Positions 1 through 64,000 of a DNA stretch of 64,000 nt are shown piece after piece. The stretch lies in assembly GCA_039586365.1 (NCBI GenBank), contig JBDHKN010000018.1, forward strand, positions 1 to 64,000. The letters run 5' to 3'. Origin of the DNA: Gemmatimonadota bacterium (lineage in GTDB: Bacteria; Gemmatimonadota; Gemmatimonadetes; Gemmatimonadales; GWC2-71-9). How positions within the stretch are numbered: the stretch's first letter is position 1; the number at the start of each line of letters is the position of its first letter. Below the pieces are notes generated by a model. The model searched no databases and was not told where the DNA came from. It saw only the letters and a program-made list of their open reading frames with translations. Position numbers and translations under genes: made by a program.

Positions 1-32
1 CGGCAGACAGACGGAGCGGCAGTGACCGTCGC

Positions 33-302
33 GTGATGCTGCTGGATAGACGACGGAGGATCTCTGAGCCCTATGCATTGCAGCATGCGGAGTTGATCCG
101 CGAGATGCTACTGAATCCAGACACCGTCGCGGCGTGTCCTCGCTGTGATGGCAGTCTTCTGTTGGGTCCACTCGTATCCCGCGGGGGCAGTAACTCCCGG
201 GAGGTGCGCTGCACCTGTTGTCGTCACTGTGTGGTGATCAGTCACCTCCCGGCCGAACTGGTCAACGATGGAGAGCCTACCGCGGGATCTTCGCCGAAAT
301 AA
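33..302 (+). CDS. Small putative zinc-ribbon protein
   Basis: 89-aa ORF with CPRC and CTCC Cys pairs; overlaps the 3' end of the convergent gene by 26 nt. Confidence 0.5.
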   Translation: MMLLDRRRRISEPYALQHAELIREMLLNPDTVAACPRCDGSLLLGPLVSRGGSNSREVRCTCCRHCVVISHLPAELVNDGEPTAGSSPK

Positions 303-3300
303 AATCGGGCAATCCCAGTTGCTGCAGCAATTGCCGGAAGCCCGGTGCGTCGGTACCCATCAGGGTTCGGAACAACTCGCGGTATTCAGCTAGTCGGTGC
401 TGGAACTCCTGGTGCACTTCGACCTGCTGAGTCGTGGGCCTGAAATCTGAGCCATTCGTGCCCAGGTCGCTGGCAAGTGCACTGAGACGGCCGTAGAGCT
501 TCATCGGTGCGCGAAATGCGTCTTCGCGGGCTCCGGTCAGGTTCACGTCGAACAGATTGCCCTCGACTGCGATCGCCTTCGCTTCGAGTTCCTCCGCGGC
601 TTCGACGACACGGGTGACGCTCGTATCGCTCCGGTATCGCTCCTGTACGTCGTCGAGCTGTTTCCTCAGCCATTCGATATCGTCAATCATGTCCACGATC
701 TCGTTCAATTCGTCCCGCATCTCCAAAGAGAGTGCCACCTGGGCACGGATGTCCTGTTCCGTGCCAGTGGAGTACGGGTCCTTGAGCACGGTCAGAGGCT
801 GGGCCAACTCTCGCTCGCCGACCGTGAGTCTCACGGTGTAAGTTCCGGGCGGGGCCAGTGGTCCTCGTTGCCCACCATTGAGATCGAGGTCCCAGGTGCG
901 CAGTGGTCGCCAGTCATCGTCATTGAACTCCACGTGGTCCTTGCCCGGCGGTTGTGTACGCAGTTTGGCCCGACGGGAGTCTTCATACCGCAGGTTCCAC
1001 CAAACTCGGTTTATGCCAGTTCGCTTCGGTGCCTCTAGGGTGCGGATCACCGCGCCGTCGACGTCGAGGATTTCGAGCTTGCTCTCGCCTTGCAGAGTAC
1101 TGTCTGCCCAGTAGTTGATGGCGGCGCCGTAGGGGGGATTTCTCCCCTGGTTCAGGCCGTTGGCTTCGGCGCGAGCGTACGATATCTCTTGGAAGCGATA
1201 GGCGGGCCTCGGGGTAAAGAGATGGACGCCCGCTGCGAGCACCTCGGGCGTCAAGTTCCGCAACGGTGTTATGTCGTCGAGGATGTAGAATCCCCGCCCG
1301 TACGTTCCCACAACGAGATCGTTGAAGTGATCCTGCACTGCGAGGCCGTACATGGGTGCCGGTGGCAATCCGGCCTGCAGTTGAGTCCAGTGCGCTCCAT
1401 CGTCCAGGGAGACATACACCGCGTTGTCGGTGCCGACGTAGAGCATGCCCTGTCGCACTGGGTCCTCGATTATTTGGTGTGCGAAACTCAGCATCGACTT
1501 GGGAATACCATTGCTGATCTTCCTCCAGCTATTGCCATATTCGGTCGCCTTGTACACGTGGGGGTCGAAGTCCCCCATCTGGTGCAGGTCGACAGTGATG
1601 TATGCCGCACCTGCCTCGAACCGCGACGCCTCGATGTTCGCGATCGTGCCCCAGGGCGGCAGGTCCGGAATCCCGGCGGTAACGTTGGTCCATGTCACCC
1701 CGGCGTCCCGTGTGATCTGTACTTGCCCGTCGTTGGTCCCCACCCAGATCACACCTTGCTCGAGTGGCGACTCATTGATCGCGAATATGAGCGAGCCGTC
1801 GAACGTCATCAGGTTGTCGATGGCGATGCCGCCGGAATTTTGCTGATGGTCCTTTAGGTTCAACGTCAGGTCCGGACTGATCTCGGTCCAGCTGTGACCG
1901 CCGTCAGTGGTTTGGGAGACATATTGACTTCCGATGTATACGCGATTGTGGTCGTGCGGCGAGATGTGAAAGGCGAAGTTCCAATGCCAGCGGTACTTGA
2001 GTTCCAACGGTGGCCAGCCATAAGCTGCTTCCGGCCACCTCCGCACGTTCCGCTTCTGCATATTGCGCCCATCCCACCGCTCGAGGCCGCCATCGTAACA
2101 GCCGGACCAGACGATGTTGTTGTCGACCGGATCCGGAGTGGCAAAGCCACTCTCACACCCGCCAACCGAAATCCACAGCCCCAGCGGTATGCTCCCCCCA
2201 CTGCGACTGTTACTCGGCCCACGATACGAGTACCCGTCCTGACGGTTGCCGTAAACGTTGTAGGGGATCTGATTGTCGACCGCGACGTGGTACATCTGGG
2301 CGATGGGCGGCACGACCTGTTTGACTGTCCGACCGCGGTTCATAGTCATGGCGACACCGAGGTCATGAGCGACCATGTAGCGGTCGGCGTTCAGCGGATC
2401 GATCCACATGTCGTGGTTGTCTCCGCCAGCCCGTGGTGGACGCTCGACCAGCGACTCGCCACCGTCGACAGACATGGAGAACCGGACGCACAGGAAGTAG
2501 ATCTGGTTCTCGTTGTCTGGGGATACAGCTATCCGCGTGTAGTAAGGAGCCCGCTCGGCGATGGTGTGGTTCTGGTTCACCAACCGCCAGCTCCGGCCCG
2601 CATTGTCGGACCTGTAGAGTCCTGGCGAGGAGTCTTCGGCCAGCACGTACACTCGATCTGAGTTGCTTGGTGCCACGGCGACGGCAACCTTGCCGACCGG
2701 ATGCTCAGGCCCACCGGGCAGTCCACCGCGGAGCCGGCTCCAGCTGGTGCCACCGTCGGCGGACTTGAACACGCCACTGCCGGGGCCACCACTGTTGAGT
2801 CCCCAGGTGTTGATGTACACCTGCCACATTGCCGCATAGAGCACACGGGGATTGTTTGGGTCTATCGCCAGGTCGCTACAGCCGGTGTTATCGTCGACCT
2901 GCAGCACCTGCTCCCATGACCGGCCGCCGTCGGTGGTGCGGTAGACGCCGCGCTCTTCCTGGGGCCCGTGGGTGTGGCCAAGTGCGCACGCGAATGCGAC
3001 GTCCGGATCCCGAGGATCCACTACCATACGGCCAATCCGCGCGGTGCGGCGCAGGCCTACGTTGGTCCAGGTCTGGCCTGCGTCAGTCGACCTGTAAACG
3101 CCGTTACCCAGCGAGTGCGCCGGGCGAATCACGAAAGTCTCGCCGGTTCCCACCCAGATCACGTTGGGATCGGACGGCGCTATGGCGATCGATCCGATAG
3201 ACGAAACCGGCTGGTCATCAAAGATGGGATTCCAGGTGATACCTCCATCACTGGTCTTCCACAGGCCGCCAGATGCCGCGCCGATATAACCAACGAGTGG

Positions 3301-3489
3301 ATCTCCTGGGACACCGGCGACTGCGATAGCTCGATTGCCGTCTGGTCCGATGAAGCGGTAGCTGAGTTGGGCCAGGTGGCCCGGGTCGAGCTCCTGTGCA
3401 GCAGCGCGTCGAGCCATGCTGAGTGACGCGGTGAGGACCCAGGCCATAACCACGATCACTGAGGCGAGATATCGAACGGATGTCTTCAC
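277..3489 (-). CDS. Secreted VPS10/sortilin-like BNR (Asp-box) repeat beta-propeller protein, glycosyl-hydrolase-like
   Basis: Signal peptide; repeated SxDGGxTW Asp-boxes; DNHDMWIDP motif; C-terminal helical region. Confidence 0.88.
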   Translation of the reverse strand: MKTSVRYLASVIVVMAWVLTASLSMARRAAAQELDPGHLAQLSYRFIGPDGNRAIAVAGVPGDPLVGYIGAASGGLWKTSDGGITWNPIFDDQPVSSIGSIAIAPSDPNVIWVGTGETFVIRPAHSLGNGVYRSTDAGQTWTNVGLRRTARIGRMVVDPRDPDVAFACALGHTHGPQEERGVYRTTDGGRSWEQVLQVDDNTGCSDLAIDPNNPRVLYAAMWQVYINTWGLNSGGPGSGVFKSADGGTSWSRLRGGLPGGPEHPVGKVAVAVAPSNSDRVYVLAEDSSPGLYRSDNAGRSWRLVNQNHTIAERAPYYTRIAVSPDNENQIYFLCVRFSMSVDGGESLVERPPRAGGDNHDMWIDPLNADRYMVAHDLGVAMTMNRGRTVKQVVPPIAQMYHVAVDNQIPYNVYGNRQDGYSYRGPSNSRSGGSIPLGLWISVGGCESGFATPDPVDNNIVWSGCYDGGLERWDGRNMQKRNVRRWPEAAYGWPPLELKYRWHWNFAFHISPHDHNRVYIGSQYVSQTTDGGHSWTEISPDLTLNLKDHQQNSGGIAIDNLMTFDGSLIFAINESPLEQGVIWVGTNDGQVQITRDAGVTWTNVTAGIPDLPPWGTIANIEASRFEAGAAYITVDLHQMGDFDPHVYKATEYGNSWRKISNGIPKSMLSFAHQIIEDPVRQGMLYVGTDNAVYVSLDDGAHWTQLQAGLPPAPMYGLAVQDHFNDLVVGTYGRGFYILDDITPLRNLTPEVLAAGVHLFTPRPAYRFQEISYARAEANGLNQGRNPPYGAAINYWADSTLQGESKLEILDVDGAVIRTLEAPKRTGINRVWWNLRYEDSRRAKLRTQPPGKDHVEFNDDDWRPLRTWDLDLNGGQRGPLAPPGTYTVRLTVGERELAQPLTVLKDPYSTGTEQDIRAQVALSLEMRDELNEIVDMIDDIEWLRKQLDDVQERYRSDTSVTRVVEAAEELEAKAIAVEGNLFDVNLTGAREDAFRAPMKLYGRLSALASDLGTNGSDFRPTTQQVEVHQEFQHRLAEYRELFRTLMGTDAPGFRQLLQQLGLPDFISAKIPR

Positions 3490-3796
3490 TGGAGGCAGCT
3501 CCTATGGCGTTGAGCCGACAATATTAGCGGGACGTTGCGGCTTGTGCGAACTGTACGGCGTGAGCTGAATCGGAGGACTCCTGATTGCAGATGATCGCGC
3601 TGGTGTCTTGTACCTGTGGTCCCGATGAGCACGAGCCAATGGCCCGATCCGCTCGTTACCCGGTTCCGCATCACGCTTGGCATAGGGCCCGGTGCCAGGG
3701 TGCTGCTACCCCTCGCGATTCCCGTGCTGACGATCCATCTTAGTCTGGATCCTCCTCAGCGATGACAATACAGAATCACCACAACGAGAGGCGACC

Positions 3797-6094
3797 ATGG
3801 TTCGTTTGATTGCCGCACTTGCGTTCCTGGTATCAGGAGCGTCAGGACTGATTGCCCAACAGATCCCTCAGCCGGCGCAGTATTTCGGCTTCGAGATCGG
3901 GGCCGACCGCCAGATGGCAGACTGGGACCAGCTCACTGGCTGGTACGAGCTTCTCGCCACCATGAGCCCTCGCGTAACTGTCGACACCCTGGGGGAAACC
4001 ACATTGGGGCTCCCGTTCGTGATGCTGACCGTCACGAGCCCGGAAAACCATGCACGTCTGAGTGAGCTGCGAAACATACAGCTCAAGTTGGCCGACCCGC
4101 GTCTGATATCCGGGCCCAGTGAGCTCAGTGGGTTGCTGGATCGGGGCAAGACAGTCGTGCTGGTCACGCACGGCATTCATGCCACCGAGGTGGGCGGTCC
4201 TCAGACGGCAGCGAGATTGCTCTACAAGATGGCCACATCCAACGATGAAAAGGTGAGCGAGATCTTGGACAACGTCATCTTCCTCGATATCCCATCACTC
4301 AATCCGGACGGCCTCCGGATGATCGTTGACTGGTACCGTCAGTTGGTGGGGACAGAATACGAAGCCGCGTCGCTGCCGACCCTGTACCACCACTATGTAG
4401 GTCACGACAACAACCGGGATTGGTACGCGTTCACTCAGGTGGAGACCCAGTTGACGATAACCAAGGCCCACAACGCGTGGCACCCGCAGATCGTTCACGA
4501 CTTACACCAGACCGGTAGCAATGGAGCCCGCATCGTCTTTCCACCGTTCATTGACCCCTGGGAGCCCAACATCGACCCGCTCTTGACGGGCGGAGTGAAT
4601 CAACTTGGCTCCTACATGGCGGCTGAATTGCTGTCACAGGGCAAGCGAGGGGTCGTCATTAATGCGGTGTACGATGCGTTCACACCGGCACGCGCCTACC
4701 AGCATTACCACGGCGGCGTGCGAATCCTGAGCGAGACTGCATCTATCCGCATCGCCACTCCGATCACGATAGAGCCGGACCAGCTGTCAGGTAGACGCGG
4801 GTATTCCGCATCGGAGCGGGCCTGGAACTTTCCCGCAGTCTGGCCCGGAGGGGAATGGCATCTTTCAGACATAGTGGACTACATGGAGGCGGGCGTGCTG
4901 GCTCTGCTCAGCAACGCAGCCAGAAACCGCCGGTATTGGCTGGAGAATTTCTACCAGATCAACAAGAACGCGGTGGACAAGTGGCCCGAATGGCCGGCGG
5001 CGTGGGTGATTCCTGCCGGACAAGCCAACACGACCGGCGTAGCTGCTGTGGTTCGGATTCTTGCACTGGGCGACGTCGAGGTGCACCAAGCGCAGAGCGC
5101 ATTCACCGTGGCTGGGCGGCGCTTTGACTCCGGTGCTTATGTGATCCCGATGAATCAACCTTACGCTTCGTTTGCCAACACGATGCTGTCGCGCCAGGAG
5201 TATCCCGACCTACGGCTTTTCCCCGGCGGACCTCCCAGGCCTCCGTATGACGTCACGGCTCACACGCTTCCCTTACTGATGGGTATGGAAGCCATCGCTG
5301 TTCACGAGCCGGTGCAGGTAGCACTGTCCGAGCCGATTGCTGCTCCTGCAGTCGCGTATGAGACACCAGCAGGCCTATCCGGCCGACGGGCTGCTCGGAT
5401 CGCTGTGTACAAGTCTTGGCGCGAGCCCATGCCTGAGGGTTGGACGCGCTGGGTCTTGGACCAACATGCAATCGCTTATGACACCCTGCACGATGGTGAT
5501 ATCCGAAACGGTGCACTCGACCAGTACGATGTCTTGCTGTTCGAGGATCAATCTGCCAACCAGATCGTTAGCGGATTCTCGGCCAGCCAGATGCCGAGTG
5601 AGTACGCCGGTGGTCTCGGCGCCTCAGGTGTCAACGCAGTCAAGGACTTCGTGCGGGCCGGTGGGCGCGTTGTCACGGTGGGCGATGCCACCGACTTCGC
5701 CATCGAGACTTTCGAGATCGGCGCCAAGAGTGCGGTTGCTGGGCTCCCTTCCGAGGAGTTCTTCATTCCGGGCTCGATCTTGCGGCTCAGGGTCGCAGCG
5801 GGGAACAGCATAACAGAGGGCGTGCCCGGCGAGAACGCTGCCTGGTACTGGGGAACCAGTCGAGCGTTCGATGTGGACGATCCGGCAATCGACGTGCTCG
5901 CGAGGTATTGGTCCGGTAACCCGCTCCTATCCGGTTGGGCCTTGGGTCACGAGTACGTTGCGGGCAAGCCCGCCTTGCTGGAGACGAAAGTCGGTGAGGG
6001 CTCGGTGGTGCTGTTTGGATTCCCCCCGAATTACCGGGGCCAGACGATCGCAACTTGGCCGCTCCTGTTCAATGCGCTGACCTATCGGAAGTGA
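3797..6094 (+). CDS. M14-family zinc carboxypeptidase with C-terminal glutamine-amidotransferase-like domain
   Basis: Signal peptide; IHATE (HxxE), NPDG, DNNRD and DLHQ motifs; RBS GAGAGG. Confidence 0.88.
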   Translation: MVRLIAALAFLVSGASGLIAQQIPQPAQYFGFEIGADRQMADWDQLTGWYELLATMSPRVTVDTLGETTLGLPFVMLTVTSPENHARLSELRNIQLKLADPRLISGPSELSGLLDRGKTVVLVTHGIHATEVGGPQTAARLLYKMATSNDEKVSEILDNVIFLDIPSLNPDGLRMIVDWYRQLVGTEYEAASLPTLYHHYVGHDNNRDWYAFTQVETQLTITKAHNAWHPQIVHDLHQTGSNGARIVFPPFIDPWEPNIDPLLTGGVNQLGSYMAAELLSQGKRGVVINAVYDAFTPARAYQHYHGGVRILSETASIRIATPITIEPDQLSGRRGYSASERAWNFPAVWPGGEWHLSDIVDYMEAGVLALLSNAARNRRYWLENFYQINKNAVDKWPEWPAAWVIPAGQANTTGVAAVVRILALGDVEVHQAQSAFTVAGRRFDSGAYVIPMNQPYASFANTMLSRQEYPDLRLFPGGPPRPPYDVTAHTLPLLMGMEAIAVHEPVQVALSEPIAAPAVAYETPAGLSGRRAARIAVYKSWREPMPEGWTRWVLDQHAIAYDTLHDGDIRNGALDQYDVLLFEDQSANQIVSGFSASQMPSEYAGGLGASGVNAVKDFVRAGGRVVTVGDATDFAIETFEIGAKSAVAGLPSEEFFIPGSILRLRVAAGNSITEGVPGENAAWYWGTSRAFDVDDPAIDVLARYWSGNPLLSGWALGHEYVAGKPALLETKVGEGSVVLFGFPPNYRGQTIATWPLLFNALTYRK

Positions 6095-6105
6095 AGCGGC
6101 TGCTA

Positions 6106-6142
6106 GCTAACAGCTGTCGGCAGATAGCTGACAGCTGTTAGC
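6106..6142. repeat. Intergenic inverted repeat (13-bp arms) built from GCTRAYA-type heptamers
   Basis: GCTAACAGCTGTC ... GACAGCTGTTAGC just after the M14 stop. Confidence 0.7.
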
Positions 6143-6173
6143 CATCGAGTTGCTACGTGAGTAGAAGGGGCGA

Positions 6174-6512
6174 ATGTCGAACCAGATACGTGATCTCGCT
6201 GCAGCTGGTGTCTTGGATGAGGCATTGCAGGCTGATGTGGCGATCCTGTACAAGCACAGTCCGTTCTGTCCGACTTCGCGCAGAGCGATGGAAGAGGTGC
6301 GCTATTTCAGCGAACACAATCCTGAGGTTCCGGTCTATATGGTCAACGTGGTGAGAGATCGTGCCCTATCTCGGCAGCTGGCAGAGAACCTTGGAGTCCT
6401 GCATCAGTCACCCCAGGCAATCCTCCTACGGGTCGGTAGTCCTCAGGAGCATGTGTCACACCACAAAGTCAAAGCAGGAATCCTGGAGAAGTGGCTGACT
6501 GAAACTGAGTGA
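6174..6512 (+). CDS. ytxJ: YtxJ/BrxC-family monothiol thioredoxin-like protein (DUF2847)
   Basis: KHSxxCPTS and HQSPQ motifs; 112 aa. Confidence 0.8.
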   Translation: MSNQIRDLAAAGVLDEALQADVAILYKHSPFCPTSRRAMEEVRYFSEHNPEVPVYMVNVVRDRALSRQLAENLGVLHQSPQAILLRVGSPQEHVSHHKVKAGILEKWLTETE

Positions 6513-6559
6513 TCCTCAGTCTCGCTTGGCTAGCGCAACCAGCTCTGTTGCCCCCGTGT

Positions 6560-8734
6560 CTACTGACCCTCTCCCGGTTTGTAGGCTCTCGCCGCGTGCT
6601 GCTCAACATCTCGCACGGTCAGCCAGGCAGGTTTGAAATCGCCCACCGCATAGCGCGGTGCTTGGTCGAAATAGTGCGGTGATTCGGGGTCGGCACTGGA
6701 GCCGAACGTGTGGAGTGAGCGGGCGGTGACTTCCGATCCGAATTCAACTACAGCCACGTAGCTGTTGCCGTGTGTTCCGTAGCGCCGGCGCTGACCGTCT
6801 GCCGGGACGGCGTTGAATGTGAACATGGCCCCCGCCCAGCCCGGGACCCCGGCAACCGGAATGCTGGGGCGATCATCGCTGAAAGGTTCGCTCCCGCTCG
6901 TGTGAGGACGCTGTAGCCGGTTCAATTCGCCCCATGCAACACGCCAGGTGCCCCAGTCATCGTCGAGTCTCGCAGTCGCTCGTTCCAGCGCTACCATGTT
7001 GGCCCAAGGGATGTTTGACCCAGACTGTCTGAGTACGCGTCGTTGTTCGCCCCAGGCGACGTACAGTGTCATCGCTTCCGATTCGATGGTACTCACCCGG
7101 TCCCAGCGGCGCAGCAGAGTTACCGCATCCGTCAGGTCGGCTGCACGTGGCAAGTCTTGGCCACTCAATCGGCGCCACTCAGCCACCAAGTCGGCAATGT
7201 CCACTTGGGCTTCGCCCACATGCGTGCTATAGGCTGACCGTGCCCACTCGTCGAAGGTGAACTTGTCCTGTGCCTCGAGAATTCGGCGCGCTTCCTTGTG
7301 GCGAGGGTTGTCCCCTTCCCGCACCATGTAGTTGGGGAAATCGTCCGGATCGGGATTGCCTGAGCTAGTCAACATGAAGGGCGTACCGTTGCAGTTCTGG
7401 AGCCAGCCAGTTGCAGGATTCAGCAATTGGGGAAGCTCCTCCAACGGGTGATAGCCCTGCCACTCGGTCGCGGGATCACTACCGTCGACGGGCTCGGTCC
7501 AGTCGAACTCCTCAGATCGGCGTGGCATCGCCGCGTTATAGACGTAGAAGATGTTGCCATCCCCATCGGCATACAGGATGTTGCCGAACAGCATGTCCAA
7601 ATTCGAAACAGCAGCGGTGAATTCGTTCAGAGTAGTGGACTTGGTCATGGCATACCACTGGGCGAGCCAACCAGGTTCCTCGAACTTGGACATCTTTACG
7701 GCTAGAGGTAGGTCGTTGCGGAGTGCCACCACAGGACCGTGGTGTGTGCTACGAAACGTGGCTGTCCGCTGCTCGACTCCGCCGTCGGTGCTGACCTTCA
7801 GTGTGTCCACCCACTCGATCGCATTGCGGTGATCGGCTCCGTAGCGATATGCGAGGGGCTGCTCCGGGTCATCAAAGACCACGGTGTAGGCGTCCTGTTG
7901 ATCGGCGGCGTTATCGGTGCTCATCCAGCCCAGTCGCTCATTGAAACCGATGTAGGGAAGGGGGAAGCCAAACCGCGTGTAGCCGCTGAAGTTCCAGCCT
8001 TCCTCGCTCATTACGTGACCCTCATAGACCTGTGACGCACCAAAGAATGGGAGATGCGGATTGATGAGCAGCATTGTGTTGCCGGTGGCGCTCTTCGCAG
8101 GACCGATCGCCCACGAGTTCGATCCTACCTCGGAGCGCGGCACTTCTTGCGGGATGAGCGAAGCTAGTTCAGGGAACTCCTGGCCAATGGATTGCTCCAA
8201 CGCCGCAACGAATTCCTGTCGTCGTATCCGCGTTGCTCCGAGAAACCCCCTCTGGTAGTAAACGTATCTGATGAAAGCCAGCGAATACCAAGGCTCGAAG
8301 TGATCGATTAGTCGTGTCTCGACCGCCGGATTGCGCAGCAGGTAATAGTTGAGTCCGTCCGCAAAGCCATCTAACAACGCGCGCAAGCTCGGATCGGCGA
8401 GATCGTACTCTTCCTGGGACAACCTGGTAATTCCCAGTGCCCGGTTGATCCAGTCGTCCAGCAGGGCCGCCTCTCCGTGTACCTCGGCAGCCCGACCGAT
8501 GGCGCGGATGAAGTTGTCTTCGATTTGCCAGAAGTTGTCCTCCGCCTGCGCATAGGCGAAACCGAAAGCCGCACTGGCGTCGGTCCCACCGACTACATGC
8601 GGGGCGCCGAAGTCATCGCGATGGATAGTCACTGTGGACGCCATCCGTTCAAGCCTGGCGGACTCACCACCTAGAATACATGCCGAGGCTACCACTGGGG
8701 TGACGAGTGTCAGGAGACAAACGCGCTGCTTCAT
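6560..8734 (-). CDS. Penicillin acylase-family Ntn hydrolase (peptidase S45)
   Basis: GSNSWAIG cleavage/nucleophile site, NPHL, HHGPV, QNCN; start moved to ATG 8734 after RBS GGGAGA. Confidence 0.9.
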   Translation of the reverse strand: MKQRVCLLTLVTPVVASACILGGESARLERMASTVTIHRDDFGAPHVVGGTDASAAFGFAYAQAEDNFWQIEDNFIRAIGRAAEVHGEAALLDDWINRALGITRLSQEEYDLADPSLRALLDGFADGLNYYLLRNPAVETRLIDHFEPWYSLAFIRYVYYQRGFLGATRIRRQEFVAALEQSIGQEFPELASLIPQEVPRSEVGSNSWAIGPAKSATGNTMLLINPHLPFFGASQVYEGHVMSEEGWNFSGYTRFGFPLPYIGFNERLGWMSTDNAADQQDAYTVVFDDPEQPLAYRYGADHRNAIEWVDTLKVSTDGGVEQRTATFRSTHHGPVVALRNDLPLAVKMSKFEEPGWLAQWYAMTKSTTLNEFTAAVSNLDMLFGNILYADGDGNIFYVYNAAMPRRSEEFDWTEPVDGSDPATEWQGYHPLEELPQLLNPATGWLQNCNGTPFMLTSSGNPDPDDFPNYMVREGDNPRHKEARRILEAQDKFTFDEWARSAYSTHVGEAQVDIADLVAEWRRLSGQDLPRAADLTDAVTLLRRWDRVSTIESEAMTLYVAWGEQRRVLRQSGSNIPWANMVALERATARLDDDWGTWRVAWGELNRLQRPHTSGSEPFSDDRPSIPVAGVPGWAGAMFTFNAVPADGQRRRYGTHGNSYVAVVEFGSEVTARSLHTFGSSADPESPHYFDQAPRYAVGDFKPAWLTVRDVEQHAARAYKPGEGQ

Positions 8735-8950
8735 ATCTGTTCTCCCACGAGAGAGATGGTATTGGCTGCGTAAGCGTATTGGTAGGCCGACGTTACGAAG
8801 GCGACCAAGACAGGCGATAACGTATCGCTCCGGCGGAGAGGTGACAATGGTGCCCGCGGGTGTGTCGAGTCGACTTGGATCACGGTGAGTCGAGAGAGTG
8901 ACTGTCGTCGCCCTCGCCACAAATCGGTTGTCACTCCATCTTAGTTGTCC

Positions 8951-10099
8951 ATGAGCGCCGCAAGAGTCATGCGAGAGAGCCGCAGTAGTGGGACGCGACC
9001 CGGGCGGCTCGTCTCACTCGATGCCTTCCGTGGGATCACCATCATTGGCATGATCCTGGTGAACAATCCAGGAAGCTGGAGTCACGTGTACCCACCACTG
9101 CTGCACGCTGAATGGCATGGTTGGACACCAACCGATCTGATCTTCTCCTTCTTCTTGTTTATCGTGGGCGTTGCCATGAGCTTCTCTGTGGTGGCGCGAC
9201 TGGAACGCGGTGAAGATCGAGGTCGGGTATTCCGCAAAGTCATCAAGCGGAGTCTAATCATCATCGCGCTGGGCCTGTTTCTGAGCGCGTTCCCCAACTT
9301 CGATCTGAGCACCATGCGGTTCCCCGGTGTGCTGCAGCGGATTGGCGTCGTCTACTTTCTTGCATCAATTGTCGTGTTGAATACCGGAGGTCGGGGACAG
9401 CTCGTGGTGGCAGGTTCGTTGCTCGCTGTCTATTGGGCTCTGATGGAACTAGTACCGGTCCCTGGTATCGGTGCCGGAGATCTGTCGGCGGATGGTAACT
9501 TGGCAGCCTACGTCGACCGGTTGGTGTTTGGCAGCCACATCTGGCGGGAGAATTGGGATCCGGAAGGGATTCTCAGCACGGTGCCGGCTGTCTCCACCAC
9601 GCTACTTGGCGTGCTGACCGGACGGTGGTTGAGGTCCCAACGGGAAAGAGTGGAGCTGGCTGGTTGGATGTTCGTGCTTGGTTGGCTTGGCATCCTGGTG
9701 GGCGTGACCTGGGGCTCGGTCTTCCCGATCAATAAGAACCTGTGGACGAGTTCCTATGTGGTGTTCACCGCGGGTGCCGCCCTTCACTTCCTGGCAGTCT
9801 GCTATTGGCTGATCGATGTGAAAGGGTGGCACAAGTGGGCCACGCCGGCAGTAGTGTTCGGCATGAACGCCATTGCGGTGTTTGTCTTGTCCGGCCTGGT
9901 GGTGAAGGTGCTCTTGTGGATTCGGGTGCCAGTCGCGGCAGGCGGCGATGTATCGCTCTACAGCTGGATTTACCAGCATCTATTTGTGCCGTGGGCTGGG
10001 TCTTTGAACGGGTCACTCGCCTTTGCGCTGACCAACATCTTGCTGTGGTTCGGAGTCATGTACGTGCTGTACCGAAGGAAGATCTTCATCAAGATATAG
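8951..10099 (+). CDS. HGSNAT/NagX-like membrane acyltransferase
   Basis: RLVSLDAFRG, MILVNNPG, HAEWHG, GVLQRI, DPEG and PINKNLWTSS motifs; multiple TM helices. Confidence 0.88.
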   Translation: MSAARVMRESRSSGTRPGRLVSLDAFRGITIIGMILVNNPGSWSHVYPPLLHAEWHGWTPTDLIFSFFLFIVGVAMSFSVVARLERGEDRGRVFRKVIKRSLIIIALGLFLSAFPNFDLSTMRFPGVLQRIGVVYFLASIVVLNTGGRGQLVVAGSLLAVYWALMELVPVPGIGAGDLSADGNLAAYVDRLVFGSHIWRENWDPEGILSTVPAVSTTLLGVLTGRWLRSQRERVELAGWMFVLGWLGILVGVTWGSVFPINKNLWTSSYVVFTAGAALHFLAVCYWLIDVKGWHKWATPAVVFGMNAIAVFVLSGLVVKVLLWIRVPVAAGGDVSLYSWIYQHLFVPWAGSLNGSLAFALTNILLWFGVMYVLYRRKIFIKI

Positions 10100-10183
10100 A
10101 GTTCCGAGCGGTGGGTCCTTCCACCGGGTGGTTGCTTCTGCGACCTTTGTGTCTCAACGAACCGTGTCGTCGGAGGAGATGAG

Positions 10184-11032
10184 ATGCGTTGGAAACCCCG
10201 TGGCCGGAGCGCCAATCTGGAAGACCGTCGGGGCGCCAACCTGGGTGCCCGCAGCGGAGTTCGGTTGGGACTGGGTGGCGTAGTACTACTCCTGGTATTG
10301 AGCGTCCTGTTCAAACGAGACTTCTTCACTTTGCTGGACGCTGGCAATGCCAATGCGGGGTTGCCTGCCGCGGCCGCGCCTGGCATCGATGAAGAGGAAC
10401 CAATGGTGCAATTTGTGTCGTTCGTGCTCGACGACGCCCAGGGACTTTGGGCCCGGCTGCTCCCGGAGGCTGGACTGCAGTACCGTGATGCCAAGCTCGT
10501 GCTGTTTAGGGACGTTGTTCAGTCCGCCTGCGGGTTTGCTCAAGCTGCGTCAGGCCCGTTCTATTGTCCGAGCGATCACAAAGTGTATATCGATCTCGGG
10601 TTCTACGACGAACTGCGGAATAGATTCGGCGCACCCGGCGACTTCGCCCAAGCATATGTACTCGCCCACGAGATCGGTCACCACGTGCAATCATTGCTGG
10701 GAACAGACGCTCAAGTGCGTTCGGTGCAACACTCTCGCCCGGACTTGGCCAACGAGTTTTCCGTGCGCCTCGAGCTACAGGCAGACTGCTACGCTGGGAT
10801 CTGGGCCCGTTCGACGGCGCAACGGGACATCCTCGAGCAGGGTGATATGGAAGAAGGTCTCGGGGCTGCCGCCGCAGTCGGCGACGATCGCGTCCAGCGG
10901 ATGGCCGGCCAGTATGTGAATCCCGATGCGTTCACGCACGGCTCGTCCGATCAGAGAGTCGCTTGGTTCAGACGTGGTTTCTCGACTGGTCGTATGGACG
11001 CGTGCGACACGTTCTCCGATGGGAATCCGTAG
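10184..11032 (+). CDS. YpfJ-like neutral zinc metallopeptidase
   Basis: GPFYCP, AHEIGHHVQ (HExxH), ELQADC and FTHG motifs; N-terminal TM; RBS GGAG. Confidence 0.92.
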   Translation: MRWKPRGRSANLEDRRGANLGARSGVRLGLGGVVLLLVLSVLFKRDFFTLLDAGNANAGLPAAAAPGIDEEEPMVQFVSFVLDDAQGLWARLLPEAGLQYRDAKLVLFRDVVQSACGFAQAASGPFYCPSDHKVYIDLGFYDELRNRFGAPGDFAQAYVLAHEIGHHVQSLLGTDAQVRSVQHSRPDLANEFSVRLELQADCYAGIWARSTAQRDILEQGDMEEGLGAAAAVGDDRVQRMAGQYVNPDAFTHGSSDQRVAWFRRGFSTGRMDACDTFSDGNP

Positions 11033-11437
11033 GCCGCTGAGTCGACGAAGAGCAACAACCCGGTCTCCATCTGCAACACTGTTACCATCATTTCCACCGG
11101 CCAAAACTCAGGGCTGTGAGTATTGTGGCTCGCTTCGGACCGTGGGAGTCGCCAGGTTGACAGATTCACTGAGCTGCACAGACGACGGCTGTTGTGGCAC
11201 TTCGTGCCAGCCCCTAGGCGCTGGGGTGATCGCTCTGGTCACGATGTAAGCCGTGAGGTCACTGTGCGCACTCCCGACGGCCACGGGATGCATGGCCGCA
11301 GGGAGTTAACGGTGAGCCGTGAGTGAAACTCAGCGAGCAGATTGTGTGCGTAGTGGTGGCTGTCGGCTCAGCAGGACATCTCAGCAATCTTCAGGCTGCC
11401 CTTGTCCAGGCTGATCTGCTGCACATCTTTGAGTCCC

Positions 11438-13555
11438 ATGCGAAACAAACTCCATAGCCTCGGGCCAGTACTGACAGTACCGGTCTTTGTCATACTGTTT
11501 GTGTCGTGCGGCAGTGAAGTCCTGCCCGAGAGCGGCCTATTGAGTCAATTCTCGACTCCGCACGGCCGCTGGGAGATCGATTCACTGGTGTGGGCGGAGC
11601 TCTTGAGTGCGGAGGACCAGCGTGGTGCCACCGAACAACAGCTCGAGCCCTTGCTTGTAGGTTCGCGTTCCAGCGATCCGGAGATCCGCCGGATTGCAGT
11701 GCGTGCGCTGGGCAGGCTGGAGCGACCGTCCTTGGTGACCTCCATTGTACCACTTCTGACGGACAGTGTACCGAGCGTACGTGCCGAGGCGATCAATGCG
11801 CTGGGCCAGGCAGTATTCAACGGTGGTGCTGAGCTCATCATGGCTGAACTACTCAACCGCCTGAGCGAAGAGGCGGATCCAGCTGTACGTGGTGTGCTCG
11901 CTCAGACATTGGGACGGCTCCCGTACGAAGCGAACGAGGACGTCGGGGCGGTAGAGCAAGCACTGTTCGAATCGGCGCAGACAGCTGGACCTGAGACGAT
12001 GGTTGGGGTGGCTCGCGGTCTGGAGTCCTTGTCACGGCGTAGCGGGGCTGGAGGGTACCAAACGGCAAGAACGCTGGAGTTGTTGCGTGAGCTCTCCAGC
12101 TTTGAGTCGCGAGACAAGACGGGGCTGGCGGCGTGGGTACGGCGCTTGGCGGTAGCGGCATTGGTAAGGACAGGTCGGGTCGGCAGCCAATTCCTGTCAG
12201 ACAGACTGCGAGATCCGGACTGGGGAGTGCGACGGCTAGCTGCTGAAGCAATGTTGACGTTGGATACGCTCAGTCAACGGGAGTCGTTGATCGCCAGTGC
12301 CCTGGCGGACAACTCGGCAGTGGTTAGGTATTCCGCGCTGCGAGCATACGGACGGCACCTGCAGACGACGTCCGGGTGTGATGTTGCATTTCAAGCAGCT
12401 GGCGATACCGATTCCCATGTTGCACTGCTGGCTATCGATCTGCTGGGAAGTGGTTGTGCGGCGGATGAGAATCCTGCTGACACGTTGGCTCGCATTGTGG
12501 AGGAACTCTCAGCTGTAGGACGCGATTCGTGGCATCGACCGGCTCATGCCATCGTAGCGTTGGCCAAACTGGTGCCGGACCGTGCAGCTGCTTTGCTACC
12601 AGACTTCGTAGAACACGATATCTGGTGGGTGCGGATGTACGCAGCCCGAGCTGCTACCGAAATGGAGGCTGTAGCGCAGTTGGAACAACCTGCTTTCGAC
12701 GGCCACGACAACGTGCGGGAAGCAGCCATCAGCGGGTTGGCGCAGATTGTCGGGCACGATGCCGATTCCAGTTACATCGCTCAGCTCGGCCGACCCGACT
12801 ATCAGCTGGTGATCACCGCTGCGCGCGCTCTCGAGGGGTCACCCAACCAACGCTCTGCGGTACCAGCTCTGTTGAATGCACTGGAACGGATCACCGCTGA
12901 AAGGCGAGAGACTTCGCGAGATCCGCGCCGGGTGCTGCTAATGCGACTGGAGGAGTTGGCCGGACGGCAGCAGGGCGACTATCTGGCCTCGTACCTCAGA
13001 GACTTCGATCCGACAATTGCAGCGGCAGCCGCACGCATCCTGACAGCTTGGACGGGGCGGGCCTGGAGTGCCATGCCCCAACCGCTAGCCCCACAACCTC
13101 TACCGCCATACGGTGAGCTGAGGGAGCTGGCTGAGACTCGTGCGGTGGTGGAGATGCAAGGAGGGGCAAGCTTCGAGCTCAAGTTGCTTCCGTTCGAAGC
13201 CCCGACCAATGCAGCGCGGTTCGCTCGGCTGGCCAGGGTGGGCTATTTCGACGGTCTCACGTTCCATCGAGTTGTTCCAGGGTTCGTCATTCAGGGGGGG
13301 AGTCCGGGAGCCAACGAGTATGCAGGAGACGGGCCCTACACCCGTGACGAACTGATCCTGCAGTCACATCTACGCGGCACGGTAGGTCTGTCGACACGTG
13401 GTAGAGATACGGGTGACGGTCAGATCTACGTCAACTTGGTGGACAACCCGCGACTCGACCACAGCTACACGATCTTCGCCGAGGTCGTGAGTGGGATGGA
13501 TGTGGTTGATGGAATCCTAGAGGGAGCAGTGATTGAGCGCGTGACCTGGCGTTAG
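11438..13555 (+). CDS. HEAT-repeat protein with C-terminal cyclophilin-type peptidyl-prolyl isomerase, probable lipoprotein
   Basis: FVSC lipobox-like site; HEAT repeats; FHRVVPGFVIQGG. Confidence 0.88.
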   Translation: MRNKLHSLGPVLTVPVFVILFVSCGSEVLPESGLLSQFSTPHGRWEIDSLVWAELLSAEDQRGATEQQLEPLLVGSRSSDPEIRRIAVRALGRLERPSLVTSIVPLLTDSVPSVRAEAINALGQAVFNGGAELIMAELLNRLSEEADPAVRGVLAQTLGRLPYEANEDVGAVEQALFESAQTAGPETMVGVARGLESLSRRSGAGGYQTARTLELLRELSSFESRDKTGLAAWVRRLAVAALVRTGRVGSQFLSDRLRDPDWGVRRLAAEAMLTLDTLSQRESLIASALADNSAVVRYSALRAYGRHLQTTSGCDVAFQAAGDTDSHVALLAIDLLGSGCAADENPADTLARIVEELSAVGRDSWHRPAHAIVALAKLVPDRAAALLPDFVEHDIWWVRMYAARAATEMEAVAQLEQPAFDGHDNVREAAISGLAQIVGHDADSSYIAQLGRPDYQLVITAARALEGSPNQRSAVPALLNALERITAERRETSRDPRRVLLMRLEELAGRQQGDYLASYLRDFDPTIAAAAARILTAWTGRAWSAMPQPLAPQPLPPYGELRELAETRAVVEMQGGASFELKLLPFEAPTNAARFARLARVGYFDGLTFHRVVPGFVIQGGSPGANEYAGDGPYTRDELILQSHLRGTVGLSTRGRDTGDGQIYVNLVDNPRLDHSYTIFAEVVSGMDVVDGILEGAVIERVTWR

Positions 13556-13572
13556 ATAGCTGATAGCCGCTC

Positions 13573-16269
13573 TCACTCCACCTTCAACGCCACCAACGGG
13601 TCGACTCGGCTAGCCCGTCGCGCGGGGAGGTAGCTCGCGAGCAGCGCGACTCCGATTACCAGGGCGGCAACCGTAGCAAACGTCCACGGATCCGTGGTGC
13701 TCACTTCGAACAAGAGACCCGCCATCACTCGGGTGGCGGTAAAGGCTCCCAGCAGACCGATGACTACCCCGGCCAGCGCGAGCAGGAACCCCTGGCGGAC
13801 GACCATGGTGACCACGTTGCCACTCTGCGCGCCAAGCGCCATGCGGATACCGATCTCGCCAGTTCTCTGAGAAACGGTGTGTGAGATGATTCCGTAGATG
13901 CCGATCGACCCGAGTAAGAGAGCCACTGCGGCGAACACGCCCAGCAACGTGAGTATGAAACGCGGCCGAGCCACGGCGATGCCCACGATCTCATGCATCG
14001 ACCACTGGGTGAGTATTGGTAGGTGCGGGTCCAGCTGTCGCACAGCCTCCCTGGTGACGGCAGCGACGGCGCTGGGATCACCGCTCGTACGGGCGACGAT
14101 GGAGTTTGTCCGTGTCATGAAAGGGGCCCAATCGACCAGCTGCTCATACGAGTGGTAAAAAGTAGGATGCGCGCTGTCGATCCCGTCAAACTTCACATTG
14201 CCAACGATACCCACGATCGTGTGTCTCGGCCCGTCTGTCCGAGCGAACCAGATCTGTTGGCCCAACGGGTCTTCACCCGGCCAGTACCGTTCGGCCATCC
14301 TCTCGTCGATCACGACCACAGGTTGTGTGCCGGCCTGATCGGTCGCGTCCAAAAGACGACCCCGTATGAGCGGGATTCCCATCGTTTCGAACAGTCCCTG
14401 GCCTGCTGTGACGTGGCTGGCCTGGAGACCCAGCTCTCCGGGTGTGTGGTCCGCTCTTCCCTCGATATGGAAGCGGCTCTGTGACTGATCGATTCGGAGA
14501 GGAGCTCTACTCACGATTGCGGCACTCGTCACTCCCGGAATGGCTGCAACCGTCTCCTTCAACCGCTCGAAGAACACGGTCGCTTCCTCGGGCGTGTAGT
14601 CGGTGCCGGGCAGGGATAGCGACGTGAAGAGCAGTTGCTCTGTCTCAAATCCGAGGTCTTCTCGCATCAGGTTCCAGAAGCTCTTTGCCATGAGTCCGGC
14701 ACCTACCACCAAGAGGATGGCAACGGCTATCTCGGACACGATTAGAGCGCTCCTCAGCCGTATGCGCCCGCGATTGGCTGTCTGACTCCGGCTCCCGTCC
14801 TTGAATGCGGCGGTGAGGTCTGCAGTGACCTCCCGGAGCGCCGGTGCCAACCCGAACACCAGGGCCGTGAGGACAATTATGACCGCACTGAAAGCCAGTA
14901 CGCGGCCATCGAGTCCGATCTCGTCGACGCGGGGAATGGTCCCGGTCTGAAGGCTGAGGAGTGCATCGACTCCCAATCCAGACAGGGCGAGGCCGATGGT
15001 ACCGCCGATCGCTGCCAACACGAGACTCTCGGTGAGTAGCTGCTGCAGTATGCGTCTTCTCCCGGCACCTAACGCGCTGCGAACCGCAATCTCCCGTCGC
15101 CGAGCCTCGCCGCGAGCTAACAACAGGTTCGCCACGTTGGCGCACGCGATGAGCAGGACGAAACCAACCGCTCCCAGAAGCAATATGAGCGCCGTCCGCA
15201 CGTGTCCCACCGTCTCGTCCAGGAGGGGCAGCATCCAGAGGCCGTGACCGACATGGTGGTCCGGATAGTCCACGGCCCACCGGTCCATCATCACCTTCAT
15301 TTCGGCATCGGCTTGTTCGAAGCTCACTCCCGGTGCCAACCGGGAGATCATGTGGAACCAATGCCCCCCCCGCCAGGTGCGGTCAGGATCCAGCGGCAGC
15401 GGAGCCCAAAGCTCTACGCGGGGGTCTGGAAACGCGTAGCCAGGAGGCATGACGCCGACCACCTCGCCCCGCGCAGTCTCTTCGGCAACCTCGATGCCCA
15501 CATCGATTGTGCGCCCGATGATTGTGGAATCACCTCCAAAACGTCTCCGCCACAGGTCGTACCCCAGCACGTAAACCGGTAGGGGCTCCGGGCCGCCGTC
15601 ACCCTCGACCAAAGTGCGTCCTAGCAACGGTGGCGTGCGCAGGACCGTGAACATGCTGGGCGAGACGAGGCCACCCACTACTACCTCGGGGTCGCCGTCA
15701 CCTTCTGATATGTTGACCCACTCAGTAGAGACTGCGGCCACTGACTGCATGCTGCTGTTCTGCTCGATGTAGTCGAAGTACTCGGGAGATCCCACCGCGT
15801 ACTTGGTAAAGTCCATCCCGCTTTCGGGAGAGAAGTAGGTGTAGATCGCAACGAGGTCATCCGGCTCGTCGTATGGCAGTGGCTGGAGCAGCACGCCGCT
15901 CACAACGCTGAAGATCGCGGTCGTGGCTCCGATCCCTATTGCGAGCGTAAGGACGGCCACAACCGTGAATGTGGGTGCCTTGACCAGGCCGCGTATGGTG
16001 TGGCGTACGTCCTGGCCGAGGTTGAGCATGAATCCTGTCCCCCGGGGGTTTCGCGCCTCGCGGATGCGCACCGCTTGGCACTTGGCCGCGATATCGTCTG
16101 GATCGCCGAACGCTTCCCTCGCTGCGCGCCGTGCTTCTTCCACGTCCACTCCCTGATCCATGAACTCGCGTGCCCGCATCTCAAGGTAAGCCTCGATGTC
16201 TTCCCTAATTCCGGAGTCGGACTTCCAGGATTTCTTTGCCTGATCGGCAGTGCGCCAGAAGAGCTTCAT
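13573..16269 (-). CDS. ADOP-type duplicated MacB/FtsX ABC permease
   Basis: TLAIGIGATTAIFSVV, LLIACANVANLLL and EIGIRMALGA motifs; PadR gene directly upstream. Confidence 0.92.
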   Translation of the reverse strand: MKLFWRTADQAKKSWKSDSGIREDIEAYLEMRAREFMDQGVDVEEARRAAREAFGDPDDIAAKCQAVRIREARNPRGTGFMLNLGQDVRHTIRGLVKAPTFTVVAVLTLAIGIGATTAIFSVVSGVLLQPLPYDEPDDLVAIYTYFSPESGMDFTKYAVGSPEYFDYIEQNSSMQSVAAVSTEWVNISEGDGDPEVVVGGLVSPSMFTVLRTPPLLGRTLVEGDGGPEPLPVYVLGYDLWRRRFGGDSTIIGRTIDVGIEVAEETARGEVVGVMPPGYAFPDPRVELWAPLPLDPDRTWRGGHWFHMISRLAPGVSFEQADAEMKVMMDRWAVDYPDHHVGHGLWMLPLLDETVGHVRTALILLLGAVGFVLLIACANVANLLLARGEARRREIAVRSALGAGRRRILQQLLTESLVLAAIGGTIGLALSGLGVDALLSLQTGTIPRVDEIGLDGRVLAFSAVIIVLTALVFGLAPALREVTADLTAAFKDGSRSQTANRGRIRLRSALIVSEIAVAILLVVGAGLMAKSFWNLMREDLGFETEQLLFTSLSLPGTDYTPEEATVFFERLKETVAAIPGVTSAAIVSRAPLRIDQSQSRFHIEGRADHTPGELGLQASHVTAGQGLFETMGIPLIRGRLLDATDQAGTQPVVVIDERMAERYWPGEDPLGQQIWFARTDGPRHTIVGIVGNVKFDGIDSAHPTFYHSYEQLVDWAPFMTRTNSIVARTSGDPSAVAAVTREAVRQLDPHLPILTQWSMHEIVGIAVARPRFILTLLGVFAAVALLLGSIGIYGIISHTVSQRTGEIGIRMALGAQSGNVVTMVVRQGFLLALAGVVIGLLGAFTATRVMAGLLFEVSTTDPWTFATVAALVIGVALLASYLPARRASRVDPLVALKVE

Positions 16270-16272
16270 TGT

Positions 16273-16602
16273 TCAGCCCAGAGCCTTGAGAACGCTGAGT
16301 ACCGCCTCTGAGTGTTCCGTCAGCCGCACCACCTCGGCCTGCAAATGCTCCCGACCGCGCTGCGTGAGCTTGTAGAACCTGGCCCTGCGGTTGGTTTCGG
16401 TGGTGCCCCACTTGGCAGAGACCCAGCCGCGCTTCTCGAGACGGTGGAGCGCGGGGTACAGCACACCCTCTTGAACGCTCAGTACTTCAGCACTGGTGCG
16501 TCTGATCCAAAGACCTATTGCGTATCCGTGAAGTGGGCCGTTGGTGAGTGCCTTCAAGACCAACACGTCGAGCGTGCCTGTGTAGAGATCACTGCCAGCC
16601 AT
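16273..16602 (-). CDS. PadR-family transcriptional regulator
   Basis: LHGYAI, LYPALHRLE, RRARFYKLT. Confidence 0.93.
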   Translation of the reverse strand: MAGSDLYTGTLDVLVLKALTNGPLHGYAIGLWIRRTSAEVLSVQEGVLYPALHRLEKRGWVSAKWGTTETNRRARFYKLTQRGREHLQAEVVRLTEHSEAVLSVLKALG

Positions 16603-16615
16603 CGGTGGCCAATCC

Positions 16616-16632
16616 TATGTATATTTGACATA
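16616..16632. promoter_or_regulatory. Putative PadR operator, TATGT-N7-ACATA
   Basis: Perfect inverted repeat in an AT-rich patch 13 nt upstream of the padR start. Confidence 0.55.
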
Positions 16633-16743
16633 CGTATCATAAGCACCTATACCTTAGTGAACAAGGGGTAGGGGAAGCGTTGAACGTTGGACGCTGAATT
16701 CCGCATGTTCGATGTCGGCGTTCGACTGTCTTGGGGTGGAAGC

Positions 16744-17697
16744 ATGCCAGTCAAAGATGTCGACTACGCTCTCTCCATCAGCGGCCTGACCAAGTCGTAC
16801 GGCGACCTGGTTGCGGTCAACGATCTCTCCATCGACGTACATCGCGGGGAAGTCCTCGGCTTCCTGGGTCCGAATGGCGCAGGAAAGACCACCACGGTAG
16901 GTGTGATCTGCGGGTTGCTAGCTGCTGAAGCCGGTGAAATCACGGTCCACGGCCACTCACTCTCCCATGAATACGCACACTGCAAGCAGCTGATAGGCCT
17001 CTGCCCCCAGGATGTCGTCATCTGGGAGGCGCTGACCTGCATGGAGCAGCTGACCTGTGTAGGCCGGCTCTATGACCTGGATGCTAGAGCGGCCCGCTCG
17101 AGAGCCCAAGAGTTGCTGGAGAGCCTGGGGCTCAGCGACCGGCGAGACCGGCTCGCCGGGACGCTGTCCGGCGGTATGAAGCGCCGTCTGAATATTGCGC
17201 TCGCACTGGTGCACCGGCCGCGCGTGCTGATCCTGGACGAGCCGCAAGCGGGGCTCGATCCACAGAGCCGAGTACTCGTGCGGGAGTACGTTGGTGCACT
17301 CAGTGACACGACCGTGATCCTGACAACCCACGACATGGATGAGGCCGACCGCATGTCCGATCGTGTGGCGATCATCGATCACGGACGGCTGTTGGTGCTG
17401 GACACGCCCGACAACCTGAAGGGCAGTGTGGGTCCGGGCGACGTTCTCGAGTTCCGAGTGGCAAAGGGGCAAGACGAGAAGATGGAACGGCTCAGAAAGG
17501 ACTTGCCCGACGGTGTCACAGACAAGGGGCTGGAGGGTCAGGTGCTCCGTCTGGTGGGCGGTGACTTGCTGAACCTACTCCCCGTGTTGCTAGAGAGGTT
17601 CGAGCACCGTGGGGTGGCGGTCGAAGACACGGTCATTCGCAAGGCGTCATTGGAGGACGTGTTTATCGGCATGACTGGAAGGAGGTTGCGGCAGTGA
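16744..17697 (+). CDS. ABC-2 exporter ATP-binding protein
   Basis: GPNGAGKT, LSGGMKRR, ILDEP, TTH; start at ATG 16744 preferred. Confidence 0.93.
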   Translation: MPVKDVDYALSISGLTKSYGDLVAVNDLSIDVHRGEVLGFLGPNGAGKTTTVGVICGLLAAEAGEITVHGHSLSHEYAHCKQLIGLCPQDVVIWEALTCMEQLTCVGRLYDLDARAARSRAQELLESLGLSDRRDRLAGTLSGGMKRRLNIALALVHRPRVLILDEPQAGLDPQSRVLVREYVGALSDTTVILTTHDMDEADRMSDRVAIIDHGRLLVLDTPDNLKGSVGPGDVLEFRVAKGQDEKMERLRKDLPDGVTDKGLEGQVLRLVGGDLLNLLPVLLERFEHRGVAVEDTVIRKASLEDVFIGMTGRRLRQ

Positions 17698-18836
17698 GAT
17701 TGGGCGCTCTGCTCAGGAAGACGATGATCGAGAACTTCCGGGATTGGAAGATGCTCGTGATGACGCTGAGCTTTGCGCCCTTCTTCGTCGTGCTGATGTA
17801 CTTCTACTTCGAGGGTGCAACGACATCCTACAGAATTACCGTCGTAAACCGGGATCAGGGCGCGGTAGCGCAGGAGCTGATCAAGCGGTTCGAAGAGGTC
17901 GAATCTGGGGAGGGGACCACCGTTCTACGGGTGGCCGAGGAAGGAGACCTCGCAGCGGCCCAGGAACGTATCAGGGATAGGTCGGCCGATCTCGTGGTCG
18001 AGATACCCGAGGGGTTTTCCAACGCCTTGCTGCATTATTCCGAGGGCAGGGAGGGTCCGCCGCTCGTGGTCAGAACATACGGTGATCCGGCGAACGTCAA
18101 GTACATGATGGCGGCAGCCTTCTGCGACTACCTGACGTACGAGTACGCTGCACTTATCACTGGAGAGACAGGCCCCATGGTGCTGGAGCCTGTTAGCCTC
18201 GGAGGTGTGGACGCACCGGACGAGTTCGATCTCTATGTGCCCGGACTCCTGGCCCTAGCCCTGATGATGTTGATGTTCACCGCCGCTGGCACGGTTATCA
18301 AGGAGAAGGACAAGGGAACCCTGCTCCGCCTGCGTATCTCGAACATGAGCACTGCGGAGTGGCTGGCCGCCGTCAGCATTACACAGGTTACGATAGGGCT
18401 GCTAGCCGTTGCGTTGACGTACCTGACCGCGTGGAGCCTCGGCTACCGGATGTCAGGTTCGCTGTTCGACGTGGCAGTGGTCACCGTTCTTTCGAGCATG
18501 GCCATCGTTGGCATCAGCATGATCGTCGCGGCATCGCTGAGAACTATATTCGACTTGGTCACCATCGGCACTTTCCCGTTCTTCATTCTGATGTTCTTCT
18601 CGGGCGGCATGTTCCCGATACCAGATGTGCAGCTGTTCGCCCTCGGGGTAAGGACAATCAACGCGAACGACGTCCTCCCCACGACACACTCCATCGCAGC
18701 CTATGACAGGATCATGAACACGGGAGGTGGTCTGGGCGACGTCGCCATTGAGTTGGCCGCCATCGTGTTGCTGTCCGTGGTGTTCTTTGCGGTTGGCACC
18801 TGGGCGTTCACGAGGCGTCATATGGTAGCAAGGTGA
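17694..18836 (+). CDS. ABC-2 exporter permease
   Basis: GTGA overlap with the ATPase; N-terminal TM, periplasmic loop, EKDKGTL, further TM helices. Confidence 0.9.
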   Translation: MRLGALLRKTMIENFRDWKMLVMTLSFAPFFVVLMYFYFEGATTSYRITVVNRDQGAVAQELIKRFEEVESGEGTTVLRVAEEGDLAAAQERIRDRSADLVVEIPEGFSNALLHYSEGREGPPLVVRTYGDPANVKYMMAAAFCDYLTYEYAALITGETGPMVLEPVSLGGVDAPDEFDLYVPGLLALALMMLMFTAAGTVIKEKDKGTLLRLRISNMSTAEWLAAVSITQVTIGLLAVALTYLTAWSLGYRMSGSLFDVAVVTVLSSMAIVGISMIVAASLRTIFDLVTIGTFPFFILMFFSGGMFPIPDVQLFALGVRTINANDVLPTTHSIAAYDRIMNTGGGLGDVAIELAAIVLLSVVFFAVGTWAFTRRHMVAR

Positions 18837-18866
18837 TTGACAGCCCTACGAGGAGAAGCTATCGCT

Positions 18867-18894
18867 CCGCTCCCCGCTCTCCGCTCTCCGCTCC
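18867..18894. repeat. Heptamer tandem repeat (CCGCTCY)4
   Basis: Four units abutting the stop codon of the minus-strand gene at 18895. Confidence 0.75.
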
Positions 18895-20154
18895 CTAGAA
18901 ATACACCCGTCCCCTCAGGAACCCACCTTGGCTCCCGCTACCGTACTCGGTCCCGTCCGGGCCGATTGAGAATACCAGGTTCACTAGAAGGTCCACGTTC
19001 TCGGCAAACGCGTAGCTGACGGCCGGGATCAGCGCTGCGCTGCCGTCGCCCAGGTTGGCAATTGCCGATGCGGCCACCGTCCACAAGTCGCCAACGGGCT
19101 TGGTTGCGAGACCGTAAACCGTTGCCTTCCCTAGTGTCCTGCCGTCGCCGTAGATGCGGGCGAGCCACAGTTGCCTGGAGTAGGGCTCGCCCCACTCACC
19201 GCGGCCGTTGTAGTAGCCCTCCACTAGCAGCAGGGTCCCGTTCGACAGGGTGTAGTTGCCGCCCAACGTCATCTCGACCCATGTCTCGTCGGCGCGTTCA
19301 GACCAGGTACCCTCGGCCCACACACCGAGACCCAACAACTCCCCGGTAACGTCTCCGCCTATTGTGTGGCGCTGTTCCAGAACAGGCTGTGGCAGGTCTA
19401 TGTCGGCTGGTGCCGGGCGCTCGTGGATCTCAGCGACCAGTGCCGAGATGTCGAAGCCACTCAAGTGGTGCCGTGCGCGCAGCACCTTCGCGCTGGTCTC
19501 AAATCCGCCTTCCGGTGCGTACGCGACCATTACGTTGCTCAGAGGCCCGAGTGGCAGTCTCACGGAGAGCGCACCCACTCCTTCGCGCTCGTAGGTCGGC
19601 TCGAACACGTCTTTGGGTCGGAACAGCTCGGTTGGGTTGAATGCCCACGCCGCTCCCCACGTGAGGTACTGCTTGCCGGCAGTGATCTCGAACGGGTGGG
19701 GTCTGATCGTGAAGTACGCGTGGTTCAGGAAATGGCGGTTCTCCAGCTCCACAAACGCGCTATCGGGCACCGGGAAGTAGTCCGGTAACGCGTCGCTCAG
19801 GAAGACACGGGTGTTGCCCCGATAGAGCTGCCACACGACAGCCGCCGAGGCGCTAGTCGAGCGGCCGGCCCGAGCGGTCACGTCGGCACGGAAACGATCG
19901 TAGTCGAGTTGTGTCCAGCGGTCTCCTCTGTAGCCGACGCTGAACTGGTGTTCCCAGTAGCCGGTGAGGCGGGCAGCGGTCTGTCCCGTGAGTGCGCTTG
20001 GTATGATGGCGAACATCGAACTGCAGACGATGGCAAGCAGTGTGATCGATGAACGACGATTGACGATTGACGATTGATGATTGACGATTGATGACTGGCG
20101 ACTGACGAGCGACGACTGACGATTGGCGATTAGACAAACGATTGTGCCGAGCAT
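18895..20154 (-). CDS. Putative outer-membrane beta-barrel protein of the Lol-like operon
   Basis: GKQYLTWG...FNPTE motif, amphipathic strands, C-terminal RVYF; last gene of the operon. Confidence 0.7.
   Translation of the reverse strand: MLGTIVCLIANRQSSLVSRQSSIVNHQSSIVNRRSSITLLAIVCSSMFAIIPSALTGQTAARLTGYWEHQFSVGYRGDRWTQLDYDRFRADVTARAGRSTSASAAVVWQLYRGNTRVFLSDALPDYFPVPDSAFVELENRHFLNHAYFTIRPHPFEITAGKQYLTWGAAWAFNPTELFRPKDVFEPTYEREGVGALSVRLPLGPLSNVMVAYAPEGGFETSAKVLRARHHLSGFDISALVAEIHERPAPADIDLPQPVLEQRHTIGGDVTGELLGLGVWAEGTWSERADETWVEMTLGGNYTLSNGTLLLVEGYYNGRGEWGEPYSRQLWLARIYGDGRTLGKATVYGLATKPVGDLWTVAASAIANLGDGSAALIPAVSYAFAENVDLLVNLVFSIGPDGTEYGSGSQGGFLRGRVYF
20048..20131. repeat. Degenerate heptamer array (GACGATT)12 inside the 5' end of the OM protein gene
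   Basis: 12 units, 84 nt, encoding repeated QSSIVN-like peptides. Confidence 0.85.
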
Positions 20155-20158
20155 CTGA

Positions 20159-20947
20159 TCAGAATCCGCTCTCCAGGTAACTCACCGTGAAGACTTCCTG
20201 CGGCACATTGACGTTGAAATCCATCTCCAGGATCTGGAGTGTCGTTCGGGTATCGGTCTGAAGCTCGTTGTTCATCTCGATTGCGAACGGATACCAGCGT
20301 CTGCCCACTTGCCGTACGTCGCCGAACGTTGCGGTCTTCAGGAGCTTACCACTCTTGGCAAAGAGCTCCTCTTTGAGAGGTATCCACCTCTCGCTGTCGA
20401 TCCAGATCCGCCTGTGCTGGTAGCTCAGGTCGTCACGTTTCGCCGTCAGATAGAGCACGTACGTGGGACGACCAGCGAGATCCACTTCACTTTCGATAGT
20501 GGCGTCGTAGTCCTCGACCATGCTGGGGTTCTCGCTGGCGTCCCCATATGAAAAGTCGCTGCCCATTATTCCCTGACGTAGCATGTGACCTTGTATGCGC
20601 ACGCTCTTGCCGACTCTGGGCAAGAAGATCCACATGGCGTCTCCGCGACGCAGGAACCTGCTGCCGGCGTCCCGCGCGGGAGCAGTGAATTCGAGGAACG
20701 AGCGGTCAGTGCCCTCGGCCCAGGCCTCGTACAGCATGTTGCGCACGTCACCGTCACGATAGGTGATAGTCATCTGCGCCTTGGTGCGGGCGGTTCTGAC
20801 CGTCATGTTTGCATCGACACGCTCCAGAATGTCACGAGGCGAGATCTCTTGAGCGGTCGCGACAGTACCCACTGGGGTGAGCAGCAGTCCGATGAGGATG
20901 GCACCTAATACGGCGCTGGTATCGTGGTGCGGTCGTGTTCGTCTCAT
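20159..20947 (-). CDS. Outer-membrane lipoprotein-sorting (LolA-like) protein
   Basis: Signal peptide; MGSDFSYGD and SGKLLK motifs; ATGA overlap with the upstream permease. Confidence 0.85.
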   Translation of the reverse strand: MRRTRPHHDTSAVLGAILIGLLLTPVGTVATAQEISPRDILERVDANMTVRTARTKAQMTITYRDGDVRNMLYEAWAEGTDRSFLEFTAPARDAGSRFLRRGDAMWIFLPRVGKSVRIQGHMLRQGIMGSDFSYGDASENPSMVEDYDATIESEVDLAGRPTYVLYLTAKRDDLSYQHRRIWIDSERWIPLKEELFAKSGKLLKTATFGDVRQVGRRWYPFAIEMNNELQTDTRTTLQILEMDFNVNVPQEVFTVSYLESGF

Positions 20948-22194
20948 GCTCTCAGCGCCTCCGCTGGGGTGTTGCGTATGGCACGCCATGCCGGGTAGAG
21001 GGCAGCCAATCCAGCGGTGATCACTCCCGCCACGGCTGCGATCAGCGCGTAGGAGAGCTGCCAGTCGGGATAGATGTTGCCCTGGAATGGAATGTTGATC
21101 CCCCGAGTGGCAGCCGTGATGTCGATGCCGGTGGCCTCGAGCCAGATGCCGACGGCCGATCCCAAGGCGCTGCCCGCTATCGCTCCGATCACACCGATGG
21201 CGATTCCCTCTGCGACTATCAAGACCACTATGTCGCGTCTACGCATTCCAAGGGCAGCCTGCATGCCGAACTCTTGCGTCCGTTCCATGATGGTCATGAG
21301 CATTGTGTTGACTATGATCAGGCCGGCCATGAGGAGCAGGAGACCGAGGATGAACCCGAATATCGGCTTGACAGCGTCCAGCACTCTGAACATCTGAGCC
21401 TGGTCCTTCCAGGAGACGACCTCGAGCTCTTGCCCGTTGGCGAGTGCGAGATCTGTGGCAATCGCACGTGCCAGGGAGTCGGCGGACTCTGGACGGCTGG
21501 TGAAGAGTAGAATCTCGGTGCTGGCATCGTCGAGATATGTCATCTGCTGGACCTGATCGAGTGGTGCCACCAAGAACGTTGCGTCGAAGTACGCCATGCC
21601 CATCTCGGAGAGAGCGGTGACCTCGAGCCGCGCACCACCCATCGATCTGTATGCGGTCTGACCGAGCAGTATCACGGTGTCCCCGACAGACACGCCGAGC
21701 TTTTCGGCCAGCTCGGAGCCAACCATGACTTCCGGGTGGCCCGCACGAGGGATCCGCCCCTCGAGCAGCATCTCCGACGGATTCAGGTAGCCTTCTTCTC
21801 GCTCCAGGTCTATGCCCAGCAGCATTCCCGGCCGATTCGATCCCGCGCCGTCCACCAGGACGGCGGTACGGATTCTCGGAATCGCCTCGACTACACCCGG
21901 GTTGCCGCGGATTGCCGGTAGCAGGTCTGATAGACCCTTCACGTTCATGTGCAGCGGCATGAACCGCTCGCGCTCGGTGTAGCCGTCAGCCCGAATCCGT
22001 ATGTGGCCCGTCTCGGTGCGGGCGTATGTGTCCAGGAAATTGCCGAGTATACCAGTCACGTACGATTGCGCGAAAGTGAGAGCGGCCACTGCCACAGTGA
22101 TTGCGGAGACGGTTAGCAGCGTTCTCCGTGTATTTCGCTGGGCATTGCGCCAAGCGAGCCGTGCGAGCGGGATCCTTCGTCTCGTTCTAGACAT
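20944..22194 (-). CDS. LolC/E-like (FtsX) ABC permease
   Basis: LAWRN...RRT; ERTQEFG...ALG; four-TM layout. Confidence 0.9.
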   Translation of the reverse strand: MSRTRRRIPLARLAWRNAQRNTRRTLLTVSAITVAVAALTFAQSYVTGILGNFLDTYARTETGHIRIRADGYTERERFMPLHMNVKGLSDLLPAIRGNPGVVEAIPRIRTAVLVDGAGSNRPGMLLGIDLEREEGYLNPSEMLLEGRIPRAGHPEVMVGSELAEKLGVSVGDTVILLGQTAYRSMGGARLEVTALSEMGMAYFDATFLVAPLDQVQQMTYLDDASTEILLFTSRPESADSLARAIATDLALANGQELEVVSWKDQAQMFRVLDAVKPIFGFILGLLLLMAGLIIVNTMLMTIMERTQEFGMQAALGMRRRDIVVLIVAEGIAIGVIGAIAGSALGSAVGIWLEATGIDITAATRGINIPFQGNIYPDWQLSYALIAAVAGVITAGLAALYPAWRAIRNTPAEALRA

Positions 22195-23461
22195 AGCGCA
22201 ACGCCCTCACCGGATCCTGCCTGCTCGCCCGCGCCGCTGGATACAGCGATGCGACTGCGGCAAGCAAACCGGTCAGCAACCATGTAATCCCCATGGCGAC
22301 GAAATCCATCGCGAAGTACATCCGTTCCTTCACAGGGTACCCGATATCCATGTCTCCATAGAGGGCCTGCAGGTCGAGCCCGGCAGTTGCGAAGTACGCG
22401 ATCACCGCGAGGGCGGCCAAAGATCCTACGGCACCGCCCAGGAGCCCGTTCAGTGCACCTTCGGTGAGGAACAGGCCCCTGATGCCGCCGCCGCGTGTCC
22501 CCATGGCCATCATCATGCCGATCTCGCGGGTACGCTCGTACGCCGCCATCAGGATCGTGTTGGTGACGCCGACGAGAGCGAGAACGACGAAGATCGCGAG
22601 AAACACGACGCTGCCGGCCCGCTTCATCTGCGCGAACGCCAGGAAGTCCTCCTCGGCGTCACGCCATCCCTTGAGATCCAGCCCGTCCAGATCGGCGATT
22701 GCGCGGTCGATACGTGCCAGCGTTGCCGACTCGCCCGCAATCTGACTGAAGCGCATTGCCAACTCGGTAGCCTCACCCTCCATTCCCAGCATGTCGCGAG
22801 CTGTCTCGAGGGGAATGAAGAAACTGCCCTGGTCAATCAGGGGATTACCGGTTCCTATCACGCCGGTGATTGGAATGTCGATCGCCTCGTATGCACCGGC
22901 CTTCGTCTTTGCCAGAACTGTGAGCCAGTCGCCGACGCCGAGCCCGAACATCTCAGCCAGTCCGCTGCCCAGAAGCATGCCTTCCTCTCCAGGCGATAGG
23001 TACTCCCCGTCGACCACTGCCTGAGGTATGCGGAATACCTCGGTGTCGCTGCCCCACACCTGAATGCCGATTCCGAGGCAGGGAATCTGATCGGCGCCGT
23101 CGGACAGGTGCGCCTGGAAAGTGAGCCGGGGCGTCGTCGCCGCCACACCGTCCACGGACGATACGGATGCCCGTATCGCATCCAGGTCCGTGAGCGAGCG
23201 GTCGAGCGGAAGCTCTTCACGTATCTCGAAGTAACCGGTCGCATATAGCTTGGCATGCCCGGTCTGGTAGTTGATCAGGTTGTCGTAGGACTGGCGCTCG
23301 ATCCCGACGATCATGGACCAGGTGATCTGGAGAAAGAACACGGCTAGGCCGACGGTCGTTGCTGTTATCCAGGTGCGGCGGTGGTTGCGCCGTAGGTTAC
23401 GCCAGCCCAGACGCAAGACGGTAGCCGGACCCAGCTTGCCCGGGAATATCTCAGGCGACAT
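22187..23461 (-). CDS. LolC/E-like (FtsX) ABC permease
   Basis: LGWRNLRRN; ERTREIGMMMAMG; start ATG 23461 after GGAGG. Confidence 0.9.
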   Translation of the reverse strand: MSPEIFPGKLGPATVLRLGWRNLRRNHRRTWITATTVGLAVFFLQITWSMIVGIERQSYDNLINYQTGHAKLYATGYFEIREELPLDRSLTDLDAIRASVSSVDGVAATTPRLTFQAHLSDGADQIPCLGIGIQVWGSDTEVFRIPQAVVDGEYLSPGEEGMLLGSGLAEMFGLGVGDWLTVLAKTKAGAYEAIDIPITGVIGTGNPLIDQGSFFIPLETARDMLGMEGEATELAMRFSQIAGESATLARIDRAIADLDGLDLKGWRDAEEDFLAFAQMKRAGSVVFLAIFVVLALVGVTNTILMAAYERTREIGMMMAMGTRGGGIRGLFLTEGALNGLLGGAVGSLAALAVIAYFATAGLDLQALYGDMDIGYPVKERMYFAMDFVAMGITWLLTGLLAAVASLYPAARASRQDPVRALRYV

Positions 23462-24161
23462 CGCGGCCTCCATTCTTGCGCTCATCTGACTCGATGAGAC
23501 CATCGCGCAAGCGAACCAAGCGCGTTGCTCTCTCCATCACCATTGGATCGTGGGTCGAGAACACGAATGTGGTACCGTGTTTCTCGTTCATCGCCTGCAT
23601 GAGATCGATGATCTCACCGGCGGTACCGCTGTCGAGGTTTGCGGTGGGTTCATCTGCGAGCACGAGGGTCGGGTTCTTTACCAACGCCCGCGCGATTGCC
23701 ACGCGCTGTTGCTGGCCTCCGCTCAACTCCGTCGGACGGCGCTCGGCCATCTCACCAAGTCCGACTTCGCTCAAGATGTTGTCAACTCGTTCGCGACGTT
23801 CGCCCTTGTGCGCCATCCCGTGGAGTTGTAGCGGGAACTCCACGTTCTCTCTCACTGTGAGCACTGGAATCAGATTGAAGGTCTGAAACACGAATCCCAG
23901 ATGTGTGTTGCGAAAATCGGCGAGATCTTTGAAAGACATCCCATCGGTTGAACGGCCCCCGATCTCGATGGTACCGGAGGTGGGTGTGTCCAATGCGCCG
24001 AGTAGGTTGAGGATCGTAGTCTTGCCGGATCCTGACGGCCCCGCGATCGACAGGAACGCGGCTGCCTCAATAGCGAGACTCACTCCGCGCACGGCGAGGA
24101 CTTCCAGGTCTCCCACTCGATAGATCTTCTTGACTTCCTCTAGTCGCGCTTTGACGGTCAT
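23451..24161 (-). CDS. LolD-like ABC ATP-binding protein
   Basis: GPSGSGKT, LSGGQQQR, LADEPTANLD. Confidence 0.93.
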   Translation of the reverse strand: MTVKARLEEVKKIYRVGDLEVLAVRGVSLAIEAAAFLSIAGPSGSGKTTILNLLGALDTPTSGTIEIGGRSTDGMSFKDLADFRNTHLGFVFQTFNLIPVLTVRENVEFPLQLHGMAHKGERRERVDNILSEVGLGEMAERRPTELSGGQQQRVAIARALVKNPTLVLADEPTANLDSGTAGEIIDLMQAMNEKHGTTFVFSTHDPMVMERATRLVRLRDGLIESDERKNGGRDVA

Positions 24162-24164
24162 GGT

Positions 24165-24653
24165 TCACATCCTTCGTTGCTTGCGGGACTTGTTCCGGTC
24201 CTGCTCGGCTCGCCAGCGAGCCACCATCTCGTTGGTCTCGGCAATGGCGAACTCGTAGAAATCCCGCATCTCCGTCAATCTGGTGCGGGCGGCCAAATTG
24301 GCCTCATCAATCGCGGTCAAGCCATGCCGGGCCAGTCGAATCAGTTCCTGAGCGACTTGGAGCCGAATGGTGATCGCCCGTTCAAAGGAGCCGGGCGAAG
24401 CCTCATAGTAGTCACGGCGGTCTCCAGGGACACTGACCCGCTGGGCAAGACCAAGCTGTTCGCAGACCCTAGCGTTGGTGCTTATCGACGCCTTGCTTAC
24501 CTGGAGTAGCGCGGTTATCTCGTTGAGTGACAGAGGCTTATCTGCAATCATCAGGAGCCCATGAACCCGTCCCGATGTTCGCGTGCCGCCCAGCCGCTCC
24601 CAGATCAACCCCATCTGTTCAACGAAGTCACGCTCCTCATGTGTCAACTGCAT
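24165..24653 (-). CDS. GbsR/MarR-family transcriptional regulator
   Basis: FVEQMG...RTSGRVHGLL, SKASIS, PGDRRDYY. Confidence 0.85.
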   Translation of the reverse strand: MQLTHEERDFVEQMGLIWERLGGTRTSGRVHGLLMIADKPLSLNEITALLQVSKASISTNARVCEQLGLAQRVSVPGDRRDYYEASPGSFERAITIRLQVAQELIRLARHGLTAIDEANLAARTRLTEMRDFYEFAIAETNEMVARWRAEQDRNKSRKQRRM

Positions 24654-24738
24654 ATGCCGCCACCCTCGTTCTGCTACCGGAACCAACATTCACTACGTTC
24701 AGTTTGTTCTTAACGTTTCAAATACCAGCGATCTGCCT

Positions 24739-25548
24739 CTATTGCAAGTGACTCTCAAACGGTGTGGCAAACAGGTCCCAGTCACTCTCGTCGATGAGGC
24801 TACGTGCCTCTTCACCCAGCAGCGCCAGCAGCCGTGGCAGGTATAAGTCGGTCCGGAGGTGGTGTTCCGCCACGAATACGAATAGCGGGCTCCGGGTCCA
24901 CGATGCCTTCGCCCTGTTCTGGGTGAGTAACTCCCCGATGAGCGCCTCCCTGCCGTCCGCAACCAGCACCATCCACAATCCCTCGAGTCGATTGGATGCC
25001 TGCACTGGGACCGGTGAGACGACAACTCGACCCTCGGGGAAGTCCAGCTCGCTCGTACTGTAGACGACTACCTGAACACCGCGCTCGGCAGCGTTGCTGA
25101 GTGGCTTACGCAAGGTGTGGAAGGTCTCGGGGAGTAGAGCTAGATACACCCGCGCTTGTGCCTGGCCGAGCATCTCCTTCGCCTTCGCCATCACGTTGTC
25201 GTGTCCCTCGATGTTCCAGATGTACTCGAGGTTCGTTTCGGAGCTGACGCTGCTGAGGTTGTCCTTCAGAGCCGTGACCAGGTCCTCATGGTCCCGCTGC
25301 AGTTTGTCGAGAAACTCGGCGGCAGGGATCGGAGAGTATTTGGTGCCTCCCTCCTTGCGCAACGTCATTGCCGCACCCCGAACCACGAGCTTGCCCAGTA
25401 CCTCATAGATCATCGACCGCGGCACACCTGAGCCCTTGGAGACCTGATAGCCTGTCGCTGGATTCTCCTGCAAGAGTGCTAGGTAGGCCTTGGACTCATA
25501 TTCGGAAAAACCCAGGCTCACTAGCTTGTCGACGGTATTGGAACCCAT
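24739..25548 (-). CDS. TrmB-family transcriptional regulator
   Basis: LGFSEYESKAY, SGVPRSMIYEVL; C-terminal effector domain. Confidence 0.9.
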   Translation of the reverse strand: MGSNTVDKLVSLGFSEYESKAYLALLQENPATGYQVSKGSGVPRSMIYEVLGKLVVRGAAMTLRKEGGTKYSPIPAAEFLDKLQRDHEDLVTALKDNLSSVSSETNLEYIWNIEGHDNVMAKAKEMLGQAQARVYLALLPETFHTLRKPLSNAAERGVQVVVYSTSELDFPEGRVVVSPVPVQASNRLEGLWMVLVADGREALIGELLTQNRAKASWTRSPLFVFVAEHHLRTDLYLPRLLALLGEEARSLIDESDWDLFATPFESHLQ

Positions 25549-25566
25549 TGTTCGGCCCTATACGTG

Positions 25567-25580
25567 GTTAGTACACTAAC
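25567..25580. promoter_or_regulatory. Palindrome GTTAGT-AC-ACTAAC upstream of the TrmB-family gene, possible autoregulatory operator
   Basis: Perfect inverted repeat about 19 nt upstream of the start codon. Confidence 0.4.
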
Positions 25581-25808
25581 TGAGTGGTTGTTAAGCTAAC
25601 GTCTTCATTCTCTATACGCAATATTGCGCCTGATGTTTCAACTGGAGACGGGGGGTAGAATGTGACGAGGCGTGAGCAATAAGTGGTGAGCAGTGGGCGC
25701 CATTCCTCGCTTATCAACCGTTGGGACATCATCTTACGGCCAGTTTGGGTGGGCGTCTGAGGCCGGACGGGTTGGCGCTCGCACCATCGAGCCGCGGAAA
25801 TGAGGCAT

Positions 25809-27093
25809 ATGACTTCGACACATACGATCGAGCAACGGCGGAACATCTGGTCTCGTGCAGCTGAGTTGGCGGCTGAGACTCCGGAGTCGCGTAACCGCTA
25901 CGTGGATTTCCTGCGCGCCCTGTCGATTGGGGCTGTGGTGATTGGGCATTGGCTGGTCGCCGCCCCGTACTTGAATGGCGGGGAGATCAACCTGGAGAAC
26001 ATGCTCTATTACCAGCCCTGGACCCAGTGGCTCACCTGGGCGTTTCAGGTCATGTCCGTCTTTTTCATCGTGGGTGGATACTCCAACGGGGTCTCTTGGC
26101 GATCGGCCCAGCGATCGAATCGCAGGTACGCTGAGTGGTTGAGCGGGCGACTGCAACGACTGGTAGGTCCCGTGTTGCCGCTGCTGTTCGTTTGGGCGTT
26201 GCTCGGCGCTATCGCTCACTGGTGGGGAGTCGATCCCGGGTTGATCAAGCTGGGCTCCCAAATGGCGCTCATCCCGATCTGGTTCCTTGCGGTATACGTA
26301 GGCGCTGTAGTGCTGGTGCCGGTCACTCATGCGGCCTGGCAACGCTTCGGCATGTGGTCGTTTGTGGCACTTGCCGTCGCCGCCGCGTTGGATGATGTTG
26401 GTCTGGCTGGCCGTACATCAGCTGGGTTACGCGTGGCATGATGGAAGACTCACGGGACTCTCGAAATTGCTCCCGCTGTGTCTTGGAGCTCTGCTGATAC
26501 TGGTTGGCCTCGTGACCCTGGGGCCTTATCCACTGAGCATGGTCAGTGTGCCGGGTGAGGCTGTCAGTAACTCGCTGCCACCCAAGCTCACGATGCTGGC
26601 GCTAGGTGTGTTCCAGGGTGGCCTGCTCCTCTCCTTGGAAGCGCCGCTACGTCGCTGGCTTACGCGCATGACGCCGTGGACGGCAACGGTGCTGGTGAAC
26701 GGGATGATCATGACGATCTACCTCTGGCACCTGAGCGCCATGGCATTGATCGCCGGTCTGGGGCTGGCGACTGGCTTTGCAGGTTTGACTCTGGTACCAG
26801 GGAGTGGCGTGTGGTGGCTGTGCCGACCGGTGTGGATTGCTATCCTCCTGGTTGTCTTGGCTCTATTCGGACTGATCTTCGGGCGGTTCGAACGCTCCGC
26901 TGCTGGGTCTGGCAGTATCGGCGCGTGGCGACTCATAGTTGGATCTGCACTAGTGTGTGGTGGACTGGCCTTGGTGGCGCTGGACGGGGTCGGAGGAAGT
27001 GGTTGGCTCGGGATTCGCATCTGGGTAATCGCGCTTCCGTTTGTTGGGGCGGCTGTAGCAGGAGTGAACCCAATGCGCAGCCGGCCGGGTTAG
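25809..27093 (+). pseudogene. Acyltransferase-3 family membrane protein split by a frameshift
   Basis: 5' ORF (RNRYVDFLRA, GHW, WFLAVY) continues in another frame (VWLAVHQLGYAW, MTIYLWH); switch near 26395. Confidence 0.78.
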
Positions 27094-27341
27094 CTATCAA
27101 GCGTTCGCCGTGCACTCTCATTGATTCTCACGCCACGATCGTCCGTGTACTCCAAGAGATCGCCGGGCTGACATTGGAGTTCTCGGCAGAGCGCATCCAG
27201 GGTGGAAAACCGGATCGCCTTGGCTTTGTTGGTCTTGAGGATTGACAGGTTGGCGAGTGTGAGGCCCACCCGCTCTGAGAGCTCGGTGAGGCTCATCTTC
27301 CTTTTCACCAGGACCAAGTCGAGGTTCACCGAGATCGGCAT
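27090..27341 (-). CDS. YozG-like Cro/C1 (XRE) HTH regulator
   Basis: LANLSILKTNKAKAIRFSTL...CQPGDLLEY; usual partner of DUF2975. Confidence 0.92.
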   Translation of the reverse strand: MPISVNLDLVLVKRKMSLTELSERVGLTLANLSILKTNKAKAIRFSTLDALCRELQCQPGDLLEYTDDRGVRINESARRTLDS

Positions 27342-27398
27342 GGCCTGCTGCTCGAAGTGTTGGTAAGACGTCGAGGCCACATCATCTGCCGCCTGGCG

Positions 27399-27902
27399 TC
27401 AAATCGTGAGCGACTGGTCACTCTCCAGTCGCGAGCCGTATTCGAAGACGGTGGCGAGAACCAGGAGCAGCAGACCCACAAGTATCACTCCGACGTCTAA
27501 ATCAAATGGCGGACTCAATACAATCCCTTCGGTGATTACCTGATCCAAGACCAGTCGTGCGACAGAGTACTCTGTCATCGGAACGGCGACCGCACCAATC
27601 ATCAGTATCAAGCCGATCCATCGCATACGGCGGACGTTTGTAGCGGCGAAGGGGTGTCCCTCCATGACAGTTACATTGATCTTCCGAAGCATGTAGATGA
27701 CGAAGAGAACAGCGAATGTACCCACCAGCATTCTCACGGCGCTTACAAAGTGGAGCCACCAACTGGTGGTCAGGAATCGCAGCTCGCCCCGTCCCTCTAC
27801 AATGCGCAACGACTCAATAGATGCCGACCCGGACGCCTCTGCTCTCACTGACAGGACGGGTCGCACCGAGCCTGACCCAATTCTGTTCCTCACTGTGTAC
27901 AT
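27399..27902 (-). pseudogene. DUF2975-family membrane protein, apparently 5'-truncated
   Basis: GHPF...NVRRMRWIG and VFEYG..LESDQSLTI C-terminus; no N-terminal TM helix and no clear RBS. Confidence 0.6.
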
Positions 27903-27976
27903 TCATGCGGTCGTGATTCTGCAGGCAGGTTAATGACTTTAGCCAACCACGAGTAGTGCGTTAACGAGGGGCGAAG

Positions 27977-29497
27977 ATGACGCTGACTCTCAAAGGAACT
28001 GGACTGACTATAGAGGATGTCGTGCAGGTTTCCCGGGGCGGGTTACGGGTACAGCTGCACCCGAAGGCGGAGGAGAGAATTCTAGCATGCCGTTCCATGC
28101 TCGAGAGGAAGCTAGCAGCGCATGAGATCATCTACGGCATCAACACAGGGATCGGTGAATTCTCGGAGACCAGGCTTGCGGACGATGAGGTCAAGCGGTT
28201 TCAGCGCTACCTGATCTACAACCACGCTGCTGGCATTGGGGATCCTGCACCAGAGGAATACGTCCGAGCAGCGATGCTATCACGCGCCAACGTGCACGCC
28301 AAGGGGCGCTCGGGTATGCGACTCGAGATGACGCAGCTCCTGGTTGAAATGCTGAACCGAGGGGTCACACCGTTCGTCTGCCAGAAAGGCTCTGTTGGAG
28401 CCTCTGGTGACCTGGCGCCGATGTCGCAGATAGCGCTGGTCGCCATAGGCGAGGGACAGGCATGGTTCGAGGGCGAGCTCCTGCCCGGCCACGAGGCGCT
28501 CAGGCGAGCAGGTCTGGAACCGGCCGTGCTACATGCCCGTGATGGCCTCGCCATGATAAACGGTTCCAACTTCCTAAACGGCATGAGCGCGCTCCACCTG
28601 TACGACGCAAACCGCTGGTTGAAACAGGCCGAGATCGCTGCCGCAATGACGCTGGAAGCGTTGAACGCCAACATGAGACCGTATGAGCCCAGGCTGCACC
28701 AAGAGCGCGGGTTCGCTGGAGCGGTGCGAAGTGCCAAGGCGATCATGAAGTGCATACATGGGAGCGACGTGCTCGAAGCGGACAGGAAGAAGGTGCAGGA
28801 CGCCTATTCAATGCGTAGTACCCCTCAGGTGATTGGTGCAGCTCACGATGCCTTGGGCTTCGCACGCAGTCAGGTGGAGATCGAGCTGAACGGCGTTGGT
28901 GACAATCCGGTCTTCTTGGCTGAAGACGACGTGAGTCTGACGGGAGCGAACTTCCAAGGCACTCCTGTGTCGCTGCCGATGGAGCTGATGGGGATGGCCG
29001 TAACAATGGTGTCGGTCTTGTCCGAGCGCCGACTGAATCGCCTACTCAACCCTGCGCTGTCGGTCGGGCTACCGCCGTTCCTCACAGAGAATCCCGGGTT
29101 GAACAGCGGTTTCATGCTGTCCCAATACACGGCCGGCACTCTGATTGTGGAACAACGGATGCTCTCGGCTCCGGCCGCAACCGCATCGATCCCGGCGGCT
29201 GCCGATCAGGAAGACTTCGTTAGTATGGGGATGAACACAGCGATCAAGAACGGTCAAGTGCTCGAGAACGCCTATGGCGTACTGGGGATTGAGTTCATGG
29301 CTGCTGCCCAGGCACTCGATCTCCGCGGGCACAAGGTCGGAAAGGGGGTCGCGGCTGCGCGTGAAGTTGTCAGAAGCCGAGTCGAATACCTCGCGGAAGA
29401 TAGACCTCTCTATCCGGATCACACAGCGATGGCGGATCTGGTCAAATCATGCCAGATCCTCGAGGCGGTGGAAGCAGCGGTCGGGCCGTTGGAGTGA
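27977..29497 (+). CDS. hutH: MIO-dependent aromatic amino acid ammonia-lyase, histidase-like
   Basis: GSVGASGDLAP (ASG MIO), YGINTGIG, QDAYSMR, NHAAG and QEDFVSM (HAL-type His and Glu). Confidence 0.8.
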   Translation: MTLTLKGTGLTIEDVVQVSRGGLRVQLHPKAEERILACRSMLERKLAAHEIIYGINTGIGEFSETRLADDEVKRFQRYLIYNHAAGIGDPAPEEYVRAAMLSRANVHAKGRSGMRLEMTQLLVEMLNRGVTPFVCQKGSVGASGDLAPMSQIALVAIGEGQAWFEGELLPGHEALRRAGLEPAVLHARDGLAMINGSNFLNGMSALHLYDANRWLKQAEIAAAMTLEALNANMRPYEPRLHQERGFAGAVRSAKAIMKCIHGSDVLEADRKKVQDAYSMRSTPQVIGAAHDALGFARSQVEIELNGVGDNPVFLAEDDVSLTGANFQGTPVSLPMELMGMAVTMVSVLSERRLNRLLNPALSVGLPPFLTENPGLNSGFMLSQYTAGTLIVEQRMLSAPAATASIPAAADQEDFVSMGMNTAIKNGQVLENAYGVLGIEFMAAAQALDLRGHKVGKGVAAAREVVRSRVEYLAEDRPLYPDHTAMADLVKSCQILEAVEAAVGPLE

Positions 29498-29550
29498 GTC
29501 AGTCTCGAGCCTGGTTGGGAGTGTGGCTTCCCCCAGCAGCTGTCAGTTGT

Positions 29551-29584
29551 GCCCCGCGCGGTCAGCATGAAGTGCGGGGCTTTT
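29551..29584 (+). terminator. Possible intrinsic terminator after the ammonia-lyase gene
   Basis: GCCCCGCGC-N12-GTGCGGGGC stem followed by TTTT. Confidence 0.5.
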
Positions 29585-29746
29585 GACAAGCGCATTCCTG
29601 AGGCTCCGTCAGTGCTTCACATGCAGTTCACCGAGGTTTCATTCAGGAGCGACATAATTGCTACGGTCTCCTTGAATCCGAACCAGGACTTCCCCGTCAG
29701 GAGGAAGTGGAGGATCGCGAACCCGCGCCACGTGAAAGGAGAATCC

Positions 29747-30070
29747 GTGACCGAACTGTTCGTAGGTGCAGCCGTAGCTACAGGCTTCTGGCTGACCGTG
29801 CAATTCACTCGTAGGAAGTCCCTCGCGGTCAGATGGTGGCAGTGGGGCCTGACAGTGTTGGGTTTCATCTATCTGGTGTTTGTGGCTGAGGTTGTGGTTG
29901 GCTTCCTGAGGGAAGGGACTCCCAAGGGCGCAGTGGTGATGGGAACGATGTTGGGTTTCGTAGCGGTTGTGTGGGGTGTCCTATTGGGACGGTTCGTCTT
30001 TCGCGGCAATCTCGCACCGAGGGCTGAGAGCGGTGAGGTGTCAGGGACAGGAGGTGAACATGTCGCATAG
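29747..30070 (+). CDS. rdhB: Reductive dehalogenase membrane anchor (RdhB-like) 1
   Basis: 107 aa, three TM helices, WWQW motif, EG before the third helix; GTG start after AAGGAG; overlaps the rdhA start. Confidence 0.8.
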   Translation: MTELFVGAAVATGFWLTVQFTRRKSLAVRWWQWGLTVLGFIYLVFVAEVVVGFLREGTPKGAVVMGTMLGFVAVVWGVLLGRFVFRGNLAPRAESGEVSGTGGEHVA

Positions 30071-31463
30071 ATCCATGGACAGGCGAGAGTTTCTGGGATT
30101 GTTGGGTGCCGGCTCGGCCATCACGAGCGTTGGGTTCGGCGGCACGCGATTGGTAGCGCGGACGAACAGCGGCGCGGTAGTTGAGTCAGAGAGTGAGTAC
30201 GGTGGCTTCTTGGTCGAAAAGCTGACGACCGGGCAAATCCCTTACGAATGCGATCCCACCGTGCTGCGACGGATGAGTGAGAAGAACACCGTGTTTAGCC
30301 GCAACGGGTGGGATCACGTCCGGCGGGACATCTTGACAGCGGCCGATGACATCACTGAAATCAACCTAGTGGAGGGTGAGGGGAAGAACCCTAATCAGAC
30401 CAGGCTGGATTACGCGCTGATGGCGGCTGCGTGGCGACACGCGAACATGGGAGGCAGTGGTGGTGACTACGGCTGGGGTAGTGCCGGTGGGATGGTGAGA
30501 GACGCTGGGCTCCACGAGATGGGACCGTGGGATCCTGCCGAATTGGGGATGACCTGGGAGGATGCATCTCTCGCCGTGAGACACGCCGCACTCTTCTACG
30601 GTGCTTCACTCGCTGGAATAGCCGAACTCAACCCGTTGTGGCTCTACGCGGATCACTACGCCCCCACCCGGGATAACGCCGAGCGAGCCGTCCCTGTCCA
30701 ATCAGAAGGGGACCGGCTCGACCGGGGTGGGGATGCGTGGTATATCCCACAGTCGATGAATCGGGTTATAGCCTTGGCGTTCGAGGAGTACTACTTCGGG
30801 ATTGCCAACTCACCTGGAAGGTTGGCATCGGCAGCGACAGGTGACGGTTATTCGCGGATGGCGGTAACGTCGTCCACCCTTGCGGATTTCATACGGGGGC
30901 TGGGTTATCGGGCCTTACCGGCGGGCAATGGCGTTGGCTTGAGCATCCCCATGGCAATCGACGCCGGTTTGGGTCAGCTCGGACGCCTCGGGCTGCTCAT
31001 CACGCCAAAGTACGGCCCTCGTGTCCGTCTCGCCAAAGTGATAACCGACATGCCACTGGTTCCGAACAGTCCTATCGATTTCGGGGTGACGGAATTCTGC
31101 GACATCTGTATGCTGTGCGCTGACGAATGTCCGAGCGGCGCGATCACCGATGGTCCACGTACCTGGGAGGGCAAATCGGTCTCCAACAATCCGGGCACAC
31201 ACAAATGGTATGTGGAACCCGAGAAGTGTTACGACTTCAATGGCTTCAGTTGCTCCAACTGCAAGCGTTGTTGCCCATTCAACAAGCCCAATGACTCGTG
31301 GCTCCATCGAATGATCAGAGAGGTCGTAGCTGGACGAATTAGGCCTGCTGATCGTGTGATGGTTCGTCTGGATCAAGTGAGTGGGTACGGGAGGCAGCTA
31401 GAGGATACCGAGTTTTGGAGGTTGGATGGGAGCAAGAGTGTCACGGCGCGTGAGAGGATGTGA
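30060..31463 (+). CDS. rdhA: Reductive dehalogenase catalytic subunit 1 (corrinoid, 2x[4Fe-4S])
   Basis: Tat motif DRREFL; AIDAGLGQLGRLGLLITPKYGPRVRL; CDICMLCADECP and CX7CSNCKRCCP; RBS GGAGGTG. Confidence 0.92.
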   Translation: MSHRSMDRREFLGLLGAGSAITSVGFGGTRLVARTNSGAVVESESEYGGFLVEKLTTGQIPYECDPTVLRRMSEKNTVFSRNGWDHVRRDILTAADDITEINLVEGEGKNPNQTRLDYALMAAAWRHANMGGSGGDYGWGSAGGMVRDAGLHEMGPWDPAELGMTWEDASLAVRHAALFYGASLAGIAELNPLWLYADHYAPTRDNAERAVPVQSEGDRLDRGGDAWYIPQSMNRVIALAFEEYYFGIANSPGRLASAATGDGYSRMAVTSSTLADFIRGLGYRALPAGNGVGLSIPMAIDAGLGQLGRLGLLITPKYGPRVRLAKVITDMPLVPNSPIDFGVTEFCDICMLCADECPSGAITDGPRTWEGKSVSNNPGTHKWYVEPEKCYDFNGFSCSNCKRCCPFNKPNDSWLHRMIREVVAGRIRPADRVMVRLDQVSGYGRQLEDTEFWRLDGSKSVTARERM

Positions 31464-31648
31464 ATTGAGGAAAGACCATGTCTGAAGCTGGCCTGCTATC
31501 TCGGGGGACAGCATTCTCAAAGCACCACTCACCTCACACGTGTTCGAAGAGGTTGACGATGTTCTCTCTGCTGCGGCGTAACAGGGAGAATTGCGGCACC
31601 TGTTCGATGGAATCACGACTGGCGAACCACCAAAAACGAGCGTGAACC

Positions 31649-33154
31649 GTGAGCGAGAACCAACCGGAGAGCGGGGTTAGCCGGCGTCAGTTTTTGAAGG
31701 GTGCTGGAGTGGTGAGCGGAATAGCTGGTGGTGCTGGCCTTGGGCTGTTCGGCTATGCCGCTGGCAGGGACCCACATACGTACCTTGGCTGGCAGAACGA
31801 ACAGGGTGCGAGCCAGACCTTCTACAGAAAGCGTTATGAGGTGGAAGAGCCCACATATGAGGTCGTCGGACCCACCAGCCGTCCAGACGCCCGGGTCGAG
31901 AATATCTTCGCGCGCCGCGGCAGCTTCCGAATACAGTACACGAGGGTCAAGGAGGGTGGTGAGTTCGAGGAACCCCTCAAGTCGTACTACGATAACCACC
32001 CACAAGATCTCGAGTTGGATATCATCAACCAAGAAGAGATCATGCCCCGGATGATGCAGGATCAGGCTACGTACGGCGACCAATTCCTGCTTGCGGTGGC
32101 CTGGTCGAGCGCAATGGGTGCTGTCTCTCCTCTGCCGATATCCGGTCCGCCCCAAGAAGCCGATTTCCCTCGGCCCAGAGGCGGTGGGATGATGGCGGGT
32201 GGAATGGGTATGGGGGGGGCGCCGCAACCGTTGCGGCTCAAGGATCCGGCAAAGACCGCACTGTTGATCAAGAAACTGGCTCACGAGTTCGGCTCCACTC
32301 TCGTGGGGATAACCGAACTCAATCCGGACTGGGTCTACGGCTATCCGCTCCGCGGCAGGGGCTTCGAGAACGTAGACGAGCCGCTGGAGATCCCGGCTCA
32401 CTGGAAGTATGCGATCGTGGTTGGGACACCGATGTCATGGGATCCCATGTACGCCAATCCCAACTACGGCACTTCCAACGATGCCTACTCGCGCTCCCGT
32501 ATCATTGCAGCGCGGCTTGCGGCCTTCATCAAAGCATTGGGATATCCGGCTCGCACGCACACTCCAGGCAACAGCTATGATCTGATGGTACCGCCGATTG
32601 CGGTCGATGCAGGTCTGGGTGAACACGGACGGCACGGCATCGTGATCACTCCGGAGCTGGGGAGCAACATCAGACCGGCTATTGTGACCACCAACATGCC
32701 GATGGCTACCGACAAGCCTATCGACTTTGGTGTGCAGGATTTCTGTAGGCACTGCAAAGTCTGCGCGGAGAATTGCCCCAGTGGTGCAATCACGCTGGGT
32801 GACAAGGTCGAAGTGCGGGGCTACCGCCGCTTCAAGGTCGACACGGCGAAGTGCAACAACTTCTGGACGTCAAATCTCGGGAACATCGGTTGCCGCCTCT
32901 GCGTCAGTGTATGTCCCTACACTCGTAAGGCCAACTGGCTCCACAGAACCGCACTCAAGTTGACAGCAAACGATCCTACCGGTCTGTCGGAGCGAACGTT
33001 GACGGCACTTCAGAAGGGGATGTACGACGCTCCTGATCCGCAGACCTACTACATGCCGTCACTTGGTGGCGAGAACTCCTCATATCGTGAGCCCCCCTGG
33101 TGGCTCAAGACGGAAGACTTCATCGAACTCGAGGCAGACCATGCAGATCTTTAA
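31649..33154 (+). CDS. rdhA: Reductive dehalogenase catalytic subunit 2
   Basis: Tat motif SRRQFLK; AVDAGLGEHGRHGIVITPELG; CRHCKVCAENCP and CX12CRLCVSVCP. Confidence 0.9.
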   Translation: MSENQPESGVSRRQFLKGAGVVSGIAGGAGLGLFGYAAGRDPHTYLGWQNEQGASQTFYRKRYEVEEPTYEVVGPTSRPDARVENIFARRGSFRIQYTRVKEGGEFEEPLKSYYDNHPQDLELDIINQEEIMPRMMQDQATYGDQFLLAVAWSSAMGAVSPLPISGPPQEADFPRPRGGGMMAGGMGMGGAPQPLRLKDPAKTALLIKKLAHEFGSTLVGITELNPDWVYGYPLRGRGFENVDEPLEIPAHWKYAIVVGTPMSWDPMYANPNYGTSNDAYSRSRIIAARLAAFIKALGYPARTHTPGNSYDLMVPPIAVDAGLGEHGRHGIVITPELGSNIRPAIVTTNMPMATDKPIDFGVQDFCRHCKVCAENCPSGAITLGDKVEVRGYRRFKVDTAKCNNFWTSNLGNIGCRLCVSVCPYTRKANWLHRTALKLTANDPTGLSERTLTALQKGMYDAPDPQTYYMPSLGGENSSYREPPWWLKTEDFIELEADHADL

Positions 33155-33461
33155 CAGCGGCCTGTTCTGGTTTGTCGAAGGAGTTCTCTGTTGTGTCACA
33201 CTGCTCGGACTCAAGGCATGGGCGCAGGATCGCTCGATCCCGACACCGTGGTGGAAGTGGGTCGTGTTGGTGCTGTGGGTAAGTCTCGCTGGCTTCACCA
33301 TTGCGTTTGTAGGTACAAGCTTCGGTGAAGGTGAGTCGACTGCGGCGATCCGTGGTGGTATGCTCTTCGGTATCCTTGCCGTGTTGTCAGGAGTTGGCGC
33401 GTGGCGACTGTGGATGATCGGGGCCGGGTCTAGTAACCAAGTGACGGATGCGAAGCCATAG
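33141..33461 (+). CDS. rdhB: Reductive dehalogenase membrane anchor (RdhB-like) 2
   Basis: 106 aa, three TM helices, WWKW motif, GEGE loop; overlaps the rdhA2 stop. Confidence 0.8.
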   Translation: MQIFNSGLFWFVEGVLCCVTLLGLKAWAQDRSIPTPWWKWVVLVLWVSLAGFTIAFVGTSFGEGESTAAIRGGMLFGILAVLSGVGAWRLWMIGAGSSNQVTDAKP

Positions 33462-34608
33462 ACGCGCGCTATTCGCATACTCGCTCGGAGTCATCGCGCT
33501 CATCATCGCGCTTTGGTACGGTAGGACGCGAACAGCGCCAGATCTTGCCGTGCCCATTGCAGAGATATTTCCCCAGGCTACGGCTTTCAGATTCGAGCGC
33601 GGTGTGTTCCACGTCTACGACGATCGCGAGAGTCTACTGGGTTGGGCTGGTAGCGGCAGTGAGAGTGGGTATGGCGGTCCGATGTTACTCGTTGTGGGGA
33701 TCGACACCCTTGGGAGGGTAGCTGGGTCAAGGGTTGTAGAGCAACGAGAGACACCGATATTCTGGCGGATGGTGAAGGCAAGGGATTTCCTCACATCGTT
33801 CGTTGGTGACCACTTCGACCAAATCAACTACGACTATGGCGCAGTAGTTGGTTTGACCGGTGCGACAATTTCGGCGACCGCGATTGGCGCGAGCGTGAGG
33901 AGTGCCGTTGCCGACTTGGCCAGTGAAGCATTCGATGTCACCGTGCCGGTCCCAGCCCGGCCCTTCGAGTTCGGGCTTCTCGAAATCACCGTCCTGCTAT
34001 TGTTCATTGTCGGTGCGGTCACACAGCGGGCGCGAGGTCCGGTGCGGCGTCGAGTCAGGTGGGCATGCCAGATCACAGGGCTCCTTGTCCTAGGCTTCTG
34101 GAGAGATTCACCGATCACGCTCGCAAAGATCACGGCACTGCTTTCCGGATACTTCCCGGATCCGCGGACTCAAGTTGCGCTCTATTTGTTGATCGCAGGC
34201 TTTGTGCTGACATCGTTCCACTGCAGCCGCAACCTCTATTGCCTTTACGCCTGTCCATTTGGGACAGCACAGCGGTGCGTTGGCGTCATCGGCGGGAAAG
34301 GTCTCAAGCTTCCGATCTGGTTCGTCCGGTGGATGGAGCGGATCCGCAACGTTGCGGTGTTCGCGGCCATGTTCATGGCGTTTCTCACCCTCAAGCCGGT
34401 GTTGGCCAGCTACGAGCCCTTCGCGGTACTCTTTTCGCTCAACGGGACAACTCTGCAATGGCTCTTGTTGTTCATAGTGTTGGTGATGTCGCTAGGGATC
34501 AGCACTCCCTGGTGCAACCTGTTTTGCCCGATGCGCACCATAGAACTCCTGTTCCAGAATCTCCGCAGGACGTTACGCGGACCACGGACGGCATCCGCGA
34601 ATGAATGA
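33448..34608 (+). CDS. rdhC: RdhC/PceC-like (NosR/NirI-type) FMN-binding membrane electron-transfer protein
   Basis: GYGGP, ETP, LTGATIS flavinylation motif, multiple TM helices, two CxxxCP motifs (CLYACP, CNLFCP). Confidence 0.88.
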   Translation: MRSHRRALFAYSLGVIALIIALWYGRTRTAPDLAVPIAEIFPQATAFRFERGVFHVYDDRESLLGWAGSGSESGYGGPMLLVVGIDTLGRVAGSRVVEQRETPIFWRMVKARDFLTSFVGDHFDQINYDYGAVVGLTGATISATAIGASVRSAVADLASEAFDVTVPVPARPFEFGLLEITVLLLFIVGAVTQRARGPVRRRVRWACQITGLLVLGFWRDSPITLAKITALLSGYFPDPRTQVALYLLIAGFVLTSFHCSRNLYCLYACPFGTAQRCVGVIGGKGLKLPIWFVRWMERIRNVAVFAAMFMAFLTLKPVLASYEPFAVLFSLNGTTLQWLLLFIVLVMSLGISTPWCNLFCPMRTIELLFQNLRRTLRGPRTASANE

Positions 34609-34717
34609 CCAAAGTAAGCATGCAGTCAGGCTGTATGACGTTGCGCTAGTTGTACTTGGGCTGTCGGTCTTTGCGGTGATTGCCGCGATCCTGGTACAGG
34701 GCCATCTTGGTGTGTGA
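34601..34717 (+). CDS. 38-aa single-TM microprotein, not in the ORF track
   Basis: MNDQSKHAVRLYDVALVVLGLSVFAVIAAILVQGHLGV; ATG overlaps the rdhC stop (ATGAATGA). Confidence 0.6.
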   Translation: MNDQSKHAVRLYDVALVVLGLSVFAVIAAILVQGHLGV

Positions 34718-34743
34718 GCAGGGAGCAGGGAGCAGGGAGCAGG
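34716..34743. repeat. Heptamer tandem repeat (GAGCAGG)4
   Basis: Four perfect units starting in the stop codon of the 38-aa ORF. Confidence 0.85.
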
Positions 34744-34797
34744 AGTCCCATAATGGATAGCTGACAGGCGTCGCTGACTGCCGATAGGAGCAGACCC

Positions 34798-37698
34798 ATG
34801 CGTTACATCACAGTAGTCCGGACCGTGTTGGGTTGTGTTGTGTCTGCAACCGTCTCTTCGCTGACACCTGATTCGGCCACAGCGCAAGTGTCAGATGAGG
34901 CTCTATTGCAGGCGTTCCGCTGGCGAAACATCGGCCCAGCTAACATGGGTGGCAGGGTGTCCGATATCGAGGCGGTGGAGGGTGATTTCAAGGTCGTCTA
35001 TGTGGCAGCAGCATCGGGAGGTGTTTGGAAGTCGGTGAATGCAGGCACCACCTGGGAACCAATATTCGACGACTATCCTTCGGCCTCGATAGGTGACATC
35101 GCGATTTTCCAGCCGAACCCGGAGATTATCTGGGTGGGAACCGGGGAGGCCAACAACCGCAATAGCGTGGCGTGGGGCGATGGCATTTACAAGTCGACGG
35201 ATGGCGGCAAGACGTTCGCCAGTATGGGTCTTGCGGAGACACACCAGATCGCGCGGGTCATCACACATCCGGCCAATCCGGACATCGTTTACGTCTGCGC
35301 GATCGGCCATCTCTGGGGCTACTCCGGCGATCGCGGTTTATTCAAGACCACTGACGGTGGTGAGACGTGGACCAAGCTAGCTGATGGTCTTCCCAATGAC
35401 GACAAGACCGGGTGCACTGATTTAGTGATACACCCGGCCGATCCCAATGTGCTCTACGCTGGTCTTTACCACCGCATTCGCCGGCCCTGGACCTTCTATA
35501 GTGGCGGTCCGGACGGAGGCATCTTCAGGTCGACAGATGGCGGCGCCAGTTGGGTGAAGCTCACGAACGGCCTTCCACAGGAAGAAACAGGCCGTATCGG
35601 TCTCGCTATTTATCGGCGGAATCCCAGCATTGTGATGGCGTTTGTGGAGGCGGAGAGGAAGGACGACTTGAGCAGACCAGGCTCTGGCGTGTACCGGTCG
35701 GAGGACGGCGGTGACAACTGGGCATATGTCAACACCTATAACAACCGACCATTCTACTACAGTCAGATCCGCATCAATCCGCTTGACGATGAACGCGTGT
35801 ATCTGCTCACTACAAGATTCATGGTTTCCGACGATGGTGGTGAGACCATACGTAATGGCAGCGAGGATGAAGAGATACATGGCGACTTCCACGCCATGTG
35901 GCTCGATCCGCACGATGGTGATCGCTACTACATCGGTGACGACAAGGGATTACACCTCACCCATGATCACGGTGAACACTTCGTCTTCCTGGATAACCTG
36001 CCGATCGCGCAGTACTACAGAATCGGCGTCGACATGCGGGATCCGTACTACGTGTATGGTGGGCTGCAAGACAATGGGACCTACGGGGGTCCGAGTTTCG
36101 CGCGGGATATCCGCGGTATTCTGAATGACTACAACTGGAAGCTGCATTGGGGTGACGGCCAGGACATTCAGGTCGATCCCACTGACTGGCGCACTCTCTA
36201 TACGGAGGCGGAGAATGGTAGCTTCCGGCGCTACAACGTTGAGACACACCGCTCTTCTGGTGCCAGACCCAACCCGCTGAACGTCCACAATTACCGGGTA
36301 GCAGTCCTAGATTCTGAGCAGCGAGGTGGGCGCGAGTTCCGCTACAACTGGTCTGCGCCACTTGTGATGTCTCCGCATGATCCCAGCACGCTCTTCTTGG
36401 GCGCCCAGTACCTGTTCAAGACGACTGACCGGGGAGAGACCTGGACCATAATCAGTCCCGATCTTACCACAAACGACGCTGAGAAGTGCACGCCGGGGCA
36501 GAGCGGTGGTGTGACGCCCGATAACACGGGCGCTGAGCAGCACTGTTCAATAACCTCGGTGGCGCAGTCCAGTATCTCCCGGGATGTCATATGGGTTGGT
36601 ACCGATGACGGCAACGTTCAGGTAACCAAGGATGGAGGTGCGACGTGGGACAATGTCCGTGGCAACATCACGGATGTACCGGAAGGAATCTGGCTGGGTC
36701 GACTTGAGGCGTCACACCACAATCCGGGCACAGCCTACGTGACCTTCGACGGTCATCGGAGTGATGTGTTCACTCCGTGGGTTCTTAAGACAACCGACTA
36801 CGGTGACACTTGGACGAACATCAGCGGCAATATCCCGGCTGGTCAGGTCGTCCATCTGTTGCGGGAGGATCTGCGAAATCCGAATCTCTTGTTCGTTGGA
36901 ACGGAGTTTGGCGTGTTCACATCCCTAAATGGTGGCCGCAGCTGGACTCGGTTCATGAACAACTTGCCGACTGTTGCAGTGCAGGACATCGTAATACACT
37001 CGCGCGACAATGACCTGGTAGCAGGTACCCATGGACGCAGCATCTGGATCCTGGACGACATCACACCGCTGCAGCAGTTGACTGATGACGTCATTGCGTC
37101 CGATGCCCATCTATTCGAGCAGAGGGTCGCCACTCTCTGGGAAAATACGAGTCGTGGCGGCCAGCGGGGCCACTTCTGGTTTGCGGGAGAGAATCCCCCC
37201 ACCATCGAACCGACCAGTAGTCTGCCCAGGGCCGAATTCAGGAACGTCGTGCTGGTCACGTATTACCTGGGAAAGATCCCGAACCAGCCAGCTACCCTGG
37301 AGATCAGAGAGGTCAGCGGCCGGAACGGACGTACGGTGACACTCGGCTCTGCACCAGGCATCCACCGTTACCGTTGGGACCTGGCTTTCGATGCGGAGCC
37401 GTTCACGGACGCGCAGGTGGCACGTGTTTCGGAGGCATTCGAGAGGGCGATCAGTGAGATTCCGTTTCCCCAGATCCAACGGGCATACACCCGATTCCAA
37501 GAGGCTGCGACTCCGCGTGAGCAGCGAGACGCTGTTCAAATCCTCCTGAGTCCGCCCTTCGCCTCCGGTCTCGGGGCCGAGTACGGTACACCTACTGCCG
37601 GTCCCGGCTCATACTTGCTGACGATGACGGTTGATGGGACTGCGTACACCAGCACGCTCACCCTCCGACCGGATCCGTTGTTGACGAACAGTCAGTAG
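34798..37698 (+). CDS. Secreted VPS10/BNR-repeat beta-propeller protein, paralog of 277..3489
   Basis: Signal peptide; WRNIGPANMGGR; Asp-boxes; RPFYYS; HGDFHAMW. Confidence 0.88.
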   Translation: MRYITVVRTVLGCVVSATVSSLTPDSATAQVSDEALLQAFRWRNIGPANMGGRVSDIEAVEGDFKVVYVAAASGGVWKSVNAGTTWEPIFDDYPSASIGDIAIFQPNPEIIWVGTGEANNRNSVAWGDGIYKSTDGGKTFASMGLAETHQIARVITHPANPDIVYVCAIGHLWGYSGDRGLFKTTDGGETWTKLADGLPNDDKTGCTDLVIHPADPNVLYAGLYHRIRRPWTFYSGGPDGGIFRSTDGGASWVKLTNGLPQEETGRIGLAIYRRNPSIVMAFVEAERKDDLSRPGSGVYRSEDGGDNWAYVNTYNNRPFYYSQIRINPLDDERVYLLTTRFMVSDDGGETIRNGSEDEEIHGDFHAMWLDPHDGDRYYIGDDKGLHLTHDHGEHFVFLDNLPIAQYYRIGVDMRDPYYVYGGLQDNGTYGGPSFARDIRGILNDYNWKLHWGDGQDIQVDPTDWRTLYTEAENGSFRRYNVETHRSSGARPNPLNVHNYRVAVLDSEQRGGREFRYNWSAPLVMSPHDPSTLFLGAQYLFKTTDRGETWTIISPDLTTNDAEKCTPGQSGGVTPDNTGAEQHCSITSVAQSSISRDVIWVGTDDGNVQVTKDGGATWDNVRGNITDVPEGIWLGRLEASHHNPGTAYVTFDGHRSDVFTPWVLKTTDYGDTWTNISGNIPAGQVVHLLREDLRNPNLLFVGTEFGVFTSLNGGRSWTRFMNNLPTVAVQDIVIHSRDNDLVAGTHGRSIWILDDITPLQQLTDDVIASDAHLFEQRVATLWENTSRGGQRGHFWFAGENPPTIEPTSSLPRAEFRNVVLVTYYLGKIPNQPATLEIREVSGRNGRTVTLGSAPGIHRYRWDLAFDAEPFTDAQVARVSEAFERAISEIPFPQIQRAYTRFQEAATPREQRDAVQILLSPPFASGLGAEYGTPTAGPGSYLLTMTVDGTAYTSTLTLRPDPLLTNSQ

Positions 37699-37706
37699 TT
37701 CCATTG

Positions 37707-37733
37707 TGAGGCTGAGGTTCTGCGTCGGCCTCA
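37707..37733. terminator. Hairpin between convergent genes
   Basis: TGAGGCTGA-N9-TCGGCCTCA; no clear U tract. Confidence 0.35.
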
Positions 37734-37835
37734 TGTCAGAGGGAGTGTGCTGGGAACGCGATACCGTGGCGGAACTCGTGTGTAGCTCACTGCTCCGATG
37801 GAAATTTGGCGTGAATAGTGATTTTGGTTGAAAGA

Positions 37836-38570
37836 CTATGCTGACGCTCCAACGGAAGCGGAGTCTCGATCACCTAGAGCTTGTTTGAGACGTGCGTATG
37901 TGTCGGGCCCGAACTGCTTGCGTTCTTTTAGGTGGGCGCGCAAGTCCACCCCCGTCTTGAGTACGACCAGCAGCAGCAGCCCCAGGGTAGGCGAGCCTGC
38001 TGCCATTACGAGGAAGCCGCCGCCGATGATCGTGATGTGCAACACTACGACCCTGCTATAGGGCTGTTGCATGAGTTTCTCCAACTCAGCCCGCCTGTAC
38101 TCGCCTATCCCAAGGTAGTTCCAGAAGAACGAAAACCCATGGCTTGCAAACAGAGCCAATGCTGCGTAGACGATGCCGTACTCGATCAAAGCTGAGCGAA
38201 CGACGGCGACGCTTATGAACTCTCCTCCAGATAGATCGCCACCGAATATGGCGAATACGAACACACCGTGAATTAGGGTGAACATCCCATAGTGGAAGAT
38301 GAAGAACGGGATCATGAAGAGCTTGGCTAACCATCGGCCCAAGTCGTTGGGCCTGGCGCAGAGGAAGCGGGCCACATTGAATACGCCAACGATGACGTTC
38401 TCGAGCCAGTAGAGCAGTACGACTGGGAACACCTCCCAAGCCAAGAGAAGGACACCACCCAACGGGATGAGGTTGACTAGGATGAGGATCACACCAGACG
38501 GCGAGATCTCCTGGTGAGTGTCGGTGCGGAGCAGTTCAGCGAGTGACCGTGACACGTCGTGATAATACAT
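37836..38570 (-). CDS. DUF6498-like membrane protein
   Basis: NLIPLGGV, YWLEN, FFIFHYGMF, PYSRVVVLH; start uncertain. Confidence 0.75.
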   Translation of the reverse strand: MYYHDVSRSLAELLRTDTHQEISPSGVILILVNLIPLGGVLLLAWEVFPVVLLYWLENVIVGVFNVARFLCARPNDLGRWLAKLFMIPFFIFHYGMFTLIHGVFVFAIFGGDLSGGEFISVAVVRSALIEYGIVYAALALFASHGFSFFWNYLGIGEYRRAELEKLMQQPYSRVVVLHITIIGGGFLVMAAGSPTLGLLLLVVLKTGVDLRAHLKERKQFGPDTYARLKQALGDRDSASVGASA

Positions 38571-38666
38571 CGGTTTGAGGTCCCGCCAAACCCACCAGGG
38601 CGGTCAGGAGATAGAACGGGGGAAGCGAACCATGGAGAGCAAGGCTGACACGTAGTGTGGGTGCGA

Positions 38667-39215
38667 CTATACCTTGTCCCGCAAGATCTCAGGGCGTGGC
38701 TGAGGAATGACGACTTTGTTGACCAACAGGCCTTTGTTGCGAATGTATGCAGCACCTGCATCGACGGCGGTGGTCACGGCTGCCACGTCGCCGGTCAGTG
38801 TGACGTATCCTTTGCCACCGATCGCCATGGCCAGGTGGATCTCTATCAGCTGTACGTGTGCGGCTTTCACAGCCGCATCGGCGGCTTCGATGATCGACGC
38901 TACCGAAAATGTCTCAATGATTCCCAGGGCGCCCGTCTTTTCGATCACCCGGGTGCCGCTGATCGCTGGGAAAACCTCAGGGTGGACGTTAGGGATGATG
39001 AGATCGTCGACCACTGTGTCGCCCCCGATCTCCAAGCCAGCCTCGATGCTGGAGCGTACTGCGGCGGTCTCACCCGCCACCATCACCATGAATTTCCCTG
39101 GGCAAATCGATCGATTGAATACCATCTGGACCCTTGCCGCCTTGAGCAACGCATCCGCAACCTCGTAACCTTTGGCTATCGACGTCAGCTCGATCAGTCC
39201 GATGGAGTGTTCCAT
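38667..39215 (-). CDS. pduT: Tandem-domain microcompartment shell protein (BMC-T, PduT-like)
   Basis: Two BMC domains; ICPGK pore Cys; ADAAVKAA; GGKGYVTLTGDV. Confidence 0.9.
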   Translation of the reverse strand: MEHSIGLIELTSIAKGYEVADALLKAARVQMVFNRSICPGKFMVMVAGETAAVRSSIEAGLEIGGDTVVDDLIIPNVHPEVFPAISGTRVIEKTGALGIIETFSVASIIEAADAAVKAAHVQLIEIHLAMAIGGKGYVTLTGDVAAVTTAVDAGAAYIRNKGLLVNKVVIPQPRPEILRDKV

Positions 39216-39239
39216 CAATACCTTGGCCGTTTACCTAGT

Positions 39240-40577
39240 TCACGAACCGGCCGGCGACCGGTCTACCACGATCGTGTCGTCAACTGAACGCACGATTCCA
39301 GTCAGGCTAGCATGAATGGGGACGCTCAGTCCGGACGCCACCTCTTTGGCCACCATATCTCCAAGTTTGACTTCAGCTCCCTCGGCGGCCACCGGAATGG
39401 CAGCGAGACCGATATGCTGTTGCAGTGGAATGGCTACGGTACTTGGTTCCGGCACATCGGCCCGTAGCGGAGCTGCTGCAGAGTAGCGGTCCAACCCAAG
39501 GCGTCGAGTCAGCCGGCCTGTCGGTACCCCGCGGTAGCTCTTCAAGGGATGTACGTCCTGTGCTAGCCGTTGGAGTTGTTCGGGCGACAACCACTTATCG
39601 CGCTTCTTGAGATCCCGCTTGGTCACGACGCACACGTTCCGTGGATCGAGGTCCTCCGGACAGGCCCACAGAGAGCAAATGTTGCAGTCGCAGCAAGCCT
39701 GGGCCCAATGTGTGAGAGTCGTACTCATCTCACCGCTGGTAAGCAATGACCGCATCACGAGATGAGGTTGGATCGGGTATCCGAGGAGGTATCGCGGACA
39801 CATTTCCGTACATAGACTACACTGATCGCACGCTGACTTGCCGAAGCGCACGAATGCAGTCTCCGTTTGAGACTTGCGTACTGCCAGCCTTGACTTACGT
39901 GGTACTGCGATGAATCCACTCGAGACTCGCGTGACAGGAGTCGACATATCAGTTACCACGCTACCCATCATCGGTCCACCATCGATCAAGACGAAGTCTT
40001 CGATGGTCGCCCCCCCGGCGGCCCGGAGCACATCACCGTAGCTCATGCCGATCGGGAACCATGCCGTGAGCGGTTGCTGTACGTCACCGTGCACAGTCAT
40101 CATGGAATGTGTCACAGGATGGCCGTGGGCAGCACGGTGTACGTTGTACAGGGTCTCGACGTTTTGTACTAGTACACCGATGTCAAGCGGTAATCCTCCT
40201 GCGGGAATCCGTCTACCAGTAGCTTGGTAGACCACTTCGTACTCATCACCGGCAGGGTACACGTCATCCATCTCGCGGACCGTGATGTTCGTCGGTGAGT
40301 GCTCTGAGATCGAGCGTATCGCTTCCCGGTTCTTTCCCTTGATGGCGACGATCCCTCGCTCGGCACCCGTATGCTCCATCGCGCGCAACATCCCATCGAG
40401 GATCTCTGCCGGATAGTGTTCCATTACCGCTTGATCTTTGTAGAGCAGTGGCTCGCACTCGGCCCCGTTGGCGATGACCGTGTCCACACGCGTGTCAATC
40501 TTCTTGTAAGTAGGGAAACCAGCCCCACCTGCGCCGACCACGCCTGCGCTTTGCACTAGTCGGACTAGACTTGCCAT
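39240..40577 (-). CDS. pduS: PduS-like (RnfC-related) FMN/4Fe-4S oxidoreductase
   Basis: GVVGAGGAGFPT, NGAECEP, YPAGDE, GGPMMG, CDQCSLCTEMCP, CCDCNICSLWACP, QHIG; adjacent to pduT. Confidence 0.88.
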   Translation of the reverse strand: MASLVRLVQSAGVVGAGGAGFPTYKKIDTRVDTVIANGAECEPLLYKDQAVMEHYPAEILDGMLRAMEHTGAERGIVAIKGKNREAIRSISEHSPTNITVREMDDVYPAGDEYEVVYQATGRRIPAGGLPLDIGVLVQNVETLYNVHRAAHGHPVTHSMMTVHGDVQQPLTAWFPIGMSYGDVLRAAGGATIEDFVLIDGGPMMGSVVTDMSTPVTRVSSGFIAVPRKSRLAVRKSQTETAFVRFGKSACDQCSLCTEMCPRYLLGYPIQPHLVMRSLLTSGEMSTTLTHWAQACCDCNICSLWACPEDLDPRNVCVVTKRDLKKRDKWLSPEQLQRLAQDVHPLKSYRGVPTGRLTRRLGLDRYSAAAPLRADVPEPSTVAIPLQQHIGLAAIPVAAEGAEVKLGDMVAKEVASGLSVPIHASLTGIVRSVDDTIVVDRSPAGS

Positions 40578-40647
40578 GTTCCGGTGCAGGCCGGCGCCGG
40601 CTGGTACATACTCTTGTGTTGGATGACGGCAGGCCTGGACGGTTGCA

Positions 40648-41895
40648 TCAGGGGTGTGGAACATCCGATAGCACGCGGAATGTATCGCGGGCGATCAGGA
40701 GTTCTTCGTTGGTGGGTATGACATAGGCTTTGAGGGCGGCACCGTCGGCCGTGATTTCGCCTAGCAGGCCCTCAGCCAGATTGTTGTTCTTCTCCGTGTC
40801 GAGTATCAACCCAATCGCCTCCAACCCCATACTGATCCGCTCGCGGATTTGGGGAGATCGCTCGCCGATGCCACCGGCGAAGATGACGGCCTCCGCTCCT
40901 CCCATCTCGGCCAGGTACGCTCCTATGTAGTGCTTGACGCGATGACAAAACATGTCGATCGCCAGTCTCGCTCTGCGGTCTTGGTTCTCTGCCTCCTCCT
41001 CCAACAACTCCTTCATATCGCTAGTAAGACCGGACACGCCGAGCAAGCCAGAATGCTTGTTGAGCATGGTGTCGATTTGCGCAGTGCTCATTCCCTCTTG
41101 AATCGACAGGTATTCGATCAGAGATGGGTCGATGCTTCCTGAGCGGGTGCCCATAACCAGGCCCTCGAGCGGTGTGAATCCCATCGATGTGATGTACGAC
41201 TCACCTGCCTTGATCCCACACGCAGAGCAGCCATTCCCCAAATGGAGAGTTATGATGTTCACTTGCTCACGACTCAGTCCCACGATCTTCCGGTAACGGT
41301 AGGATAGATAGCGGTGTGACGTGCCATGGAAACCATAGCGCCGGATCTTGTGTCGGCGGTACAACTGATAGGGTATAGGGTACAAGTAAGAGGTTTCCGG
41401 CATCGTCGAGTGAAAGGCCGTATCAAACACCGCGACCTGTGGTATTCCCTCACCAAGAATCTCGGTTGCAGCTCGAATACCCTTGAGGTTTGCAGGGTTA
41501 TGTAGCGGTGCCAGATCGATGCAGTCTTCGATGCCTTCGATCACCTCAGCGTCGATACGAACCGACGTTCGGAAATGCTCGCCCCCGTGCACCACCCTAT
41601 GGCCCACCGCATGGATATCTGCCAGAGACGAGATATTGCTGACCGCCGACGCTCGCGAGACGATCCACCGCAGGATGGTGTCGATGGCCGCACGATGGTC
41701 CCGCAGTGCCTCGGCATGCTTCTCTTTGGGATGTCCGTCGGCTTGGAAAGTGAGCAGCGCCTGTCCTCCAACCCGTTCCACGACGCCGCTCGCCAGCCGA
41801 CGATCGGCGTCGTTAGATATGCGATCGAGGTCAGTTTCGATGATCTGGAATTTTACCGTCGCGGAACCACAATTGAGTACCAGTACATTCATCAT
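40648..41895 (-). CDS. ackA: Acetate kinase
   Basis: VLNCGS, GHRVVHGG, APLHNP, FDTAFH, YGFHGTSH, HLGNG, TNEEL. Confidence 0.95.
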   Translation of the reverse strand: MMNVLVLNCGSATVKFQIIETDLDRISNDADRRLASGVVERVGGQALLTFQADGHPKEKHAEALRDHRAAIDTILRWIVSRASAVSNISSLADIHAVGHRVVHGGEHFRTSVRIDAEVIEGIEDCIDLAPLHNPANLKGIRAATEILGEGIPQVAVFDTAFHSTMPETSYLYPIPYQLYRRHKIRRYGFHGTSHRYLSYRYRKIVGLSREQVNIITLHLGNGCSACGIKAGESYITSMGFTPLEGLVMGTRSGSIDPSLIEYLSIQEGMSTAQIDTMLNKHSGLLGVSGLTSDMKELLEEEAENQDRRARLAIDMFCHRVKHYIGAYLAEMGGAEAVIFAGGIGERSPQIRERISMGLEAIGLILDTEKNNNLAEGLLGEITADGAALKAYVIPTNEELLIARDTFRVLSDVPHP

Positions 41896-41979
41896 GAGAC
41901 CCCGTCGACCGATCCCTCGGAGGGAAGCTACCAACCGTGGGGGCGGTCTCCAGTGTGCAGCGGTCAGTGATCGGCCACT

Positions 41980-43524
41980 CTACGGCATACTCCTCCGCGG
42001 GGGGAAGCAACTAGGCCATTCGCCTTCGGTGGGCACCAATCGATCACGGGGCATCTGCGCGGTATCCTCGGAAGCCAGATAGGCTACCATCGCTGCCAGA
42101 GTGGCGTTGTTCATCAGGTCGTCGAACACGATCTTGTCGAACGTGTCGCGGTTGGTGTGCCACGTGTATTGCCGGTACTCGGGGTAATGTGACTGCAATC
42201 GAAAGCCCGGAGCGCCGGCACACGTGAAGGACATATGGTCGCTCCCCTGCCCCGGTGTGCCGGGTATGTCCAAATCTATGTGTTGCGCTATCTCGAGTGG
42301 AATCTTGGAAAACCAGCGGCCGAAGTGCTCCCCGGCACCGACGAGTCCTTGGGCTTTCAAATAGTCGATCCGCCAGGTCCCATTGTCCTGGTTGAACAGT
42401 GCGTGAAGACCCTCCATCACCTCGGGGTGATCTTCCCGGAAAGCGCCGGATCCAACCAGCCCGACTTCTTCCGAGCCCCAATGGCCGACGAGAATCGTGC
42501 GCTTAGGGCTGGGATAGGCCAAGTGCAGAACCCTCATCGCCTCTAGCATCATAACGGTACCCGTACCGTTATCCGTTGCACCTGAGGCAGCATCCCACGA
42601 ATCGACGTGAGCAGACAGGACCACGTACTCGTCCGGCTTCTCGGTACCCCTCATCTCAGCCACAACATTGAAGACCGGAGTCTCACCCAGGAATTCGGAC
42701 TCGGACTCCAACCGGATTTGTGGTGCCTGACCGTTCTCAGCTAGTCGGAACACCAGGCCGTAGTCCTCACAGCTCAGGTCCAGAGCCGGAACGCGGCTAG
42801 TCTCGGTGTAGAACACCTTGTTGACTCCCCAACCCTCTGACCACAGTGAGGTCAGGATTCCGAGTGCGCCAGCTTCCTCAATCGCGGACATCACATCTGT
42901 GGGGCGGCGTGCACCGACCTTACGGAAACGGTCGTTCCAGGCCCTCCGACCGGCATTGCGTGAGTCCGTCAGGCGCTCGAATGACTCCGGTGTCGCCAAC
43001 CGCTCCCAGACTTCGTCAGGCCTGCACGTGGGTTCGGGGAACGAGAGCAGCACGAACTTGCCGCGCACGGCGGGCAGCCAGGAGCGGAACGCAGCTTCAT
43101 CGGGCAGATCGGGGAAGATGACTGCGCCGCCTTCGACGGGGCCGCCGGTCCCCGGACTCCAGGCCAACATCGTGCCCTCGAGGGTCCTGACTCTGGGCGC
43201 AATCAGGTCGACGTGGGTGATACCCCGCCTCCAGCCCAGCCAAGTTCCAAACTGCTCTTTGCGGGCGCTGATCCCCCAGCGTTCATATTGGGAAAGAAGC
43301 CACTGTACGGCCGCGTCGTTGCCCGGCGATCCGGGCAGGCGTGGCCCGATAGAGTCCAGCAGAGCTTGCGCCAGCGGATACAGTTGCGAGTTCTCCATCC
43401 CTTCGGCCCAGATCCGCTTGATTACTGGGTCGCCGGTCGGGAACGTTTGGGCTGAGGTGGCCATACTCAGTGTTCCAGCGGCCAGGATCAGAGTAGCGGC
43501 GTGACTGAGCGACCGTACGATCAT
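41980..43524 (-). CDS. M28-family metallopeptidase (carboxypeptidase Q-like)
   Basis: Signal peptide; SAHVDSWD, GATDNGTG, SEEVG, SDH, WHT; start ATG 43524 after GAGG. Confidence 0.9.
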   Translation of the reverse strand: MIVRSLSHAATLILAAGTLSMATSAQTFPTGDPVIKRIWAEGMENSQLYPLAQALLDSIGPRLPGSPGNDAAVQWLLSQYERWGISARKEQFGTWLGWRRGITHVDLIAPRVRTLEGTMLAWSPGTGGPVEGGAVIFPDLPDEAAFRSWLPAVRGKFVLLSFPEPTCRPDEVWERLATPESFERLTDSRNAGRRAWNDRFRKVGARRPTDVMSAIEEAGALGILTSLWSEGWGVNKVFYTETSRVPALDLSCEDYGLVFRLAENGQAPQIRLESESEFLGETPVFNVVAEMRGTEKPDEYVVLSAHVDSWDAASGATDNGTGTVMMLEAMRVLHLAYPSPKRTILVGHWGSEEVGLVGSGAFREDHPEVMEGLHALFNQDNGTWRIDYLKAQGLVGAGEHFGRWFSKIPLEIAQHIDLDIPGTPGQGSDHMSFTCAGAPGFRLQSHYPEYRQYTWHTNRDTFDKIVFDDLMNNATLAAMVAYLASEDTAQMPRDRLVPTEGEWPSCFPPRRSMP

Positions 43525-43745
43525 TGTGTCCTCGACGAAGAATGGCATGATCCGTTCGTCATTGCGTGCGGAAATGTTCATTGAGGCACGTAAAGATAAT
43601 GCACCAGCCACTATTTGCTCAGTGAGGGCTAGTGGCGATCGTCCATGTCCATGCTGGACGGAACAATATCGCCGAGGTCAGTTTATCACTGTACCTCAGG
43701 CTCGCGTTTCTCACTGGAGTTGTGCGCAAAGGAATCCCTGAATCG

Positions 43746-45086
43746 ATGCTGCAAAGTCCGGCGCTCCGAATCGGCACATTCAACGCCCGGTTCCTACCAC
43801 ATCTGTTGAGCAATCGACGGCGAGCTCGACTGTTGGCGGAGCGAATCGCGGAGTATGACTACGACATTATGGTCCTGAGTGAGGTCTTCAGTGAAAGGGC
43901 ACGTCGCGCTCTACTAGGCAAGCTCTCGTCGCGGTATCGCTACATCGTACAGTATATCGGGAGTCGCAGACGGCTACGTGACGACAGCGGCCTCGTGCTG
44001 TTGAGCAAGTATCCATTCCAGACGTTGCCGGGGTCAACGGCGTATGGGCGTGGCAGGCTGCAGATCAGTGGATGCCAAGGATCTGATGATGGGCCGGCTG
44101 TCTGGTTTGTCGAGTATGCCGATTGCTGCTGCTCGGACTGCTTGGCGGGTAAAGGTGCTGCCTACGTGCGATTGGGCGTCAATGACCGTCGATTGCACGT
44201 CTTCTTCACGCACATGCAAGCAAGGTACGACTTTCATGGTCCCAAGAAGCAGCAGCTGACGCGTGAGATTCGGGCAGCACAATTGCACCAGTTGTCTACT
44301 CTCGTGCGTGAGGCACTGAGTCGAGAGCCATCTGTCACCGACGACGTGCTGCTGTTGGGTGACTTCAATGTTGATGGAGTCAGGACAGGGGAGGTTCACA
44401 CCGCGGCAGAGGATGCTGGGTATCGCGACGGTGAAGAGTGGTTCGCTATGCTCGACACGCTCAGTGAGCATTTACCAAATGGTCTGGTGGACGCGTGGCA
44501 CGAGCACGTGCCGCTGGCCGATCCGGGCTTCACGTACCCGGCAACTCAGCCCGCAGCGAGGCGCGACTACATTCTGTTGAGTGCGGCGGATCGGGAGCGG
44601 ACTCTCTGCGTGCAACACGTTGCCATCGCTCACAACCTCACAGCCGCGGCGGACGATGGGGTATTGCGTACGGAGCGCGGGACATCGCATCTGAGCGACC
44701 ATCTGGGAATCAATGCGGATCTCAACTGGTCTTCGGCTGGGTGTCATCCTCGAGATGCCCACCAAGTAAGCCTCACTTCTGGGCGGGCAACCGTGACTGG
44801 CCGAATCGAGTACGCCGGGGCATTGCAGTGGTATCGGCTACACGGGAATGGTGGGTTTATGATTGGATTGGAGGGGTCCGACTGTGGAATAGGCGGAACG
44901 GTGCAAATCTACGCAGCAAGCGATATTTCGCGTCCGCTATTACCGTTGGGTTCGACCGCGTCCTCACTCGTCAGGTCTGACCCGGGGTGTTACATCTTGA
45001 ACGGTGATTGCCTTGTTCGCGTGGGTGAGCCGCAGTCGTTGGACGTAGGTGAATACGTGCTAACTGTGCGTGCGGCGGGGCGATGA
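43746..45086 (+). CDS. Endonuclease/exonuclease/phosphatase-superfamily, neutral sphingomyelinase-like phosphodiesterase with extra C-terminal domain
   Basis: GTFN, SEVF, DSGLVLLSKYP, DCLAGKG, THMQ, GDFN, SDH. Confidence 0.8.
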   Translation: MLQSPALRIGTFNARFLPHLLSNRRRARLLAERIAEYDYDIMVLSEVFSERARRALLGKLSSRYRYIVQYIGSRRRLRDDSGLVLLSKYPFQTLPGSTAYGRGRLQISGCQGSDDGPAVWFVEYADCCCSDCLAGKGAAYVRLGVNDRRLHVFFTHMQARYDFHGPKKQQLTREIRAAQLHQLSTLVREALSREPSVTDDVLLLGDFNVDGVRTGEVHTAAEDAGYRDGEEWFAMLDTLSEHLPNGLVDAWHEHVPLADPGFTYPATQPAARRDYILLSAADRERTLCVQHVAIAHNLTAAADDGVLRTERGTSHLSDHLGINADLNWSSAGCHPRDAHQVSLTSGRATVTGRIEYAGALQWYRLHGNGGFMIGLEGSDCGIGGTVQIYAASDISRPLLPLGSTASSLVRSDPGCYILNGDCLVRVGEPQSLDVGEYVLTVRAAGR

Positions 45087-45183
45087 TCCGAGAAGCCACT
45101 TTGTGTTGGCAAGCGCAGCTCGAAGCCTCGACATCGCTGTCAACCGAACCGCAACTCGAGACTGGGATGCTCCAGGCTCTGCC

Positions 45184-47820
45184 TCAAAAGGCGAATCCCC
45201 AGTCGACGTAAAACCCGCTACTCTGCTCTTCCTTCCCCTTGAAATATGATGCAGAGAAGAGGTATCTGGAGCCGAGGAATCCGAGCCAGATGCCACCGCC
45301 ATACCCTAGATGCCACCCACCTGGTGATTGGCCCTCAACCCACACCCGCCCGGCGTCCACAGCCCCGAAAACACCGAAAAGATGGGGCATGACTGTGCGA
45401 AACTGCGTTATGTGGGTGCGCAACTCCGCGCTGCCGAATAGCGATGCGTCACCGGCGAATCGCTGTGATCGCCAACCACGGAGCGACTGGAGGCCACCGA
45501 TGAAGGCGGCATCAAACCAAGGGTAGCTTCCCCAGATCTTCTCAGCTCCGGCCCGCAGAGCTAGCACAGTATGGGGCAACGGCTTAGCTGGCAGGTAGGT
45601 CCTGCCGAGTGCTCGCACAGCACCGTAGGCACCGTCCAGGTCCCAGGCCTCGGGATACACGGAGCCATCCACATCGAGTCCCAGACCGATAAGATCTTCC
45701 AGCTCTTCGATCTCGTCCAACGTCATACCCTGGCGCGTATCCAAGCTGAGATTGAAGACCAAACCCAACTGCCCAAAACCTCCTGTACCATAGAGATCGG
45801 GCAGTGTCGCGATGAACCGACCAGTGTTATCCCTGGTCCTCGAGTACCGGAGGGTCGGGCCAAGCGCAAGTTCCAGGGAGCGTCCGGGAGAGCTGGCCAC
45901 CAATGGTTCGATTACAAACATACCCCGCCATACGCTGTGGAACTCGCGGTTAGCCAATTCGGAGATATCGTTGCCGATTCCGTAATAGTGCACGACGTCA
46001 AAGGAAGTGGCGTAGGTACGGAAAACAGTATGCAGCGAGGAGTTCTCGATGCGGTAGTCGTATTCGATCGACAGATCGTAACGGCTATCGGTCGACAGCG
46101 CCGCATTGAGCTTCCACATGGTTGCGTAGGGGTTCTTTCTGAACCCAAAGGAGTGACGTGAGAAGCCGCCTCCCATAAGCAGGCCGTAGTCGGAACTGTA
46201 CCACAGCTTGGCCCGCGGGAGTATGCGCCTGCCCCAGTCTTGCGGTGCGGCGTTCTGGTCCGGCTCGTACGGCTTCTCATTGATAGCAGTCCTCGAGCCA
46301 ATGACGCGATTACTGCCGCGCGCGTCGTACAACTTCACGCCTTTCGAAGGCGTCTCAAACACGAAACTGTCGTTGCCCTGTCCGCCAACGACGCGGATTG
46401 TCGGGCGTAAACGGTCCGCTCCGTTGATGGTGACGCGGTCGTCGCCATCGTAAAGAAGGATACGTATCTCATCGGTCTCGGAGGGGTCGAACCGCCGCCT
46501 GTAGTACGGAGCTGTACTCGCCGACCGCTCAGCGATCGTTACATCCACGTGGCCACCCGGCAGCTGTGTGACGTTCACTTCCTCCGCAACGTCCGTCGCA
46601 TGGACGTCCACCTGAGCTGCCAACAGTCGATAGAAGCTGCTCGCTACCTTCGGCAGACCCGCCCGCCTTCTCTTCAAGGCGTTTTCGAGCCACTGACCGT
46701 CGGCTTCGTACATTTCGGAAGGCAATCGTCCCACCGCTTGCTCGATCACCTCGTCAGTGAGTCGCTCGGCGACGCTCGTGGCGATCGAGTCCCACACAGG
46801 TTTCTCGAGATCCGTGAGGAATTGACGGTCGAGCAAGCGTGCGTTCCAATGCAGGCTGTACGTGCTCAGGTACTTGCCTGAGAATCCGACCATCTGTGGC
46901 ATGCTCCATTGCCCGATGGCCGGGAACACACCATCTAGCTTCGAAAAGGCTTGGTCGCGGTCGCGCGGGATAGGGTACCAGCCAGGTGTCGAGTCAGTGC
47001 CAAAGTGCGCCCACCGCCATTGGTCGGCGTGTCGGTCCCAGTCTCCCAGGAAGAAGTCTAGCAGGCGAGCGTTCAGGAACGCCCGCGAGTTCACTCTGCC
47101 TGCCGGTGACTCCCGCAGCCTCTCGAATAGGGACTCACTCCCGATGACCCGCTCCGCGCCGGCAAAGGTCGCTAGGGCGTTCACTCCCTCGTCCGGCCGT
47201 TCTTCGATGATCCCCAACATTCCGGCGAACTCGTCCCGGAATTCTCCGAGGATCGGATCATCGGGCATTACTGCGAGTTGCGGTTTCGCGTGAAGCACGC
47301 CTGCAGCTTCCAGCAGCGGCTCGCACACGAGTACGCCCACGGGATGCTGTGAGCTGATCTGATCTTGGAGAACATCCGCCGCCAGTGTGGTCCTCAGAAT
47401 CGGTGGTAGAGCCGCAGCAGGGTTCTTGTCCATCGACCGGAACGAGTATTCCTTGCCGTCAGCACCTTCAAGCCGCAGCGATCGAGTTTGTTGTCCACCA
47501 CCGCGCCTGACCGGTGTCAGACCCTGCCCAAACGTGCGCAAGTTGAGGATCGGGACTTCAATGGGAGTGGTCCAAGCGTCTCGGTAGTGATTCCCCCAAA
47601 AGAGCCGTCCAAATCCGCTCATGCCATAACGAATGCCCGGGGTCACGACAACCGTGCTGTCACTGGTTTGGGAGGGAATCTGAGGGATAGCGGGGGCGGG
47701 TGTGAACAGCGTGACAACTACCACTGCTGCTTCCCAGGACAACAACTCCCCTTTAGCCCACCTGTTCGGTGGAATTCCGGGCTTGCGTGTGGTGGACTGA
47801 CGCTTACCGTGAGCTCGCAT
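45184..47820 (-). CDS. Omp85/BamA-like surface-antigen barrel protein with large N-terminal domain
   Basis: SLRGWRSQRF (loop-6 xRGF-like), DAGRVW, C-terminal GFAF; N-terminal GGGQQT and GDWDRH. Confidence 0.8.
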   Translation of the reverse strand: MRAHGKRQSTTRKPGIPPNRWAKGELLSWEAAVVVVTLFTPAPAIPQIPSQTSDSTVVVTPGIRYGMSGFGRLFWGNHYRDAWTTPIEVPILNLRTFGQGLTPVRRGGGQQTRSLRLEGADGKEYSFRSMDKNPAAALPPILRTTLAADVLQDQISSQHPVGVLVCEPLLEAAGVLHAKPQLAVMPDDPILGEFRDEFAGMLGIIEERPDEGVNALATFAGAERVIGSESLFERLRESPAGRVNSRAFLNARLLDFFLGDWDRHADQWRWAHFGTDSTPGWYPIPRDRDQAFSKLDGVFPAIGQWSMPQMVGFSGKYLSTYSLHWNARLLDRQFLTDLEKPVWDSIATSVAERLTDEVIEQAVGRLPSEMYEADGQWLENALKRRRAGLPKVASSFYRLLAAQVDVHATDVAEEVNVTQLPGGHVDVTIAERSASTAPYYRRRFDPSETDEIRILLYDGDDRVTINGADRLRPTIRVVGGQGNDSFVFETPSKGVKLYDARGSNRVIGSRTAINEKPYEPDQNAAPQDWGRRILPRAKLWYSSDYGLLMGGGFSRHSFGFRKNPYATMWKLNAALSTDSRYDLSIEYDYRIENSSLHTVFRTYATSFDVVHYYGIGNDISELANREFHSVWRGMFVIEPLVASSPGRSLELALGPTLRYSRTRDNTGRFIATLPDLYGTGGFGQLGLVFNLSLDTRQGMTLDEIEELEDLIGLGLDVDGSVYPEAWDLDGAYGAVRALGRTYLPAKPLPHTVLALRAGAEKIWGSYPWFDAAFIGGLQSLRGWRSQRFAGDASLFGSAELRTHITQFRTVMPHLFGVFGAVDAGRVWVEGQSPGGWHLGYGGGIWLGFLGSRYLFSASYFKGKEEQSSGFYVDWGFAF

Positions 47821-47986
47821 TGCGTCCAGTCCTTCTCAATTGGATCCTTTGCCCAGCCAACATGGTTGGCTGCTCTACGGCCAACACAAATGTGGTGGTT
47901 CGGGCTCCCGCAGGGAAGAGCGCGGGGCTATCAGCTGTCAGCCATCAGTCGCCAACTTGCAGCTATCAGCTGCACCCCAGCCTGGT

Positions 47987-48850
47987 TCACCCACCCGGCC
48001 GTGGAGCTTCCGGGTTCGGGACCCACAGCACGTTGATGATCTTCCACTCGCCATTGACTTTCGCTAGCTGGAGATGGTCGATGTACAGGGCTGAGGAGAC
48101 CTTCACTGCCGCGATGCCCTTGGAGATGTCGTAAGTTTCCAGCTCGACGTCTCTCTTGTCCTCGTCGAGCTTCCCCAGACCTGCGCGCGTTCCCTCAATG
48201 AGGTTGGACGCCCCCATCTTGTATAGGAACTGTTCTCCCGTCTGGCGGTGGCGGTTCAAAAGGACCTTGTTGAGTTCGGGGTGAAGGGCTCGCTCCATGC
48301 GTTCCGCGTTTCCTGAGTAGGCCCCTTCGATGTAGTCGAGGGCGGCTGTCTCTACATCCACCCTGTCTGCCTCCAGAACGTCTTGATCCAGTTCACTCTC
48401 AGCGTTCGGCTGGTTCCGTGCCCACAGCACGTTCACGATCCTCCACTCGCCCTTGATCTTCGCCAGCTGCAGGTGGTCGTACCACAGTTGTCCGACGGCC
48501 CGAGCGCTCGCAATGTCGTTCCCGACGTCGAAGACGGTTACCTCGACGCTCCGGTCGACTTCAGCCATCTGCTCCGCCAAACCTCGCACAATCTCCACCA
48601 GCGTGGTGTGCGTGTTGTAGCTCAGGACCTGCCTACCGGTCTGGCGCAGAGTCGTCACGACCACTTTGTTCAGCTCTTCGTGCACACCCCTAGCAACGCG
48701 ATCGGCATCTGCGGTGACGGCACCTTCCATGTAGTCCATTGCGGCGCGAACGATGCCTTGCTCATCACTCTCCCTATGTGTGCCATTTTGAGCAATGGTT
48801 GGGGCGGCAGCGACCGCGGCCAGCAGAATGGTGGGAAGTAGACCTTTCAT
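47987..48850 (-). CDS. Secreted protein with two NTF2-like (Lumazine_bd_2) domains
   Basis: Duplicated AxDYxEG...HxELNK...DHLQLAKxxGEWxIxNVLW; start ATG 48850 after GAGGAG. Confidence 0.82.
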   Translation of the reverse strand: MKGLLPTILLAAVAAAPTIAQNGTHRESDEQGIVRAAMDYMEGAVTADADRVARGVHEELNKVVVTTLRQTGRQVLSYNTHTTLVEIVRGLAEQMAEVDRSVEVTVFDVGNDIASARAVGQLWYDHLQLAKIKGEWRIVNVLWARNQPNAESELDQDVLEADRVDVETAALDYIEGAYSGNAERMERALHPELNKVLLNRHRQTGEQFLYKMGASNLIEGTRAGLGKLDEDKRDVELETYDISKGIAAVKVSSALYIDHLQLAKVNGEWKIINVLWVPNPEAPRPGG

Positions 48851-48903
48851 GGCCAGATTCTCCTCTTTCAGAGCCACTGACGTGGGATGGAATATTGTAA
48901 TTC

Positions 48904-48919
48904 GATATATCGATATATC
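48904..48919. promoter_or_regulatory. Perfect 16-bp palindrome GATATATCGATATATC, putative operator
   Basis: Self-complementary; in an AT-rich patch about 55 nt upstream of the NTF2 gene. Confidence 0.5.
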
Positions 48920-49176
48920 ATAAATAGATGACACGAAGTGTGCCGCGGTGGTCGCTGGCTTAACCTCTTGATTAGAAACAATTTGCCCGAAGCAACCCGG
49001 CGTGGCAGGAAGCGGGAGTGACCGGTACTGGGACTTTCGGTTCCGCCAACGGACAGCACGGCAGGCAGTTACAGCCGTCGGCGGATCGATAGTTCCGCTG
49101 ACAGTGGACAACTGGCGGCAGTAATGTTGATTGGCTACCGAGCGGTTCTGTCTGGGAGAGTCTGACGTGTCGAAGC

Positions 49177-51024
49177 ATGAGTGACATACCTGAAGCCCTT
49201 GGCGTTGCTCTGGCCGATCGCTACGAGCTGGATCGGGTGGTCGGTCGTGGAGGGATGGCTACCGTCTACCTCGCCCGCGATCTGAAACACGGTCGAGAGG
49301 TCGCACTCAAAGTGTTGCGGCCGGATCTCGCAGCATCCATCGGAACGGATCGCTTCCTCGTCGAGATCGAGATAGCAGCGCGGCTCACTCACCCGCACAT
49401 CGTACCGCTGCATGACTCCGGCGAAGCCGAGGGATTTCTCTACTACGTGATGCCGTTCGTGGAGGGTAAATCCCTGCGCGCATTGCTCAACCGTGAACGC
49501 CAGATCGAGCTCGCTACCGCCGTGTCTATCACCGTGCAGGTAGCCGATGCATTGAGTTACGCCCATCGGATGGGTGTGCTGCACCGCGACATTAAGCCGG
49601 AGAACATCTTGCTGTCAGGACGCCACGCCTTCGTCACCGACTTCGGAATTGCCAAGGCACTGAGTTCGGCTGGCGGTCCCAAACTCACACGGTCAGGGTT
49701 TCCGCTGGGCACAGTTGGGTACATGAGTCCGGAGCAGGCAGCCGGTGTCCGGGACATTGACGTGCGGTCGGATGTGTACGGGTTGGCCTGCGTTCTGTAT
49801 GAAATGTTGGTTGGGGACACTCCGGGACTGTGGCTCACGGAAGAGGCAGTGCGGTTGGGCCGACTCGTAGATGCTGAGGCCAATCATCGTACTCAGCTCG
49901 ATAAGCTCCCGGGGCGGGTAGAGCAGGTTCTCGCGCGGGGTTTGGCTATGCGACCGACCGACCGGTATCCCACACCCACCGGTTTCGCTGACGCGCTGGT
50001 TGCCGTGTTGGGCACCACTGATGTGAAGTTCCGAGAGATCCAGGTTCAGCAAATAATCGGGCGCGCGGCGCAACTACAAGCAGAGTCACCACTCGATGAG
50101 GATGCGTTCTCGCTTGGCACGTTAGAGCAAGTTGCTGCCGAAGTTGGCATCCCCCCGGAGCGCGTGCGTGAAGCCGTAGAGCAGCTGGGTGACCCTGTCA
50201 CTCCGGAGAATCTGGAGCAATGGGGGCCTCCTCCTAGCAGCAGTGTCGGCTTTAGTGACACCGAAGTGCGTCAGATCATAGAGCGGGCAGTTGAGCTGGA
50301 GGCGAAGTATTCGGGTGAGCAGGCGGCATTGACGGAGGGTGGCCTCGAATTGGTGGCGGCCGAGGTCGGTATACCGCCCGAACGTGTGCATGAGGCTATT
50401 GGAGAATTGCGGCGGCTGCCCGATCACGCAGCTGTCGCGGGGACTCCTCCCGGACCGTGGAAACCGGCAGCGGTGGTGGTGGACCGGACGATTGGACATG
50501 AGATCACCGAGTCGGAGTTCGTACTGATGGTCGAAGAGATTCGGGGGGTGCTTGGTGCCAGGGGCCAGATAACCAACCTGGGCGCGTCTTTGACGTGGAG
50601 CACAGAACCACGCTATGCTGGCGACCGGGACGTGCAGATCGTAATGAGTCCCAGTTCCGACGGCACCCAAATCCACGTGGAAGAGCGCCTGCGGATTCTC
50701 GGTCGCGAGATCGGGGGCAGCGTAGCGGGGTGGGCGATTGGAGGTCTCGTCGGGATCGCGGTGGCGCTGGGATTCGGCGCCGTGGATACATCAATCGTAC
50801 CACTGTTCGGGATCAGCTTCTCAGCAGCGGGTGCCTACGTAGCTCACCGGTCGATCTTCGAGAGCACGGTGCTACAGCGGAGGCGGCAGCTGGAGGACCT
50901 CGCCGATCGGTTAGTGACTCGTGTTAGGCAGTCGGCCAGCGGCCGAGAGCGGTCCGCGTTCGGCTTTCAGCCTCCGGCTGTCAGCGGTCAGCAGGCACCC
51001 TCAAGTTTGCCTGGTAGTAACTAG
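49177..51024 (+). CDS. Hanks-type Ser/Thr protein kinase with C-terminal membrane region
   Basis: GRGGMATVY, VALK, HRDIKPEN, DFG, YMSPEQ; two C-terminal TM helices. Confidence 0.93.
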   Translation: MSDIPEALGVALADRYELDRVVGRGGMATVYLARDLKHGREVALKVLRPDLAASIGTDRFLVEIEIAARLTHPHIVPLHDSGEAEGFLYYVMPFVEGKSLRALLNRERQIELATAVSITVQVADALSYAHRMGVLHRDIKPENILLSGRHAFVTDFGIAKALSSAGGPKLTRSGFPLGTVGYMSPEQAAGVRDIDVRSDVYGLACVLYEMLVGDTPGLWLTEEAVRLGRLVDAEANHRTQLDKLPGRVEQVLARGLAMRPTDRYPTPTGFADALVAVLGTTDVKFREIQVQQIIGRAAQLQAESPLDEDAFSLGTLEQVAAEVGIPPERVREAVEQLGDPVTPENLEQWGPPPSSSVGFSDTEVRQIIERAVELEAKYSGEQAALTEGGLELVAAEVGIPPERVHEAIGELRRLPDHAAVAGTPPGPWKPAAVVVDRTIGHEITESEFVLMVEEIRGVLGARGQITNLGASLTWSTEPRYAGDRDVQIVMSPSSDGTQIHVEERLRILGREIGGSVAGWAIGGLVGIAVALGFGAVDTSIVPLFGISFSAAGAYVAHRSIFESTVLQRRRQLEDLADRLVTRVRQSASGRERSAFGFQPPAVSGQQAPSSLPGSN

Positions 51025-51129
51025 GCCAGCCGAGCGTGCGTTGAGACGAGGCACACCAGCGGCAAGCAGTTGAGACCGGCGCTCCACAACACCTAGGGCT
51101 TGCGCTCTTACGATGATTTCAGTATCGCC

Positions 51130-51206
51130 CTCCCGGCTCCCGGCTCCCGGCTCCCGGCTCCCGGCTCCCGGCTCCCGGCTCCCGGCTCCCGGCTCCCGGC
51201 TCCCGG
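51130..51206. repeat. Perfect heptamer tandem repeat (CTCCCGG)11
   Basis: 11 identical units 3 nt past the stop of the minus-strand permease. Confidence 0.95.
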
Positions 51207-51209
51207 CTG

Positions 51210-53933
51210 CTATTCTGCCCGCAATGCTTCTATTGGGCTGCATCGTGTCGCCCGTAGGGCTGGGGCGTAGCTGGCCCCCACGGCGACACCGATGAGGATC
51301 AGTGCGATTCCTCCGAGGGTTACGGGGTCGGTGGGACTTATGCCGAACAGCATGCTGCGCAACTGCGCTGCCAGGGGGACAGCAAGCCCGAAGCCGATGA
51401 TCAACCCGACCATGACCAACCGGATCCCGTCCCAAACAACCATGTAACGCAGGTCAGTCGTATGAGCACCCAACGCCACGCGGATTCCGAACTCACGGGT
51501 CCGTTGGGAAACGGTGTATGCTAGAATGCCGTACAACCCAATTGCGGCCAGCAACAGTCCGACTCCGCCGAAGACGCTAGCGAGCAGCGTCGTGGCCCTG
51601 CTCGGCAGCAGGGCGATTCCCATGATATCCTCATACGAGGTGTTCGCGTCGACCGGGACTTCGGGGTCAAGGTCATGCATGATGTCGCGTAGATGCTCAG
51701 CTAGCGCACCCTCATCCCCACTGAAGCGGGCAACCATGACCAGATCGGCGTGGGGCTGCTGCTCGTATGGGACGTACACGAAGGAGCGCTGTTCCTCGCC
51801 GAGCGTACGGTACTTGGAGTTGCGAACGACACCCACCACTTCGATTTCGGGATCATCGGCTGTGCCCAGGCGGATCCGCTTGCCAAGAGCAGTCTCGCCT
51901 GGCCAGGTTCGAATGGCAAAGGCCTGGTTCACGATTGCCACCAAGGGAGAACCTCCCTTGTCGGAACTGTTGAAGTCACGTCCTTGTAGGATCGGGATTC
52001 GGAAGGTGGCGAAGAAGTTCGGCGTCACGATGGCATAGTCGATCTCGGGCCACTCTTCCTGGTCAACTGGCTCACGAGCCGGTATGGAGTAAGTAATCGA
52101 ATGTCCCCCTAGAGTAACGGGCGGCCAGTTGGTGAGGGCCACCGACTCCACCTGCGGCAAGGCGATCGCGCGGTCCATGAGGTCGTGCGAGAGCTGAGCA
52201 GCTGTTTCGGCCGTGTAGTTCCGATGGAAGTCGAGTTCGCTACTGAAGAAGTGGACGTTCTGAGGATCGAAGCCAAGGTCGGCTGAGTTGGCCTGTGATA
52301 GCCCCCGAGCAAACAGCCCGGCGACGACCAGCAGCAGGGCCGAGCCCGAAACTTGTAGGACGACGAAGGTGTCTCGGAGCCGTCTGCGTAACCGCCGCCA
52401 GCCGCGGGCTTCGGCCTTGAGCGCGGTGTTCAGGTCCGGTCTTGTCACCTGTAGAGCCGGTGTCAGGCCGAACGCGATACCGGTGAGCATTGCGACCAAG
52501 AGCGAGAACGCGAGTACTCGATGGTCCAGCGACAAGTCGAGCACCAGAGGAACGTCGATGGGCAGCTGAAAACTGCTCAAGAGCTTGGTGACGTAGCCAG
52601 CGATGAGTACTGCACCGACAGCACCCAGTAGGAAGAGAATGATGCTCTCGGTGAGTAGCTGGCGGATGACTCGCGCGCGTGCCGCGCCAAGCGCCAGTCG
52701 CAGTGCGACCTCTCGGTTGCGCCGTTCGGCACGGGACAACAACATGCTGCCGACGTTGATGCTCGCGATCAGCAGAACGATACCGGACAACAAGAACAGG
52801 AACAACGATATGGCGAACGCTCCTGTCATCGCCCGCGGCGAGAGCGAGTCGTACGGTTCAATCCTGATCCCGTGGTCCGGGTTGTTCTTGGGGAATTCGG
52901 CCCGGAGGCTGGCGCTGACCACGTTGAACGCGGCTTCGGCCTGTTCCCGGGATACTCCCTCCCTCAGACGTGCCAGCGGCCTCACCCACGACTCGGTGCG
53001 ATCCGTGTGGTTGCGTTCGCTGAAGATGGCGGGTGCCGAGCCCATTCCGAGCCACACACCGATCTCCATGATGGTGATGGGTCCCCGGAAACCAGCTTCA
53101 GTAACCCCAACGATAGTGAACGGCTGCTGGTTGACCCGTACTGTCCGCCCGACCACCGAGGAGTCCCCGCCGTACTGCCTCGTCCACGTTCCGTGACTCA
53201 ACACGGCAACCAGAGGTGCGCCGTCACGATCTTCCTCGGGAAGAAAGAACCGTCCCAGCGCCAAGCGAGTCCCCATCACCTGGAGCAGATCGTGCGTCGC
53301 CAGGAAACCCACTGTGGCCCCGGATTGGGTCGCACCTTCCACACTTACAGTAGCGAGCGCCATCCCAGCCAGATCCACCAGCTCGCTGGTTCCCTCCCGA
53401 TAGGCTAGGTAGTTGGGATACGACATGTCCTCTTCGTTGGAGCCATCCTCGGTTACCGTGCGGACCTTGACCAGATCATTCCAGTTGCGCATGCCGGGAG
53501 CTGGTCTCAAGAGGACCGAGTTCACTACGCTAAAGATCGTCGTCGTTGCACCGATTCCGATGGCGAGCGTGACTGCGGCCATCAAGGTGAACGTCGGTGA
53601 CTTTCTCAGGATGCGGCCGGCGAAACGGATGTCCTGGGCTAATGTCTCCCAGACGGGCGCACGGTTGCGGGGAGATCGGTGGTTGCCGCGGTTCGGCTGA
53701 TTCTGCCCCGTGTGGCGGCCTGGTAGCCGGTTGGAGAGACGTTCCAACGTGTACCGCGCTGCAGCGAAGCAAGCCTGATAGGAATACCACATGCTACTCG
53801 ACAACCGACCCTGCGAGATCCGTCGCTCGACGTACATCTCGTGGAGGTCGCCGAGCACTCCATCTCGAGCCGCTCCCGCTGGTAGCAGTGCTGCTGCCAG
53901 GGCCCGGGCTATGCGAGGCGGTCGCGGATTCAT
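51210..53933 (-). CDS. ADOP-type duplicated MacB/FtsX ABC permease
   Basis: TLAIGIGATTTIFSVVN, REVALRLALGA, REFGIRVALGA; ATGA overlap with padR. Confidence 0.92.
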   Translation of the reverse strand: MNPRPPRIARALAAALLPAGAARDGVLGDLHEMYVERRISQGRLSSSMWYSYQACFAAARYTLERLSNRLPGRHTGQNQPNRGNHRSPRNRAPVWETLAQDIRFAGRILRKSPTFTLMAAVTLAIGIGATTTIFSVVNSVLLRPAPGMRNWNDLVKVRTVTEDGSNEEDMSYPNYLAYREGTSELVDLAGMALATVSVEGATQSGATVGFLATHDLLQVMGTRLALGRFFLPEEDRDGAPLVAVLSHGTWTRQYGGDSSVVGRTVRVNQQPFTIVGVTEAGFRGPITIMEIGVWLGMGSAPAIFSERNHTDRTESWVRPLARLREGVSREQAEAAFNVVSASLRAEFPKNNPDHGIRIEPYDSLSPRAMTGAFAISLFLFLLSGIVLLIASINVGSMLLSRAERRNREVALRLALGAARARVIRQLLTESIILFLLGAVGAVLIAGYVTKLLSSFQLPIDVPLVLDLSLDHRVLAFSLLVAMLTGIAFGLTPALQVTRPDLNTALKAEARGWRRLRRRLRDTFVVLQVSGSALLLVVAGLFARGLSQANSADLGFDPQNVHFFSSELDFHRNYTAETAAQLSHDLMDRAIALPQVESVALTNWPPVTLGGHSITYSIPAREPVDQEEWPEIDYAIVTPNFFATFRIPILQGRDFNSSDKGGSPLVAIVNQAFAIRTWPGETALGKRIRLGTADDPEIEVVGVVRNSKYRTLGEEQRSFVYVPYEQQPHADLVMVARFSGDEGALAEHLRDIMHDLDPEVPVDANTSYEDIMGIALLPSRATTLLASVFGGVGLLLAAIGLYGILAYTVSQRTREFGIRVALGAHTTDLRYMVVWDGIRLVMVGLIIGFGLAVPLAAQLRSMLFGISPTDPVTLGGIALILIGVAVGASYAPALRATRCSPIEALRAE

Positions 53934-54262
53934 GATTCGTCCAGCCTTGTCTCGAGGCCGCTCCAGAGGTTGAGCATCGCCGCGCGGACTTGCCGGATAG
54001 CTTGAAGACCTGCTTCCGTGACGGTGACGAATCGTTTGGGTCGGCCACCGCGGTTGGGAGCCGAGCTACCCATCCGGGATTGCAGGTAGCCCTTGGCCTC
54101 CAGGCGATCCAGTGTGACCGAGAGAGATCCGCTGGGAACGCGACGGCCTGTTTCGCGCTGGATCTCGCGGATGATGGCTGTGCCGTACGCCTCTTGGCCG
54201 AGCCTGAGGACGGCCGCGAGCACCACGTGCTCGAATTCGCCGAGGTATGATGTGCCACCCAT
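53930..54262 (-). CDS. PadR-family transcriptional regulator
   Basis: LGEFEHVVL, AYG, TLDRLEAKG, RGGRPKR. Confidence 0.92.
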   Translation of the reverse strand: MGGTSYLGEFEHVVLAAVLRLGQEAYGTAIIREIQRETGRRVPSGSLSVTLDRLEAKGYLQSRMGSSAPNRGGRPKRFVTVTEAGLQAIRQVRAAMLNLWSGLETRLDES

Positions 54263-54280
54263 TACAAGCTGACTTTGTAA
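54262..54280. promoter_or_regulatory. Putative PadR operator, TTACAA-N7-TTGTAA, touching the start codon
   Basis: Perfect inverted repeat. Confidence 0.6.
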
Positions 54281-54426
54281 GGTTGATGGTCCCTACGGGG
54301 CGAGTTTTGAGGAAGTTTCGGGAGCAGGGAGCCGGGGGCAGCTCGTTGACCGTCCAGGGATTGGGGCTGGCTTGGGGGGCCAAGGGGCTGAAGCTCTGAG
54401 ACTCCAGCCCCCGTGATCTGGTCGGT

Positions 54427-55959
54427 CTACCTGTGCAAATCCATTTCTCCCAGTGCCCAAATGGCCCAGCGCCGCACCTCGGGACTCTCATCCTTGAGGG
54501 CTGCGGTCAGAGCCTCGGCTGCCCGGCCGTCGCCGATTTCGCCGAGTGCCCAGGCCGACCATCGACGCACCTGGTCGACGTCGTCCTGCAGCAGAGCTGC
54601 GGTCAGTGCGTCGACAGCTCGTGAATCGCTTATCTCACCAAGTGCCCATGCGGCCCAGCGCCGCGCCTCAGCGTAGGAGTCTCGCTGGAGCGCGACCGAA
54701 AGAGCTTCTACCGCTCGGGGATCTCCGATCTCACCCAGCGCCCAGGCAGCCCAGCGACGGGCCTCAGCGTGGGAGTCTCGCTGGACGGTGACCGAGAGGG
54801 CGTCGACGGCTCGGGGATCCCCTATCTCACCCAGCGCCCAGGCAGCCCAGCGACGGGCCTCAGCGTGTGTTTCGTCCTGGAGTGATGCTGCCAGCCCGTC
54901 CACTGCCCGCGCGTCGCCTATCTCCCCCAGCGCCCAGGCTGCCCAGCGTCGCGTCTCACCATGGGTGTCGTCTCTCACTGTCGCCGATAGTGGACCGACT
55001 GCTCGGGAGTCTCCTATCTCCCCCAGCGCCCAGGCTGCCCAGCGGCGGGTCTCACCGTTTTGGTCGTCTCTCAGCGCCACCACGAGCGCGTCGACTCCCC
55101 GCGGGTCCCCGATTTCACCCAGTGCCCAGGCGGCCCAGCGACGCGCCTCCGCATAGCTGTCTTTCCAGACCGCGACTGCAAGGGCTTCGACCGCACCCGG
55201 ATCCCCTATCTCACCCAACGCCCAAGCGGCCCAACGGCGAACCTCGTTATCGGGGTCGTTCAGTAGCGCGTCCGCCAGCGCCTCGAGAGCTCGTGGGTCC
55301 TGCAACTCACCCAAGGCCTGGGCGACCGACTTCCGCACGTGAGCATCTTCGTCCTGCAATGATCCGAGCAGGGCGTTGAGGCTCAAGCCCCTCGCCCGAG
55401 CCGCTTGTTCCTCGTAATCCGCCGCGGCGGCTTCTGCGGCCGCTTGTGCTGCCTCTTGGGCTATCTCCATCGCCATGCGAATGGCGTCCGCAATCGACTC
55501 CGTGTCGATTTCGATGGCGGTCTCTCCGGCGAAAATGGGTTCGTCAGCGAAGATTGGTTCCTCGTCGTGGTCGGCCGATCTCATGAGCCCAGCGACTGCG
55601 ACAGTGCCGGGCACCAGTAGCGCCACGAGCCCGGCAGCCCACAAAGCCGGCCTGGGCACCTTCCGCCGGCGTTTCTGACTGGTGCCCAGAGGTGCGACCA
55701 TGGCTCTGTCAGACACTCCGGCCACGATGCCAGGCCAGAGGTCGTTTTCTGGGGTCCCTTCGGTCGGTAGGGAGTTGACTGCCACTACCGTGGCCTTCAG
55801 TTCGTCGAGTTTGGCCGTGCAGGCCTTACACGAATCGAGGTGCTGGCGCACAAAAGCGTCAGCATTGGCGTTCAACTCCTCATCGAAGAATGCGGATAGC
55901 AGTTCTTCGACGACATCGCATTCGCTGCCTTCTCGGTCCAAAAAATCGTGCTCAGTCAT
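54427..55959 (-). CDS. Anti-sigma factor: zf-HC2 domain, TM helix and HEAT-repeat domain
   Basis: C...HLDSCKAC; TM LWAAGLVALLV; ten ~32-aa HEAT repeats; ATGA overlap with the sigma gene. Confidence 0.85.
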   Translation of the reverse strand: MTEHDFLDREGSECDVVEELLSAFFDEELNANADAFVRQHLDSCKACTAKLDELKATVVAVNSLPTEGTPENDLWPGIVAGVSDRAMVAPLGTSQKRRRKVPRPALWAAGLVALLVPGTVAVAGLMRSADHDEEPIFADEPIFAGETAIEIDTESIADAIRMAMEIAQEAAQAAAEAAAADYEEQAARARGLSLNALLGSLQDEDAHVRKSVAQALGELQDPRALEALADALLNDPDNEVRRWAAWALGEIGDPGAVEALAVAVWKDSYAEARRWAAWALGEIGDPRGVDALVVALRDDQNGETRRWAAWALGEIGDSRAVGPLSATVRDDTHGETRRWAAWALGEIGDARAVDGLAASLQDETHAEARRWAAWALGEIGDPRAVDALSVTVQRDSHAEARRWAAWALGEIGDPRAVEALSVALQRDSYAEARRWAAWALGEISDSRAVDALTAALLQDDVDQVRRWSAWALGEIGDGRAAEALTAALKDESPEVRRWAIWALGEMDLHR

Positions 55960-56591
55960 TTGAGCAATGCCTCCCGCACGAGCCGTCGTGCTCTGTTCAG
56001 CTGAGACTTGACCGTTCCTTCAGCCACTTCGGTCATCTCGGCGATTTCCCGATATCTGTAACCCTCGATGTCATGGAGGATGAGGACCTCCTTGGCGCCT
56101 GGGGGGAGTGTGGCGATAGCCCTCTCCAGGTCCATCTTGGTCTCTGGCATGGCCATCTTAAGCCCGCTCTCGAACTGCTCCAGGTCGGGCGTCTCGGTGA
56201 TTCTGCTATCGTGGCGCTTCTGTGACCTGATGTGACCCAGTACGACGTTCGTTCCCAACCGGTGGAGCCAAGTACCGAAAGCACTCTCGAACCTGAAAGA
56301 CTTGATGGTCTCCCAAGTCCTGATAAAGATGTCCTGCGTGAGTTCCTCGGCGCGCTGGTGGTCGCTCACCATACGTAGCGACAGCGCGTACATCCGGCGT
56401 ACGTAGGCTTCGTAGAGGCGCTCGAAAGCCCCGGCATCGCCGGTCTGGGCCCGCTGTACCAAATCGTCCTCGTCCCACGCAGGGGCACGCTCGAGTGTGT
56501 CTTGCACGTTTACCCCAGGTTCATCGACCGCTCTCGCCTGACTGGCTTGAGACGAAATCCAATATTGATTCCTGAGCGCTGACACCGCCAT
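55956..56591 (-). CDS. ECF RNA polymerase sigma factor
   Basis: AEELTQDIF, FGTWLHR, YREIAEM...GTVKSQLNRAR; start ATG 56591 after GGAG. Confidence 0.93.
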   Translation of the reverse strand: MAVSALRNQYWISSQASQARAVDEPGVNVQDTLERAPAWDEDDLVQRAQTGDAGAFERLYEAYVRRMYALSLRMVSDHQRAEELTQDIFIRTWETIKSFRFESAFGTWLHRLGTNVVLGHIRSQKRHDSRITETPDLEQFESGLKMAMPETKMDLERAIATLPPGAKEVLILHDIEGYRYREIAEMTEVAEGTVKSQLNRARRLVREALLK

Positions 56592-56642
56592 GGCAACTCC
56601 TTGAAGGGAACCGAACATCGGTTTCGGTTCGTCGTCACCAGT

Positions 56643-56670
56643 TTGGATGCCGCAGGCGCCTGTTTGGTTC
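56643..56670 (-). promoter_or_regulatory. Putative autoregulatory ECF promoter GAACC-N16-CATCCAA
   Basis: AAC-containing -35 and TCCAA-type -10 at ECF spacing, about 50 nt upstream of the sigma gene. Confidence 0.6.
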
Positions 56671-56729
56671 GAAGGGGTGGCGGCGGTCGGCGTTGGGTCA
56701 TGAGCGTCAATTCGGTATTGTCGAGCCGC

Positions 56730-58484
56730 TCAGGCGCTGGCTCTAACTCCTTGTGAGACACTGCGATAGAGGACGAAGCCAGCGGCAGCAGCGGCGATAA
56801 TATAGCTGAGTCCAGCGGCGACGCCTTCCAGGATCACTTTGCCCACCGCGAAGAGGCCACAGTAGATGAACGCCAAGCCGGCACACCAATCGATGACGTC
56901 GGACCAGCCCATTCGGTCTACATTGATGCTGCTCCGACGAGCAATGGGACCCCACCAGGGGGACCCTGGGCGCACCAATTCGTAGAACTCCGTCAGTTTC
57001 TTCGGATCGGTCGGTGGCGTCACCAATGCCACTGTCAGCCAGCACAACGTCGACATGCCTGCCGTGACTATCAGATGCCAACCGAACTCCATTGCCGGAT
57101 TCATCAAGTGAATACTTACGTAGACCAGGGCCGTCGACACCCAGGCTGCGATCTCGCTCCAGGCATTGACTCGCCACCACCACCACCGCATCACGTAGAC
57201 ACCTCCAATGCCAACCGTCATGCCGAAGAAGAGTTCCCAGGCGCCGCGGATAGACTGCATCATGTAGGCTGTAGTTCCGCCAACCAGCATGAGTACAATG
57301 ACCAGCAATCTGGATGTCGTCACGTAGTGCTTCTCACTTGCTCGTGTGTTGATGAATGGTCTGTAGCAGTCGTTCACCAACAACGACACGCCCCAGTTGA
57401 GGAGGGTGTCTATTGTACTCATGAAAGCTGCCAGCAGGCTGGCGACCATGACGCCCAACAGCCCCACCGGCATGAATTGCACGATCATCATCGGATAGCC
57501 CAGTTCCCTATCCTCCAGTTCGGGGAATACCACCAAGGATATGAGTCCCACTACGATCCAGGGCCATGGTCGCAGGACATAGTGGGCGAAGCAGAACCAC
57601 AACACACCCAGGAAACTGTGCTCCTCGTTCTTGGCAGCTAGCATCCGTTGCACCATGTAGCTGGTACCACCGGCGTCCCTGGTAGCCCACCAGTTGACAC
57701 CGATCAGGGCAACAAATGTGAGCAGGGGTAGAGAATTGCTACCCGCTGTGGGGAAGAAGCTGAGAATACCATCCAGCGAATCGCCGTACTGTTCGGCCAG
57801 TCGAAGCTTGAGCTGGCTGATTCCACCTATGTCCCCAACCGCAATCACAGCGAGTGCGATAGCCCCGGCCATGGCCAAGAGGAACTGCACGAAATCAGTC
57901 ATCACCACGCCCCAGAAACCGGAGAGCACCGTGTACGCCACGGCGACGACCAGACACAAGAGGATTCCGAACCAGCGGCCATCAATCACGCCATCGATGC
58001 CAAGGCGCGCGGTTACTGCATCGAGGTCGATCAAGACACCCATGATCTTGACCATGGCCAGTATCACCCATCCCATGATGATGCAGTTGAGGACTGCTCC
58101 CTCCCATATGCTCCGGAATACCCGCAGGGCAACAGCGGGTCGACCTGAGTAACGAAGTTTGACCAGCTCCACATCGGTGATGACGCCGGCGCGACGCCAC
58201 AGGCGGGCGAAGAAGAACGTGGCCATGAGGTGAGCTGCCGCGAAGTTCCAGATGAACCACACCCCAGAAATACCGTCGTTCGCTACCAACCCGGTGACCG
58301 CCAGGGGGGTATCCGCCGCGAACATTGTGGCAACTATGGAGGTGCCGAGTATCCACCAAGGAAGGTTCCGTCCGGAGAGGAAATACTGGGTGATGTCCCG
58401 ACCCGCCCGGCGCCGGTATACGAATCCGATGCCGAGAGCGAAGATCATGTACAGTGCAACGATCGCCCAGTCGAGTGGGGCCAT
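56730..58484 (-). CDS. Sodium:solute symporter family protein
   Basis: YFLSGRNLPWW, ATMFAADTPL, QRMLAAKNE, AAFMSTID. Confidence 0.92.
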   Translation of the reverse strand: MAPLDWAIVALYMIFALGIGFVYRRRAGRDITQYFLSGRNLPWWILGTSIVATMFAADTPLAVTGLVANDGISGVWFIWNFAAAHLMATFFFARLWRRAGVITDVELVKLRYSGRPAVALRVFRSIWEGAVLNCIIMGWVILAMVKIMGVLIDLDAVTARLGIDGVIDGRWFGILLCLVVAVAYTVLSGFWGVVMTDFVQFLLAMAGAIALAVIAVGDIGGISQLKLRLAEQYGDSLDGILSFFPTAGSNSLPLLTFVALIGVNWWATRDAGGTSYMVQRMLAAKNEEHSFLGVLWFCFAHYVLRPWPWIVVGLISLVVFPELEDRELGYPMMIVQFMPVGLLGVMVASLLAAFMSTIDTLLNWGVSLLVNDCYRPFINTRASEKHYVTTSRLLVIVLMLVGGTTAYMMQSIRGAWELFFGMTVGIGGVYVMRWWWWRVNAWSEIAAWVSTALVYVSIHLMNPAMEFGWHLIVTAGMSTLCWLTVALVTPPTDPKKLTEFYELVRPGSPWWGPIARRSSINVDRMGWSDVIDWCAGLAFIYCGLFAVGKVILEGVAAGLSYIIAAAAAGFVLYRSVSQGVRASA

Positions 58485-58707
58485 GGTCGAGTCTATTGCG
58501 CGGACTGCGGATCCGCCATAGGCCGATGGGGAGTCGGCCCCCTACCTTACTCGGAGGGCAGCCAACGGATCAACTCACGCTGCTCACCTGGCAGGAATCA
58601 AGCTGGCGGCCAGGGAGGTCAGTGCCAGTGGTAACAGGGCGTCTGTTTCAGGCGGAACAGGACGCAGATCAGATGTGGGAGAATCGGTGGCTCGCAGCTA
58701 TCAGCTG

Positions 58708-59148
58708 TCAAAACGTCACAGTCACCCAGTCACCTTTCAGCATCTCGGTTAGGGGAACGCCCATGTATTTCACTTCGACCCCGAGTCCCTCCAGCTGCCC
58801 CGAGACTCCGTAGCCGTCGGCGCATGCCTTGCAGGCGACGAGCTCGATCCCTGCATCTTTCATCTTGGTAACCTCCGTCTGAAGTTCTGCATCTTCAGAC
58901 AGGAGCTTTGATGAAGGTCCCCACACGATGAGTGTGACCTCGTCGAACCAGCTGCGACTCTTCGCGTTGAGTGTGTACATGAATACCATCTTCAACGCGA
59001 CATCCCGATCGCCACTGGTCCACACGACGGCCAGCTTAGATGGAGCGGGACTTTGGTGCTGTGCCCACAGGTGTCCTCGGGTGGTGGTCACCACAGCCGA
59101 AGTTCCTACACACAGCAGTGCTATGATGAACAACGTGGGGCGTTTCAT
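58708..59148 (-). CDS. DsrE-family protein with signal peptide
   Basis: IVWGPS and ACKACAD motifs; RBS AAGGAG. Confidence 0.8.
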   Translation of the reverse strand: MKRPTLFIIALLCVGTSAVVTTTRGHLWAQHQSPAPSKLAVVWTSGDRDVALKMVFMYTLNAKSRSWFDEVTLIVWGPSSKLLSEDAELQTEVTKMKDAGIELVACKACADGYGVSGQLEGLGVEVKYMGVPLTEMLKGDWVTVTF

Positions 59149-59209
59149 GCTGACTCCTTTGACAGCTGACAGCTGTCAACAGGTGTGTCATAGTTGCGGG
59201 CTGACTCTG

Positions 59210-59656
59210 CTACAGCCGCGGTGGCAAATCTCCGTGGGGGGCGATTATTGGCTCAAGTTCGCGTGAGCCGCAGGCTGCACAAATCTCGTACTGTCGGAAC
59301 TGGCGCCATAGCGAAAACAGTATCGGGATCGGCAGGACCCACCAAGCCATCTTTACGAAATCCAGGATCTTCCGGTAGGTCCACGTCACGAGTTGCATGC
59401 TGCGATTTGGAGCCACGGGAACATCGTCTTGCGCCGTCTGAGGTTGCTCAATTGACTGCTCTGAGGACAGCGTGAATGCTGAAAGCACGCGACTCAACGG
59501 TGGCGCTGATGGGGAGGTAGCGGCCGACCAGGTACCTGCAACCAGACCAACGAAGATTGCGGCCGTCCAAACGGTGCTCTCCGCTCGCAGGCTGGATGGG
59601 TGGCGCCGTTTTGGATGTGCCTCAGTACCACAGGAGGTACAATGCTTAGACACCAT
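59210..59656 (-). CDS. Membrane-associated split zinc-ribbon protein
   Basis: N-terminal CTSC and C-terminal CAAC around two hydrophobic segments. Confidence 0.6.
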   Translation of the reverse strand: MVSKHCTSCGTEAHPKRRHPSSLRAESTVWTAAIFVGLVAGTWSAATSPSAPPLSRVLSAFTLSSEQSIEQPQTAQDDVPVAPNRSMQLVTWTYRKILDFVKMAWWVLPIPILFSLWRQFRQYEICAACGSRELEPIIAPHGDLPPRL

Positions 59657-59720
59657 GGCGCACTCTCGGCTGGAGGAGACAGGACCAAGTTATGGGTTTC
59701 TATACTAGGATGCTAGAAGC

Positions 59721-60782
59721 ATGCCAAATAGGAACGTGACAGTAGTTCGTATACTGTTCCTAGCAGATAGTCATCTCGGCTTCGACCTACCAACTCGGCC
59801 ACGTGTGATACGGCGCCGTCGTGGCGAGGACTTCTTTGACAACTTTGACCGCGCACTCACAGTCGCACGCAGCGGCGAAGTCGACTTGGTCGTGCATGGC
59901 GGGGATCTACTCTATCGTAGGCGCGTGCCCGCGAGTCTGGTCCAAAGAGCTTTCCTGCCGCTCAAGCAAGTGGCAGACGGGGGCATCCCCGTCTACCTGG
60001 TGCCCGGCAACCACGAACGGTCAGAGATCCCCTACGAGATGTTGGCGCTGCATCCCAAGATCCACATCTTCGACCGACCCCGAACGTTCGCGACGGAGGT
60101 CAACGGAATCAGTGTGGCGTTGGCGGGATTTCCCTATTGTCGCAACGGTGTGCGCGGTGCATTTGCGGCCCTGCTCGCCGCAACCGGCTGGTGGAGAGTC
60201 GCTGCACCCATCAACCTACTCTGTGTGCACCATTGTTTCGAGGGTGCCACGGTCGGACCGGGCAACTACACGTTCCGAAACGCCAGTGATGTGGTCAGGG
60301 TAGCTGATGTGCCCGAGCAGTTCGCGGCCGTGTTGTCGGGACACATCCACCGGCATCAGATCCTGACGGCGGACCTGCGAGGCCGCGCCCTGGCGACACC
60401 GATTCTATACCCGGGATCAATCGAGCGAACGTCATTTGCCGAGAGAGATGAACTGAAAGGTTACCTAGTGCTCGATGTTGCTCCGGGCTGCAGCAACGGG
60501 GGCGTGCTTCGGAGCTATGAGTTCCGGTGTTTGCCAGCCAGACCTATGCTGCAGTGCGATCTCCGTTCAGGACGGGTTGGTGGTGCCGGACTGCAACGAG
60601 CCATTGAGCACGCTATTGCGCAAGCACCATCAGATGCGATTCTACGTCTCAAGGTGCAAGGGCCGCTGGATGATAGAGCTCGATCCGTGCTGTCCGCCGC
60701 CAACTTGAGATCGCTTACACCGCAGACTATGAACGTGGAAGTGCGAATAGTCGAAGACAGCAGTTTGTCTCGTCGGCGCTGA
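59721..60782 (+). CDS. SbcD/Mre11-like metallophosphoesterase
   Basis: ADSHLG, GGDL, PGNHE, SGHIH, YPGSIERTSFAE. Confidence 0.85.
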   Translation: MPNRNVTVVRILFLADSHLGFDLPTRPRVIRRRRGEDFFDNFDRALTVARSGEVDLVVHGGDLLYRRRVPASLVQRAFLPLKQVADGGIPVYLVPGNHERSEIPYEMLALHPKIHIFDRPRTFATEVNGISVALAGFPYCRNGVRGAFAALLAATGWWRVAAPINLLCVHHCFEGATVGPGNYTFRNASDVVRVADVPEQFAAVLSGHIHRHQILTADLRGRALATPILYPGSIERTSFAERDELKGYLVLDVAPGCSNGGVLRSYEFRCLPARPMLQCDLRSGRVGGAGLQRAIEHAIAQAPSDAILRLKVQGPLDDRARSVLSAANLRSLTPQTMNVEVRIVEDSSLSRRR

Positions 60783-60784
60783 TC

Positions 60785-62005
60785 TCACAGGCCACGACCG
60801 ACCGCGTCGCTCCCGAACTTAGCCCGCACTTCATCCACCGCGCGCGATAATGCTCGGTCACGCTCACTTTCGCCGACGTCGTCTTCGTGTAGATCGAAGA
60901 GTGTGAGCTGATCCACTTCATCCTGTTCACACAGCTTGGACAGCGATACACTGAGCAAGCGGGCGGGCACACGCCGTGCTGCACGGAGTCGCGCCAACAA
61001 CTCCTTGGCGACCGCAACGACGGATCGGTCGGACATGAGGGGCTCGGGTAGAGTGCGGCTCTTCTGGCGAGTTGTGAAATCGTGATCACGTATCTTCACC
61101 GAGATGGTGCGTGCAGCCCAGCGGTGTTTGCGCAGGTCGCCCGTAGCCCGGTCCACTAGGCGCAACAGCTCCCGCACGAGGTCAGCGTCTTCCGACAGGT
61201 CCGTTGCAAACGTCTCGTCTCGACTGATCGACTTGGCTTGTGCTCGCGGTTCAACCGGCGTGCGATCTGCGCCGCGTATTCGGTTATGAAGCCAAGCACC
61301 CGTGCGCTCGCCGAACCACTGCTGCATAGTCGGCAGGTCGTGGTGCAGCGCGTCGTGTACCGATCTCATGCCGAGGCGCCCAAGTCGCTCTTGAAAGCGA
61401 GGCCCTATGCCTGGGATGTCCGCGAGGTCAAATCCGGCCAAGAACGCCGCCTCCGCTCCGGCGGGAACGATGACTACACCGTGAGCTTCGGGCGTGCGGT
61501 GCGGTTTCGCGCGATTTGCCGCCAGCTTTGCTACGAGTCGGTTGCTGCCCCCACCGATCGACACGGAGATGTCGGTTTGGTCCAGTACGGTTGCCCGAAT
61601 TTGCCGGGCTGTGGTTTCCAGCGACTCGCCGCAGTACAGTTCCTCGGTACCAGTCAGATCTAGGTACATCTCGTCAATTGACGCAGGTTCAACCACCGGG
61701 GTGAACTGTTCCAACACCCTCACAATCGCGCGGCTCTTCTCGCTACAAAAGCCGCGTGGCACCCCCACCACCATCGCCTCAGGACAAAGTCGCAGCGCCT
61801 GGGCCGTAGGCATACCAGATCTGGCCCCGAACGCCCGGGCAGCATACGACGCGGAAGTCACAACTCCCCTCCCTTGAGCGGAGCCGCCCACCAGAAGAAG
61901 CTCCGCCCGACCGGCACCGTCCGGGTCGTTCAGCCGGGCGACCTGTACATAGAAAGCATCGGCATCCACTTGGAGGATGCGCGGTGTCCGGGAATCCACG
62001 CCCAT
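60785..62005 (-). CDS. dinB: DNA polymerase IV
   Basis: VDADAFY, SYAARAFG, SIDEMY, AKLA..RAKP; little-finger domain. Confidence 0.93.
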   Translation of the reverse strand: MGVDSRTPRILQVDADAFYVQVARLNDPDGAGRAELLLVGGSAQGRGVVTSASYAARAFGARSGMPTAQALRLCPEAMVVGVPRGFCSEKSRAIVRVLEQFTPVVEPASIDEMYLDLTGTEELYCGESLETTARQIRATVLDQTDISVSIGGGSNRLVAKLAANRAKPHRTPEAHGVVIVPAGAEAAFLAGFDLADIPGIGPRFQERLGRLGMRSVHDALHHDLPTMQQWFGERTGAWLHNRIRGADRTPVEPRAQAKSISRDETFATDLSEDADLVRELLRLVDRATGDLRKHRWAARTISVKIRDHDFTTRQKSRTLPEPLMSDRSVVAVAKELLARLRAARRVPARLLSVSLSKLCEQDEVDQLTLFDLHEDDVGESERDRALSRAVDEVRAKFGSDAVGRGL

Positions 62006-62066
62006 GAAAGGAAGTATACTGCAGCGGCCAGCAGGCTACTGGAAGCTGAAAGCTGGTAGCTGGTGG

Positions 62067-63872
62067 TCAGCGCCCTCGCACCACAGGCAGTTCGATCATG
62101 GAAGCGTGAGCGGTGTTGCGAGCGACCGTGATTACCGGATCGCCAGTAGCGGGGATTCGGGTGAACAAGCCGTTGTCATGCCCTGCGATGGCCACACGAA
62201 TGCGGTGCCCGGCTCTAACAAGTACTGACGTTGGGAGCAGCCCGAAAGTGATTGCCGTGGTCTCTCCGGGAACAAGGGGCTCACCGTCCTGTGTCTCGAA
62301 GGAATGGTAGGGGATGTCCAATTCGTAGGGTGGCGTGTTGTCTGACACCTTTCGATGCAGTGCCCGCAGCTGACCCTCAGTTATGTAGGTGACCGTACCC
62401 GCTTCGTCGACGTCCTCCAGGTATACGAAGAAGGCGCCATCCGTATGGGTCGATGTCACGTACAACGTGACGACGGGATAGCCCGTGATCTCGAGGTCTT
62501 CATAAAGGGGATCGCTTGTGTAGGTAAGGAGCCTGTCATCCTCGTCGCGCCGGTCGGGATAGATCACAGGACCGTCCAGTGCTGTGTGCCAACGAGTGTT
62601 CTCACCAGTTGTAGCGGTGAAATCCACCGCGTAGGTGTCACTGCCTGCAGGCTCGGCAGGTGGAGAAGTGGACAGTCCGTTCGCCGCATCGAAGTACCAC
62701 CGCTCGGTAGCGGTCCCTGCGACCGGCCACACGTTTGTGGACCTCCACTCCTCAGCACCAAGAGTGTAGTAGTAGAGCACCCTTTCCACGGTCCCAGGAC
62801 CGTCTTGCTTGAGGTACCGGTCCATGAAATTCAGGGCCTCGTACCACTGTTGCCCCAGCTCCGGTTCTGGGGGTGTCCCGGGTGGGCGGTATGGGCTGGC
62901 ATGGCCCCATCCGGCGTTCGTCCATGCTCCGATCACGGCTTGCTGCGGATTGCTGAGCGTCATAAAGCGGGTGAGCGTCGCGTGAGCGCTGGAGTGGTCC
63001 ATCCAGCTTCCCCAGCCGTACACGGCGGCATCCGATCCCTCCAACGCTTCCCGGTATGAGTGGGCGCTCATATCGTTCATGGTGATGCCGAGCGAGGACA
63101 TCTGATCGCGGTAGACTATTTCCCTGAACCCTTCATAGACGCTGCCGTTATTGACATGCTCGGCAACGGCATCTGACAGAAGAGAGCCACTGTAGTCATC
63201 GTCAACACGCTTGACACTACGGTTTGGTTGCCCTGGCCACTCGTTTGCATCGAAAAACACGTTCGCAGCACTCCAGGTGCCGACGAACCAGTCAAGGAAG
63301 ATCCCCCCTGGAAACGCGACGTCAGTGTAGATGTCGTATTGGGTGAACGCCGGGACTATCACCCGTACAGCTCGATGACTCGTGGTGCTCAGGAACTGCG
63401 CCGACATACCCTCGTAGGAGATGCCCCACGCACCGACTCGGCCGTTGGACCAATTCTGTTCGATTACCCAGTCGACTACCTCTGAGAAGTCAGCCAAAGC
63501 AGTCTCGCTCCACGGATAGGGCCACGTTCCGAAAGAAGCGCCGGTGCCGCGTTCGTCCACGGTCACAAATGCGTAACCCCGGTTGCTGGCCACTCGAGTG
63601 CGCCAGTCGACATCGTCTCCGTCTTCAGCCCGCCAGAACCGCGTCATGGACACGATTGTGGGTATTTGCGCGTCGTACGGCAGTGGGTATGGCAGAGTCA
63701 CATCGACTGCAATCCGCACCCCATCCCACATGGTCAGGTACTCGGCATCAGTACGGTAGTACTCGTACTCGGGTCCGAAGTTGGCTTCGACGGACTCTGT
63801 AAATTCCGGGAGATCGGGATCGCACGCTAGAAGAGAAAGCGCGCAGATGATCGAGAGGATCGACAGTCGCAT
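62067..63872 (-). CDS. CocE/NonD-family hydrolase, probable lipoprotein
   Basis: LLAC lipobox; DERGTGASFG, WSNGRVG, GISYEG; PepX_C-like C-terminus. Confidence 0.88.
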   Translation of the reverse strand: MRLSILSIICALSLLACDPDLPEFTESVEANFGPEYEYYRTDAEYLTMWDGVRIAVDVTLPYPLPYDAQIPTIVSMTRFWRAEDGDDVDWRTRVASNRGYAFVTVDERGTGASFGTWPYPWSETALADFSEVVDWVIEQNWSNGRVGAWGISYEGMSAQFLSTTSHRAVRVIVPAFTQYDIYTDVAFPGGIFLDWFVGTWSAANVFFDANEWPGQPNRSVKRVDDDYSGSLLSDAVAEHVNNGSVYEGFREIVYRDQMSSLGITMNDMSAHSYREALEGSDAAVYGWGSWMDHSSAHATLTRFMTLSNPQQAVIGAWTNAGWGHASPYRPPGTPPEPELGQQWYEALNFMDRYLKQDGPGTVERVLYYYTLGAEEWRSTNVWPVAGTATERWYFDAANGLSTSPPAEPAGSDTYAVDFTATTGENTRWHTALDGPVIYPDRRDEDDRLLTYTSDPLYEDLEITGYPVVTLYVTSTHTDGAFFVYLEDVDEAGTVTYITEGQLRALHRKVSDNTPPYELDIPYHSFETQDGEPLVPGETTAITFGLLPTSVLVRAGHRIRVAIAGHDNGLFTRIPATGDPVITVARNTAHASMIELPVVRGR

Positions 63873-63901
63873 GTGTCCGCGTTCCTTCATTGTCATGTGG
63901 C

Positions 63902-64000
63902 TCAAAATTCCCAGCGCGCCCCGATGGTCGGCAGCACGCCAATCAGCTCATGGGTTCCGCGGTAGACGCCGACTTGAGTGGCGCTCAAACCCTCGAGGTA
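63902..64000 (-). CDS. C-terminal fragment of an outer-membrane beta-barrel protein, TonB-dependent-receptor-like; continues beyond the window
   Basis: Open frame from the window edge reads ...LIGVLPTIGARWEF-stop, a typical terminal beta-signal. Confidence 0.6.
   Translation of the reverse strand, partial: YLEGLSATQVGVYRGTHELIGVLPTIGARWEF

What the first reader, a model, noticed from the sequence alone, without database searches (positions are those of the whole stretch)
29747..34717. Respiratory-type reductive dehalogenase locus rdhB-rdhA-rdhA-rdhB-rdhC in a probable non-canonical host
Seen: two divergent Tat-signal RdhA proteins (DRREFL, SRRQFLK), each with two Fe-S motifs and each overlapping its own three-TM anchor gene in mirror order (BA, then AB), followed by an RdhC-like protein with a TGAT flavinylation motif and two CxxxCP motifs. 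Known: Tat-RdhA, RdhB and RdhC are the organohalide-respiration architecture of Desulfitobacterium and Dehalobacter, unlike cytoplasmic catabolic NpRdhA/BhbA enzymes. Inference: the flanking genes look like a Gemmatimonadota/Acidobacteriota-type peptide degrader, a background from which I know of no characterised organohalide respirer. This could be an undescribed system coupling peptide catabolism to reduction of natural organohalides.
Basis: partly seen in the sequence, partly recalled or inferred. Interest (0 to 1): 0.88.

Follow-up and report, generated by a model that had tools for sequence, protein, structure and literature searches.

The report
Two-dehalogenase cassette in sulfate-reducing Gemmatimonadota
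An uncultured Gemmatimonadota bacterium with sulfate-respiration genes carries a recurring six-gene cassette that joins two distantly related vitamin-B12 dehalogenase-family enzymes, their membrane anchors, a flavin-type membrane protein and an overlooked tiny membrane peptide, and it likely lets the cell use natural halogenated compounds as extra electron acceptors, which is untested.

Summary
Both Tat-RdhA pass TIGR02486 (214 and 178 bits; cut-off 160) and fail QueG. Both anchors are RdhB homologues, and RdhC has its motifs. The host is Gemmatimonadota, with dsrAB/aprA, haem-copper oxidases, TatC, ApbE and a Btu-like importer. No sign of a chimera.

The locus is two modules, rdhB1-rdhA1 and rdhA2-rdhB2-rdhC, each free-standing in many phyla. 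They were joined once and co-inherited in a Gemmatimonadota-centred clade (12 of 16 scorable Gemmatimonadota-labelled loci, 0 of 39 other named taxa). RdhA1 is PceA-like with the full menaquinol pocket. RdhA2 belongs to Han et al. 2025's 'novel clade', is closer to catabolic NpRdhA and keeps only part of that pocket. A sixth gene, a 38-aa membrane peptide, is conserved and is fused to RdhC in three loci.

The peptide-catabolism link is not supported: a same-genus genome has the flanking genes adjacent without the cassette. rdhA in Gemmatimonadota is already in print from metagenomes, and the pair sits undiscussed in that paper's supplement. The scan earlier noted only a distant rdhA-rdhB pair in another genome. 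Verdict: new variant of a known kind; function untested.

The parts
29747..30070 (+). rdhB1, three-helix membrane anchor (one Glu of the ExE motif, E56)
   Evidence: Family profile hits Dehalococcoides RdhB at E 1.2e-6 and rdhB2 at 5.8e-9; best of 100 other small membrane proteins scores E 3.2; hhalign B1-B2 98.6%. No PceB hit in PDB. E56 in 58 of 58 rows; second Glu not conserved.
30060..31463 (+). rdhA1, Tat-exported PceA-like corrinoid/2x[4Fe-4S] reductive dehalogenase family protein with complete menaquinol-pocket residues
   Evidence: TIGR02486 214 bits; SmPceA 212 and DhPceA 179 bits; Y264, N290, R323 in 76 of 76 rows; K409, H416, R420, D438, Y443 in every row that covers them; 72% relative classed 'quinone-dependent respiratory' in Han 2025 Table S7.
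31649..33154 (+). rdhA2, Tat-exported RdhA of Han et al.'s 'novel clade', core closest to NpRdhA; partial quinol pocket; Asn272-equivalent replaced by Pro
   Evidence: TIGR02486 178 bits; NpRdhA 160 vs SmPceA 126 bits; Y280, R328, W406, P306 in 76 of 76 rows and R342 in 75 of 76; 71% and 69% relatives (L029, L031) classed 'novel clade'.
33141..33461 (+). rdhB2, three-helix anchor with full ExE motif (E63, E65)
   Evidence: Family profile's only PDB hit is PceB 8q4h_C, E 0.004; hits Dehalococcoides and T. lovleyi RdhB at E 5.9e-8 and 9.4e-7; E63 and E65 in 79 of 79 rows.
33448..34608 (+). rdhC, membrane protein with predicted FMN-Thr140 and two CX3CP motifs
   Evidence: PF04205 and PF12801 above cut-off; TGATIS motif and CxxxCP at 265 and 356; 24% to T. 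lovleyi RdhC, E 8e-25; groups with RdhC of rdhA2 modules. The upstream Asp of the ApbE motif is Val here.
34601..34717 (+). 38-aa single-helix membrane peptide overlapping the rdhC stop; likely a detached extra C-terminal helix of RdhC
   Evidence: Separate gene in 19 of 24 scorable loci of this RdhC clade (window included), fused to RdhC in 3 more (L034, L036, L115), absent in 2. Held-out score 30 bits; next best of 110,229 short frames in the genome 10.8. Codon-position differences 0.43/0.28/0.60. No Pfam hit; Atlas gave only sub-0.9 leads.
27977..29497 (+). hutH histidine ammonia-lyase: left flank, not part of the cassette
   Evidence: NF006871 547 bits above cut-off; directly next to the VPS10 gene in G002.
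34798..37698 (+). VPS10/BNR-repeat protein: right flank, not part of the cassette
   Evidence: PF15902; 15 paralogues in the genome; near 3 of 31 pair loci and 5 of 129 other loci.

Best explanation
This is an accessory six-gene cassette made of two reductive-dehalogenase modules (rdhB1-rdhA1 and rdhA2-rdhB2-rdhC plus a peptide) that likely gives a facultatively anaerobic, likely sulfate-reducing Gemmatimonadota two periplasmic terminal reductases for different natural organohalides. Shown: gene content, motifs, the single joining of the modules, co-inheritance, the empty site in a same-genus genome, and host genes for Tat, ApbE, Btu-like import, dsrAB/aprA and complex I. Inferred: (1) both RdhA bind imported corrinoid and two [4Fe-4S] clusters and are Tat-exported; (2) RdhA1 with RdhB1 works like DhPceA2B2, oxidising menaquinol at the A/B interface and passing electrons via Fe-S to cobalamin; (3) RdhA2 with RdhB2, whose quinol pocket is only partly kept, is a second reductase, probably helped by ApbE-flavinylated RdhC and its extra helix; (4) electrons come from the menaquinol pool shared with sulfate respiration, as proposed for Desulfoluna; (5) the substrates are probably marine bromo- or iodo-aromatics, with the two enzymes covering different compounds or successive steps.
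For: Family cut-offs passed and QueG failed. SmPceA active-site Tyr246/Asn272/Arg305 are invariant in the RdhA1 family, and Tyr and Arg are kept in RdhA2 (roles in PMC5500849). All five DhPceA quinol-pocket residues named in PMC10624902 (K489, H495, R499, D515, Y520) are kept in RdhA1. RdhB is adjacent in 62 of 65 scorable RdhA1 loci and 77 of 78 scorable RdhA2 loci. Paired genes fall in one clade in each tree (25 of 26 and 24 of 25), and their distances correlate (Mantel rho 0.72, p 1e-4, n 20). ApbE lies within the fetched flank in 6 of 160 loci. Host: tatC, nuo and a btuC/D/B-like cluster, two ApbE, dsrA, aprA, NiFe hydrogenases. Futalosine menaquinone genes are present in 7 of 7 (MqnA/D) and 6 of 7 (MqnC family) same-genus genomes. 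Precedent: marine sulfate reducers respiring bromoaromatics with rdhABC (PMC7031245). Near-identical DNA occurs in estuary and marine sediment runs.
Against: There are no activity or expression data. Both proteins are at most 38% identical to any reference RdhA I could compare, so no substrate can be transferred. PF13486 is not passed. No menaquinone pathway gene (mqnA/D, mqnC, menC, menD) was found in G000 itself, which is 86% complete. No CobS, CobU or CobT was found, so the cell depends on outside corrinoid, and the Btu-like genes score below the equivalog cut-offs. RdhA2 lacks the Asn272 equivalent and the R499 and D515 equivalents. RdhB1 has only half the ExE motif. RdhC is absent next to RdhA2 in 26 of 68 scorable loci, so it is not obligatory, and PceC was far less abundant than PceA in the model system. 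The flavinylation motif lacks its Asp in this copy; PMC12052999 reports only minor effects of that change in another protein. No regulator or rdhT is conserved beside the cassette. The cassette is rare: RdhA2 in 3 of 401 and RdhA1 in 2 of 401 phylum genomes, G000 included.
Confidence: 0.55

Rival explanations
1. [quoted passage not shown]
For: RdhA2's core is closest to catabolic NpRdhA/BhbA and shares their 12-residue spacer in the second Fe-S motif (joined with catabolic and transmembrane types at 84/80, not starred). The host is rich in peptidases and already has O2 and sulfate respiration. No cognate regulator was found.
Against: Tat plus RdhB with quinol-pocket residues ties RdhA1 to the quinone pool. 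No ring-degradation, transport or peptidase gene is conserved with the cassette. The flanks are an ordinary syntenic pair.
Confidence: 0.2
2. One or both proteins, most likely RdhA2, reduce a non-halogen substrate by corrinoid chemistry (as QueG does an epoxide).
For: RdhA2 has an invariant Pro at the Asn272 position and a long branch. Han et al. say their novel clade has no biochemical validation. The families are widespread in lineages with no shown dehalogenation.
Against: Both pass TIGR02486 and fail QueG. The genome has its own QueG-like genes on C125 and C86. The catalytic Tyr, whose NpRdhA equivalent is essential, is invariant. Export to the periplasm excludes tRNA as substrate (inference).
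Confidence: 0.13
3. RdhA1 and RdhA2 form one hetero-oligomer (A1A2B1B2 with RdhC and the peptide), a mixed version of PceA2B2 in which RdhA1 supplies the full quinol pocket and RdhB2 the full ExE loop.
For: The pair is kept across several Gemmatimonadota orders with correlated divergence. A second, independent joining in another order exists (L172; AU test rejects one clade, p 1.5e-4). The losses look complementary. PceA is a dimer.
Against: Each module stands alone in most loci (RdhA2 without RdhA1 upstream in 53 of 68; RdhA1 without RdhA2 downstream in 52 of 67). The same residue patterns hold in the solo copies. RdhA1 was lost again inside the paired clade (e.g. L026, L034, L063, L073). The 'mirror' order is simply each module's native order.
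Confidence: 0.1
4. Assembly or binning artefact.
For: The tetranucleotide profile is slightly low (9th percentile); no listed contig spans the whole stretch.
Against: Flanks are syntenic with same-genus G002; same-genus G007 has both modules at contig ends; the order recurs in 30 loci; bridging contigs exist.
Confidence: 0.02

Closest known systems
PceA2B2 menaquinol:organohalide oxidoreductase and pceABCT of Desulfitobacterium hafniense TCE1 (PDB 8Q4H; PMC10624902)
   Same: Tat-RdhA, three-helix RdhB and RdhC with FMN and CX3CP motifs; RdhA1 keeps the five named quinol-pocket residues; the RdhB2 profile hits PceB.
   Different: Two unrelated RdhA in one operon; no rdhT; extra membrane peptide; about 36% identity to the T. 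lovleyi PceA-type protein; Gram-negative, facultatively aerobic host.
PceA of Sulfurospirillum multivorans (PDB 4UQU; PMC5500849)
   Same: Best solved relative of RdhA1 (212 bits); Tyr246, Asn272 and Arg305 conserved.
   Different: The RdhA1 family has a 7-residue spacer in the second Fe-S motif (10 in Sulfurospirillum) that removes the Trp376 loop; S. multivorans makes its own corrinoid, this host shows no CobS/U/T.
'Novel clade' RdhA of Han et al. 2025 (PMC12219181)
   Same: RdhA2 relatives at 69-71% are listed in it; RdhB partner; found in Gemmatimonadota, Aminicenantia, Planctomycetota; Table S7 holds a quinone-dependent and a novel-clade gene side by side on two contigs.
   Different: The paper's main text has no 'rdhC', and the sections I read do not discuss the pair or the peptide. 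Its 'N-terminal TMH' lies directly after the RR in these proteins and is probably the Tat signal h-region (my inference).
NpRdhA of Nitratireductor pacificus and BhbA of Comamonas 7D-2 (catabolic RdhA; PDB 4RAS)
   Same: Best solved relative of RdhA2's core; Tyr426 and Arg472 equivalents (numbers recalled) and the 12-residue spacer are shared.
   Different: RdhA2 has a Tat signal and RdhB/RdhC, no duplicated N-terminal domain and no NAD(P)H domain; Arg instead of Lys488.
rdhABC clusters of Desulfoluna spongiiphila (PMC7031245)
   Same: Marine sulfate reducer with several divergent RdhA and RdhC; model for electron sharing with sulfate respiration.
   Different: Desulfoluna's clusters are separate, have regulators and de novo corrinoid synthesis; sequence identity to them was not tested.

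Membership tests
Reductive dehalogenase catalytic subunit (RdhA) | TIGR02486 above curated cut-off | tested here: met
   214.4 and 178.5 vs 160.35
Reductive dehalogenase catalytic subunit (RdhA) | Pfam PF13486 above gathering score | tested here: not met
   16.1 vs 24.3 for RdhA1; no hit for RdhA2. Only 1 of the 240 listed homologues carries PF13486, so the model misses these clades.
Reductive dehalogenase catalytic subunit (RdhA) | Two Fe-S motifs (CX2CX2CX3CP; CXnCX2CX3CP) | tested here: met
   Eight Cys conserved in all covering rows of 76 per family
Reductive dehalogenase catalytic subunit (RdhA) | Active-site Tyr, Arg/Lys and Asn around the corrinoid | tested here: inconclusive
   All three met in RdhA1; Tyr and Arg met but Asn replaced by Pro in RdhA2
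Reductive dehalogenase catalytic subunit (RdhA) | Corrinoid binding and halide release | not testable with these tools
   Needs protein; the AlphaFold model of RdhA1 was poor (pLDDT 52)
Respiratory quinone-dependent RDase (MOOR, PceA2B2 type) | Tat signal on RdhA | tested here: met
   RRxFL motifs; 77 of 80 and 69 of 77 full-length relatives have one; tatC present
Respiratory quinone-dependent RDase (MOOR, PceA2B2 type) | Adjacent RdhB with three helices and ExE loop | tested here: inconclusive
   Met for RdhB2; RdhB1 is a homologue with only the first Glu
Respiratory quinone-dependent RDase (MOOR, PceA2B2 type) | C-terminal menaquinone-pocket residues K489, H495, R499, D515, Y520 | tested here: inconclusive
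   5 of 5 in RdhA1; in RdhA2 His kept, Lys->Arg, Tyr probable, Arg and Asp not kept. PMC10624902 notes these residues also occur in quinone-independent RDases.
Respiratory quinone-dependent RDase (MOOR, PceA2B2 type) | Host makes menaquinone | tested here: inconclusive
   Not found in G000 (86% complete); futalosine genes in 7 of 7 genus relatives
Respiratory quinone-dependent RDase (MOOR, PceA2B2 type) | Growth coupled to dehalogenation | not testable with these tools
   Uncultured host
RdhC (Buttet et al. 2018, PMC5928378) | [S/T]G[A/S]TX[S/T] FMN motif and two CX3CP motifs | tested here: met
   TGATIS at 137-142; CxxxCP at 265 and 356. The stricter motif with upstream Asp is not met (Val).
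RdhC (Buttet et al. 2018, PMC5928378) | About six transmembrane helices, FMN domain outside after helix 1, in an rdh cluster | tested here: inconclusive
   Hydropathy gives 4 segments at the strict and 7 at the loose threshold; no topology predictor available; context met
QueG epoxyqueuosine reductase | TIGR00276 above cut-off; cytoplasmic, no Tat or RdhB | tested here: not met
   45 and 55 vs 200; own QueG-like genes elsewhere; rooted outside both families
Catabolic RdhA (NpRdhA/BhbA) | No Tat, no RdhB, often 700-1000 aa with extra domains | tested here: not met
   Both proteins are 467-501 aa with Tat and RdhB
RDase ortholog groups (90% identity rule, recalled) | High identity to a characterised RdhA | tested here: inconclusive
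   At most 38% to six plasmid-borne references; the RDase database itself was not available

The most novel reading that the evidence does not exclude
RdhA1, RdhA2, RdhB1, RdhB2, flavinylated RdhC and its detached extra helix assemble into one mixed respiratory complex, the first heterodimeric reductive dehalogenase. It would join a PceA-type and an NpRdhA-like catalytic subunit for stepwise dehalogenation of a natural polyhalogenated aromatic, making sulfate-reducing Gemmatimonadota a new phylum of organohalide respirers and giving a direct handle on what RdhC does.
Probability: 0.1. Interest if true: 0.85.

Novelty: new variant of a known kind. Interest (0 to 1): 0.52.

Why it matters
If the best explanation holds, Gemmatimonadota join the organohalide-respiring phyla, and marine sediment sulfate reducers outside Desulfobacterota take part in natural halogen cycling. 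The cassette is also a compact test bed for two open questions: what the uncharacterised 'novel clade' RdhA does, and what RdhC does. The conserved peptide after rdhC (fused to it in three loci; a small hydrophobic ORF also follows rdhC in T. lovleyi, though it scores only 5 bits on my profile) may be a missing subunit that reconstitution attempts would leave out. The surprise is tempered because rdhA genes in Gemmatimonadota and both clades are already catalogued from metagenomes.

Tried and rejected
AlphaFold2 of RdhA1 with 40 relatives gave mean pLDDT 52; I did not use it and ran no fold search. No structure of RdhA2 was obtained.

Expression: no RNA holder listed; this says nothing either way. 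No 16S gene in the assembly, so taxonomy rests on RplB and genus-level synteny. Rfam found no family in the window or in seven loci, including the Btu-like cluster. No sigma-70 promoter or convincing terminator was found in 29.4-34.9 kb. No terminal repeats or target-site duplication around the cassette, and no shared upstream motif by eye in 19 paired loci.

Obligate pairing was first suspected from shared contig lengths and rejected by synteny. A link to hutH, VPS10, BMC or peptidase genes was rejected. Plasmid carriage: 7 of 72,556 plasmid records match RdhA1, all under 60% identity. The RdhB1 profile's only PDB hit was an unrelated transporter at E 0.012, taken as chance. The Atlas search of the peptide gave nothing at or above 0.9. 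The AU tests did not finish; the trees are quick trees and those are FastTree. Supplement search by CSMAG names found nothing; contig names did.

Full report
OBSERVATION. The five genes are real and co-directional: rdhB1 29747-30070, rdhA1 30060-31463, rdhA2 31649-33154, rdhB2 33141-33461 and rdhC 33448-34608. Both RdhA pass TIGR02486 (214.4, 178.5; cut-off 160.35) and fail QueG (45, 55; cut-off 200); neither passes PF13486. They are 33% identical to each other. RdhA1 is closest to SmPceA and DhPceA among solved proteins (212 and 179 bits). RdhA2 is closest to catabolic NpRdhA (160 bits against 126 for SmPceA). Profiles of both anchors hit Dehalococcoides RdhB and each other but none of 100 other small membrane proteins of the genome at E below 0.4, and the RdhB2 profile's only PDB hit is PceB. 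RdhC has the three motifs by which Buttet et al. define the family.

HOST. The window is G000:C20 of a 5.44-Mb assembly, 86% complete and 3.3% contaminated. All 6 organism-named relatives among 120 listed RplB hits are Gemmatimonadota, the best at 96%. dsrA and aprA pass their cut-offs on the rplB contig C97; earlier scan notes gave this lead. dsrA passes in 3 of 8 genus genomes. The genome also has two haem-copper oxidases, NiFe hydrogenases, complex I and tatC, two ApbE, a btuF/C/D/B-like cluster below equivalog cut-offs, B12-dependent mutases and 11 molybdopterin-family matches. CobS, CobU and CobT were not found. Menaquinone genes were not found in G000 but are present in 7 of 7 (MqnA/D) and 6 of 7 (MqnC family) genus relatives. 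A third, transmembrane-type rdhA lies on C63 and has counterparts in several relatives.

NOT A CHIMERA; AN ACCESSORY CASSETTE. Composition is within the genome's range. Contigs of other runs bridge hutH-rdhB1 and rdhA1-rdhA2, and depth is similar over cassette and flanks; these runs may include the source sample. Same-genus G002 has hutH 78 nt from the VPS10 gene with no cassette. Same-genus G007 has rdhB1-rdhA1 and rdhA2-rdhB2-rdhC at two contig ends in other surroundings. In a phylum sample, RdhA2 was found in 3 of 401 and RdhA1 in 2 of 401 genomes, G000 included. hutH is near 0 of 31 pair loci and VPS10 near 3 of 31, with 15 paralogues in G000.

TWO MODULES, JOINED ONCE. I fetched the best 80 of 102 RdhA2 loci from genome contigs and the best 80 of 183 RdhA1 loci from metagenomes. 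Of the RdhA2 loci, rdhB2 follows in 77 of 78 scorable, rdhC in 42 of 68, and rdhA1 precedes in 15 of 68: 12 of 16 labelled Gemmatimonadota, 3 of 13 unnamed, 0 of 39 other named taxa. Twelve loci lacked upstream sequence and were not scored. Of the RdhA1 loci, rdhB1 precedes in 62 of 65, and the next gene is rdhA2 in 15, rdhC in 36 and something else in 16 of 67 (13 not scorable). Some loci are near-duplicates, and handles may overlap named loci, so the counts are not additive. So B1-A1(-C) and A2-B2(-C) are free-standing modules and the 'mirror' order is each module's native order. Paired RdhA2 (24 of 25) and paired RdhA1 (25 of 26) each fall in one clade (supports 83 and 95, quick and FastTree trees). 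Their distances correlate over 20 non-redundant loci (rho 0.72, p 1e-4; kin are not independent). RdhA1 was lost again in several members. The exception, L172 (A2-B2-B1-A1-C), is a separate joining (AU p 1.5e-4). RdhC of the pair groups with RdhC of rdhA2 modules.

SIXTH GENE. A 38-aa hydrophobic ORF overlaps the rdhC stop by 8 nt. In the 29-member RdhC clade, 5 loci end too early; of 24, 19 have the peptide as a separate gene, 3 have it fused to RdhC's C-terminus and 2 lack it. A profile from 15 other loci scores the held-out window copy 30 bits; the next of 110,229 short frames in the genome scores 10.8. Third codon positions vary most (0.43/0.28/0.60). It was not found after other RdhC groups (best 5.4 bits, T. 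lovleyi). I infer a detached extra helix of RdhC. A search for rdhC with 'small membrane protein' found no paper.

RESIDUES. In 76 distinct RdhA1 sequences the equivalents of SmPceA Tyr246, Asn272 and Arg305 are invariant, as are those of DhPceA's quinol-pocket K489, H495, R499, D515 and Y520 where covered (roles). The second Fe-S motif has a 7-residue spacer (77 of 80), which deletes the Trp376 loop and would open the active site (inference). In 76 RdhA2 sequences Tyr and Arg are kept, Asn is Pro, Trp376 is kept, and the pocket keeps His, Arg for Lys and probably Tyr but not Arg499 or Asp515. RdhB2 has ExE in 79 of 79 rows; RdhB1 has only the first Glu. RdhC's ApbE motif has Val for Asp in the window and 15 other copies, Asp in 38 of 74; a review reports minor effects of losing it. 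ApbE lies within the flank of 6 of 160 loci.

MECHANISM. Most likely (0.55) the cassette supplies two periplasmic terminal reductases fed from the menaquinol pool of a facultative sulfate reducer. RdhA1-B1 would work like PceA2B2, and RdhA2-B2 with help from RdhC and its peptide, on different natural organohalides with imported B12. Export, cofactor binding, electron path and substrates are inferred. Rivals: non-respiratory dehalogenation (0.2), a non-halide substrate (0.13), a hetero-oligomer (0.1), artefact (0.02). Against a strict RdhC dependence of RdhA2: RdhC is missing in 26 of 68 RdhA2 loci and is common beside solo RdhA1.

WHAT IS KNOWN. Han et al. 2025 (PMC12219181; I saw passages, sections 6, 7 and 9, and searched rows of one supplement file that was cut when stored, 27 of 32 Gemmatimonadota places) classify rdhA from cold-seep MAGs. 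The contig of L031 carries a 'quinone-dependent' gene next to a 'novel clade' gene, 72% and 69% identical to RdhA1 and RdhA2; a second Gemmatimonadota contig shows the same adjacency; L029 is 'novel clade'. That table assigns L031's genome to phylum JAGLTZ01 rather than Gemmatimonadota. The main text has no 'rdhC', and the sections read do not mention the pairing; its supplementary figures were not visible and could show it. Other papers: PMC5928378, PMC10624902, PMC7031245, PMC5500849, PMC12908670 and PMC12052999 (passages), PMC6797604 (first of four parts); all others as search listings only. Searches found no characterised Gemmatimonadota dehalogenase, no description of this operon and no RdhA heterodimer; the library lacks most subscription papers. 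NpRdhA residue numbers Tyr426 and Arg472 and the 90% ortholog-group rule are recalled; Lys488 is supported by the K-to-Q change in 6zy0.

VERDICT. Real, respiratory-type, in a non-canonical host. It is a new variant of a known kind: a conserved two-clade rdh cassette with an unannotated RdhC-linked peptide.

Noticed in passing
G000:C63:11322-11933 (L003:1435-2868, - strand): A third rdhA-like gene with N-terminal membrane helices and no Tat (transmembrane/hybrid type); similar genes in G002, G003, G004, G006 and G015, so more widespread in the genus than the cassette.
   Followed up: partly
window 38667-41895 (- strand): Small bacterial microcompartment cluster: acetate kinase, PduS/RnfC-like protein and a tandem BMC shell protein; also present in G002.
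   Followed up: no
window 25800-27093: An acyltransferase-3 gene is split into two overlapping frames; read contigs in two runs show 50 extra letters at 26396/26397, so the split may be an assembly deletion or a strain difference.
   Followed up: partly
window 34714: One contig of run X4 matches the window from 34714 onward and has 255 unrelated letters before it, right at the peptide's stop; possibly the cassette's right edge in a close strain. Single contig, small-share run.
   Followed up: no
L203:7162-7305 (Trichlorobacter lovleyi plasmid pIAE1): A 47-aa hydrophobic ORF overlaps the rdhC stop in a pceABCT-type cluster; it scores only 5.4 bits on my peptide profile, so it is an analogue at best.
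   Followed up: partly
L123:3792-5732 and nine other RdhA1-only loci: An AprA/SdhA-like flavoprotein lies 2.3-2.9 kb downstream of rdhA1 in 10 loci, and an amidinotransferase/arginine-deiminase-like gene in 6; possible clues to that subclade's function.
   Followed up: partly
L026:3295-3537; L067:9880-10624: Decay of the first module inside the paired clade: a truncated rdhB1 with no rdhA1 (L026) and an rdhA1 split across frames (L067).
   Followed up: partly
G000:C16:820-2670 and C97:37156-39006: Two full-score aprA copies in one assembly; duplication or bin contamination not resolved.
   Followed up: no
G000:C55:35000-57300: A cluster of multihaem cytochrome genes (up to 21 CxxCH motifs in one protein), suggesting extracellular electron transfer.
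   Followed up: no
G000:C86:12775-13233 (L004:1231-1980): A short 249-aa QueG-like Fe-S/corrinoid protein besides the full QueG on C125.
   Followed up: no
L006:1462-2625 (G002) and L007:1456-2676 (G008): RdhA of about 390 aa above the TIGR02486 cut-off with no Tat signal seen, in relatives of the host.
   Followed up: no
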